64,000 nt of DNA from contig NC_134025.1 of NCBI RefSeq assembly GCF_964204645.1, positions 12,152,001 through 12,216,000 of the forward strand. The letters are read 5' to 3'. Numbering within the stretch: the stretch's first letter is position 1; every line of letters starts with the position of its first letter. The notes under the pieces are model-generated. The model did no database searches. It was given only the letters and a program-made list of their open reading frames with translations, and was not told the origin of the DNA. The position numbers and the translations under genes are program-made. The stretch comes from Tubulanus polymorphus (Eukaryota; Animalia; Nemertea). Of the stretch, positions 1 to 64,000 are shown piece after piece.

Positions 1-2301
1 AGTCGTCAGCAGGTTTTAAGCATTGCCTAACAATTTATGACAATACACTATGATCAACAATTTACCATCATAAAATCAATCGCGCACCAATTTTATATAT
101 TCTTCCTAACTCCTGATTCGACCGACCATCGCAACTCTTTTTCCATTTTAAATAATCAAACCCGCTGATTTGTTCCTAGCAAGGGTGGTGGGTTTAAAGG
201 GGCGCACAAAGATGAGCGTAATATCGATTCAAGTTCAAAAGGCATTCTCACCTACATTGCTGTTCCGAGTCAGAGCACTTACAGCAGCCTCCCGTCGGGT
301 CTCTTTCTATCATACCGGTGTTGCTCACTCCACACCAGCTTTTATAGTTCGTTAAATCGGACAAACTCGGCAAACCATGAACATCTACATCAACACCCAA
401 AATGCTAGATCAGCAATATCAATCAGTTTTCGTTTAGAACTATCATAAAAATGTTCTAACGAACTTTAAATGTGCCCAAATCGGTATGGTAAGTGCTGAT
501 GAAATTTCACCGTATGGCGGTTAAACGAGCGGGACTGGTTGGTACCTTATAGAAGTTCTAGAATAAGTTGTTTAGAAGGCTTACCTAAGAAAACCACTGT
601 CGTGGCTGCTAATATAAGCACCAAATAATTCATTGTTGCAAAATTCGCTGGACAGAACTGTCGACACGATGTTTCCTAATCGATGTTCGCCTCATCCAAC
701 TAAATCATTTATTAGTAAATATATCTTATTGGTCACTGCTCATGCGGTCACAGAGGATTGGCGGTTGCTTTCAGCCATCGTGCGATCAACCGACCGAAAC
801 GAAGTCCTACTGAGGGCGGTAACAGATGCTGTAGCGTGTCAATAATGATGCCATTGTTACTAACCGTTTCAGTGCTACAATGCGCAAACATTAACAGGTT
901 CTGGGACACCATATGTCCACTTGGATCTGAAATGCTTTATCTGAAAATGATGGATCTGGACGATTTCAATATTCAACACACAATGGTGACCATGTAGAAG
1001 TCAATGACCATGAAACCGCTTTCATATAGAACTTGACATGTCATATTGATTGCGGTTACAAAAGGCGAGAACAATAAAATTACTGATCCTAATTCCATGC
1101 GAGAGATGATCATTCGTATGACAGTAATAACAAAATTCAAATATGGAGACTAAAAGATGTTGATATTTTCCTTAAAAAACCTTTTTCCACAGGACTGGTG
1201 AAGCTCAAATGTTCACAATTGCGTGGACTGGTAAAGAAAACCACCTGATACATTAAAGATTCATCCTCAAAGTAAACCATCATGAATTTCAATTAACCAT
1301 GGCAAACCAGGACGCTACCGGTATCAGAATTCAGGCCAAAAGACAGTGAGCTTTTTGGATGCAAAACGGTCACAGAACGGCTTTGTTGTGTCTGAGCATA
1401 GAAATAAATTGCAAGATATTAAAGTTTTATTTCAATGACATCATCAATTCAAGGAAGCTAGAGGTGAACTCCACTTTTGCCATTTTAGTTTAGGCTATTC
1501 TCAAAAATAAACTAGTCTTTCAAAAAATGCAATAATCCCGATGGCACATTCCACCAAGAACCACTAGTTATTATTGTAGTGATTCGGCCGCTACATAGGC
1601 CTACGTCTTCGTTCTTTCAATCATCCTGCACGAGAAAACAAGTTAGGCACTGCGACCGAGGTGTGGACGATTTGCGATTGAATACTTGAATAACGCTAAA
1701 CGACGCCGTGGTTGCGAGGATCTGGCTTTAGGAAAGCTGAAGAACATCTGGATATCACGGAGTAGCATACCACTCACTCCGTTTCACGCAATTTCACGAG
1801 GATTCTAAGTGCTTTAAGGCATCTTCGTTGTTGTTTTGTTTGCATAGTGCTACATCTTTTGAAGTTTCTAATTGATGGCAACCAAACGCGCTATTCGCCG
1901 CCCGGACCGTGGCGTTCAACCGGTCCAGCCAAATCAGATTTTCGGCCTGTGATGCAAGCGGTGTTCGTCACCTAGCCCGATCATAATTCGAATCGTGGCC
2001 AATACAATTATCTCCCAATTACCGGTATGGACATCGTCATTCGTCACGGTTGTTAATCGTCATTTTGTCAATCGTCATTCTTGCCATTTGTCAGAGTTGC
2101 CTGAGCATTGAATATTCTTTTCTTGAATAGTGGAAGGTTGGGCCTGCACTTGTAGCATAATAGGCTGTAGACAGCGGCTAATTAATCAAACAACATACTG
2201 AGTCCCACATATTTAAGTAGGAAGGGCGCCTCCGTTCCGCAAATGGCAGGTAACTCGGGTGGCTCCAATTTCCAGCTACTGAGAAGGGTGACTCCATTTA
2301 A

Positions 2302-2658
2302 CCGGCGACTCACGTGAAGTCGCGATTTTTTTTTCACAAGAGTTTCCGCCATCTTGTTTGCAGTGCGCATGTTCCCCATTCTGTTTGTAAACACAATCCA
2401 CACGTGTGCACTACACTCACTGTAGTCACAGTGCGTTCGCGGCTATCAACCGCGAACGTCCACTTCGTTCAACTCAACACGACCCGCGAACACCAGCAGT
2501 TCACCCGGAAGTTCAACGAACTCCTCGAGAATCACGACGACGTCACCGCGATACCACCAATCGATGATCGACGCTTCATAGTTGTTGGAAACGGAATCCA
2601 CTGGGACCGTGGTACAGCTAACACCCTGCTGGGCCACTGGCTCAGTGGTTTAAACTAA
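2302..2658 (+). CDS. PLE ORF1 remnant, resembling the C-terminal part of an SGNH/GDSL esterase-like domain; N-terminus missing or spliced
   Basis: Frame open 2302-2658 with no ATG. From about 2431 it reads RSRLSTANVHFVQLN...IPPIDDRRFIVVGNGIHWDRGTANTLLGHWLSGLN*, similar to SGNH block V (DGxH) plus the terminal helix. Same GC-rich codon style as the downstream RT. Confidence 0.55.
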   Translation, partial: PATHVKSRFFFHKSFRHLVCSAHVPHSVCKHNPHVCTTLTVVTVRSRLSTANVHFVQLNTTREHQQFTRKFNELLENHDDVTAIPPIDDRRFIVVGNGIHWDRGTANTLLGHWLSGLN

Positions 2659-2690
2659 GTATCAGTGAGACCAACGGGTCCACTATTGGT
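2649..2690 (+). promoter_or_regulatory. Candidate -1 programmed ribosomal frameshift signal (T TTA AAC plus stem-loop)
   Basis: ORF1 codons GGT TTA AAC TAA put the heptamer 2649-2655 in X XXY YYZ register. Hairpin AGTG-A-GACC(AACG)GGTC-CACT at 2664-2684. The -1 frame is the RT frame and has no stop from 2622 onward. Confidence 0.75.
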
Positions 2691-5117
2691 GAGTTAAATC
2701 AACCGGAATTAACCAATGCTTCTCTGATTTCTTCCATTTCCCGGTCCAACGAACACGAAGAACCGGCACCAAACCAAGCGCGACGCGATCCGGTCACCGC
2801 TCTCGGGAGCCCGGTGGTCAACCTCACACGTTCACTCCGCCTAAGTCCGGCGCAACATCAGCTACTCCGAAAGGGCCTCACTTATTGCCCGTCTCCAAAA
2901 ATCGGTTCTGATGCCGCTGCGATCGAGCGCACCAAGGGAGTGTGCCGATTCAACCGGCTAGTGAAACTCGACCATCACTTCCGAGACAAACCGGACCGCG
3001 AGGCTCCGCGTTTCCGTCTGCCCAGCAGTTGGGCTCCGGATGAAATAGAACCAGTAATCGCCGAGTTCTGCAACGACGCGCATGAATTGGCTCAACAAAC
3101 CAGGGATACGCGTCGCGTAAATGATAACCTCACTAAACAGGAACGCGAAGCCCTCCAGCAGCTGCGTGACAACACTAATATTGTCATCAAAGCCGCCGAT
3201 AAGGGTTCCGCCACGGTTATCATGGACCGCGACGACTACGTCCACGAAGCCATGCGCCAACTAGCCGATCTCGAGTATAATCAGCCGCTGCAGCAACCGA
3301 TCTTCGAACAGACCGGGGAAGAAATCCGCGAAATCATCGAAAATATGGCTCGACGAAAAATCATCCTGCTAAAAACCGCCGAATATCTATTACCACCCGA
3401 TAATCCGAAACAGAGGCAGTTCTATCTGCTTCCCAAAATCCATAAAGAACGCGAGAAGTGGACGGTACCCGATCGCGTACCGCCGGGGAGACCGATCGTC
3501 TCCGACTGCGGCTCCGAAACCTACGAAATTTCGGAATGGATCGACTACTATTTGCAGCCGATCGCCCGGAGTCACCCGTCGTACGTCAAAGATACCAACC
3601 ACTTTCTAGATATTTTGGCCGGTAAACAATTTAGCGCCGATGCGTTACTCGTCACCATGGACATCGATTCGCTCTACACGAACATCCCCCACGAAAAGGG
3701 TATCGCCAGCATCCGACAAGCTCACCGAGACAACCCAAACCCGGGACGCTCGGATGCCGAGCTGCTGCAACTACTCGAAATCAGCCTGAAGGAAAACGAC
3801 TTTAACTTCAACGAAAACACATATTTACAGGTAAAAGGTACCGCAATGAGTAAGCGTTGTGCTCCTTCTTATGCCAATATCTTTGTAGCCGAATGGGAAA
3901 AAGAAGATCTGTCCAGAAGCGAACTCCAACCATCGCTATACGCTCGGTTCATCGACGACATCTACATGGTTTGGGAACACGGCCGCGAAACGTTGATGCA
4001 ATTCATCGACGTCCTACAAACAGTGAGCCGATCCATCAAACTCAAGTTCGAAATCAGCGACACCAGCGTCAACTTCCTGGACGTAACCACTTTCAAAGGC
4101 CCGCGATTCGAGACAAGTGGCACAGTAGACACCAAAGTCTACTTCAAACCAACCGATTCGCATCAATTACTACATCGATCTTCGTTTCACCCTAAACACA
4201 CATTTTCCGGTATAGTTAAAAGTCAAATTCTCCGGTTCCGGCGCATCTGCAATAACGATTCAGACCTACACGCAGCGTCCGGAACCGTCCTTAAAGTACT
4301 CAGAGGTCGTGGCTACAAAGACCGCGAACTGCGACACATCAAAAGCCAAGCTCTACGGCACCACGCCGAACGAGATCAACGAGAACAACAACGGGCCAAC
4401 GAACCGCCGAAAAAGCGTTTACCGCTTGATATCTTACCTCACTCCGAAGCCAACCGAACCCTAGCCCGTAACATCCGAACCAGATTTACGGAACTGGCTA
4501 CGGCCACCGGCCGGTCGGACGAGGTAACCACGGTCACCGCCTACACCAAGCACAAGAGTCTCAAGGATCACCTAACTTCGTCGCAGCTCAAACCAACGGA
4601 GCCACCCCCTCCCCGAGTCCCCTCTTCACCGCATCGTAACAGAAATACTTCCGTTGTTTCCAATTCTTCTATTTCCAGGTCTACTCAAAGAACTCCGTCA
4701 ACCCGACGTCGAGGCACCAAGAAATGCAGAAAACCGAGATGTCGTACGTGTCCACTCGTCCGAGAAACAACCGTTTGCCGCAGCCACAACAAAATGCACG
4801 CGATCCGCAGCACAATTAATTGCGCGACCCGTGAAATTGTATACTGCATCGAATGCACCAAGTGCAACATGCTGTACGTCGGCTAAACCGGAATGTCTCT
4901 ACGAGAACGCGTCACTCATCACGTCTCACGCATCAGAACGAAGAATTCGACTCCAGTCTCGGACCACTTCAACCAAGTCGACCACACCCGCGAACACTTT
5001 CGGGTGTACGGTCTCCAACACCTACCAGGCTTCACGAGACCGATCCGCGAAGCAGCCGAACAAGACTGGATACGACGACTCGACACGAACACGCCCCGAG
5101 GCATGAACGTCCCGTAG
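2649..5117 (+). mobile_element. Penelope-like retroelement RT plus Cys-rich linker plus C-terminal GIY-YIG endonuclease (Neptune-like layout), probably an inactive copy
   Basis: PLE motifs VVNL..LS...LL.KGL.Y.P, IVIKAADKGSATVIMD, FYLLPKIHK, PGRPIVS, LVTMDIDSLYTNI, QVKGTAM, RFIDDI, FLDV, YFKPTD, SFHP. Linker C.KPRCRTC. Endonuclease IVYCIECTKC..LYVG*TG..LRERVTHH...VSDHF...EQDWI..L.T..PRGMN. One in-frame TAA at 4884-4886. Confidence 0.95.
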
Positions 5118-5551
5118 ACCGCCTCACTACAACAATTAACTCGTACTACTTTTTTTACAGGGATAACCCGCTGCCCGTGCACTAGTGGGGTCTCCAAACC
5201 TTCGGTTTGGTCCCCTAACCTCTATCTCTAAACCTAAACCCAATATAATGATTTTATTGTCATTTCGACAAATTAACGATTCAGTAAATGAGAGACTCCT
5301 GCTGCTTTCCAAGCTGGGAACTTTCATCGAAGCCACTGGCAGATTCCATTAAGAAGAAAAAAAACCGCTATACAATCTGTACTATCTGTCACTCCAACAC
5401 CTATCCGTTCACTGATATATTTATACATTTTGTCCGTCTGTAATATGTGTCACTCTATTCGCACGCGCTACACATTAATCAGCATATCTCGGCTGTCTAT
5501 CAACAGTAAATTCTGCATGCACCCACCATATTAGGTGTTTTGTTCCGATAT

Positions 5552-5680
5552 TAGTTCTGTCTGTTTCGCTTAGTACTGTGCGTTTCGCTTAGTATTGTCC
5601 GTTTCAGTTAGTACTGTCCGTTTCGCTAAGTGTTGTCCGTGTAACCTAGTACTGTCGTTTCTCTGAGTACTGTCCGTACC
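5552..5680 (+). repeat. Minisatellite, about 7 degenerate 19-bp units (TAGTACTGTCCGTTTCGCT)
   Basis: Head-to-tail units start at 5552, 5571, 5590 and onward, with no spacers. Confidence 0.85.
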
Positions 5681-6155
5681 GCTATCGCACATGTAGCCAA
5701 AATTGTCTTGCTCACCTCCGCGTAGTGTCCGATAAAGGTGTCTATAATGTAATGTGGCTCTCCCCTTTTCTTCAGAATGCTATTGGGACTGGATACGAAC
5801 TGGATACATTCTCCTGCACGGATTCGTCGCGATTCTACTGCGTTCCAAGCGTCTTTCCGATCATTTCGTTAAAACTCAAACGCCGCACGTTGCTCCACAC
5901 CATAACAGTCCGCCACAAAGTACGCGAGTTTGTGCCGTCCATGCGTTTTTCTGCACACAGAGTTTGCTAGCGCCCAGCGAGTCATCACGTGACATTATTT
6001 TCCGAAGATACAAGATACAAGTCTCCGGGACTATGTGCTGTTTGCCTGCTGTGTGCGGGCTGGGGGGCTGTGTTCCCTGGAGTCCACTGTGTGTGGACTA
6101 GAGGCTTTGTGCCTCGTAGGACTGTGTCCTGTTGCCTGTTGTGCGTGGGCTGGAG

Positions 6156-7401
6156 GGCTGTTCGAATATCACGGATACCGGATACCGGACACCTAAATAC
6201 CGGATACCGGATACTCGAGATTGCGGAGTATATAGCGCATCGGGTCTAAGGAGTCGTTTCCGTGCTGTTGTAAGTAGTACTGCCGCGACATACAATTTAT
6301 TTGTCAAATTGTTACAGAGGCTAACCAACTTATTTGTCAGCCTGATTACAGCCTGCTTTCACGTTTTTAGTGTCATCATCGATCTCAATATTATACATAT
6401 TTCTTTCTGAATACTGTTGTTCTTTGGTTAGGTGAAGTTAAACGTTATATTCATTTTTTATTATCTTACTTCACTGGTGATGGATATGCATTGGTGGCCC
6501 TTTTTGGTTTTCTGTAAAATCCTTTCGTTAATAGGGCTGAGTACTGCAAGGCCCTATATCTCAAGTTAGAAAGCCATAAGCGAGTCTGGCATTTGTAACG
6601 TTTCTTCTAATAAAATTTGTTTTAAAGATCTTTACAGTTTGTATTAGTTGATTTAGGATGAACACCAATGAAAAACAAGTATTTACAAACAAAGAATTAA
6701 AATTCGTTTTCTTATTTTATGGAGTAGAATATTCGGTATATTCTATTTATTGGACGATATGTCTACATTTCATTCTCAATCACAATGTCCCTAAAAATGA
6801 AATTGAGTCCATGGCGATCGTCGAAAATCAACACCCCTGGACACCAATTGTTTTGGTATAACCTTCAAAAATCAGTTCGTCGAATACCGGTACCTACCAT
6901 TTCTCTAAGTGACTATTTACCCTGATGTTAAATTTGATTCTAAAGATCATGAAAATATAGATCGTCAATAACGCTTTACTTAATTAAAATGGCCTTCTTC
7001 GTGAAACTGAATGATAAAGATATTTTGTATTGTACAGAAGCTCTGCCCAAAACGGTAACGGTCTATTCGGTAATCCGTTCAAATTGGCAGAATTATAAAA
7101 AATATTTTCTGTCCACTGTTTGTTACCGGGTCTGTCGTATGTAATCGAGTTATTACTCGGAAGCAATAAATCTGTATTGAATTGTCTATACCGGTAACAT
7201 TTGTATGCTACTTTACTTGAAAAGCATATACCGATGTATTATGAAAATAATCTAGGCCTTTTATTCTTCTACTTGATCTCACACGAACTGCCGTTTACCG
7301 CTGACCGTTAGACCCGATGCGCTATATACTCCGCAATCCCGAGTATCCGGTATCCGGTATTTAGGTGTCCGGTGTCCGGTATCCGTGATATTCGAACAGC
7401 C
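6156..7401. mobile_element. Non-autonomous TIR element with 9-bp TSD (Mutator-like MITE)
   Basis: TIRs of about 93 bp (GGCTGTTCGAATATCACGGATACCGG...CGGGTCTAA and its reverse complement at 7308-7401). Direct repeat GGGCTGGAG at 6147-6155 and 7402-7410. Confidence 0.92.
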
Positions 7402-8329
7402 GGGCTGGAGGGCTGTGTGCCCCGGAGTTTGCTGTGTGTGATAAAAGAATGGAAGGTTACGTTTAAAAAAAAGAGAAATGAATATCAAAATAAAAGTATT
7501 AATGATTTATGAATTTTAGGGCAGATAAAACTTGAGTGGTCAGGGTTGTTGGTTGTTGGTTGCCTTTCCTTCCCTCTGGTCATGTTACCGCGGCCGATGA
7601 TGCTTATATAAACCATTGTACGTTATTTTTCTTCGAGCGTTTAGGGAAGTTCCGTCCCGTAGGGCTTTTACATGTGTTGCGTTTCTTTGCGCTTGCTGTT
7701 TAGATCTTAATTTTGTTCAATTCCGCTTTATGGCTTGGGTTTGGGTTTTGGGATGTTAGTTTTGGGGTTTTTGCAATGCCCTTTCAGTGTGTTTAGGGCC
7801 GTCGCTTGGGTGGCCCCGGTTTTCCCCCATATTTATATATTTCTGCAGTATTTCCGAACAACCACACGTCACAGGGAGTGAGGATAGTACCGGTATCCAA
7901 TCCAGTATGGTTTAGACTGACTACCGAAGGCCGAATAATACAAATTTATATTAATACAATAAGTTAGTTTTATTGCAAAGGCTAAACAGTCGTCAGTTGC
8001 TATCTATCTAGCCTGCCTAGGGCTCAGTAGCATTTTCATAAGAAATAAATTTTAATTTGATTGGATTTGGTAAACGAGAACCAGTCTTCACCACCCCCGT
8101 CAGAGCGATGTGTTGAAAACTTTCAATACCTAAAGGATAGAAAACGCTGAGATACAAACTTAAGTAAAAGTCTAATTTTCCTGTTTATATAGGCATAGTG
8201 ATATTAGGTCAATAATTCTTTTCGGTATGTTTAAAATAATTCAATTCAATTAAAGTTTATTGCCTCTAGGCGTCCGATTTTTGTGCAACCCAACGGCAAC
8301 CAACAAGGACGAACCTGCGAACGTTCGTA

Positions 8330-10391
8330 ATGTTTGCCATCAGGATACCGAATATTATTTTGCAGCGGGCTGTCATTCAAACGTGTCAAGTAAGTCTCAA
8401 TTCGGTAAAAGTGCAGATCCGCACCTCTCGTGATTGACGCAATCTGCTGAATGACAGAATCCGGGCTAAAATCTTTCTAGTGAAAATATCTTAAAATTAA
8501 CCAATGGCAATCAATGTACTGAATTGCTGAATTTGGAATCTGAAACATTGATATTTAATGTAATTGATTGAACCGTTTACGCGGAGAGGTGCGGATCTGC
8601 ACTTTTACCCTCAATTCTTTCCAACATGGGGTAAAACTGCGTTATAACACTATGTGTACTCTCTCCAGGCCGTGTAGTTGAATAGTGTGAAAAAGAAACG
8701 GTCCTTCTTATTATTACTGAGATGACGTAATTTACCGAAATGAACCGCCTCATCTAACCCGTCCGCAGGACGGGTATTTTGCTAGTATGTTATATTTCGA
8801 CTTCTCGGTTCATCTCGGTAAATCTCGTCATCTCGGTAATAAGGAGGACCGATACACTCTATTGAAGAATTGCTAAGAAAATAAAAAGTCTTCTTTTTCT
8901 TATGTTGAAAAGAGAAAAGATTTAGCCATTTTTGAATTGCTAATGTTTCTAGGCCTATGTCTACGAACCACGATCTTTTCATGATTTAAAAACAAATGGT
9001 AGGCATGGAAACATATTGTAAATAATTTATTCAGTTCATGTAATGGAGTCTTTTCGTTTCTCAAATCAGTTGAATGAAGAATTTTTTGCAATCCTGCAAT
9101 GACTAATATCCCTCTAGTCATTGAGAGTATTGATTTGTGTGCAATAAACTAGGCTTATATTTTTTATGTCAAACCCTTGATAGTTTGGGCCCTGAACTTA
9201 CTGCATCTAAATCTGCTGATTCCAGCGATGATGGTTGCGCATGGGCACTTTTGAATATATAGACTTTGAGGCTTAGATATGGGTCAAATTATTGATCTAT
9301 AAGTTAGATCGTTGGAATTCCGGTTGCATTTTGATAACAAATTTTTCTCATGTATCAAGTTTTTCCATCATCTCAGAAAATCATCAAAACGATGCGATTC
9401 ATAGGCCCAAAGGCCTACACAACAGTCCTAAAATTCATCTAAATTATTGGGCTCAATTGAATTAGGACCTTGTACTGCTGACCAACCTGCTAGATGGCGT
9501 GTGTTTCAGTGTGACAACTCAAGCAAAATTCAGTTCATTTTCGATGAACTTTCGTCTAGATTGGTAGCCTCTAGCATCGAAATAAAGCACTCATGTTTTT
9601 GTTTAACCATAAACTCTGTATTCTTTTATATTGTTTAGGCACATTGTAAAGGGTTAGCCACAGAAAGCAGTGGATCTACTATAAAGAAACAAACCGGTAA
9701 GCTAGTCCATTATAAAAATTCCGAAAGTCAAACCCTACAAGCGATGACCTACGAGCGATGAATGAGATGATTGAAAGGGAAAATACAGATGTTTCGTTCT
9801 CAATAAAAGCTGGCATTATGCGGGTTGGTGATTTATCAGGGGTTGACTGTAATAAAATTATACTGTTGAATTTAGATTACAATGTGCATACATGCGTTCC
9901 ATGAAAGAGCTTAACACCCTAGCGGCTTACTCCGAGATATCTCGTACTTCTGGTTCCGCCATCATTGCCACTATGAGGTTGTAGCTGATCATTCTTATCC
10001 ATCGTTTGTTTTATATTTGCACTCTGTGAATCGGAATTACTACACAATTTCGACCTGGAAACAAACTCAGTTTCTCAGTGATCATTGGTCAATTTTGAAC
10101 AATGGCTAACTAAGTAATAGCTCTACTGATAACTCGTAGTAGCAACGCCGTATCATCAGGGTGGCAGAGTGAATGTGTTAAAAAGGCGAATGAAAAATGT
10201 TGTCATATCTTTTTATTTTCTACTTTTAAGTGGCTCCACCGAAAAATCCAACTAACCAGAAAGGTAGCCAGGCAGTAGATCAACAAGTTTACAAAGTCTC
10301 TGAATATTACTCGTATGATGATATGTCTTTCTATGATATCGAAAACAAGATGAAGAAATACCGAATAGCTCAGCCTGAACCGAAGAAATGA
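8330..10391 (+). CDS. NDUFV3: NADH dehydrogenase [ubiquinone] flavoprotein 3, mitochondrial (3 coding exons, 92 aa)
   Basis: Exons 8330-8389, 9639-9696 and 10231-10391 with GT-AG and matching phases. N-terminus resembles a targeting peptide (MFAIRIPNIILQR). C-terminus YKVSEYYSYDDMSFYDIENKMKKYRIAQP matches the NDUFV3 signature. Confidence 0.88.
8404..8609. mobile_element. 206-bp MITE with 26-bp TIRs and 8-bp TSD, in NDUFV3 intron 1
   Basis: GGTAAAAGTGCAGATCCGCACCTCTC ... GAGAGGTGCGGATCTGCACTTTTACC; TSD CTCAATTC at 8396-8403 and 8610-8617. A partial copy lies at about 38851-38890. Confidence 0.9.
9911..10181. mobile_element. Possible piggyBac-type MITE (TTAA-CAC ... GTG-TTAA)
   Basis: TTAACAC and GTGTTAA ends plus a subterminal palindrome CGAGATATCTCG. 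The TIR is very short. Confidence 0.4.
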
Positions 10392-10581
10392 AAACTAACT
10401 CTAACCATGTAAATGCAGTTAATAGTTTTATCATAGAAATGTATAGATTCCTATATGGTTTTATGTAGCTTATTCATAAACAATAGTTTTCTTATTTCAA
10501 ACTGAAATGTTACGTTGAAATACAAGATGTTGAAACATAGTCAACTCTTTTCATTTGTCTTTCTTAGCGTTTTTCTTAATA

Positions 10582-11017
10582 CAGTCAAAGCGGAGTCGTT
10601 ATAACGCCAGCCCCGGAACTGTCGAAGATTGGCGGTATAACGAAACGGCGATCATGAGAGTTGCCATAGTATACAGGACTTGACGACTGACCAAATCCAG
10701 AATTGACATCAAATTAATCTTAATTTAGGAAGCGATGCGGTCTTAGCTTATTTCGTTTAGGATTGAAGAAAATGATACAATAGGTGTGTGGATACTGCCA
10801 ACTGATTGTGTCAATTCTTGACAGACGGGAAACATCGTTGACGAAAATCGTTGGCTGTATAACGAATGTTTTCTCTATGAGATTGAATCGGACTGTTCTG
10901 GATTTCGTTGGTGTTACGTCGGAGGGTGAGAGGTGTTATAACGAGAGGCAGATACACTGTACCAGATGAACTGTGCAAAAGGAAATTCTTGGCGGTATTA
11001 CGGATGGCGGAGACTGT
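10582..11017. mobile_element. Tc1/mariner (pogo-like) MITE, degraded
   Basis: TA-CAGTC...GACTG-TA ends and repeated GGCGGTATAACG-type subterminal motifs. Confidence 0.55.
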
Positions 11018-11330
11018 ATTCTGTTTCAAAATGCGTTTAAACTTCCAAACAGAAAAATTCCAGCACACAGAGATTGATTTAATATCTCTCAAGTGTGTTG
11101 GAATTTTTCTGGAAGTTGAATGAGTCTCTGCAGGTTTTTTTCTGACATTTATTCCCAGCAGTGTTACCAGTTTATTTGATGGAACATGTTAGCACTTCAC
11201 CTGGTTCGCCGGTGTAAGTTTGGCAAACTTGTCCCATCTGATTCTTTTACATGCGCTGGGAAGAATATTTAACAGAACGGCCAAGTCCGCTTAATTCGTA
11301 GCTGATCAACTAGTATATCCAATATGAATA

Positions 11331-12452
11331 TTTTTAGCCCACTTGGGACTTTAGTCCCAGCGGGGCTATTGCGTTCACTTTTCGTCCGTCGTCCGTCGGT
11401 CCGTTCGTCCGTCCGTAGACGGAATCAAGTTATTTTGGGAAGTTTTGAAGACGCTTCAATGTAATGTCTTGATATTTGGGTTACACATTTATCTACCCTA
11501 GACACATCTTCAGCCCAAAAACTGGCCCTTTCAGAATCAAGATGGCCGACTGGCAGCCATTGTTGTTCGCCAAAATCAGCACTTTTTACACATTTTTGAA
11601 CTTTTTAATGGAAATTTTGAAGACGCTACAAACAATTACCTTGATCTTTCGGATATATGTGAATCCCCCTAGGGCCCATCAGCATAACAAAAATTAGGTT
11701 GATCGGACTCAAGATGGCCGTCCTATGACCTTTTTAGTGCCAAAAAATGTTAATTTTGGCCCGAATTCTGAGTCCTGTAGCTTCCTACTGGTTTGCCATT
11801 TCTCATTGCAATTTGTGATTGGTATTCTTTAGGGATGTTTTATACCTGAGACAGGTATTTTTCATCAGCCAATTATGACGCAATTGGCGGCCATCTTGGT
11901 GTCACCAGTACTCATTCATAAGTGGGAAAAAGTTTTTCCACATTATATTGATACCTAAGCGTATTTTGCTACCACAATCTATTAGAAAGTTGTAGCTCAT
12001 AATGTGTTCAATGATTGTGGTGAGTTTCAAGGTAATTGGATTTATTATATGGCCACCAGGGGACGTTGAATAATACAATATCTTCGCATTTCTTTATTAT
12101 TTTCGTACCTATGCATATTTTGTAACCACAATCAATTGGAAAGTTGTAGCTCATGACATCATCTATGATTGTTGCGAGTTTTAAGGACATTAGTTATTCT
12201 ATATGGTCACCAGGGGGCGTTGAATAGTAGAATAACTTAGTATTTCCTTATTATATTGGTACCTAGGCATATTTTGTTACCATGATCAATTGCAAAATCG
12301 TAGCTGCTGACATGTTCTATGATTGTGGTGAGTTTCAAGGTCATTGGTTTTTGTATATGGTCACCAGGGGGCGTTGAATATTGAAATTATTAGATAGTTG
12401 AGCATTTGGAACCACTTCCCAAGTGGGCATGGTGTCCCTGGACCCCTAGTTT
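11331..12452 (+). mobile_element. Helentron-associated / DINE-1-like non-autonomous element, copy 1 (3 internal 154-bp units)
   Basis: 5' T-run plus subTIR GCCCACTTGGGA with an adjacent inverted copy, a (GTCC)n microsatellite, internal tandem units, 3' subTIR TCCCAAGTGGGC, a short hairpin and a CTAG-TTT end. No TSD. Near-identical copies at 57859 and 61609. Confidence 0.85.
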
Positions 12453-12990
12453 AGGTCTCTTTCATTATTAGATTTAATTATACTCCTAGATCATAATGCA
12501 GTGGAAACTCGTTACAGCGAACTTCACGGGTGTTGCTAAAACTATGCACTTCTCTAAAACTATGCACTACTAAAACGACGACCGAAGACCTTGTAGGTGG
12601 TGCATTTTTCCAGAAAATGGTCGTACAACCTACACGTAAATAACACAATGATTCTGGGTCCCGATTATTGCATTCACTTTCACTTTTTCGTGTATTTCAC
12701 AAAGCATTGTTTGCTCAGCTAAAATGGGAAGTGGAGTTGCAGCAGAAAACGTGCGTACCTGGTGTGTTGGGGCTAAAATTCGTGTGCCTCGTAGTACATT
12801 GTACTACAGTGCCTGATTAGATATGACTTGCTCGCTTGTAGGTCTATTATGATATTTACTCGTTGTATGGCATACTTTGACAGGAAATGCATTGCGGTAT
12901 TCCATTGTTAGATCTGCGAACAGACGTATATACGGCAGTCACCAATTTATTTACAGGTCTAGAACAGTCATATACTTGACATCTTAAGTT

Positions 12991-15900
12991 ATGACAGCAC
13001 TAAGATGGGGTATAGCTGGAGCCGGTGGAATTAGTCGCAGTTTCGTCGTCGCTCTCCGAACACTGCCCAAGTCAGAACACCAGGTATATAGGTCGAATGT
13101 AATGGCGTGTTGAAAATGTTCAAACTTGCGTTTTATTTATTTACATATACTGTCATTTCTTTTTTGGCTAATTTTAATCTAAATTGTTTATCATCTTTCG
13201 TACATGTATATACTAACAATTAGTTAGTAGCAGTTGGAGCCAGAGATGTGGGTAGGGCGCGGCAGTTTTGCGATGACAACATGATCGCAACGGCAAAAGC
13301 ACATGGGTCCTATGCGGAATTAGCACGCGATGACTGTATCGGTAAGTGGCAATTCTTCGTAACGCACAAATTCGTACCAGTGGTGTCAACCCTTATAACC
13401 GTGATTTATTTTACATATGCGCCTGAACGTCAAACCACACTATTTTGTGTCCATCACCACACCGCATCTATATCGTTTATATCATAGTAAATTAGTGGTC
13501 AATCAATGCAACCTTGATTTGTGGTATCAGTCACCATGGAAACTGCGTCTGAACCTAGCTATTGTTGGAATAACTATTATCAATAAGTTATTTGTACTAT
13601 GTATTTTTGCCATATTTCGTGAATAATAAGTTAATTTGCAAGTTGCTAAAATGCTGAAACCCAATGAAACTATTGTTACCAAGATATGCTGTTTTAAGAT
13701 TAATATGTTCAACATATCTTCAAATTCACGTTCGTAGTTCAAAGATTTTCTACGAAATCTTTAAACGGTTTTAAAGTTAATATTCTATTTGGATAATATT
13801 GAAGAATTTGTATATTAATTTTTCGAATTACAGATGTTGTCTATGTTGGCGTTGTGACTGGTATGCACCATGATGTCGTCAATTTATTGTTAAAGGCAGG
13901 AAAGCACGTTGTCTGTGAAAAGCCGCTTGGAGTGAACGCTCAACAGGTGTCCAGTATGATAGAATGTGCAAGAAAATACAAAAGATTTCTTATGGAAGTG
14001 AGTTGTAGACATAACTTATGATCGAAAAATTTATCATAAGTAGATACGTGAATTATTTAAAATAAAACGCCAGAGTCCACATTGTGCAGTCTTACACAAG
14101 GGCTGGATGTCGTTGTCTACTGCTACATGCGTATAGCTTCCTAGCCTATTTGGGTGAAAGCCACAAAAGCTATTGCGTCCAACTCTAGGCGGAAAGTATT
14201 TTGGAGGTTTTCATCACGCTTTGTTAGATTTTCTTGGCGTTTGGTGTTAGATGTTTGTCCAGCCCGACAATTGGCATACACAAGCTGAAATAAAATGAAA
14301 CATTTTTTCTCCTTAACGGCCGGGTCACCTGCAATGAAATATCGTTTCTATAGCTACCGGGTCTGCTATGGCTTGCTTGATCACGATATTAAAATGGTAT
14401 TTGTATTTTCGTAGAACCGATTATCGAGGAAAAATTGGCTTGATTTGACATGATTATATGGTCAACCCGTGGAGCCCTTCTTATGTACCAAAAGGTCATG
14501 TTAGTTTGTCTAAATTGTTTGGCTTGGTTTGCCATATTACATGCCATATTAATATGAGATGGGCATAATTTGGGTAGGAATCTTCGGGCCTCGATCATAG
14601 ATGCAAAATGGGTTTTTTTTCGAGGAAAATATGAACATGTTTGAAGATATGATTTTCGAAAAATCAATAGCACTGTCACAGGTTCACCTTCACCCAGTCC
14701 TGGGAGTGGTTATTTCCACAGTGATCTCCGTCGCTCTACGATCCTAAAAAGTGTTCCAAGCGTGCCTGTGGTACATCCAGACACTAAAGTTCTAGGTTAA
14801 TGCGACATAATACTTTCACCGTAGAATTGAGATTTGTTTCCCAAGGAGGTTCTGCGTTGAATTATATATTATTCTGTCCTGCATACTCTGGCTTAAGACT
14901 AAGTTAGGCTAAAAAAAATTGATACCTTGTTTCTCCACTCTGCTGAGCTTAAAAGTTGACCCGGCCGGCCGCCTATCTACTCTATACATTACTTTTTTTA
15001 AAATCGTGATCAATTTTACCATAACAGACCCGGCCGCTATAGAAATGAACTGTTTACAAATTTTATCATATTTTATAAAAATGACCTGGCCGCTGCGGAG
15101 AAACAAGTTATCATTTTTGTTTAGCCTTATATACCAAGAACTGACTAGATAAACCCGAACAAAGAAAGGTTCATTCACTTAATTTCCAGTATAAGTATAT
15201 CAAACAATCTCTCTACTTTTCTTAGGAAAGATCTTTAATATCCGTCCTCAACTGATGAAGGGGTAATCTAACTATGTGCAGTGTGACCATGCATAGATAA
15301 ATGCCATGTATTTCATAAACCTTCGTGGAAAGGCTTTAAATTACCTTTGGTATATTATGTATCTAATGTATTTATATACTTGAATGATCTTCATGTATCC
15401 GCCATACAGTATTATGTAACTGTGTTGTATCATAAAAATTTGTTTTTTGATATTATAAGCTAATGATAATAATAACATATACAATATTGGATACCGGTAC
15501 CTAGCGGTATACGTTGTAACCACAAAGCCAAGTGAACAAAACCTCCCACAAACTGACAAAAATGTTCGTTTCTTTCTGATTTGATGCTCGAGTTAACGCA
15601 TGTTTTATCAAATCTCCATCGGCGTTACGTCCAAAGCCCTCAACAGTTTCGCGCCTATGACGCTAGCCGTTGTAATTCATGCGTCACATGACATGCGTCC
15701 GTACGACATGCGCGATATCGCGCGGAGCTCTTTTTTTCCGGTGGCAAAAGTTAGAAAGCTTTAAAAGCCGTCAAAATGCTCTTCATAGGAGAACTATGTG
15801 CTCTTCAATTGCGAATGGAGTTTAGTTGCTATTGATGTATGCCTTTCTTTTAAGGGAGTATGGTCATTATTCTTTCCTGCGATGGTTCGACTTCGTGAGG

Positions 15901-17700
15901 AATTAGAACGCGAAACTGTGGGTGAACCGACGATAGTTACCGGTCATTTTGGTATGAAACTTGATTCCAGCGTAAATATGTATGGACCAGATGGAGGTTC
16001 TTTGATACATTTGGGCATGTATCTAGTTGCATTTGCTCGTTATATTTTCCGAGAAAAATCGCATTCAGTGGCAGCCGTTGCGGAGCCATACCCATCGGGT
16101 AGGTAAAACATCGTCATAGGTGCACTTGATAATAAATGCAGTGCAATATTCAACCAAGCCACCATAAGTCTATTCTAAATCCAACATTGGTTCCATTTCA
16201 GGGGTGGATGCCTGCACGGCGTTTTCTATTAAATATCCTCGAGGTAAAATGGCTACGTTTATCTGTTCAAGTCAAATTACATGCGATGATAACGGTGTGA
16301 CCGTATATGGCACTAAAGGAAAATTGGAGGTAAATAGCTGCCCTATGGGTAGAATATTACTCATAACTGTCAGAATATATTTCGGAATATCTAAAAATCT
16401 ATTTGGATCAAGTCCGAGGGCCCGTTTCACAGAACACTTGAGCTTTCGTTGTTATGACTAATGAGTCAGATCTGCAGATGAATCTCTATCTTCAGTGAAA
16501 CCATGAAATAGTTACAGCCAATGCCATGAAGTTACCAATCTTTTTAGGCGCCTTCCTTAAAAAAACTGTAACTGTGTCCGATTCTTGCAGCCGAGTAAAA
16601 TGAAATTAACACCATCAAAAAAAGGAAATTGTCACTTTTCTTGCGATACATAACTTAAATTTTTGTGGCATAAGGAGGATGGATGGCAATAAATCTCACT
16701 AAAAATGTTGAAATCTGTCCAACAATGTGGGAACCGCAGGTCCACTTCAAAACGATGACTGTTAGCTACATCCCTATTGGGAAATCTATTAGTATATTTT
16801 TTACGCCAAATGGCGTAAGAAATACACATGTATTGCACTACATGCACTACTCGTAGCTTTTTCCATACAGCATACCATTGAACTCTCTGAAAGCGCATTT
16901 GTACTGTTAGAGGATACTTGTGCTTTGTAAATGACAATTATCATTATCATTGTTACTCATATCGTATTTCGATGTTTACAGATACCCAACAGCATCCAGT
17001 CCCCGACTCGCTTGAATACACCTGAACGTAAACATGATTTCACCTCAGACCTGCCGCACGCAGATGTTCAGACCAACCACAAAAACGCAACTGGTTTCAC
17101 TTACCAGATTAAACACGTCAAAGAATGTTTAGAAAAAGGTAAATTAGAGATAGATCTATACAGTCATCAATCTGGTACCACCCTACATTCGAAACGTCAT
17201 CGTCGTTTTCCATTGCCATTGTTTGTTTATCTCACTTAATTAACGTCATTCAGATTAGGAAGACTTACCCTAAATCAGCTCATACAGTGAATGCAACAGC
17301 ATCAAGCGTTATCCCAACGAGCTAACGGGCCCCTTTGATTGTCAAGGTTTCCCGTGTGTTCAGGCCTCTTTTGGAAAAATGCACTACAAACGCATTAGAC
17401 ATTTTCTATCAGCACACTTTCAAAAATTGTGGGTGTCGTAAAAACCTGCAGCAAATCTACATGTATTACTTAATATTAAAACTAACCCGTCCTATGAAAC
17501 TGCGATACGTAATTTCTCTTCTGTTTCCTTTGCTTTTCACTGGTGCAATGTTTAATGATTAGTTTAAGGAAATTGATTATTTCTGTGTTCTTATAGGCTT
17601 ATTGGAGAGTCCAATCATTAGCCACGAAGATTCACTGGAAATCGTTAAAACGTTGGACGAGATTCGCAAACAAGCGAATATCACCTATGATTGTGACTAA
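12991..17700 (+). CDS. DHDH: Trans-1,2-dihydrobenzene-1,2-diol dehydrogenase-like (Gfo/Idh/MocA family), 7 coding exons
   Basis: Exons 12991-13083, 13224-13341, 13834-13997, 15855-16098, 16202-16329, 16982-17138, 17597-17700. Motifs LRWGIAGAGGIS, AHGSYAELA, GKHVVCEKPL, FLMEGVWS.FFPA, GLLESPIISHEDSL..LDEIRKQ. Confidence 0.92.
14689..14800 (+). repeat. Dispersed repeat of about 100 bp, copy 1 (core GTGATCTCCGTCGCTCTACGATCCTA)
   Basis: Homologous to 33912-34011 and to the reverse complement at about 55403-55468. Confidence 0.8.
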
Positions 17701-18664
17701 GGGATTGTGTAACAAGAATGGATATGAATAGATTGACATGATGATAGAACATGCTTTAAATACAAAATTTATATGCTTTTTTCGCAATTAAATATTCTTT
17801 TCGATTGGCTTTCGTTTTTATCAGTTATTGTTTAAGCTAGAGAGATATATAAAGATACATGTTTGTATAAAAAGAGATATTTTTTTAAAAATTCTTAATA
17901 AGATTTAAAAAATTGTAACAACATTTTCTATAAGCTGCTAACCGCAAGTACCCTACAATAATTCTACGTATCGGCGACACTGACGTCAAAACTGTTTCCT
18001 GAACACTAGCCACTATAAATTGTAGGTCATTGTGATCAATCGAGTATGCGCATTGAAACTGCCGGTGGCAGGTCCGTTGAAATCAGGCGCACCTAGCCTT
18101 AGATTTGATGATATACATGTACGTCGCGTTGCGGCTAAACCATCGAACAAGTTAGATATCGGCGTTAATTGACACTAGCAAAACGCTTGAACATTTGACC
18201 CGCACGGTGAATTCTACGCCTGGGGTACCTGTTGTGGCGTCTTGTCGAAAGTACTCTCCAGAAAATACATGAAGAGAAATACCACAATTGAATACTAAAA
18301 CAGTTCAAAAATTTAATAGTTGAGACCACAAAATTGGTACGCCGTACCGTGTTTAACATCTAGATTAGGCGCCATTAATGATTGGTGGTAAATCGGTTGA
18401 AATATTCTCGACGTTCATGTCGCATGTCATGAATTTATTGTAAAGTACATAAATGCGGATCCAGTGATCGGTTGCCAATTTTGCAAGAGTTGTTGTCGAT
18501 TCAAGCATAGCTCCGTAAAACACTGACTATGTACATTTTATATAGGCCTCTGCATATTGCACTGAGACAATGTCATCATAAAGCATAATATCGTTTTAAA
18601 GCATTATATCGTTTTGACCGATTTAAAAAGAAATAATTTCTTCATGACTAAAGTTCTTTGAATA

Positions 18665-18850
<186 letters not shown>

Positions 18851-19152
18851 CATACATTAGAGCACGCATGCACTGATCCCTCCCCCTCCCTTGAGATGAT
18901 TGTTCGTAGGTCCGGAGGAGTCGAGGCTTTACGGGCCCACTAGTATAATACGTAAGTTGGTCTCCATCTCATTATCAATAAGAACAAATCATTGAGATAA
19001 TAAAGTAACAGTTATCGGTTTGTTGCTCAGCTTCATCGCTGGTCTCACTACTCGGTACCAGTCATTTCGGTTAATCGGTTTTAGTAATACTTAGATATAC
19101 ATTATTTGGAAAGACCCATATTCTTAGTGAAATGATATCTCTATAGCGGAAT

Positions 19153-22100
19153 TTACTGCGTATACGAAATTTTTTGAGATGTCTCTTCGTAAACAGTTGT
19201 AGTTATTACCGTAGTTGTTGTTATATTGATATCGGAACCAGTGCTGTTCCTGAAGTCCGTATCGGAAGTTTGCACTTCGAATCTAATATAAACGCACAAA
19301 GCCAACAATAACACCAATATCAACGCGACGACGATCCTACTGAGCACTAACTGTGCGTCATATAGCTGTGCCCTCTCTTCCGACTGGATGATATCTCCCA
19401 TCAATATGACACTGGTGCGTCGCTTTTCCAATAAATCTGTAAATTTGAAAGATCTCGCGTTTTACAAAGTTTGACAAAACAAACATAATCATGAAAATTA
19501 CACGAGTACTTGGCATATGTAATACCTGATTGCTCCGTATTTTGTTCCTCTTCGCCACGCGTGGCTTCTTTGACTCGTCGTTGTGCTATTTCCACTTGTT
19601 TTTCCCAATCAGTCTTGACAAATATCAAACTTAGAAGTAATGCATTCATACCGACCCCGATGCACATCCCGATCCAAAACCCTGAAGAAAATCAAAACGT
19701 CTAAAGGCTCGGTTCCGCAGTTGTGAGCTACAGTAAAAATCCGTTAGTAAAAATTTGTTAATTTTAGAACCAGTGTCAAATTCAACCTAGCGTAGAACTG
19801 CGGATCGTGCCATACTTCTTTTTAACTACCTTTAGTCTGCAGCCAGGTAAGGAACAGTAACGCAGAACCGGTAGATAGACCACAGAGGTAGTATCCGACG
19901 AATATCGTGCCCGCTCCAATTATCTGTCGACCGCATCCGCGCATAGCGCCGTTTAATGGTTGCTGCACAAAATATAATCTATCTATTATGTATAGAATTG
20001 ATATCGTAAAATTAGTCTGCGGACCACAGTAAGTGAAAAATGAGTGATCAGTTTATTATGTATATTATATACTCACTCCTAGCGCATCCAATACCGAGTA
20101 TAATGCAATGAATGGGATAAGTTTTGACGTTAATTCTATAACAGATCTGAAATATATATATATATATAGCTTTCTATCTGAACGTCTTCTATCTAGGTTC
20201 TGCAAATGACGCGAAATGTAAAATCTAACACTTACGAATCAGCTGAGAACATGTACGGCAGCCACGGACTCAAAATTAACAACATGATTGAAATGAAGGC
20301 CTGCGATATGACTGAAATATAAAATCAGATAACAACAGCGATTTTCAGCTACTTATCCGCTCATTAAGCAATATCTTACTTACAAGTCAATGAAAAAGCT
20401 ACTATAACAGACTGTTTCGCTTGTTTAGCCTGAGACATCCCTAGACACTGGCCGACTCGTATGCTACAGGCTATAGAGACCCCTAGTGGTATCTAAAAAC
20501 AAAAACAATGATGTAAAAACATCAGGACTAACAAATTGCAATGAAAAAGTAATTTTAGATTGAATTATGTTGAGCATTATTTTAGCTAAATTCATCAATG
20601 ATCGCTAAAAACACTGATTATATTGTAATTACCATGAAAACGACAAAATCTATTTGATGCATGATCGACTGGGCGGCTAATTCAACCTCACCAAGAATAC
20701 CTATTGCAAAAAAAGATGTCCAGCGAAAGATAAAAGCTTTATTATAATTGATTAATGCAGACGATATTTTTTTCTTATTAAGTAGGTCGTTCTTTATTTT
20801 TCTCGTCAGATACGTCAGACCTACCTGCTTCAAACATGCCGATTTCAAAACAAAAGAAATCAAGAAACAACATGAGAGATCCGGGAATAGCTATTCCAAC
20901 AAACTGGCCCCATCGGAAAAACGCCGCTTTTGACCAACCTTATACGAAACGAAGAATATTCATCTTAATTTTGAATACAAATGTATATATGGTACATGTA
21001 AACCGGTCTAGGCGAAAAACTCTTTATCACACTCGCACACTGACCGGACCATGTTGGCTTGTGAAATCCTGTAACCAGAATGTATCCGATTACACCAAGT
21101 AAAAATGATAAATGCGCCAGAACTTGACTCAATGCGGAACCCCTGAAACAGAAAATTTACATGTAAAAACTGAGGCCTTTTTGAATTACTTGGAGACGGA
21201 TTTTTTTCGGGATTTAGCATCATAGCAGTGATTGATTTTGTTTGGAAGCAAATCCTAGTCGAAGTCCGAAGCTCCACCCTATCGCAGAATCTAATCTAGT
21301 ACTGCTATCTATCCATAAAGGCAAGCACATGCGAACGAGTCACATCAGAGTTGGATCTCTTTTCGATTTGAATCGTAGAAGGTTAAGGTACTTTCGTCTA
21401 AAACTGTTATATGTATACAAATGAAGGCATATATCATAGGCGGTTTATATCTTTTCAAAACTATATTGTCAAAATTGAATCAGTATTCCAATATATATAT
21501 AATTATTTTACGCCTTGAGAAAATATAGAATGTTTTAGGATGTGACGTAGCGTCCATCCACCGCGCATCAATGCAATTTTTTTCATCAAAATAATCAGCG
21601 GCACGTGTTAAATGGAAATGGAAATACGTTCAAATGAATTTATCTTCGATTAGATTACTTTCATAATGTATCAATCGGTCAGGTGCGTTTTGGGCGCGTT
21701 GTGTATCTTATCACTATCAAACGTCTTATTTGGACAAACCTTGCTGTACTATAACATGTATCACTCATTATACAATTAAGGGAAGATATTCTTTGTCAAA
21801 GTTATTTCGCCATATTACCGGTTTGCGTACACAGAGCCGAGACGTTCTACGCATCGATAGACTTCAACGTCTAGCTTAATATCACGCTCAATAGTACTCA
21901 TTCCTTAGATTTCATGTGGTCATGTTTTTATAACGCGTTTTAAAAACAACAAAAAAAAAACATTTTAAAAACAAAACATTTTAAAAAGTGAAAACAATTT
22001 TCTTGTATCAATGAAGTTTTTCAATATTATGTTTTTGCCGAATTCCGGGAGTTGGAGTTATAATTTAGCACCCACATACGATTTCTATGATCATTCCTAT

Positions 22101-24870
22101 TCCTTTAACGTGCAGCGGATGATATGGAAACTTAAGCTACTGTCCAGTAACGAACTTACAAATAGCCAACTTTAAGAACCATTAGTAACACATAATGGCT
22201 TATGGCGTTGACGCCATTCCCGAACAATCCGACGATTAACAGTGGTTTCACCTTATTCTGTAAAAATAGTAAATGCATATCTGCATTAAGAAATCATAAA
22301 ATAACTCCTCTTAATAATTCAACCCTTTAACAATAAGTAACATCCGTATAATAATTTGATACCAAGATCCAGTTCCACTGTTCTTGGTTGGGAGTTAGAA
22401 TTTGATAATCATGATAATGGACTAATCTAAAGTTATCTCTAGAACCTGGATGGAGGAAATACCCATTCCTTAAGACGGGTATAATTGTAAAACGATAAAC
22501 ACCGGGGAAAACACTCACTTGATTTTGAAGATATTTCGCCAATACTTGGTACAAAAAGTTGAACTGCAAATTGAGAAGAAGAACAGGCAATTATGAGTTG
22601 CCAACAACGGATGGTGATATATGCAGATGAAGAAAAAGAACGTACCCATAATCCTGGTATGAATACAAGCATATACACTTCTGTGAGCCTGAATATAAAA
22701 ACCAATAAGTAACAAAAATTTTCCTGTTACCTCAGCAGGCTTTTCACGCGATACATTTTGTCTTTGTTTCTTACCTAGCAATTTCTGGATTTTGTCCGAG
22801 TAATATCAACAATGGTTCTGCGTTTATGTGAATTGCCCAACACGGAATACAAGCAAGTGTCATTATAATCAAACCTATTAAACGTCCAAACATACATTGT
22901 AGTCATACATTGTACATATACAGTGGAACCTCGTTACAACGATCTCAGATTCATCGGATATAACAAATATAGAATTCTGTCCCAAGTAAGACAATTTGAT
23001 TGATTTCATATTGGATATTACGAACTATCGTTATAGCGAACATATTCTGGTCTCGTGAAGTTCGCTGTAACGAGATTCCACTGTATAATACAGTTTGTTC
23101 TGAATGAAGATGTTTTTTCCTATGGAAATCTTTTCTTATTTAAAACACGTACTCCGTTGTAAAAGTATACCAACGCCCTTCTTATCACCACTTCCATACA
23201 TCTAAAAAGATTAGTAAATGTTTGCTTTACAAACCTCGTAAAATCGATGCTGTCGTTATTTCCTAGCGACACGATAATTTCTGTCGCGCGGTCGTAAAAT
23301 GTCAAATACCATTTACACAACCGCCTCTTTACCCGCTCGAATTTACGTAAATCATTCTGCATCATTATTAAACATTCTGTATAGTGCTACGATTTCTGGT
23401 CATTCAATTAGCCTGCAGCGACAAAATTTCCTCGTTCAAAATGACATCCGGGTCCACCAGTCTCTGAGTTAGATCTGACTCAGCGTTAACTCATTAAAAG
23501 TTAAGTAATTCTAACTCAGAGTTAACTCACAATGTGGAACCAGGTCAGTTTTGAACAAGGCAATTTTGTCGCCCCATACTTAATTGAATGACCACGTTAG
23601 ATCGGAAATAGCCTATTTCTGAAGCAAGAACCAATGAAACCATGTATCAGTCATTGAGTAGAAATGGAGGTTCGTACATAAAAAAAACTCAGAACTTATA
23701 TCTAATGTTTTGACCGTAGTACGCGAGTAAGACTGATTGTCACTACATCGTTTATATTCAGAACATCGTGGAATCGATGGTTTGGATTACTACTGAACTT
23801 AAAACACTACCGAAGCTACACTACAGCTGTCGATTGATCTTGCACAAGAAACTGCGTTAAATACACCAGCAAACGTTCATAAAGCTCGTTATGAATTTTC
23901 GATTTGAAATGTTTTCTTCAATGAGGCGTCATTATACGTAGCTTTTCTTAATAGAACTTTTTATTTGCATTATCAACTCGGAACTGCTTTAGGTAGAATG
24001 TGAGCTATTTTGTCGAAAAACATCGTGGCGCCAAAAGAATCGTCAAATCGATGAATGGGCAGCTCAAAACAACCAATACTAACTATTGTCGTCATTATTT
24101 CCATGCCTACCTGGGAAAAAAGCGTGTCGCAAGCTGTGGAAAGCCCTGTACCGATTGACAAACCAAAAACATTTATCAGCTGTAAGAATAAAACGGGACA
24201 ATTTTCCAGACATTGTCTATATCTTTTGGGTTATCGAAATATGCCGATTTTCTGATCCGATTATGCAGCATATTAAGCTATATGCTTTCAAAAAAGAGAA
24301 ATGAAATGGTTCAACATGTTTAAAATTTTTCCTTTTATTTGAGTTTTTGCGTTGTTCTGATCTTAGGTTCCCAAGACTCTATATACCTATTGGTTTGTTT
24401 GTATAACCACGGACTCTAAAACGAATTAAGAGTCCATGATCTAACCTCGCGGCGATGTAGGTAATTTAGCCTACTTACCGTCATTCCTAAAGATGCAGCT
24501 GCGAGTTCTTTAACGCCGAGTTGCCCGCAAAACGCTATGGCCACAGTCATTACCAAAAACTGAAGGACGGATGTCAAGGCCTGCGACGTAAAATGAAATG
24601 AATAGTTTAGAGCTTGGTGAAAAATATGGTATATTCAAAAATCAAATTATTATGAAGCTGGATACCACGTTAGATGATTATTTGTGATTATTGATCAGAT
24701 ATTCAAGATAATATACGTACCATTGGCCAAGCCTGAGTGAAGACGGCCTTAAATTCACGTCTGTACCAATCTGGCAAATAGCGTAATAGACTGCATTTCT
24801 TCGACAACTGAGTAGTAGACGCATCCTGGTTATTAGAGCCAGCAAAGTCTGTGTCTGTAGTGAAGGACAT
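19153..24870 (-). CDS. Multidrug and toxin extrusion (MATE/SLC47-like) transporter, 17 coding exons
   Basis: Exons 24721-24870, 24479-24580, 24111-24179, 23153-23201, 22775-22874, 22646-22688, 22519-22563, 22160-22257, 21045-21142, 20825-20938, 20633-20700, 20384-20492, 20236-20311, 20077-20146, 19830-19962, 19526-19681, 19153-19436. Motifs FCGQLG.KELAA, GLSTACDTLFSQ, KYLQNQ, ELAAQS, SIRVGQCLG, GAMRGCGRQ, GFWIG, TDWEK, plus a final C-terminal TM helix. Confidence 0.95.
22921..23083. mobile_element. Tc1/mariner (pogo/Tigger-like) MITE in a MATE intron
   Basis: TA-CAGTGGAACCTCGTTACAACG ... CGCTGTAACGAGATTCCACTG-TA. A related half copy lies at about 12499. Confidence 0.85.
23397..23594. mobile_element. 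MITE with imperfect TIRs of about 50 bp and a palindromic core, in a MATE intron
   Basis: TGGTCATTCAATTAG..GCGACAAAATT..GTTCAAAA versus TTTTGAAC..AATTTTGTCGC..TAATTGAATGACCA. Confidence 0.75.
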
Positions 24871-25529
24871 TGAGACAAAAATGATCTAAAATCGCTCTTT
24901 TTATTCTTCAACAGCACAAGAAGCACGCTTAATTCGGTTTTCGCGAGTGTCGAACAGGAACTATACGAGACGGCTCGGTCATCACCACCGGCGGCCTATA
25001 TCAATCACGAATTCAAGATTCATTTAGCCTACACACACGCTACACGGTGTATTTTCCACGATTGAATGAAATTCTAGGACAACATAGTAACCGTAACTGT
25101 TATACCTGCCGACGGACAGCACGCAGGCATAACGCGATATACCGTCATCGCACTGCCTGTGAGTGAACAGGGAGATGCTGCAGCTAAAACGATTCGTATG
25201 CAACTATCGATTTACTCACTCCCGAGAACTGGTTATAGAGTATTCGAGATAACATTCATGCAATTATTGCAAGAATTGAGTACAGATACAGGGCCGGCAG
25301 AACGGGGGTGGCTGAGGTGGCTTTGGTCATCATTTTGCCGATGATGATATTTTTCATGATGGTTATTCAAAAAACCTCAGCTAGGACTGCTCCTATCCCC
25401 GAAAACGTATGTTATGATCGAATATGAAACAGCGTCTGAAAAAATGATCCGTTACATTCATAAACAAAGTGACTGAACTCAACCTGAATCATGATACCGG
25501 AAAACTATCGTCTCAATAGCCCCACAGTG

Positions 25530-25718
25530 TGGTGGCTGATTCGGGCCGTACTAAAAATATTTCTGTAAACGGCTAGAGGAACGATAAAAGATTTTCACAT
25601 CGGGCTCGCGCGAGAATTCAAAGGTTTGGGTTTCTCGCGCGAGAAAACGAAACATTTTGAGTTGTCATGCGAGAAAACGAAATAATTCTTTCTTCAGTAT
25701 GGCCCGAATCAGCCGCCA
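25530..25718. mobile_element. MITE (TGGTGGCTGATTCGGGCC family), copy 1
   Basis: TIR of about 22 bp; second, shorter copy at 31678-31826 with the same internal CTCGCGCGAG motif. Confidence 0.85.
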
Positions 25719-25984
25719 TACCAGAGGCTTTGAAATGCAACCATTTATACGAATTTCTCTGTGTGATGTACCCTGAACCCCACGAAAACACAGACGCAAG
25801 TCTTTCACGCGGTTGACACCTCAGCAAAAAGGTACGTACTTTGAGGGAGGGGGTGGTATTAATCAATCTTGGTACGTACTTTATGCACTAAACTCAAATG
25901 AAAATAGCCGATACTGGTGTTTTATCGGCCTTTAGTACCGGCAATCAGGTATTTTTATTTGGTTTTGGTTTGTGTTTTATGCAT

Positions 25985-26246
<262 letters not shown>

Positions 26247-26674
26247 GAGTCCAACTTCGTTTATAAGCTAAACTCAGATAAGTATACTAAATGCTTATTC
26301 GTTGTTAGCTATGCTATTCTTCAATTCATATAAAGGCAGTCGTATATATTATTTTGTCAGCATTATGCTTCTTTTGTCAGGTTAAACACAACCAGTTTGT
26401 TATTGCTCCCCCTTGGAAAGTATTACTTTCCATAGCGCTCCACAGGGGGAGGGGGTTGTGTTGATCATAATTTTGATTTCGTAGAAGAATTTTATACTAT
26501 ATATGATATTGCATGATATAACCGCGCGATTCAATAAAACATGCCGTTGTTTTTTTACCAATTTTTAAAGCACCATAGTCGATATGTCGTTGATATGATC
26601 CTTGTTGGTCTTCTGACATCGAACCATAATTAGGATTGCTAAACCCATCACCAGACGACTAAAAGAAAAGACGA

Positions 26675-26836
26675 GGGGATCATTCATTTATCACGTACGC
26701 ATAAAATTTGAATTTTTCAACCCCCCTCCCCCTCTGTAAGCAAAATCGGCAATTTTTTCATATACATTAAGCATTACAGTACGCAATTGCACTGACCCCC
26801 CCTCCCCTAATGCGCACGTATTAAATGAATGACCAC
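26675..26836. mobile_element. PIF/Harbinger-like MITE
   Basis: GGGGATCATTCATTTATCACGTACGC ... GCGCACGTATTAAATGAATGACC inverted ends with internal C-tracts. Confidence 0.65.
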
Positions 26837-27422
26837 GAGGCATTTTTCATTATGCATTTATTTTTCACTGGTTATCGTGTAAATAACGATAAAATTCAAG
26901 TTTACTTACTGAAGAGCTCATTTTACAAAAATTATTTTTTTCCATTTGATCCGATGAGTAATTGGCTTCAAATTAAAATTCCATTGGACGTGTAGATCGA
27001 CACCTAATCGAACGAGAACGGCCGCTTTCTGTTTTTTTTGCGGCGTGTAATCGCAATACTTCTTGAAACTTGTGCTACCGGTTACTACCTGCACAAAATA
27101 ATGTTTCCATACGCTACAGGATATATTAACAATCATCGATCGATTCTATATAATCTCTGATCTTATCGCAAAGACAACACGAAAACGAAGCATGCCCACA
27201 TAAATACTTAACGAATAACATAACACATATGGTAGAGATTGTGAGGGAAAAAGATGTGTTTAGTAGAATCAAATAATACCTCAACACACATCCGACGAAA
27301 CTATGATTTTGGCCAAAAAAGATTGTTTTCTTATATGTGGGTGCCTGAAACTCGATAGAACAGCAAATGACACGAAACGATATAGAAAATTTTCTCCGGA
27401 AAGATAGTAATTGACGAAAAAT

Positions 27423-27721
27423 TGTCGACTGTCAACGGCTAACGTTCAACTGCTATTAACACTGACTGAAGAACGCAGTGTAAGTCTACAAACGCACTAT
27501 AATGCCGTATATTGGACTATTTACCGAACATTTTACATATTTGAATAGTAATATGTTCATTAATAAATATAAATGTTATGAATATACATGTACTTGTAAT
27601 GACTTTTTTGCGCAGTCCTCTAATCTTAGCAATCTTAGATTTCGGCGCTAGTCCAGTATAAGGCATTGTACACTTGGCCATTCGGTCAGTGTTTACAGCA
27701 GTTGACCATTGACAGTCGACA
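27423..27721. mobile_element. Inverted-repeat element (MITE-like)
   Basis: TGTCGACTGTCAA...CAACTGCT.T.AACACTGAC.GAA versus TTCGGTCAGTGTTTACAGCAGTTGACCATTGACAGTCGACA. Confidence 0.65.
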
Positions 27722-28417
27722 CCTAGAGTAAACCTCGAGAACAAGTGGCAACCAGTCAACCTGTCAACCAGAAGTATGCCAGTTATTCCACGCCTTTAAC
27801 TGCTATTTTTGTTCATAATTTTCATTGTCACACATAAATCCATTTTGCGTATTATGCAGTTGCGGATGATTTGGCTTATATTGGCATTTCGAAACACAAA
27901 AAGGCATTCATGTGTATATAACATTGAAATATAATATGTCTAGATGACTATTTAAAATGGTTGTAGGTTTTTGGAGGTCAAATCATAGTTATTGGGTGGA
28001 TAATTTAGTGTTGATGTGACAAATCTTTGGTCCTAAATAACCTTGGAAAGATTTTTAGCGAGTTTGAAATGTGAATGATTATACGGAGGCGTCAATTTAA
28101 TTACTTTTAAGAACATCAAAACAAAATGAATCAAAAACATCATCGTCCATATAATTTACCAATTGGAAGATGCATGCGTGTGGGAATTAGTGAACTATAC
28201 TATTGGCAGTTGGGAGATTGTCCCTCTGTTCGGGAACATGAACTTGTATTAATACTATAGACATGTGATGCGATGTGTTTACGTCTCCACATCAACCAAC
28301 CCGTCGAAGACGAGTTTCTGCTAGTAAAAATATAATTCTATAATATATAGAATATAATGTTGATTGATTTCTGAGAGTAATTGATTTGGTAAAAGATGTA
28401 ATCGAATTAGAAGACAA

Positions 28418-29200
28418 GACGATTACAATTACAATTACAATTAGTTTATTTACTCCACAATTATACAATTGCACAGAGAAAAAAATTATTTTACAATATA
28501 CATTGCAACAATTAACATTAGAAATGTATTAAACATTTGCGTATATACAACGCCAGTTTTTTAAGGGTTTGGCAATTTGAGTTGAACATATCATACAACT
28601 TTACGTTATTGGGGAATCTCCAATAACGCTCCGGGATGTATCTAGCTCTGGATTCCTGGAAGTACGGGCAGACGAGTAAAAAGTGATATTCATCCCCCAC
28701 CGCCTCTAAATCACACTTTTGGCACAGCCTATTGGTACGGGCAATTCCACGCCACCGCCCAACTTCCACCGGTAGCCTGTGAGCTGAGCATCTAAATCTA
28801 CATAAAGTTAACTGGTCCCTAGGAGTTAATTGAGTTAGATACTTTTCCATTTTGAAACGGCATTTGATTGTTAAATACGTAACAGCAAAAATACATAAAG
28901 AGGACTCTTTACGTATTTTTGGTAACAGCCATGGTGGAATCAGTAAATTTTGCATGCCAGACTTGCATAAACTGATCCTGCAATCTCTGTTTAAGTATCA
29001 GACTCAAGTAATTCACGTTTGGAATATTTTGATTTTCCCAAATATATCCGAGCCCATTTCGGAGCAAAATGTTCTTCACAAAATCCATCCAAGAGTTAGC
29101 TTGACCATCAATATAGCTATTATAAACACAACTGTAAACCTTTGACGATAATTTATCATCAGTTATTAATTTTGCCCAAAAATTTTACAATTCTTTCACA
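28418..29200 (-). mobile_element. 5'-truncated non-LTR retrotransposon 3' end (RTE-X-like ORF2 C-terminus)
   Basis: LCRFRCSAHRLPVEVGRW..RLCQKC...VGDEYHFLLVCP zinc-knuckle region, frameshifted upstream. AATAAA followed by an (ATTGTA)n tail. Confidence 0.85.
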
Positions 29201-29228
29201 CGGAACCTAACTGGCGTCATGGGCCTAT

Positions 29229-29435
29229 ACCGTCAACCGTCCTGTACAGTTATCACCTTACTGGTGTGTAGGGTGTCTACCTGTCAACCGTCATGTGCAG
29301 CCATCACCTGACTGTTGTGTGGGTGTCTTCCTGTCAACCGTCCTGTGTAGTCATCGCTTGATGTGTATAGGGTGTCATCTGTCAACCGTCCTGCGGAGTC
29401 ATCACCTTAATATGTAAGGTGTGACGTGTCATCAG
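29229..29435 (+). repeat. Minisatellite, about 4 units of about 50 bp (CTGTCAACCGTCCTGT...GGGTGTC)
   Basis: Unit starts recur near 29231, 29282, 29331 and 29379. Confidence 0.85.
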
Positions 29436-30698
29436 CTGGTGAATCAAGGATCTAATTTCATGGAACTTCTTTTAGTTCTCTATTACTACGCTTTTATATT
29501 TCAGCTTGCGCATTTACTCCCCCGATTTACTCCTAAGGTTGTACTACAATGCCGTATATCGGACTTGGGCTTAGATTTCATTTTCAATATTAGTTTAGTA
29601 TATTATGTTTTTCTACCAAATTAAATAAAATCATATACGACAGATTAGATGTTAATCCAGAAAAATTAGATTTCTCAGATAGAAAATCTATATTTCCAGT
29701 TTGAGTAATATGATGACATATTTGAACAAGCATTTTCAATAGACAGCTGTTGACCAATACTAGAACCAGATATATAACATATGTTAACCAAACAAAAAGT
29801 TATTGACCCAGACGAACATTTTTTTAGGTTAATACATATCTTATACACATAATCTAGAGAATAAGAAGTCACTAGTGCGTGAAAATGTCACGATGACTAC
29901 TGAGCGCTTGTTAGCCGCTCGGTGTTACTTCTCCCCAGGGAGAGATGACTGATTAGAGTGTTGAAAATGGCCGGGGAAATAATACCGAAAAATGTAAAGT
30001 GCTCCAAGCAGCTTCGCTGGATTTAGCGTGACACATATTAGTATTGCTAACGAAGTCTTCGCCGCCCATGGTCTGGAAGATTCACATCTGGCCATGCTCC
30101 GAGCAACAAGACTGAAATACTACAGGATCCGCGCTACCAAAAATGACGCTACGTATAGATATTATGCACGTGACGTTACATCACGCCATTTGCCCGTTAA
30201 GCGCAAGCGGCTAACTAAAGGAAAAGAGTTAAAGTAAAAATTGACGGCCACTTGACGGAAAATATGACATACGCAACAATACGAGTGACAAAACTTCCCA
30301 TAAATTTTATCTGGGTCATGCATTGAGTCTTCAGTAAACAGCGTTTTCGAAATCTGCATTTAATTATCTAATGTCAATTTTACAGTCTGTTGAATCTACA
30401 TTTAAAAATGTGATGACTACCGAAAAGAACTTTGAAGAAAGAGAATCCGTCTTCATTTGGACAAATGAAATATTATTGACAATGTTTGATACATTATAAG
30501 CACATTATACGTTTCATAATATGTTTCACAATGGGGCAACTGTTCATTGATAATTCGTTTCGGAAAAAGGCTCGTTCCATTCAGATAAATATGCCCCTAT
30601 ACCACATGTAGTGAGCCTGGTGAATCCTCGTTTGCAGCCACAAGATGAAATGCTCGATTACCGCCTCATCATTTCTACATATTTGACGATACGGGAAA

Positions 30699-31927
30699 TT
30701 AAATGCTAAGACTAATGCTTCCGGTCGGCTGACAATGTCCGCAGTAACCTCCGCATTGACCCGATGCCTTTCTTTTATCATTAGAATTTACTTGAGCAAC
30801 ACTTTTAGGGCGCCAGCCAGCTGCCTTCCATTTCGTCTGAAAATAACAAAATACATATGGCAGCTGCAAGTTTAGAAATGGATCGACTCCCCTAAGCTAT
30901 TGGAACTTACTTTGGTAGCATCGAAAACGAAACCAGTCCCGGTCAAATCTAGCGAGAATCCACCAGACGGCTTGTAGTATGCGATGCAACCACCACCCTC
31001 GCCATATGGAACTTTACGCTTTGTAGTTGTGGAATATGTATAATCATTCCGTATAACATTCAAACTCTGTAGAATAAAAAACAAATATAATAAAACCGAA
31101 TAAGTATTAACATATTGGATATACAAATGTATATACATATACTCAAATGACTGCGGCAGCAGCGCTCTTACCGCTGGATCCAAACGGATCTTTCGCCAAG
31201 TAGTACGACCACATCCAGCCCAAGCATTATCGCATTTGTTTTCCCCGTAGTTATTCGCCTTCAATGTGATGTATTCTTTATCGTTATTGCAGAAAATTTT
31301 AACCGCTTTCTTATTCGGTCCAAGAAATAGCGTATATTCACCAGCAGTGGTGGCCCCGGCTTCTTTACATGTCTTCGGAAAGTCCCCGCAACAACACGCT
31401 TAAAAGTAGAATAGCCACACTCAAACATGGAGAATAGATAATAGGAGAATAGATGGTACATAATAATTAAAACCCATTATATTCACAATGATAAATAGCG
31501 TAAATATCGTTTCAATCGTTTAAATTTGCCGTTTTTAGTGGCCTAGGTTATCATATAAACGCGCTTTAAAGGTGATTTGATTTTAGCGCTATTTAACGAT
31601 TGACCTCTTATCCTGAAATATTTGAAGATTCGGTATGATTTTTTCTTATTTCTTATTTGGGAATGTATGTTTATTGTAGTGGCTGATTCGGGCCATACTA
31701 AAAAAGTTTCTGTACGGCTAGAGGAACGATTAAAAAAATTCAAAAGTTTTGAATTCTCGCGCGAGAAAACCAAAAACGGGCCGGCCAATATGAAAATATT
31801 TTTACTATGGCCCGAATCAGCCACCATAATTTACAGCATTCATGAATACGAATATTCTTTTTTTTCATATTTTACCTCTATGAACTACTACGACCAGGAA
31901 CATCAAAACTAGTGAAAACGTTCTCAT
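30699..31927 (-). CDS. Stand-alone secreted GON-domain protein (190 aa, 4 coding exons)
   Basis: Exons 31876-31927 (signal peptide MRTFSLVLMFLVVVVHR), 31172-31398, 30911-31066, 30699-30836, all in phase. GON motifs PKTCKE..GEYTL..VKIFC..KEYITL..NY, GRT.WRKIRLD, FSLDLTGTG, GQCGGYCGHCQP. Confidence 0.88.
31678..31826. mobile_element. MITE (TGGTGGCTGATTCGGGCC family), copy 2, in an intron of the GON gene
   Basis: GTGGCTGATTCGGGCCATA ... TATGGCCCGAATCAGCCAC. Confidence 0.85.
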
Positions 31928-33345
31928 TTTGTAAATGGTGATCGAAAACCAAATCAAAACAAGGGCTCTACAAATGTAAAAGAAGATTAAAACACCACGT
32001 CCTTTAATACAGAGATAACCAGCATTTATGAAATATTATTACTTTAATCTAGATTAATATCAAATGTTCATTATCAATATAATAAAATGATATAAACATC
32101 ATTATACAAAAACTCATAGCCGAGCCAGCTTTTTAAAAAATATCTGATGCTATATATTTGACCCGGTTTGGATTTATTTCCTTTGTCCCCAAGATAATGT
32201 TAATGGTCCAAATTTGACTGCGAGGAACGCAAGCTATAAGTGTTTTAGAACTTACCTCTATGCAAACGTGTCCAACGAAAATCGTGTTGGCTTCTCCGAG
32301 TCTCAAGAAAATTAAAGTGCATTTATAAAAAACCGTCATATGCGACGCAGTCTAAAATTTCATTTACTCAAGTTCTAATTTCATTTACAGATCACTGTGA
32401 GAACTAATGCAATCAATGCCAAATGGAGGCGTTCCTCGGTTTACATACAGATTCTTGACCTAAAATCCCATCAAGCTGTTCATTTAGAGTTTTCAAACAG
32501 AAAACTTATATTTTCATGGGCTGATATGGCATGGCGTATTTGAACAAGCAGTTTCGCCTAACAGCTGTGTGAATACTTTGTCGTGGCAGTCAAGGTCATG
32601 AAAATTATAATGATCAGATGACAATTCCACATTTTCTATTGAGGGTGACATTTTGGAGATCATTCATTATAGGCTCCTGTATAAGCATATTTTCCTATAG
32701 GCCTATTCGGCGTGTACATGCACAGTGATTTGACAATTCATTCACTTAAATCGCGAAACTTGATACGGAGTTTGGTATTTTATATGTGATATGCGACTGA
32801 CATCATTTATCTTCACATCGGTTATAATAAAGGGTCTCTGTACAGTGACGCAATGAAACCTGCCAGACTATTTTACCGCCTCCATAGCTGAATTCTTGAG
32901 GTGACCTCATTAAAAACAATTTGTATTTGATTTGATTTATCATCAAGGAACAATCATTATATTCAAATTAACATAACATTTCAAATATTTATTATCTATG
33001 ATGGGGAATGGATACGTGTACCTTTCTCAACATATGATCGATTTTATGATTTTGGAATTCGAGAATTCATAAATATTTAATTAATTCTTAAAAGTATTTT
33101 CTTGATAAGATAATTTTGTATAAGTGATATAACAATAAAGTCCGCCCCACCATAGGGCAAATGCATTGGTGAATAGAGTCTTAACTAACAATGAATCCCA
33201 GTTGGGCCATGGAAACAGTTAGTAGGGTACCGGTCTATAAAACCGTACCTTGAAAAATATCAATCAAGTAGACTAAGTTAAGTTAAAAAAGCCACGATTA
33301 TAGTATTATTTGAATGGAAAATGAGAGTTTAGGGGTGCCCCTTTA

Positions 33346-33630
33346 AGCCCAACGCACACGTCAAAACATTTGTTTCACCGAAACAGAAAACACGTTTTTC
33401 AGTTCGGCGTTTTTTGTTTTGCCTCCGCACACGGCATGACAAATAACATCTAAAACGTTTTTTCACGAGGAAAAAAACGTTTTTTTTCGGTCTCGTGTGC
33501 GTTGGGCTTAAGCCCGCCGCACACGGCATAACATTTGTATCGCCAAAAACACGTTTTTCACAAAACTTTTTTCGTAAAACGTTTTGCGCGCAAACGATAA
33601 AATGTTCAACGCACACGGCATAACGTAAAC
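33346..33630. mobile_element. Harbinger-like MITE plus an adjacent partial copy
   Basis: AGCCCAACGCACACG ... CGTGTGCGTTGGGCT (33346-33508), followed directly by a second AGCCCGCCGCACACGGCATAAC start. Confidence 0.7.
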
Positions 33631-33911
33631 GCGCAGAAAATATTTCGGATCAAGTATAAAATATGGTAATATTAGTCCCTCACTGCGGAAGCTTAAGATA
33701 AAATGAATGAGTGATTCGGTTCATAATTCTGTATTTGAATCATAACATCGGCAATTGTTAGAGGTACGAATAGCTCATCGAGAGCCTCATCACGATCGAG
33801 TTACGTGCAACCAACGAAATCTAGGATGAGAACTTTTGTAGATACAACGAGCGACACGTCGATTCTTTTTAGAGATTAGATTTCGTGCAATTAAACGAGT
33901 ACGGTATTTAG

Positions 33912-34011
33912 TTCACCCAGCACTGGCAGTGGTTGTCTCCACCAGTGATCTCCGTCGCTCTACGATCCTAGTGTAACCTGTGGTACATCAGACACTTAGA
34001 TTCTTGGTGAA
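33912..34011 (+). repeat. Dispersed repeat of about 100 bp, copy 2
   Basis: TTCACCCAG...GATCTCCGTCGCTCTACGATCCTAG...CTTGGTGAA. Confidence 0.8.
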
Positions 34012-34274
34012 GTATTTAGGAGAATATATTGGTAAAAAAACATGTAAGTTTAACCAGTTAATTTGTATTCTATTATATTTGATGATGAATGATTAAAACA
34101 GGAAATTAATCTAAGATCAGTGTTCAAATTTATTTAAGATCAGAGTTTAAATTCTATATGTTATTTCATTTCAGATCAGCATTTCATCATTTCATGTTCG
34201 TTATGTCTCCATATTAAAATCCAATATACATCCTAAAGAAAGGTCTTCTTCGAATTAATGGAGCCTTCTACAGC

Positions 34275-34578
34275 AATCCCGACATCCCGACACTCCCGAC
34301 ATACCGGCAATCCGACATACCCGACAATATATGAAGTGGCTGGGATCGAGGGGCTTGGTGCGTGTGTGGATTACCCTTATATAAAATGGCTGGGATCGAA
34401 GGGCTAGGTGTGTGCGTGGATTACCCTTATATAAAGTCGCTGGGATCGAGGGCTGTGCGTGTGTGCGTGGATACCCTCACATAAATTAGCTGGGATCGAG
34501 AGGCTGGATGTTTGCGTGATTAACCCCTATATAAAGTGGCTGGGATCCGTCGATCCCAATGTCGGCGATGTCGGCAAG
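34275..34578. repeat. Four to five units of about 50 bp (GGCTGGGATCGAG...TACCCTTATATA) flanked by inverted CCGACA/TGTCGG arrays
   Basis: Unit starts near 34338, 34388, 34439, 34488 and 34538. Confidence 0.85.
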
Positions 34579-35905
34579 TAAAACAAACCTACATCCAATT
34601 GACGGTACTTCTCACTGTCGGATATCTTAAAATTGCGTCTGAGAAGCCAAATCACAACTTCCGTTTCTATATAATCATACACCTAAGGAACTACAATCCC
34701 ATATACTATACTTGATCCCCTCTTCATGTTATACAAAGGATATCCTTAACTTCCTATTGTGATTAACGTAATACATGCCTAGGTTAGGTCTCCGTATAGA
34801 TACCCAGTGGCGTGGCGGTGAAATTGTGAACAATTTCAACCTGAAAAGTGATCAGAAGGCACCTAAATGCATCTAATTTTTCAAAATTATCTGGGGGAGT
34901 GACCCCCTTGTGGTGCTACGCGCCTGCGGTGCTTGCTGATGACGGCACCGCCGTCTACAGGCTGCAAACGCCATTTCTTCGTCACCATTTTTCAACAGCA
35001 ATGTTTTCGTGGAATTAAAAATTATATTTTGATCGCGAGGGGGCACCCTTCCCCACCCCCATGGCCATGCGAGTAGCCGTTTCCGACTGCTAAGCTTTCA
35101 GCCTCAAACCATGTTTCAGAGCTCCAATATTTCTATGGCCGGACCAAATTAGATAAGCTTTCCACCACCTCTGTGAGAGGTGTATGATTAAGCGAATGAA
35201 AAAACGTAATTTTGCATAAGAGGTCTATGTCTTTAACTGCATTTTTGTCAAATGGACAGGGTGAGGGGTTAATACAATGTGGACATTCTGTGGACATGGG
35301 GAGGGTGTCAAAATTTTGCAATTCTGTATGGATGTCTTTTTTGCCGGACAAGCCCCTTAATATCGTTCAAAGTACGAATCGAGATTGTACAAAGGATAGG
35401 GGAGTTTTTGTGTTGATCCGTTTTTTTATTTTATACTAGAGCTTGTGGATGGCGCCCCGGGGTGGATGGCAGCGGCTAGGGACATACACGTGTCATCTTC
35501 GACTTTTATTATGGAGGCATAAACACTTCTCAAGGATAATTGCAATTCAGAATCTTAGTGTATATGAAAACTACAAGGGAGCATCTAAAGATTTCGACTC
35601 GCGGAAGGGGGTGGAGGTGGGGTGGGGGTGGAGGCCTCCCGCGGATTCATCAGGACTGCATAAAAAAACAATTAGATATTGTTATACAATTGTTAAAAAA
35701 AAACAAGTAGACAGTTATTCTAATTGACGGAACTATAGAAATATTTAGATGCTTCCTAAAGCCGTGGCAAGCGAGGATGCGATATTGTTCGGAGCTGCCC
35801 TTTCTCAAAAACTGTGCCGCGGTAGGGGGTACATCGGTCGATCACGCGTTCAGCGATTTCATGTTCAAGTAATCAAGTGGGGAGATTTAGTCTTTTATTG
35901 AGTGA

Positions 35906-38447
35906 AGTCAATCTTAAGAATCAGCAGAACATGGCGTCACAAGCCCCGGGGCTTGTCACGCCATATCTGACATGGCGTCACAAGCCCCGAGTAAAATGCA
36001 GACTATATATAATTCACGCGGAACGAAGATATATGTTCGCGTCGAACGGACCACGTTTTTAAGTCCGATACGACGTGTAAAACCTGAATGAGATAATTTC
36101 AAGTACCGGTATGTCAATGTGTAATGAATTTCTATTTTTTCTTAACTTATTGTCTAAATATATACTTACTAAATATTGTCTAAATATAATATGTACTTAT
36201 ACGTTATAGTATTCCGTTCAGTGCAACCACTGAAAGAAAATTATATCCCGTTTTTACTTCATAACTATATTCAGATGCATATATATCGAAAGATTTTTAT
36301 GTAAAATTCTTCGAATATGTTTTTTACAGGTTTCCGTTATGGTGCGAGACGATCAGGAGATCATCAGCTACATTTACATAAGAAAATAGAAACAACGATT
36401 TATAAACCTATTTCTAAGACTTAATGATTATTGTACTAATTTAAGATAATCAGTCACAATTTTTCATTTATTTCTACGGAAAACTGATCGGGTCCTCTCA
36501 CGCCATGTAAATTGAAGCTATATTCTGTAGACCGTTTGGGGCCTGACACGCCATATAGAAGACAAATCGCAATTTTTCTAGCAGTATTTGTTTTTTTTTC
36601 TTAGACTTTATGATTATGAACAATATATAACTAATTGAAACTAAAGATATGATTAGTGACAATTAATTGCTTCCATAGAAAACTGATCGCGTACTCTCAC
36701 GCCATATTGGCGGCAGAACACTTTGGGGCCTGACACGCCATGTCGAAGACAGCGTGGTTTTAGGAGCTTTTTGTAACAGTATTTGCTTTTTTTTCTAAGA
36801 CTAAATAATTGACAAATCATATAGAAGGATTAATCTTTGAACATTTAAGACAATTAGTGACAATTATTCATTTGTTTGTACGGAAAAATCGTTCGGGTCT
36901 TCTCACGCCATGTCTCAATTGAAGCTATTCTGCAGACCGTTTGGGGCCTGACACGTCATGTAGAAGACAGCGTGATTTGAGGAGCTATTTTTGAAACAAT
37001 ATTTGCCTTTTTTCTGAGTCTAAATGACTGACAATCCACGGAGAATGATAAATCTTTGAATATTTACGATAATTAATGACAATTATTCATTTGTTTGTAC
37101 GGAAAATCGATCGGGTCCTCTCACGCCATGTCTCAATTGAAGTTATTCTGCAGACCGTTTGGGGCTTGACACGCCATGTAGAAGACAGCGTGATTTTAGG
37201 AGCTTTTTGAAACAATATTTGCCTTTTTTCTAAGTCTAAATGATTGACAAACCATGTAGATTTATGATAATTAGTGACAATTATTCATTTGTTTGTACGG
37301 AAAATCGTTCGGGTCCTCTCACGCCATATCTCAATTGAAGCTATTCTGCAGACCGTTTGGGGCCTGACACGCCATATTGGCTGCAGACCGTTTGGGGCCT
37401 GACACGCCATGTAGAAGACAGCGTGATTTGAGGAGCTATTTTTGAAACAATATTTGCTTTCTTTCTAAGTCTAAATGATTGACAAACCATGTAGAATGAT
37501 AAATCTTTGAATATTTATGATAATTAGTGACAATTATAGGAAAACTGATCGGGTCCTCTCACGCCATGTTTCAATTGAAGCTATTCTGCAGACCATTTGG
37601 GGCCTGACACGCCATATTGGCTGCAGAACATTCGGGGCTTGACACGCCATATAGAAGACAAATCGCGGTTTTTCTAGCAGTATTTGTTTTGTGATTATCA
37701 AATCATGAACAATATATAACTAATTGAAACTAAAGATATAATTTAATTGCTTCCATAGAAAACCGTTCGACAAACCATGTTTCAATTATTGAAGCTATTC
37801 TGCAGACAATTTGGGGCTTGACACACCATATTGGCTGCAGAACATTTGGGGCCTGACACGCCATGTAGAAGGCTTAGCGATTTTAGGAGCCATATGACTG
37901 CAGATCACACTAGATTGGAGCCTGGCTCACCATATATGTTTTTCTAACATTATCCATGTTCTTCTAAGACTAATTGATCAACAAATCATGTGAAATAGAT
38001 GAATGATTCATTGAAATGTAAGATAGTTAATTAAAATCTTTATTCTGTAAAACTCATTCAGTAGATATATATGTAATGTTTTTGTATTTTTCATATGCTG
38101 GCGAAATATATGATTGTTTAAATTGTGTTTCAAAATGTGTGTACACTGCATTAGATTAACAAACAACGATCAATTTCTATTCTGTAAAACTCATTTTAGT
38201 GTAAATGCGATGTAATATGTAGTTCTTATTATGTATATATAATACGTTGTAAATCATCTAAGACAAATTAATATCCAACCGAATATTTCAACTTCGGAAG
38301 AAAAACCCGCGAGACTTAGTCGACGTTTCATCTCATGCATAGGATTTGATTTTCATTTTACGTTTACCACATGGCGTGTCAGGCCCAATATGGCGTGACA
38401 AGCCTCGGGGCTTGTGACGCCATATGCAGCAGGTCTTAAGATTGCCC
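35906..38447. mobile_element. 2.5-kb TIR-bounded element containing a satellite array (about 7 units of 200-240 bp at 36470-37900)
   Basis: Left CAATCTTAAGA..ATGGCGTCACAAGCCCCGGGGCTTGTCACGCCATAT is the inverted match of right ATATGGCGTGACAAGCCTCGGGGCTTGTGACGCCAT..TCTTAAGATTG. Internal units repeat CTCTCACGCCAT and GGGGCCTGACACGCCAT. Confidence 0.8.
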
Positions 38448-38511
38448 TAGATGCTTTTATTTCCCTCTTTCTCCAATCCAGCATCGTAAAATCTACATTT
38501 AAGCGCTCAAA

Positions 38512-41500
38512 ATGTCTGAGAGGAAAGTTTTAAACGTAAGATTCTTTTTTAGGCCTCTACAACCTAATTAAAGCCTACTTAGAGCCGTCGGAAGGACTTT
38601 TTCAGTGACAGGTGGCGAGGCCTATTTCTGAAGTTCAATCGCCGGAGATGCGTTTTGGGGCTATTTCACGGTCTCATTCACAGAAGCATGAGAAGTCGTG
38701 AGCCAACTACTTAGTACAGAGAACGACGAGCTGCTATGCGGTACAGCGTTCTTTTGAAAAAAAATTTTTGTTAGGGTCTAAGCAAAAAAGTGGGGTCGCT
38801 TCTGCCGCCCCTGTTCTGACGGCCCTGCTCTAGAAGGCTAAAATGTACAAAAAAGTGCAGATCCGCACCTCTCATGTGATTGACACAATACGAAGTGGAT
38901 ATTTAACCGTATACGTAAAAGTATTTACTTCCGCCATTTTACTGTACATTATTACTATATATTAAAGTATTAACTAATAAAAAGTAACAGTAAGATCATT
39001 TTATTGGGTTAAGGGTTAGGGTTATGATAGGGTTAGTGTCAAGAGGGTGAGATTGAGAAGAGGGTCCACTGGGTTCCGTTTTACAAACTGGCTCCAGTTA
39101 CGGGGGAATGTGCACTATATCTACGTATATCTACCTGTGAAGGAATAGGGTTAGGTGAGGCTTTATATAAATTAACTCACCCAACATGTCGTGTGCTGTG
39201 GCAAAGTGGGTAAAGCGCTCTACTACTTTTTGGTTTGGATTCGAATCCCAATCTTGCAAGTCAGAATTTTACTCTATTGCGCATGCGCCAACTGTCCTCC
39301 GTAACCGTAGTCTAGTACCTAGCCGTTGTTCCCCAAACAATGTCTAGGGCCAAAGTGCACATATAAGATTAATTTTCATCCCTCATTTTGAGGGACGAGG
39401 CTTTGAGCGCCTATTTCACCCCTAAAAATACCATAAACTTACCTCAAACTGACTGTTCTGTAATTAAATGGAAGTTAACTATTGTTTGGGCATAAATTTA
39501 TAATCCTAAGTAGCTTTTGACGATCGTAGTAACTCAAAACTTTTGACCAGTCGCCTCAAAAAATAGTTGAAGTGAAGCAATATAACAAATATGGCGGCTT
39601 TTCGTGTTGCACGATGGGAGGGTCATTTAGGGATTCGGACTTAAAAAGGTTAATTAGCCAAAATTAATGCATTTTATCAACAAAAAATAACATTTAGAGT
39701 AATTTCAGAGAGACATATTGAATTTTCACATTTATCGATTTAGTCCGTACTGCAAATCCCGATTGTAGCAATCAATTCAAATCAAATCAATAAATTCTCC
39801 GGTTCCCGATCTAAATCATCAAAAATATTATTTTAAAACATGTTTTTAAAGTCAACAAGGTAACTACTGTCATACCTCGATTTAAGGCCCCCCCCCTCCC
39901 CCCCCCCCCCCGATTCACCGCCAACCTCGCCTACCGCCTAGATTTCATGGGAAACTGAACATTCGTATCTAAAATGTACAGGAAAAACTCCGATTTACCA
40001 CTTCTCGCGTACCGCCACCGCCAACGTAATCTCCTAGTAAAATCATATGCAAATGCATTACAATATTTCCCAATTAACCGCCATCATAAAAGTTGAGTAG
40101 CGCTATCCTTCTATTCTAATCCATGATAACAGTCATCAGCGGGATGCTGAAAAGTTGGACCTCCAACAATAAGCCTCTAATCTCTGTAGGCCTATATAGC
40201 TACAGAAAAGGTCATACATAACTATCCTGGTTGAAGCCTTGAGTTACAAAAATCCAGACCACAATCTACAGAGAGACTGCGCGCTTTAATTAATAATCAA
40301 TTATCGTGGATCAATTGAGTCAATTCTTTGTATTGATTAGGCTGATGTTATTGTTAATGTTTAATTTAGAAATATTACCCACCGGAGTTTGATCCGTCGA
40401 AGATACCCAAGCTTCGTCTACCTAGAAACCGACAATACAGCATTCGTATTATGGCTCCATTTAACATGAGGTAAGAAAATCGTGTCATTTCCAGATTTCT
40501 GAGATTTCCGTAAAAACATCAGAAGATTCAGTTGTAGATGATACGGAAGTATTCGGATATAATGTTAGTTATAGCTATGGTGGAATTTGATATTTAGGTG
40601 CAACACCTGTCGGGAATATATTTATAAAGGAAAGAAATTCAATTCGCGGAAGGAGACAGTGGAAGATGAAAACTATTTGGGTCTGCATATATTCCGATTT
40701 TACATTAAATGTCCGAAGTGCGTTGCTGAGATAGCTTTTAAGGTACCGTATATTTATCAAGTGGATTCATAAATTCTCTTCGTGTTTATGTTACAGAATT
40801 AAATCATAAGCTGTGATCATTTGAGAGACTCTGCAGTCATTTGTTCAGTTATGACAGGCTTTGTAGCTTGGTCACCTTATTGTGTCATTCGCACACCCGA
40901 TAAAACTGTGATTCTGAGCAAAATTTTGACAGCTTTCCTTTACTGAGGTGATGGACTGAACGAAAGTGTGACTAGTTGAAGAACCATAATGGTGTAAACC
41001 CAATAAATCTCATTTTCAAATGAGTAAGCAAATTTATTTGATACATTTCTTCCCCTTGTCAAGTATATTACAAATGACTGGAAATGGATAGGTCTAACAT
41101 TAGCATCAGTTGACTGAAATGAAACTGCTATATTATTTCCAATTAGAATCAACCTCCAATCAACCTATGTCAGGGTAAGGATCAGATTAATTTGATTAGC
41201 AAGGTTTAGATTGGTCTCTACCGATTCTGAAATACACTTCTGGCACATTCGTTTCGATCAGTATATACTATTCATTCCTGAAAGGCATAATCTGTAAACT
41301 TGATGAAAGACTAGTCCAAAGTTTGTAATCCGGAAGTGCTATTCCTGAACCAGAATGCGGTCAATTGACACCCGTCTTAGCTTAGGTTAGGAGTTTAACA
41401 TTGAATGGAAAAAAATCTTTCTGGTACTGTTAGAACATTTTGCGGGGTGCATTTCCTTTGACTCCTTAAAAACTTAATCATGAAACTCAATCCGGATAGA

Positions 41501-43985
41501 ATTTCCCGTCTGCCAGAAAAGTTGTCTAATTTTGATGATGATTTGTTGTCTTATTTTAGACGGACCCACAAAGTACCGATTATACACTGGAAGCCGGTGC
41601 CACGAGGAATTTTGAGCCGATAAGAACGGCTGAAAAATTGGCTAAAGAAGAACTGGCAGCAGCTGAATTAGAAGAAATAAATAATCCTATGAAGGTAGAT
41701 AGAGACTGACAGCTGCAATCTAGATGAAAATTTTGTGTTGGTTTTGGCCGTATCGCAATTGATGGCTAAGTTACATTTTAGAAGTGATCTGAATTCCATT
41801 AAAAAAAAATGCTATAGCGAGACCAGATAATGATTGTACAAAACCACGCAATTTGAAAATTAGTCACAAAGTTGTTTTGTCTTCATGGATTTATGGTTCT
41901 AGGTATCACCGAGGACAGATTAGTGGATTTCTTTTTGTCTTATAGGTTTTAGAAAACCGGACAAAAGCGTCTCGTAATGAAATGGAAATGATCGAGACTC
42001 TCGAGGAACTGCGAGATTTGAATGCTCGTCATGCAAAAGTTGACCACGAGTATATGATTAAGCTTAGCAGCGCTTATGAAGAACAACTAAGACAGCTGCA
42101 GGATGAGGAGGATGAGCAATTAGTACAGTAAGTACAATCGTCCTGCGGTGAGCGCCTAAAACATGAAGCACCTGATGGGGGGGGGGGGGGTTTGTGGGCC
42201 TACTCTTCGGAATATTTGAAAAATTAGGTGCATTTTGAGAACTATTTTGCTGAAAATCAAATTTTACTCTGGGAACTCTTTTGAAGAAGTTTTCAATTTG
42301 ACATACTTTAACGAATAACCAAACAAAATTTGGTTGTATTTTAGGTCAGTATTTGGTGATGGTACACGTGTCAAGCGATTGGCTGATTCGGACAGTGATA
42401 ACGATGCTGAAACTGATAACAAAATAACACAGAAAAAGGTTGCTCCTGAAAAAGCATCAGACATCTTATTATCGACAGTATGTATAGCATTGATATTTAA
42501 TTCGACAACTCACTAAGGGAAACCCTTACCATACGTAAATATAAGTAGCTTTTTGAAGTATGTTGTCATTGCCGCATTACAAAAATTATAGTAGATTCCG
42601 CTCTACTTGGTATTCCCATGATCAGAAAATGAATGAAATCAAACATTTTTCTCCGTTCAAAAGAGAATTATTCCGATTTCATTAAAAAAGTTCCTGTAAC
42701 GTTACCCTGTTCTTCTTAAATTCATCTACCTTCTGATGAAAAAACTGACAATATAACACAAATGTCCATGTATTAATATCATCAGCCTATCGATTTTCTC
42801 TGCACTGTGTATAAATGGACAGTCCCTCAAACTCCTCCCACAGCTTACTGTTCCAAAAACCCCAAAATATTCCCTATAAACTATAAAATTGACCTATTAT
42901 GCCTAATAAACCCGTATATTTTCGTGTCAGATGAACTTGATTGATGACGTAAAAATCCTAAAATTCCCCTATCTCTTTAAGTCGGTATTCGTTTAATTCA
43001 GTGAATTACAGTCCGAATAGAACCGAGTAAAGCGGAATCCACTGTAGATTAAGAATTCAGGAATAACTCCTAGCTAATAGATAACAGTGGCTGAAATGTG
43101 TGAAATCTGTTACGTAAAAAATCGAGAAGGCATATCCTGCTGGTCTGGGCCAAAAGCTGTGATTCAGTGTGGTTACCATATGAAAACATAGCTTACTACT
43201 TTTAATCAACTGGAATCACTTATATGATAGGTCCTATTTATCATTTCTAAAATGGCATCATTGAATCGCGCTATAGACTGGGAAGATCATTCCATGAGAA
43301 TATTGACACTTCAATTGTTCATCCGTTCATGTCATTGGCTGATCCACACACACAACGAATCATAGCGCACTGTCTTTGTTAGTTTTATCTTTATTTAGGT
43401 GCGTTACCGAAATGATTGGGTGAAATTATGATGGCAAATTTTTCAGTAGGTTAACGGGATTGTATTAAGCTGTATGATATAAGTTCCAAACATTTATCTC
43501 CCAATGACTTTTTGAGTTTCTTCAGTGTGTCAGTGATTCAACCTGGGCAATATCTAGATTTTTGAGTTGCTACGAGTCTGTGAAATGTTTTTGACTTTGT
43601 ATATGTCAATCTGTCGTTGTTAATCTTGAGATCGAAAAGAAAATGTTCATTCTTTGCATTTAAGGAAACGAAGTTGAAGTTAAAGAGCAATGAACCAAAA
43701 AGTTTTTCTACATTCTCATCGAAGTCCAGTTTGAAAGGTCTTGTGAAACGGAAACAGCCACAGAAAGCGGCGATAACTTGCTCAAAGGCAGCGGATACTA
43801 AATCTAACATTGCCGAGGCTCGACCGGAATCACAAGATTCAGGGCAGACAGTGAAAGCCGAATCAAATAGTCAAGAATCAAAAATAGTAACGACTGCCGC
43901 AGCAGTTGAATCTGAAGGTAAAGTTTCGTCGGGATTAGGTTTATTACTGGGTAATTATAGCGATTCTGACAATAGCGATAATTGA
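38512..43985 (+). CDS. YJU2: Splicing factor YJU2 (CCDC94), 7 coding exons
   Basis: Exons 38512-38535, 40370-40470, 40598-40742, 41560-41694, 41946-42127, 42345-42477, 43665-43985. Reads [68 protein letters not shown]. Confidence 0.97.
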
Positions 43986-44551
43986 TGAATATTTTCGATG
44001 TTAAGCGAAGAGCTGAGCCCGGTTGTCATTATGTGTGCTGCACATTAGAATCAGTAACCTACGTTTCTAATAAACTCACATATTCTGATTACGATATCTG
44101 TGAAGAATTTCAATCGGTACATGTAGATTTGCAAAAGAATCTGTATTCAGGTTGTATCTACTTGTATGTGGAATGAAATTCATGTATATTACTTACTTGT
44201 TAAATACATTTGAGTTTGGACTGGTGCATTTGCCATGCATTGAGTAAAGAGGTTGTAGGATGAAAATATCTATCACGATGTCACTGGGTCGAGGAGTCTT
44301 TTAGACTAGACACCAATGAAGTAATGCTTTATTATTGTCTAGGTTTTGATATACCTACCAATGAAGTTCATTGTAGTGTAAAAAAGTAAATTTTATCGAT
44401 TCATTTGTAAATTAAGAGGCTATCTGTGTAAATAAACATTTTAAGAAACAAAAAGGCTGCATCTCACTTTTTATTTGGATCTAGATTTCTTAGTATATAG
44501 AAAAGGACTTTTTCACTTCAGATGATTAGTAGTCTGTTTATTAAATTGCAG

Positions 44552-45006
44552 GTTCAAGCGCCCCGACAAAAACGGTGTCCAAGGAGCTTCTATCAAGTGG
44601 TTTGCATTCGGTTCCCAATCCTTTCTTGATATCGAAAAACGGGAGGTGTTATAATACCGCACAACAACAAAAAACTTTCAGAATGCCCGAAAGTTCTATA
44701 TTGAATCGTATACGAAATTTTTTCCCTGTTATCGAGAAAGCCAACGAAAGATTGAAGGATTCGAAGGCCGTCAACGATGTGAATATCGAAAACGTAAATG
44801 ACGACGAGCCGTATATCGAGATGGACGTTACTATGTTTGAGCAAAACGGCGATGACGTAAGCGGTAGTAGTGACTACGATTCTTGTGACGATCTAAATAT
44901 TGAGAATATCGGCGAGGTCACCGAAGACAATATACGGCTTTCGAAAAAACCATCGAAGCCGGTAGTAATCGAAGAAATTCAAAACGACGACTTTTCGTCC
45001 GGTTAG
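44552..45006 (+). CDS. NOPCHAP1: NOP protein chaperone 1 (C12orf45/DUF4598) main exon; start exon not identified
   Basis: VSKELL...SSILNRIRNFFPVIEKANERL..VNIENV..IEMDVTMFE..acidic tract..EVTEDNIRL follows the recalled C12orf45 pattern. Begins at the phase-1 acceptor TTGCAG (ends 44551). Confidence 0.85.
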
Positions 45007-45125
45007 AAACTTATTAATTTTTAAAAGAAAATATATTCCCACGTATATTTGATCGAATTTGGTTCTATACAATTAATTTGATACAATTAATTTATTCATT
45101 TCATCGAGCGTCGAAGATATATTCC

Positions 45126-46516
45126 TCATGGGATAGGTGTTGCTCTCTTGCTGGATGAAGGTCTATGAGGATGACATTCGCAATCGCGATATCTGAATAT
45201 TTTCAAGCAGTGATTGCCATTTGACGTGTACTCGGTTACCACTAAGTGTCCTTCGGGTCCGATCATACACGTCTGAGCCGCGCCAACGTCGTCGGTCGGT
45301 CCGGCTAGTTGTAGTAACAGTTGCCCGCGTTCGGAAAATAAATTCACAGTATGGTTCACGCAATCGGCCACGATTACTTGGCCGAGTGGATTTACGCATA
45401 GGCCGGCATTAAAGAAGGACAGACCGTCGGCGTTAGCAACCGGTTGGAATTTGTAGATTACCTCGCCTCGGTGGTTGAAATATTTTACCATTTGTTCGTA
45501 AGGATCCGATGTTAATATTTCGCCTTTATCGTTGACGGTAAGGTAAACGGGATTTTTGTTAGCGCTGACGGAAAACCGGTTGAAAAGTTTACCCCCTCGT
45601 CGATACAATTCGACCGAACCATCGAAAGTCGAAATGGCAACATTATAAAACGAGTCGCAAGCCACGTCGAATGGCTCCTCTGTTACGTTGAAAAGAAACT
45701 TGTATTTTCCTTCAACGTCGAAAACTTGAACTCGTTTATTTTTCGTGTCTGCGACGACGATGTCGTCGTTCGGCATAATTCCGACACCGGAGGGTTCGTG
45801 AAATTCCCTTGGTGATTTACCGCGCTTTCCGATCACTTGTTTCAACACTCCGTGGCTGTTGAAAATCTGCAAGCGGTGGTTCTTTGCATCCGCGATGTGT
45901 ATGTCGCCAGTACTGTTTATCGCGAGTCCCCTTGGATAATAGAAATTTCCTTTCGATGAACCTCGAAAACCAACATTGAAAAGTAGTTTATCCGGCCTGA
46001 AAAAGGAGTAATATCGAATTATTCGGGTAAGCAGTTTTTAAAAAGGATTCGAATGTCTAACTGATATGTACGAGAATCGAATTATATTCTATAGCACCTA
46101 CTGCTTTTTATCCGGTTTCCGTGCTTCCTTGATGTGCATCTTGTCAAACGATTCGCATGTTTTCCGAAGGCCATCTGCAAAAAGAGACGCCTCCCAAATC
46201 CGTCTGTCCTCGTGATCTTGCATTACGGGATGTCGACAGTTGTGAGCTAGAAATTAGTGTAAACATTGAAATGATGATCGCAATATGGCTGGCGATGCAA
46301 ACTTGTCGCCTAGAAATCGCCATAGCGACACATCGCTGAGATATTGCAATATGCGCCGGCGTCCATAGCCGAAAAATGTAATAAGTAATAAGTCAGTGGA
46401 AAAATGTGTGACCTTACCCAATGTGCGCCTTTCTGGAGATATCCATTTATGATCCCTGTGAATTTCTCTGAGCAGTGGAGCTCTTTTGGCCGGCGTGTGT
46501 CTGTAGCCGAGGCCAT
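45126..46516 (-). CDS. NHL-repeat beta-propeller protein (TRIM2/3/71-type NHL domain without RING/B-box)
   Basis: Main exon 45126-45996 with repeats FYYPRGLAINSTGDIHIADAKNHRLQIF, FHEPSGVGI..DIVVADTKNKRVQVF, GQVIVADCVNHTVNLF. Upstream exons 46098-46174 and 46418-46516 are phase-compatible but tentative. Confidence 0.85.
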
Positions 46517-48978
46517 GTAATCGCGTTTGCGTTTGGAAGTCCACCATATTTCAACGATGACTGCAGCAATTATGCAGGATAACTATCAATATACGATCAA
46601 TATGGTACAAATTTACCACGACGATGAATAGCACACTAAATTAATAATAGCTGAGAGACGTTGACAACCTAATAAATATACCTCGTATCCTAGAAGATAA
46701 TTGATGCCCCACATTTTCATATTTTTAACGTGCAGGCTTTACGTGTTTCAGATTCACAGTTATAACGATTGGAAAAGAAACACCATTTAGTAATATTATT
46801 ACCGAACTTTAAAAAGTTATCGTCGTGACTTCACCTTGAATACGTTTACGGTTGCAGATCGATACAGTATACTCTACCCAAGTGGGATCCGTTCAAAACT
46901 CTGATGTTTTTAGAAATGTTTATCTCTAAATTTATATTATATTTTGCATGGTTGTTTATGGAATGCATAACACCCAACTCGGAAATTACTCAAGTCGGAC
47001 ACATTTATACGGTCCCAAAAGATCCAACTTTATATATATATATATTACACATAAAGCCAACATTATCTAAAACTGCAACTTGCAAACATTTTTGTATTCC
47101 TGAAAAAAAACGTTATGCGTACTTACTTTAATAGCCAGTGAAATCAATGTAGACCCTACTACTAGAGACTGTTGTATATAAAACGACTGTCGATCCTTTG
47201 CACAACCAAACTGTTTGTTATGCAGTACTCTCTACTCGGGGGTAATCGGTATCTATGCGAACTCGTTCTCGTTCAGATATATATCGCTTGAAAGAATTTC
47301 ATATAAAAACTATTTCAAACCAAATGATCGTTCACGCTTCGTCACTCGACTATAGCCTCGACTATAGTATCGTGCATTTTTCGGCGCACGACCTTTTAGT
47401 TTAGTTTATAAAATCAGTCTTGTTTAAGTGTGAAAAACCTGTGCATTTGATTAAATTGCCTTCTCCGCGAAATACAAACAGTAGAGGTAAACAGCCCGGA
47501 TCCGACGAGAATGTATAAATATATATACATGTACATGTATTCGAACTAACTTCTCGTGTCCCTCGTTATTATCGGAGCTATGCTATCCAATTATATACAG
47601 GCTGAAGAGTATTTCTTTTCTTGAAGATCGTGGCGAAAGATCATGACCGAAATGAGTAGTTACAACGTCAAAAAATATTTTTTTTCATGTAGAATTCATT
47701 ATCAAGGCGAAAGGTAACAAATGGCCATAACGTCGAAGAATGAGTATTTGCTGCTTTAAGAAAAAGGTTGTTTGTCGAACAAAAAATCTTCAAAACAATT
47801 TACTTCGAAAGGATTATTGTGACGAAACCCGGCAATATTTCGACTAATAACCCAAATGCGCTACTTTCAATAAATTGTCATCGAGGCTTTTTTTTCACAG
47901 AGTGTGCCACATTCCGCCAATTTACATCCATGTTACGACGCGAAATTCCCTGGGTGAATCGAGAAATTTCTTGGTAACGAGCTTTATAAATTTTCATGAA
48001 TCACTTGATCGAGTGATCGTGTCGTAGTCAGTAGTATAAACCCCAGTTTTCCAGGCTTTTTTTTTAAATTGTCAAATTCCCTGCTTTTTTCAAGTCTCAA
48101 GCAATCTCGAGCAATAGACGCTTATCGATCAGCAACCCCATTTCTCGACGGGAATCCCCTCGGAGCAAAGAAACGACTGACAGACATCCTCCATACGAAG
48201 ACCTGAAAACGCGAGCGTGATTTGGAAAAACATTTATTGTTTCAGACATAGATAAAATACAGTTTGAGTCGACCGGACAAGGTATAATACACTGTTTCAA
48301 TAAATCATTAATCCGTTAACATAACTAGTAAATAAAGATCTTTCAAAAATAACTACAGAAATTCCATAAACCGATCCAATTCAATCACCATACACAGAGT
48401 TAAGCACCGCCCAGGTGGGAAATCGACGTTTCATTAATAATACAACCAGATAAACTCAAGCCCGTATTGGAACAAAATCTGCATTTGCATTCGAATATAC
48501 ATGAATATTTGGACGGCAAAATTTCTAATTTGTGATGAAAAATCTCAGTTTTTTTCAATATAAACAAAATAGAAAATTTCTCCAAAAAAATTCAGTGCTA
48601 GCTACATCCTTGCATACAAAGGTAACAAATATTGACATGTAACAATTTATATCACAGACAACCTTCTAACAAATTGATTGTAACTTGAACGACCAAAATG
48701 ATAGATGCACACATGGACAATATGGACACAATATATGGACAATATCTAGATGATCATGAAAGGTGTCCAACATCAACGTGCATGCAACTGGATGTTAAAA
48801 GATTCAACAAGTTAGGAATGTAAAATCGACTGTACATCACTGAGCAGTAACCAGTAATCAGTAACCAGAGCAAACACATCAATATATTAATATCAGTCTA
48901 TCTTTTCATCATATATACACAATAATTCATACTGTTTTTTTTGGGTTATTTTTCCTAAACTATCTGATGACGATATTT

Positions 48979-51900
48979 CTATTGATCATCCTCTTCTGGT
49001 TCTTCTTCCTGTTCCGCGGGCTCATTCTCTTGATTTTCATCCGCCGTTTCTTCGTCTTTTGATGCCGCTGCAGTTGTTTCCTAAAATGAGTTCAGATAGT
49101 TATAGGGATAATACATCCAAGTGCAATACTTGAAGCAACTCATTATAATATGAAGACGTGGGGTTGGAACATGCATGCATAAAGCTGAAGAAAAATCAAT
49201 ACCTTGTTTCTCATTTCTGATGTGCTCAAAAATTTACCCAACTGGCCAATCTCCCAGTCACATTATTACATGCATAACAGACCCAGCAGAAATGAACTGA
49301 TTATAAATTTCAATGCAGTTAACGAAAGTGACCTGGCTGATTAGGAGAAACAAGGTATTTTTGTTTAACCTTAGCTCTTCATATAAGACTCAAGTTCATC
49401 CTTTTTCAAGAAGAAACTGAACTGGATATTCATTTTTAAATTAGCCACACTTCCATACAAAGTCTTGACGATCGGATTTTGGTGCTAGTACAGTTGAATA
49501 TCAGATCATACAGCAGAATGACAGCGCATTAATTTATACCAACCTCAGACTTAACTTCTTCACTTGGAGCTGATTCGCCGGCATCTTTTTGGCCTAGTTT
49601 TTCATCTACTAAAGCCTGTGCGGCGTCCTGAGCAATTTTTGTTTTCGTCTCGCGATCAGCCATTTGGGCATACGAGTGAAAACGATTTTTCACAACGTCT
49701 CTGATTATACCATCGAGTACCATGCGACCGTGAGTAACCTTGTTCAATTTCTCTTCGACTTGGTCCATCAACCATGGAATGAAGCCTTGCTCCACATCTG
49801 AAAAATGAGCATCAACATCGATATCATACACAATACTACTTCAGGCGAATGGCTTAACGGTATGTGCCATCAAACTACCCAGTACTCAAATTAGAACCGA
49901 AATTTTTATTAAATTAGCCATTAATACATTTTCAATTGAGTTAACCCCCGGGGTTAAAGTTGATACCAGTCTATAAACTGGCCCCCAGAAAATCACCATG
50001 GCTCTTCTATAACAGGGCCAAGTTTCGCAAAAAGGATTAAGCCGATTAATCGATTTAAAGATAAACTGAATTAAGAAAGAAATTAAATCGATTGAAGAGT
50101 TAAACCTTTGTGAAACTCCGCTCAAGTGGAACCAGACTGTAGTTAAGGAAGTATGTTCTATGAATTGAGGTACATTTTTTCCCATCTGCTTTGCGTCCCA
50201 TCTGAATAGATTACGCTAAGACTTCTACCGGTGGAAAGCCCCTACATAACTCTATCAGTTATGGAATGGAGAATGGATAAGAGCATGTTTTTGGTTGATT
50301 TCTGGATGGAAATAGTGCCTTTTTTGTTGGTACTGTTGTCAAAAATCATCCCTAGGTCTGCCCTGTATCAACCAAATCGTAAGATCATGTTTACGAGATG
50401 CTCGATTAGCAGGAAATATGCACAACCTTAGTTCCTAGTTAGAAAATATTAGTCTTTATCAATGTGTACCTCGCTCAACAGGATCGTAAAAGTATCCATT
50501 GTCTGCCAATGTACCAAATACTGATGGCACCAAATCGGCGAGATAGCTTTGAGCAAATGCACGTGCAGCGATCTTATCTGCAGTTTCTTTTTCACGTTCC
50601 AAAATGTCTCGTTGTTGCTTCTTCCTTCGTTCCTGCAAATTCAATCAATTACCAAATTACATTGGCATCATCTTATTAGCATATAATCTTCTATTTTAAC
50701 CATAATGATTCGATGGACATTTTCTTAGCCAGTGTCAAAACCAAGTCAACCCAAAGCCATCCTCTGATATCCTTGGATGCTGGATGCCGTGATTTAGATA
50801 TTCTATTAGACATCCATGACAGCAACAACACAACTTGTATCTACTATTCTGAAGACAAAAAAGCCAATGATACAGCTCTCTGACTTTCTTGTTGTAACTG
50901 AATCTAACTATCTATGAACTCAGTCTGAAGTATACCGAGTCTCTTTGTTTGCCTAAAACACAGCTGAATCAAAACAAATGCCTCTGACGATTAACAAAGA
51001 TAGACACTTGTAGAAATCTAAAATACATTTCTTAGAATAATGAAAATTCATCCCACTGGTAATGAATTTCAGATGATGATTTAATTAGACAGTGTCACTA
51101 GGTTGTCATTCTAGCGCAACAGCAAGCTTTTCCAAGCATAAGAGTTTTCTTAAAGTCAATTCAAGACTTTTACAAAATTATGACTCAAAGCTTAACATCA
51201 TGGTAGAAATCTAGCAAATACTTTTCAAGACAAAAACATACTTTCTCTTCTCTGTGTCGTCTTTCTTGTTCTTCTAGTCGCTGTTGTTCTACCAATTCGG
51301 CATTTCGTAGTTCTTCAAACGCGCGCTGTTGTGATCGCAGATTTGCTAGCTCTTCTTCTTCCATCACTTCGAGCAACGACTGTTCAACTGTTTTGCCGAC
51401 CAAAACTTCCAGAATTGGACGAACTTCGACGTCGAAGTTGAAGAGCTAAATATAATTTTTAGATAATTGCACTTTATACAAGCTGTTGAGAGACATCAAT
51501 GGTGAATTTTAGATTGACAGGGAACTCATTTGCATATTGTAATTGAAATCTTTTCAATGGAGCAGTATAGGTGCAAGTGGCTTTAAGAGCATTTGACACT
51601 AGAACCCTTTGGACTTCTTAGTTTCTCTCTATCTGGTTTATATCATATCATACTAAACTTTCGCAATTTGACTGCCAATGATATTAATGCGTTGTGAATA
51701 CTGGCATCTAAAGCTATTATTTATTAGAAATAAATGATCGCTGATTTCCCCAATCTAAAACTTACATCTCCTTCCAATATTTGAGTAGCGACATCAACTC
51801 CAGACTTTGCAGGAATGAATAATGGAGATGGAGGACGGTCAAGAAATGCATCTGTTTGACAATCGACATCAGCTTCTTCGACTCGATCACTTAGTTCTTC

Positions 51901-53737
51901 CAGATATAATTCCGTCTGCACATCGATGTGCTTTCGGCCTTCAACCGGTTCTGGGGACCGAGGGCGAAGTTGGTCTTTGGCACGCTTTTTCGCTAATGCC
52001 CGACGACGCGATTCTTGTTGTCTCTGAATCTCGATTGGATCGGGCTGTGCCGACTGAAAAATAAATTTGAAAGCAAGATTTATTTCAGCGATTCTTTAAG
52101 TTAACATCAATGGATTGCTGTGTGGATCTGGAGTTCGGTCCCACAATTGAGCCTCAGTGGGCCTCTCAGATTAGCCTCAGTGGGCTGACAAGCATGTTTT
52201 TGAATCCTGTTGGCTGCTTGAGTGTGGGCACACTTTAAAAAAGGCCAAAAAATGTTCCTGTCATCATGAATGATGAACATTATGATAAAATCACATTATC
52301 AAGATGAACATTCAGTAATCGTGAAGTGAAATGAACAATGCTATAGGGTTTGTTTCAGGAATCCAAGATTTTAAAATGACGTCAATAGAAAAAAAAAACA
52401 TAACTGTGATGATCATAAGTGCTAAAATACTTACAGCAGGCAGTGTGTGCTGGGCATAGGTATTGCCTCTGACAATCCTTCTGTCATACATGATGTTGGC
52501 ATACACGCTATTGCTAACATTTTGTTGCCTAGAGAAAAGATAATTTCATAGAAATGACTTTCTCACGACATCACTATTTCATTTTAGTAAAAAAATAGAA
52601 GCCCTATCAGATTATGAACTCTAAACCAGAGTCTGTATTTAAGAGTAGTTGCATTCATATGTTCGAAGGAGAGTCTAGTTTTTACAAAACATGCACTCCC
52701 TGATTGTATGTTTAAAATGATGTTTGGCTGACATAGACGTGGAAAATAAGGAGAGGTTATTATACTCTTGACATTGCAAGTCCCCAACGATTGCACTCAA
52801 ATTTTATAACATAAACAACATAGCTCTAAAAATAACCTGAATATAGATTTCAACAAGAGATCCACGGATCTTCATATCTTGGGCGCAGAATGTTATCTTT
52901 GTAATGTAAAGGCGCCATCTGATCGATGCATCTTTAAGGTTTTCCTTGAACACTTCATGAATGTGTAAAATCTGCTGATTTCGGAGAACAACATCATCGA
53001 AATCTAATCAGCAATCATCGCAACAATACACGAGGTTTGGGCCTATTCGATTGTGCGCGCATAATCATCCGTGAAGTAGCGTATCGATTGAATCTTCGGT
53101 TATTTGCATAATGAAATAGATATGGGGAGACGGGACCGATACTACGGCTATCAAATTAAAAATGAACATATAAGAATCTCCCATGACTGGGAAATTAGAA
53201 ACTAGAACCGAGCAGATTAATAGGTGAGAAGATTAAAAGACCAGTTTGTCTGCATCAATCGAATATGCCCTTACATTGATTGACATCGGGAGCTCAGCCA
53301 ACCGCAGGGAGCAGTTTATTTTACTTCTATGTAACGTTGTACATCGGCCTTCTAGCCGTTTTATGAGACATAATGCTCCTTGAAATTTCTTTAAAAATCG
53401 CCACAAATTCGTCGATTTCTCTTAAATGAACGCGATATTCAAAATTCCATTTCCAACAGACTTTACCGCATGATGAAGCTACATTTTGCACATAAACATA
53501 GTAGATTGCATGACTTCGTGTCAAAGTTATAACCTCATTTGTTAGCAAAAATTCGATTTTTGGACCCATTACAATATCTAGGGCTTGGCCCGAGATAATA
53601 AGGGAGGTAGCATATAGGCCTACTCACTGTTGGGCTTCTCTGTATTTTTTTCTCTGTTGAACTGGTCGAGGCTGACTGGCGAATGTGTACGTAGCATCAC
53701 CGTTTTTTTGTGGTAGAACAGTAGTCATTCTGGTCAT
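48979..53737 (-). CDS. RSPH3: Radial spoke head protein 3, 7 coding exons
   Basis: Exons 53628-53737 (or ATG at 53728), 52435-52528, 51766-52053, 51242-51445, 50470-50632, 49544-49797, 48979-49080. Motifs YTFASQPR, NIMYDRRIVRGNTYA, GRKHIDVQTELYLEEL, FLDRPPSPLFIPAKSGVDVATQILEGDLF.FDVEV.PILEVLVGKT.EQ.LLEVMEEEEL, GYFYDPVE. Confidence 0.97.
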
Positions 53738-55402
53738 TTATGATTTCCTATCTATCTGAAGCTTGAAGTTCGGCTAATTCTACTGCTATCTTGCACTGTC
53801 GATCTATGAATTTTGCCGAAAACCTGCGGAGAATTGTTCGTCGAGACAGTCCAGGTTGTTTACAAATGGCCGCCGTGAAAACCAGGGGCGCACTAATCTA
53901 ATAGTCCAATTTTGCAATCGTAACATTCACTAAATCCAGTCGTTCTTCACCCTTTCGTCGATTTTAAATGAAACATCTGATCAATTTCGGTAAGTATATT
54001 GATGCATAAAACGATTTAACGATCAGAAAATGGAAACAGACTGACAAATACTATTTTCTACGCGTAAGCGTTTGACGCAGCACGCACTAAATATTGTTAT
54101 CCGTCGCTTGGTTACGGATGCGGATACGAGGGTTCGAGTCCTGATATTTAGACTGCGTAAATTATATCTTTTCGTTTTATTCGCACGAATAGTCTTTAGT
54201 CTTTTAATAATCTTTTTCACTTTTAACGTTTATTCGTATATATCTAGGTGAGTTTTTTGCGTAGGCTAGGTTTGGGAATCGAACTCTGATATAACTCTGC
54301 TAACTGTGAATTAACCCTTAGCTTAGATCCTTTCCGGATCTGAACTATCACGAACCATTCTGATCTTGTTCATTTCCGGTCCTTCATTTCCAGCATTTCA
54401 GTTTTGCTGTGATCGATCATGGCCCTGTTTTGTGGACGTACCATTTCCCGTCTGTGTGTAAAATCCACTCAATCATATCTCAGACGAGGAGCGTTAATTC
54501 AGCAACAAAACCAGCAGTTGCACAGAAGACTCATTACGCAATCGACAGCGCTTCCGAAAGAAAAGTAAGTCAAATTTCAATCAAGTTTATTTTTTATGTT
54601 GTTAACAGGTTAATGTAACCGAATAGGCCGGGCACAGTAACCGACTGGCTCTCCGGGCCAGATTTTCAACAACGGCTGTGCCAGACAATATACTGCCGCT
54701 CAGTACTGGCCTACAGCTTGGCCTCTCTTATACGCACGGGCCGGGCCAAATAACCACGTCAGGGATCCCCTCTGCAAGTCGTGCCTCCTATTGGGTAGGG
54801 TATGAAAGCCGGTCGCGGCCGCTGGAATATCTCAATCGGAGGTCTTTATTTTGTAATAACATCCTGTGTACCACAGAGACTAAGATGCGAACGACATTTT
54901 GTCAATACTTTTGAATCACTGTGACTTTAAACCACCAGAAATCCAGTTTCACTAAACCGATAGTGAAAAATAAACTCTCTTTACAAACCTCAAACATTCA
55001 GTTTTCTTATTATTATATTCATTGGGAGGTTCCTTCATCATGGTCCGTGCTTGATGCGATATAAATACAGAAATAGCAAAAATTACACCATTTTTTCACT
55101 TTGACACTAGGCATTGTGACACTGTAGTTCGTTAGCAACAAGACACTTGAGCAATGCGTGTCTCATCGCTAAACAGCGCATCACTTTTGTATCTTAAATT
55201 TAATCGTACTAAAATCAGAATTATCGTCAAAATGATATAATGAACAAACGTAAGACATCATAAGGTTAGTGTAGATAGTTTATTTATCAAAATCGGTTGT
55301 TTATTTGCTGAGATATCGCAGTTTGAACACGGACAAAAAAGCCGACCAAATTCTGGTCGGCAACTGTACAGCGACTTTGAATCCACGCGTCTGGGTGGTT
55401 GG

Positions 55403-55468
55403 TTACACTAGGATCGTAGAGCGACGGAGATCACTGGTGGAGACAACCACTGCCAGTGCTGGGTGAAT
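55403..55468 (-). repeat. Dispersed repeat of about 100 bp, copy 3 (partial)
   Basis: Exact reverse complement of about 33912-33978. Confidence 0.8.
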
Positions 55469-55929
55469 TAAAAACTCAACTATTTAATGAAAAGTCATGC
55501 GCTTTATTTAATACATACTGATATTAAAAAATTCAAAATTTTTTATTTAATACATAATACCAAAATTTTTTATTTGATACATTATACAACTAACACATTA
55601 TTCAATAAGGTAATATATTGTTCTTAAGGCTTTAGCCCACACTGAAAGCTACTTTTCTCATTTCTTATAATTGTGCTTGCTGAAAATGTTGTAGAATTTA
55701 TTGTTTGTGTTTTCTCCCCTTTAACCTCTATATAGCATGTCATGCTTTCCGCTTTATCTAATACATACTGATATTCAAAAGTTTACTTAAAATTAGAGTT
55801 AGACATCTGGGCCTAGTTGCACATTCGTGACTTAAGTCCAAAAGTGACCTTAAATCTTAAGACTGGTCTTAAGTTGTTAGATTAGCCATAGAACTAAGTT
55901 GGTCTTTAGACTGGTCTTAAGTGCACCAC

Positions 55930-57820
55930 AACACACTGCACATTCTACAATCTGCCGAGCTACATTCCCATTAATCTTCTGGCATTCGAAATGCAGCTAA
56001 CGCATACAAAAATCACATTGAATCCATTTAAGGTCCTTTTTTGTTGGTTCACTGCAAAATGGCATTTCACAAATTTTGTTGCAGTTGCGCGAGCTGTAAT
56101 GCAATATACGGTTCGAAACGTATGATCTGAAGATATCACAATGTTGCTGGCGCATAATTTTTGGAGTTACGCCGTTTGCAATTGCCTCAGCATTCTGAAA
56201 AATAAAGGAGTAAATTGCTGTAAACTTGTGTCTACTGTAATCTATTTTGAAAAATCCTCAGTTTAATAAAAATGCAAAACCTACCATCAATAGGAATATC
56301 CCACAGCTAATTCCATCGGTTTGGGTCGACTGGGAATAATGGCGGTAAGACCACCCAAGTTTCAGATTTGTGTCCTCAATCACCACTTCGCTATGTACTT
56401 TCATAAATTTCCTTATAAAAAGTAGAAACAATCAATAATTTGACTGAAAAATTGCATTTCATGGGCTATAGAAAGTTGAGACACATGTAAATGCAAAGGG
56501 CAGATGTGGTCAAATTTTTTATGGTCTTAAATTGCATGAACGAACCTCCACATCTCTGATATTTGTTGCTCATGTTTCTGACGCGTAGGTAGAGAATTTA
56601 ACACCGTCTTTTCCTTAATATCAGCTGATAGTAGAATCCAATGGTCACAGATACAAATTGGTATCATTACAATATCAAACTTCGAAAAAATTACCTTAAA
56701 GTAAATAAAAAGTCATTTAAAAGTAAAACATTTAGCATTCAAACATAGCATTCAGTGAAATGTAATCAAGCAAATTATGAGTACTTATTTTTTCGTACAA
56801 CCATTCCTACAAATTATCGTTCAGCCATTTGTTATACACGAACGATGGTATTATGTATATTTCAACAGCAGTTTGGAGAGCAAGCCCAGGTAAGCATATG
56901 TATGATCCGGAAAAATATAATTTATTGGTGTTTTTTGTTGTTTTGAAATAGAATATAACGTGAATCTATGTTTTTTTCAGAAAAATTTCATATTTTGAAA
57001 ATATATTCATAACCAAGTAATTGAGTAGTCTAATTCACTTACAGCGTCATCGCACCATCCATCCAAACTTTTTAGGTTGTTCTCTCTGATGATGGTATTC
57101 ATGACGTTTAATGTTTCATCCGTCTTGCCGAAATTCTTTCTTCGCCCTACAAACTTGGCATCCTTATGGTCCGGTGTAGTTTTGAGTGTCTCAGACATCT
57201 TTACTGGTGGAATATTGTGCCTGAATGATTCAATCAGGATAGCCCCTAAATGACACACTTAGGTTCCAGTTATGTTGACCTCTTTACATTTTTCCTGTAA
57301 TCTACCCAGTATTCGAGAAAGAGTATCTTCATGTTCTTCTAAAACTTGTAGGTAGAATGAGTTTGCTATCGATTCTGGCTTGCTGTCGCCAATTTTTTTC
57401 GGTAATTTGAAGTCTGAAGACTCGATCTTATCAATGATATCCTGAATAGTACAGCGGTCAATGGATGCTATGAAATCTAGCACATCACTTTTAGGAGACC
57501 TACATGGAGATTGTGTATCAGCAACTATTTCTTTTGGGTTTTCAGCTTTTTCTGCTTTTAATTCGGGTGTGGATGTCGCAACCGGGCTCTGGACTTCTCT
57601 CACAACTTCTAAATACGACGACGTTAAAACTTCTCAATGCTTTCTTCTACTTCTATTTCATCCTCAAAGCGCAGGATCTTTTGAGATTTTTCACGATCAT
57701 CGGTTTTCATGATGCTTTTCGGTGTTTCCAGTCGAGTAGTGTCATTGATGTAGTCAGGACATACTGATCGTGTAGCTGGCTGCAGAAGATGCCGATGGCC
57801 GTTAGGCAAAGCACAGGTCA
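55930..57820 (-). pseudogene. Degraded, intron-containing Ulp1/SENP-like (C48) protease plus PHD finger gene, probably transposon-borne
   Basis: Pieces on the minus strand: KSLDGWCDDA (about 57045), FDIVMIPICICDHWILLSAD (about 56620-56690), STQTDGISCGIFLLM (about 56285-56330), NAEAIA and CEMPFC...WIQCDFCMR*LHFEC...ECAVC (about 55932-56195). Several in-frame stops. Confidence 0.75.
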
Positions 57821-57858
57821 CCGCCTAACGGGTCTCCGCTCCGATATTTCTGTCAGGG

Positions 57859-59123
57859 TTTTTAGCCCACTTGGGACTTTAGTCCCAGCGGGCTATTGCG
57901 TTCACTTTTCGTCCGTCCGTCCGTAGACGGAATCCAGTTATTTTGGGAAGTTTTGAAGACGCTTCAAGGTAACGTCTTGATATTTGGGTTACACGTGTAT
58001 CTGCCCTAGACACATCTTCAGCCCAAAAACTGGCCCTGTCAGAATCAAGATGGCCGACTAGCAGCCATTGTTGTTCGCCAAGATCAGCACTTTTTACACA
58101 TTTTTGAACTTTTTGAGGGAAATTTTGAAGACGCTTTGATCAATTACCTTGATCTTTCGGATATATGTGAATCCCCCCAGGGTACATCAACATAACAAAA
58201 ATTGGGTCGGTCGGACTCAAGATGGCCGTCCTATGACCTTTTTAGTGCCCAAAATTAACAAATTAGTTTTGGCCCGAATTCTGAATCCTGTAGCTTCATA
58301 CTGGTTTGCCATTTCTCATTGCAATTTGTGATGGGTATTCTTTGGAAAGGGATGTTTTATAACTGAGACAGGTATTTTTCATCAGCCAATTATGACGCAA
58401 TTGGCGGCCATCTTTGTGTCACCAGTACTCATTCATAAGTGGGAAAAAGTTTTTCCACATTATATTGATACCTAAGCGTATTTTGCTACCACAATCAATT
58501 AGAAAGTTGTAGCTCATAACGTGTTCTATGATTGTGGTGAGTTTCAAGGTAATTTGATTTCGTATATGGCCACCAGGGGGCGTTGAATAATACAATATCT
58601 TCGCATTTCTTTATTATATTCGTACCTATGCATATTTTGTAACCACAATCAATTGGAAAGTTGTAGCTCATGACATCATCTATGATTGTTGCGAGTTTTA
58701 AGGACATAAGTTTTTCTATATGGTCACCAGGGGGCGTTGAATAGTAGAATAACTTAGTATTTCCTAATTATATTGGTACCTAGGCATATTTTGTTACCAT
58801 GATCAATTGCAAAGTTGTAGTTCATGACATGTTCTATGATTGTGGTGAGTTTCGAGGTCATTGGGTTTTGAATATGGTCACCAGGGGGCGTTGAATAGTA
58901 GAATGACTTAGTATTTCCATATTAAATTGGTAACGAGGCATATTTTGTTACCACAATCAATTACAAAATCGTAGCTGCTGAAATGTTCTATGATTGTGGT
59001 GAGTTTCAAGGTCGTTGGTTTTTGTAAATGGTCACCAGGGGGCGTTGAATATTGAAATTGTTAGATTGTTGAGCATTTGAAACCACTTCCCAAGTGGGCA
59101 TGGTGTCCCTGGACCCCTAGTTT
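57859..59123 (+). mobile_element. Helentron-associated / DINE-1-like element, copy 2 (4 internal units)
   Basis: Same termini as copy 1. Removing it rejoins TGTCAGGG-TTT-CCCTTAGCC, an insertion into a T-run with no TSD. Confidence 0.87.
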
Positions 59124-59291
59124 CCCTTAGCCTTACTCTATCCCTAGCAACCCACAAGGCAGTGGGGCTAATTAACCCATAACTGGGGCTTGGTTGGTAA
59201 GTAACCAGGGCATGTCCACACGCCGGTGGGCCTGCGCATCTTACCTCTGGGGGCCAAGCTCCTCCGAGACCTCAGCGCTCCGAGGTCTCAG

Positions 59292-61460
59292 ATACTTTCA
59301 CCGGTTGTCCTTTCTAGATTGACAAAGTCAAAAAAAAACTTCCTTGATAACATCATTGTCTAAAAATCGTAGACACACTGAGAGAACTTCTTGGTTGGCA
59401 TAAGTATCGGTTACTTCGTCAGCTATAATAGCAAACAAAGCATCAGGATGTTGCAGACATTTGGTTAATTTTTCTCGAATTTGAAGTCCAATAATATTAA
59501 GAATATCATTCTGTACAGTCTTTGAAGTATATTTTGCATTTCTTTTACCAGTTTCAAGATGTTCACTGAAGACTTTGTCGTGTTTGCCAAGTAGATCAAG
59601 AATGGCCAAGAAGTTTCCCCGATTAGAAGTAGTAGATGTATGATCATCTCGATGACCTCGGAGCGGGATATTCTGCTTTCCACAGAAGATGACCGCTTCC
59701 ACAACAGTCCGTAGAATATGAATGTTTTTTTCGAAAATCTCTTTTGACTTTTCACTCATACAATGACCGTTGATTCTGGTCTTTTCACAGAATCTTTCAA
59801 AAGAATAGCATCCGACATAGCATTTTTATGAAAATCGGTTTTTTCGTGTTTATCTAAGATTCCGTCAGAGCCTTTTGCGCGGCCATAGTTTTTGAAAGCA
59901 CAGGAAACTAACTGTCCAGTTTTCACGCGTCGATCTTTAGGAGGAAACATAACGCAATACTTGCAGAGACCGCCCTGCAATGCTGGCAAATAGGCTTAAC
60001 ATGGATAATCAGAAAGCCAACTTCTCTGGAATCTCAATGTAATATATCGTTGTTTCGACGGCTTGTAGATCAATTGATGTTCAAATTCGTAGTTGTTTCC
60101 CGGTATGAAATGATTGTCCAAATAAGCAACCTTCTCTACGTTATCTGAAAAGAAAATTATTGTTATTTAGTAGTATTTAGTCATATGTTTAATAATGGTT
60201 ACATGCGTTACTTTTTAGATTTGCATAGAATAGCTGATGTCATGCTATGACAAATATTTCGAATGTTAAGGAAAATTATACCTATCATATCGCCGATTGA
60301 GTTGTTGTTCTCATCACCCTCCACTTCTTCATTGATGACATCATGTCCCTCTGACGATTCATCGTGGTCTAAAAAGTTGACGGATTCAACAACCACTGGC
60401 GCACCAGATCTACAGAATATGAAAATATTCTAATACTTATGTACCCCTGTCAGCATGCTTATTATTTAAACTGCCCTTTTTGTATCAATGCAAATATCAC
60501 AGGAAGGTTTATGTGCCGATGAACATATTTACCCTATTCGAGGTGCATGTTCCTCCAATGCCGCATCAATATGTTCTGCAGGTTCCACATCGGGATGTAC
60601 AATAACAGGTTCGACAGTCGTCACACCAGATCTACATAAAGAAATTGATAATAGGCTCTTATGCAAAATCCTAATACGGCAATTTCATCGGAAAAACACG
60701 TTTAGCAGATTTTCAGTGCCCTTTTTTAAGATAAGAAAACGCGGGTGAAAACTATGTGCCCCTATCAGTATATTTATCGCATTTTAAGTGCCCTTTTTTA
60801 TCAAAACAAATACCATAGACAGTGTGCCAATGAGCATATTTACTCTAATCGAGGTGCATGTTCCTCCAATGCCGCATCAATATGTTCTGCAGGTTCTGCA
60901 TCGGGATGTACTATAACAGGTTCGACAGCCGTCACACCAGATCTACATAAGTTGATAATAGGCTCTTATGCAAGATGGTAATACGACAACGTCAATACCA
61001 AGCATGTCTATACCAAGCATGTCTACCACATTTTCAATGCCCTTTAAAGATTTGAAAACATGGGTGAAAAATGTGCCCCTATATCAGTATATGAGAATGA
61101 ACTATGTTCAATAATATGCCCCTGATAAAATTCTCATCAGAATCATATTAATCCATTCTAGTGCCACCAAATACATCAGTTATGACGGGACAGACTAGGC
61201 CTACTAGTAGTACTATGTCCTCCGTTCGACGAACGAATTCTGTCGTGTTTCAACGTCAAAATTTCTATCTGATCACTATCTTTACCTGAACAAATCTGTA
61301 ATCTTTGCTGTCTTCGACGCCGCCGCAATATTTTCCTGCTTTTTTTGTTTTCAATATCTTTCTTTTCGCGGCATATTCAGAGAAAGTTAATAAAAAAATT
61401 TCTTATCACTTCAGCTAGCGTAAGGTCGCCATGTTGTGTACCGAAACGCGGCCCCGGAGA
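59292..61460 (-). pseudogene. hAT transposase pseudogene (TTF-type zinc finger plus DUF4371, PRKRIR/ZMYM1-like), intron-containing, 3'-truncated
   Basis: RFQRSWLSDYPC*AY...GGLCKYCVMF, HEKTDFH, IFCGKQNIPLRGHRDD..NRGNFLAIL, NAKYTSKTVQNDIL, FAIIADEVTD..QEVLSVCLRF. Stops and a frameshift at about 59757. Confidence 0.88.
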
Positions 61461-61608
61461 TAGACACCGGACAACGCGAGGCGGCAAACAGCCGGCGCAG
61501 GAGCACTGGATTTTTCAGCAGCACGTTTTTTAAAAAGGGCACTTGTCCAAAAAGGGGTGGGTTCGAACCCACGGAAGCTAACATGATATAAGGCGATATA
61601 ACAGGCTA

Positions 61609-62880
61609 TTTTTAGCCCACTTGGGACTTTAGTCCCAGCGGGCTATTGCGTTCACTTGTCGTCCGTCCATTCGTCCGTCCGTCCGTAGACGGAATCCAGT
61701 TATTTTGGGAAGTTTTGAAGACGCTTCAAGGTAACGTCTTGATATTTGGGTTATACATGTATCTACCCTAGACACATCTTCAGCCCAAAAACTGGTCCTG
61801 TCAGAATCAAGATGGCCGACTAGCAGCCATTGTTGTTCGCCAAAATCAGCACTTTTTACACATTTTTGAACTTTTTGAGGGAAATTTTGAAGACGCTTTG
61901 TTCAATTACCTTGATCTTTCGGATATATGTGAATCCCCCCAGGGCCCATCAACATAACAAAAATTGGGTCGGTCGGACTCAAGATGGCCGTCCTATGACC
62001 TTTTTAGTGCCCAAAAATGTTAATTTTGGCCCGAATTCTGAGTCCTGTAGCTTCCTACTGGTTTGCCATTTATCATTGCAATTTAAGATGGGCATTCTTT
62101 GGAAAAGGATGTTTTATACCTGAGACAGGTATTTTTCATCAGCCAATTATGATGCAATTGGCGGCCATCTTTGTGTCACCAGTACTCATTCGTAAGTGGG
62201 AAAAAGTTTTTCCACATTATATTGATACCTAAGCGTATTTTGCTACCACAATCAATGAGAAAGTTGTAGCTCATAACGTGCTCTATGATTGTGGTGAGTT
62301 TCAAGGTAATTGGATTTTGTATATGGCCACCAGGGGGGCGTTGAATAATACAATATCTTAGTATTTCTATATTATATTCGTACCTATGCATATTTTGTAA
62401 CCACAATCAATTGGAAAGTTGTAGCTCATGACATCATCTATGATTGTTGCGAGTTTTAAGGACATTAGTTTTTCTATATGGTCACCAGGGGCGTTGAATA
62501 GTAGAATAACTTAGTATTTCCTTATTATATTGGTACCTAGGCATATTTTGTTACCATGATCAATTGCAAAGTTGTAGTTCATGACATGTTATATGATTGT
62601 GGTGAGTTTCGAGGTCATTGGGTTTTGAATATGGTCACCAGGGGGCGTTGAATAGTAGAATGACTTAGTATTTCCATATTAAATTGGTAACAAGGCATAT
62701 TTTGTTATCACAATCAATTACAAAATCGTAGCTGCTGACATGTTCTATGATTGTGGTGAGTTTCAAGGTCGTTGGTTTTTGTAAATGGTCACCAGGGGGC
62801 GTTGAAAATTGAAATTGTTAGATTGTTGAGCATTTGAAACCACTCCCCAAGTGGGCATGGTGTCCCTGGACCCCTAGTTT
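61609..62880 (+). mobile_element. Helentron-associated / DINE-1-like element, copy 3 (4 internal units)
   Basis: Same termini, microsatellite and 154-bp units as copies 1 and 2. Confidence 0.87.
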
Positions 62881-62912
62881 ATGTAAGAACGACCGACACG
62901 GCGGTCCAATGG

Positions 62913-63896
62913 TTAAGCGTACGACATTTCGATCTCGCACGCCACGCAGTCAACGGGCATGTCGTCAAATCCGTAGATGACCATGTCTCCCAGCGGCAAC
63001 GGGTGCACATGCACTTCACCGAAAGGCGCCGAAGAATTACGCAACGGCGGATCCCAAGTAATCTCGGCTGCGATCACTATTTTACTGCAGAATGCACACG
63101 AGAAGTGCGCCGAAGGGATTCCTCGGTAAATTGCGGGTCTACCGTTGCACGTCGGGTGCTTGTGCACTACCACTCGCTGCGTGGTCTCGGGTCCAGTCTG
63201 AAATTGTTGCTGTTCTTTTACCGGTCGAGGAGCGTCCTCCGCGGTCACGGGCGGAACGATCGGCCTGAGTTGGGACTCCTGGGTGATTTTAATACGAGTC
63301 GGCATTGCCCCACCAGTTCTGGAACCCGGCACCGAGTTTTTCCAGCGAATATGGTTCTGGGAGGGTCCTGTTCCGCTCCTCCAGTTCTCTCTTACGTTTC
63401 TCTTGAAGCCTGCACCTCTCCGCTCGCTAACCTCCCTCCTCCGTCGCTCCTCCACACGCTGCTTATTCGCGGTTTCTTTCGACGCTGCAGCTTCGGCTGC
63501 CCGGCGTTCCCGGCTAGCGTGAGTAACTCGCGCAACGCGTCTTTTAAGCTCCCGAGCACTGTCATTTGACGACTGTTCCGCGATGGAACTATGGGCCGCA
63601 TCTAGGACAGATGGGTCCAGTTTGGATAGAATTGGCGACGGATCTTTCGCCGGCAAGCATTTCGACGATGGAGAATTAGTGGTTTGCGGCTCCGACGGCG
63701 GAGAATTAACGGTCTGCGGCTCCGACGAAGAATTAGCGGTCTGCGGCTCCGACAAAGAATTAATGGTCTGCGGCTTCGACAAAGAATTATTTCTCGCGCG
63801 TTTCGTAGGTGGTTCGCCCTCATCCAGGGAGACAGGGAGGCTGGTCCCAGAGCTGCTCCACGACTTTCGTCGGGGTCCGGCGATCCCGGCGCGCAT
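62913..63896 (-). CDS. Orphan intronless ORF (327 aa), low-complexity/basic N-terminal half with a C-terminal CxxC...CxxC; possibly transposon- or virus-derived
   Basis: GC-rich uninterrupted frame in AT-rich surroundings. About 27-bp coding repeats (SEPQTxNS) at about 63673-63790, NLS-like PPTKRAR, CAFC and CVAC. Confidence 0.45.
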   Translation of the reverse strand: MRAGIAGPRRKSWSSSGTSLPVSLDEGEPPTKRARNNSLSKPQTINSLSEPQTANSSSEPQTVNSPPSEPQTTNSPSSKCLPAKDPSPILSKLDPSVLDAAHSSIAEQSSNDSARELKRRVARVTHASRERRAAEAAASKETANKQRVEERRRREVSERRGAGFKRNVRENWRSGTGPSQNHIRWKNSVPGSRTGGAMPTRIKITQESQLRPIVPPVTAEDAPRPVKEQQQFQTGPETTQRVVVHKHPTCNGRPAIYRGIPSAHFSCAFCSKIVIAAEITWDPPLRNSSAPFGEVHVHPLPLGDMVIYGFDDMPVDCVACEIEMSYA

Positions 63897-64000
63897 GTCT
63901 CCGGATCAAATCGGCCCGAGAGCCCGTCTTCCCGCACGCAAAGTTTTCTTAGTTTGTTCTGTTGGTGTTTTCCTGGGGAACTAAGTTGTTTATAATGCTT

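Follow-up and report, generated by a model that had tools for sequence, protein, structure and literature searches.

In Penelope-like elements (PLEs), a frameshift was reportedly first described for the bdelloid Athena/Terminon elements. The legend of Fig. 1 in PMC8557442, together with the preprint, describes the PLE ORF1 as separable by a frameshift with a pseudoknot; the legend names no clade, so a precedent in an endonuclease-bearing (EN+) PLE is possible and may exist in print. The abstract of the same paper gives canonical EN+ PLEs as single-ORF elements. In Neptune elements, an esterase occupies S383-S538 of Neptune1_Ren (supplement of PMC3905857), and esterases are mentioned for 'canonical Neptune-like PLEs' of fish and mollusks in the available text of PMC5408684. 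The killifish Neptune repeat.CL27, which is active, has two ORFs of 420 and 2004 nt, which the available text of PMC12602865 describes as non-overlapping, with ORF1 unidentified and no frameshift mentioned. As far as these sources go, a two-ORF Neptune with an esterase ORF1 and a mention of a PLE ORF1 frameshift with a pseudoknot are already in print.

Outside PLEs, the IBV coronavirus, with its U_UUA_AAC site, and retroviral gag-pol have a slip heptamer in phase, a 5-9 nt spacer and a 3' RNA structure, and the enzyme is encoded in the -1 frame (PMC5009743). There, U_UUA_AAC ranks among the most shift-prone sites, and G_UU, G_GU and G_GA are named exceptions. The ORF1 protein of ZfL2-1/CR1, a different class of retroelement, is composed of a helical part, a linker and an SGNH esterase (PMC3905857), and a captured YbiA-type NADAR domain is described for Ectocarpus Gypsy and oyster Tx1 ORF1, which are again of other classes (PMC12477816, relevant part).

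Here, we describe the junction between two reading frames of a PLE located in a 64-kb stretch of DNA, which is hereafter called the window. The window comes from Tubulanus polymorphus, a ribbon worm. At this junction, a Neptune-type PLE has a conserved U_UUA_AAC, a stop codon and a hairpin with a bulged A, which would cause a -1 slip and yield a fusion of ORF1, reverse transcriptase (RT) and endonuclease. We put the probability of this reading at about 0.9, a figure that applies to the family, the window copy itself being dead. The signal that this copy has kept is real and conserved, and probably functions in the family as a -1 frameshift signal. As in the PMC8557442 legend, a frameshift followed by an RNA structure would connect ORF1 to the RT of a PLE, but the family is EN+, its ORF1 has an esterase, and a bulged hairpin takes the place of the pseudoknot given in the legend. 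The features listed above for IBV and gag-pol are all found, but here the element is a telomerase-related retroelement, its ORF1 has no Gag match and the stimulator is small. With the described Neptune EN+ PLEs, the family shares an upstream ORF1 with a C-terminal SGNH esterase and a downstream RT, Cys linker and GIY-YIG endonuclease, but the available text of PMC3905857 and PMC5408684 mentions neither NADAR nor a frameshift, its slip site or a stimulator. Our literature search found no NADAR and esterase together in one PLE ORF1, and no description of this slip site, of the bulged hairpin or of NADAR in PLEs, which Fig. 1 of PMC8557442 and Repbase entries may hold.

The element in the window

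The ORF1 frame ends in GGT TTA AAC TAA at 2647-2658, and thus the in-phase T TTA AAC directly 5' of the stop, claimed in the initial annotation, is read in the window itself. The two ORFs correspond to 2302..2658 and 2622..4886, and the RT ORF is in the -1 frame relative to ORF1. As had also been noted, this frame is open from 2622, and its first Met, residue 201 (nt 3222), lies inside conserved sequence. This Met is ~117 residues beyond the conserved KGL motif. On the + strand of the 64 kb there are 339 XXXYYYZ heptamers, of which 6 are TTTAAAC. The chance of such a heptamer at the level of the window is appreciable; its significance rests on the relatives, and the single copy is not decisive.

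Table 1 Features of the element in the window (positions are those of the window).
Feature	Position	Strand	Basis and remarks
ORF1 remnant, C-terminal half of an SGNH/GDSL esterase-like domain	2431..2658	+	Profile match, BLASTP
Slippery heptamer U_UUA_AAC	2649-2655	+	Sequence, X_XXY_YYZ phase; exact in 35/52 related families
ORF1 stop codon	2656-2658	+	Sequence and junctions of relatives; adjoins the heptamer
Candidate stimulator hairpin, 4+4 bp, bulged A at 2668 (+13)	2664-2684	+	Predicted fold and family statistics
ORF2: PLE reverse transcriptase, thumb, Cys linker, GIY-YIG endonuclease	2622..5117	+	ORFs, Pfam RVT_1, relatives
Linker zinc finger CX4CX2C, CRKPRCRTC	4725-4751	+	Translation; Neptune/Nematis mark
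Element 3' end	5118..5250	+	GCC(A/C)GTGC motif at 5173, UUCG-capped hairpin, CTAAACC-like repeats; boundary approximate

The upstream frame is a remnant, ending in ...IHW...HWLSGLN-stop, 5'-truncated and devoid of a start codon. It matches positions 91-170 of 170 in an ORF1 profile made from relatives (E 4e-15), and BLASTP aligned it to the esterase-RT protein P0120 (E 8e-5). For the missing front of ORF1, no profile match was found upstream of ~2430 in the window; only the last SGNH block is left and the NADAR domain is absent. The ORF1 that had been assigned upstream of the RT is upheld in its frame and has esterase homology, and it is not complete: it has no ATG and is a remnant in which homology begins at ~2431.

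ORF2 has no start codon of its own. An in-frame stop at 4884-4886 falls within the endonuclease, and endonuclease homology resumes 3' of it. The Pfam RVT_1 match covers RT-frame residues 338-476, under the curated cut-off, and RT motifs including ADKG are present in the translation. At E<=1e-20 the RT frame has 1591 relatives, many with GIY-YIG (PF01541), and a Tubulanus polymorphus protein at NCBI matches it identically across 78% of the query. The endonuclease has a CCHH motif, in which two Cys residues separate GIY from YIG, IVYCIECTKCNMLYVG, and His residues follow further downstream. The element thus has the PLE-type RT with DKG and the C-terminal GIY-YIG of EN+ PLEs, the latter intact in close relatives and broken by one stop in the window. 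A CX2-5CxxC finger in the RT-EN linker is given in PMC8557442, in its account of these clades, as a mark of Neptune that is common to Nematis, and most relatives listed have it too. The assignment to a Neptune-type PLE is based on the finger in the linker together with an esterase in ORF1, though the motifs suit Neptune or Nematis.

The window copy is dead. It is a mutated relic, 5'-truncated inside the esterase, which has kept the slip signal and which is unable to encode either ORF1 or the RT-EN protein whole. No second copy of the element was found in the 64-kb window. The 5'-truncated copy has no pseudo-LTR or tandem arrangement; tandem units are present in the related loci L081 (period 5441 nt) and L084. 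At the 3' end, the GCC(A/C)GTGC motif recurs in 10 of the 39 families with sufficient 3' sequence, and the fold of the UUCG-capped hairpin is within the range of chance (z -1.04). An Rfam scan of window positions 1-8000 and of 11 of the 89 loci returned neither a frameshift element nor a hammerhead, and minimal PLE hammerheads possibly fall under the Rfam thresholds.

Frames, slip site and ORF1 in related families

Comparison with relatives established, at the level of sequence, that the frames are offset by -1, that a heptamer stands where the esterase ends and that the RT has no start codon, as well as the geometry of the hairpin. The sample consisted of the best 80 of 367 confirmed metagenome matches, 35-56% identical. 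Seven of the 80 loci, truncated or broken ahead of the RT N-terminus, were dropped, leaving 73 evaluable loci, and clustering at 80% RT identity gave 52 families in addition to the window copy. Of the 73 loci, 68 have a detected esterase ORF1, and in each of these the RT is at -1, which makes 69 with the window; ORF1 and RT share one frame in none (0/68). The single-ORF organization given for canonical EN+ PLEs is thus not that of these esterase loci, which have two ORFs at a -1 offset. In the genome bins, four of the nine loci fetched (L081-L084) have the esterase, the -1 RT and an in-phase slip heptamer, in 4/4.

The junction heptamer is TTTAAAC in 35 of the 52 families and another XXXYYYZ sequence in 7; six have G-types (GTTAAAC in 4, GGTAAAC in 1 and GGAAAAC in 1), one has CTTAAAC and three have none. 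A recognised slip heptamer, U_UUA_AAC or other, is therefore present in 48/52 families, although these counts are not independent because the families are related, a relatedness which clustering reduced and did not remove. The variants, among them AAATTTC, TTTTTTA, AAAAAAC and GGAAAAC, retain the phase and the -1 re-pairing rule. Across relatives, the heptamer coincides with the last codons of the esterase domain, and the stop lies 0 or 3 nt 3' of it in 45 of 50 families, the window counted. The initial annotation had named as decisive whether homologues keep the offset, the stop and the heptamer or have both ORFs in one frame, and on each of these points the relatives side with a conserved junction. 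For comparison, RT bodies have TTTAAAC in phase at 16 of their 31,111 codons. Where the junction encodes Leu-Asn, the codons are TTA AAC in 41/41. In ORF1, TTA accounts for 278 of 1962 Leu codons (14%) and AAC for 835 of 1553 Asn codons (54%), so conservation of the protein is an insufficient explanation for the fixed pair. Four of the 50 families lack the KGL motif and were excluded from the ATG count; only 3 of the remaining 46 have an RT-frame ATG 5' of the first conserved block.

In a FastTree phylogeny of the fetched sequences, the layout extends across the whole esterase-bearing part, with the window on a long branch and with weak deep nodes. Two of the distant loci, L086 and L089, carry a -1 ORF ahead of the RT, with neither an esterase match nor a slip site near the ORF stop, and L088 has neither the upstream -1 ORF nor a slip site. 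As these three deviate, the layout is established only for the esterase-bearing clade. The distant protein P0122 is also without the ORF1-slip-RT layout, and the part of it that precedes the RT showed no detected homology to the helical domain of ORF1. No related loci were found in viral contigs.

The complete ORF1s of the relatives have ~420-960 aa. Alignment and structural modelling show that ORF1 begins with a helical domain (~125 aa, conserved), which is followed in some cases by NADAR, then by a linker rich in Pro, Ser and Thr and modelled at low confidence, and finally by a C-terminal esterase, in which the S, G, N and H blocks of SGNH/GDSL hydrolases align. Pfam GDSL_2 matched 11 of 17 full-length ORF1s, every match being below the cut-off, and NADAR (PF08719) matched 9 of the 17, 8 above it. 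For the L042 ORF1 model, the best fold matches were YbiA and Phytophthora NADAR (2b3w, 8bau), followed by PAF-AH and TesA. With our own profiles, NADAR was found in 19/52 families, counted per locus, to which neighbouring copies may contribute. A profile search for ORF1 homologues gave 43 proteins, 40 of them with NADAR, a proportion biased by shared words; in this independent protein search, an exact xLN C-terminus was found in 29/43. No Gag match was found in ORF1. The term gag-pol-like, used in the initial annotation, therefore suits the layout of the -1 enzyme and does not suit ORF1, which in place of a Gag-like protein is a helical, in part NADAR-bearing, esterase protein. By extrapolation from the proposal for ZfL2-1 in PMC3905857, as given there, the esterase may serve in membrane targeting; by a similar extrapolation, NADAR may remove ADP-ribose.

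A candidate stimulatory hairpin

The stem in the window, AGTG-A-GACC / AACG / GGTC-CACT, begins after a spacer of 8 nt, which agrees with the 5-9 nt rule for the distance between slip site and structure (PMC5009743, as stated there). It is the predicted fold of 2656-2700, at -8.9 kcal/mol, and so the stem-loop proposed 3' of the stop was recovered. Alone, the window hairpin is within the range of chance (z -1.17; 24 of 200 shuffles equally good), and when 2630-2720 is folded another structure wins (z -2.24), one of whose loops contains the slip site.

The three of 53 families that lack a heptamer were excluded from the structure tests, which comprised 50 junctions, the window included, and the prior was the position at which the window copy is bulged. 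An A is found at +13 in 34/50 junctions. Read in the RT frame, GA(G) at +12 to +14 also encodes Glu. A strict motif of 3 bp, bulge and 3 bp is present at +13 in 14/50 and at other positions in 0-5; 500 shuffles gave a mean of 0.88 and a maximum of 5. The strict test is failed by 36/50 junctions, and in many families the hairpin is mismatched or of another kind. The mean folding z of +4 to +40 is -1.57; four control windows gave values between -0.49 and +0.33. The 5' strand makes 5.16 of 8 pairs with its own 3' region and 4.36 with those of other families, a degree of self-complementarity that none of 100,000 permutations equalled. Of six models, the one with the +13 bulge scores best. The pairs at +10, +11 and +16 alternate between C-G, G-C, A-U and U-A in 18 sequences, a table that leans toward the hairpin because these sequences were chosen for pairing. 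For 34 hand-picked junctions aligned with MAFFT, RNAalifold gave no consensus structure, differences in loop length being the probable cause. Covariation of the stem, which the initial annotation had suggested examining, thus has the self-complementarity in its favour and no consensus fold. We describe the 3' stimulatory structure, at 5-9 nt, as a putative small bulged hairpin, which is weak (about -9 kcal/mol).

A pseudoknot stimulator was considered and rejected. The pairing of CCAA with TTGG proposed earlier found no family support: the run between loop and downstream sequence is 4.33 with self and 4.06 across families, in 18 sequences.

Routes to the enzyme and significance

The simplest objection is that a normally single long ORF has suffered a private 1-nt deletion in the window and that the heptamer is there by chance. 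The window copy is indeed decayed, with its stop at 4884, XXXYYYZ heptamers are common on the + strand, and P0120, known from the protein only, has esterase and RT in one frame (...FLN-LVISP). The P0120 sequence is, however, what a transframe product or a correction by a gene caller would look like. Another protein known only as such, P0123, has a weak in-frame ORF1-like part (E 0.0013, probability 19%). Against a private deletion, the same -1 offset is found in every relative with a detected esterase and the ORF1 stop adjoins the heptamer across the tree. A search for proteins >1320 aa, in itself weak evidence, gave six, just one of them with an ORF1-like part, and that a weak one. The offsets refute a private indel at the family level, and we give it practically no weight.

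The RT could instead have its own message or start, by splicing into frame, by reinitiation after the ORF1 stop or at a non-AUG codon. PLEs retain introns (PMC8557442), AG is common at +13/+14, and the NCBI model P0001 begins MA-EPAPNQ, from which a splice 2249/2761 that skips the junction was inferred. However, the first exon of P0001 is outside the element homology, and the model is not a feature of the family. GAG with a low pyrimidine tract is a poor splice acceptor. The trinucleotide at +13/+14 is GAG in 24/50 junctions and CAG in 3/50, with a preceding pyrimidine fraction of 0.48, and an acceptor at this position was rejected on base composition. A usable RT-frame ATG is as rare as noted above, and the fixed TTA AAC codons would be left unexplained, which makes a separate message or start very improbable. 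Similarly little credit goes to a reading in which heptamer and hairpin are conserved as RNA that serves a different step (RT binding or internal priming, for instance), with the offset bridged otherwise, for example by polymerase slippage. Reverse transcription of the anole Poseidon starts in a stem-loop in the 5' part of the ORF (PMC11167929, relevant part), and the conservation of the bulged A seems to exceed what a simple roadblock would need. Yet the variant heptamers differ in sequence and retain phase and -1 re-pairing, and the junction has no long homopolymer at which a polymerase would slip. A role as an RNA element and a role in frameshifting need not be mutually exclusive.

The family-wide offset and heptamer thus favour the minor ORF1-RT-EN fusion through a -1 slip, as first proposed. 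Under this reading, most ribosomes would terminate at the ORF1 stop and release ORF1 as an abundant RNP component. The hairpin would pause the ribosome while tRNA-Leu and tRNA-Asn occupy the heptamer, and a minority of ribosomes would slip in tandem, giving the transframe sequence ...GLN/LSISETNG. The -1 slip would be the main route to the RT-EN enzyme, and minority slippage would set a high ratio of ORF1 to enzyme, as in gag-pol.

A broader claim is that an old and large branch of EN+ PLEs, filed as single-ORF, actually has two ORFs, a coronavirus-type slip, driven by a small bulged-A hairpin, as the chief source of its telomerase-related RT, and an ORF1 that joins a lipid esterase to a NADAR enzyme removing ADP-ribose and that possibly counters host ADP-ribosylation, none of these being yet described for EN+ PLEs; we hold this tentatively, at slightly less than even odds. 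If the frameshift is true, the annotation of a widespread group of animal retroelements changes, and the enzyme proper would be a fusion of ORF1, RT and EN with ~1200-1700 aa, in place of the 720-770 aa ORFs given by gene callers, a size that bears on attempts to reconstitute Neptune transposition. The family also offers a minimal frameshift cassette in ~50 natural versions, in which the bulged A is fixed. The presence of NADAR in ORF1 suggests a testable link between retrotransposition and ADP-ribosylation, and control in the style of gag-pol would, if true, be placed on the branch closest to telomerase.

Gene model and other features of the window

The NCBI gene model LOC141902624 (protein model P0001) appears to combine the dead retroelement of the window with a borrowed first exon. 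Elsewhere in the window there is a repeat present in three copies, which are 92-96% identical and contain internal units of about 154 nt. Three further segments and a GC-rich ORF were noted by eye; the labels of the three segments are presumptive.

Coordinates of features in the window and in related loci
Feature	Position	Strand	Remark
LOC141902624 (P0001) parts	window 2243-2249 and 2761 onward		
GCC(A/C)GTGC motif	window 5173-5180		
Repeat, three copies	window 11329-12456, 57859-59123, 61607-62884		
LINE C-terminal zinc-finger fragment	window 28518-28997	-	presumed
NHL-repeat host exon	window 45126-46037	-	presumed
hAT/ZMYM-like transposase fragment	window 59328-59825	-	presumed
GC-rich ORF	window 62913-63905	-	330 aa
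Tandem units	L081:98-8921		period 5441 nt
Helical N-terminal ORF1 domain	L042:246-700 and equivalents		about 125 aa; HH...FIKPA...W...HY; conserved
GTCTCCTGAAG-CTCTG...CTTCAGTAAA element	3' UTRs of L004, L037, L038, L042, L052, L055, L066 and others		

Related loci in prokaryote assemblies

The tandem units of L081, a locus from a genome bin, each have the order ORF1 then RT, and they lie within a record that bears a bacterial-genome title. L081-L087 look like animal retroelement DNA inside prokaryote assemblies.

Elements of the 3' UTR

Among the 39 related families with enough 3' sequence, ten have the conserved GTCTCCTGAAG-CTCTG...CTTCAGTAAA element in the 3' UTR, the arms of which apparently co-vary. 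No Rfam family matched this element in those loci that were scanned; it is possibly a structure recognized by the RT or a ribozyme. The GCC(A/C)GTGC motif of the window is also found in the 3' UTRs of relatives (10/39 families), often followed by CCTAAC-type telomere-like repeats.

Domains of ORF1

In many families, including L007, L016, L022, L038, L042, L054, L059 and L064, the middle of ORF1 comprises a NADAR (YbiA-type) domain, whose presence is patchy across the tree; our literature search found no published description of NADAR in PLEs. The helical N-terminal domain, for which the structure model is confident, had no Pfam match in the 17 ORF1s tested and no counterpart among the fold matches listed. 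It is a candidate RNA-binding or multimerising domain.
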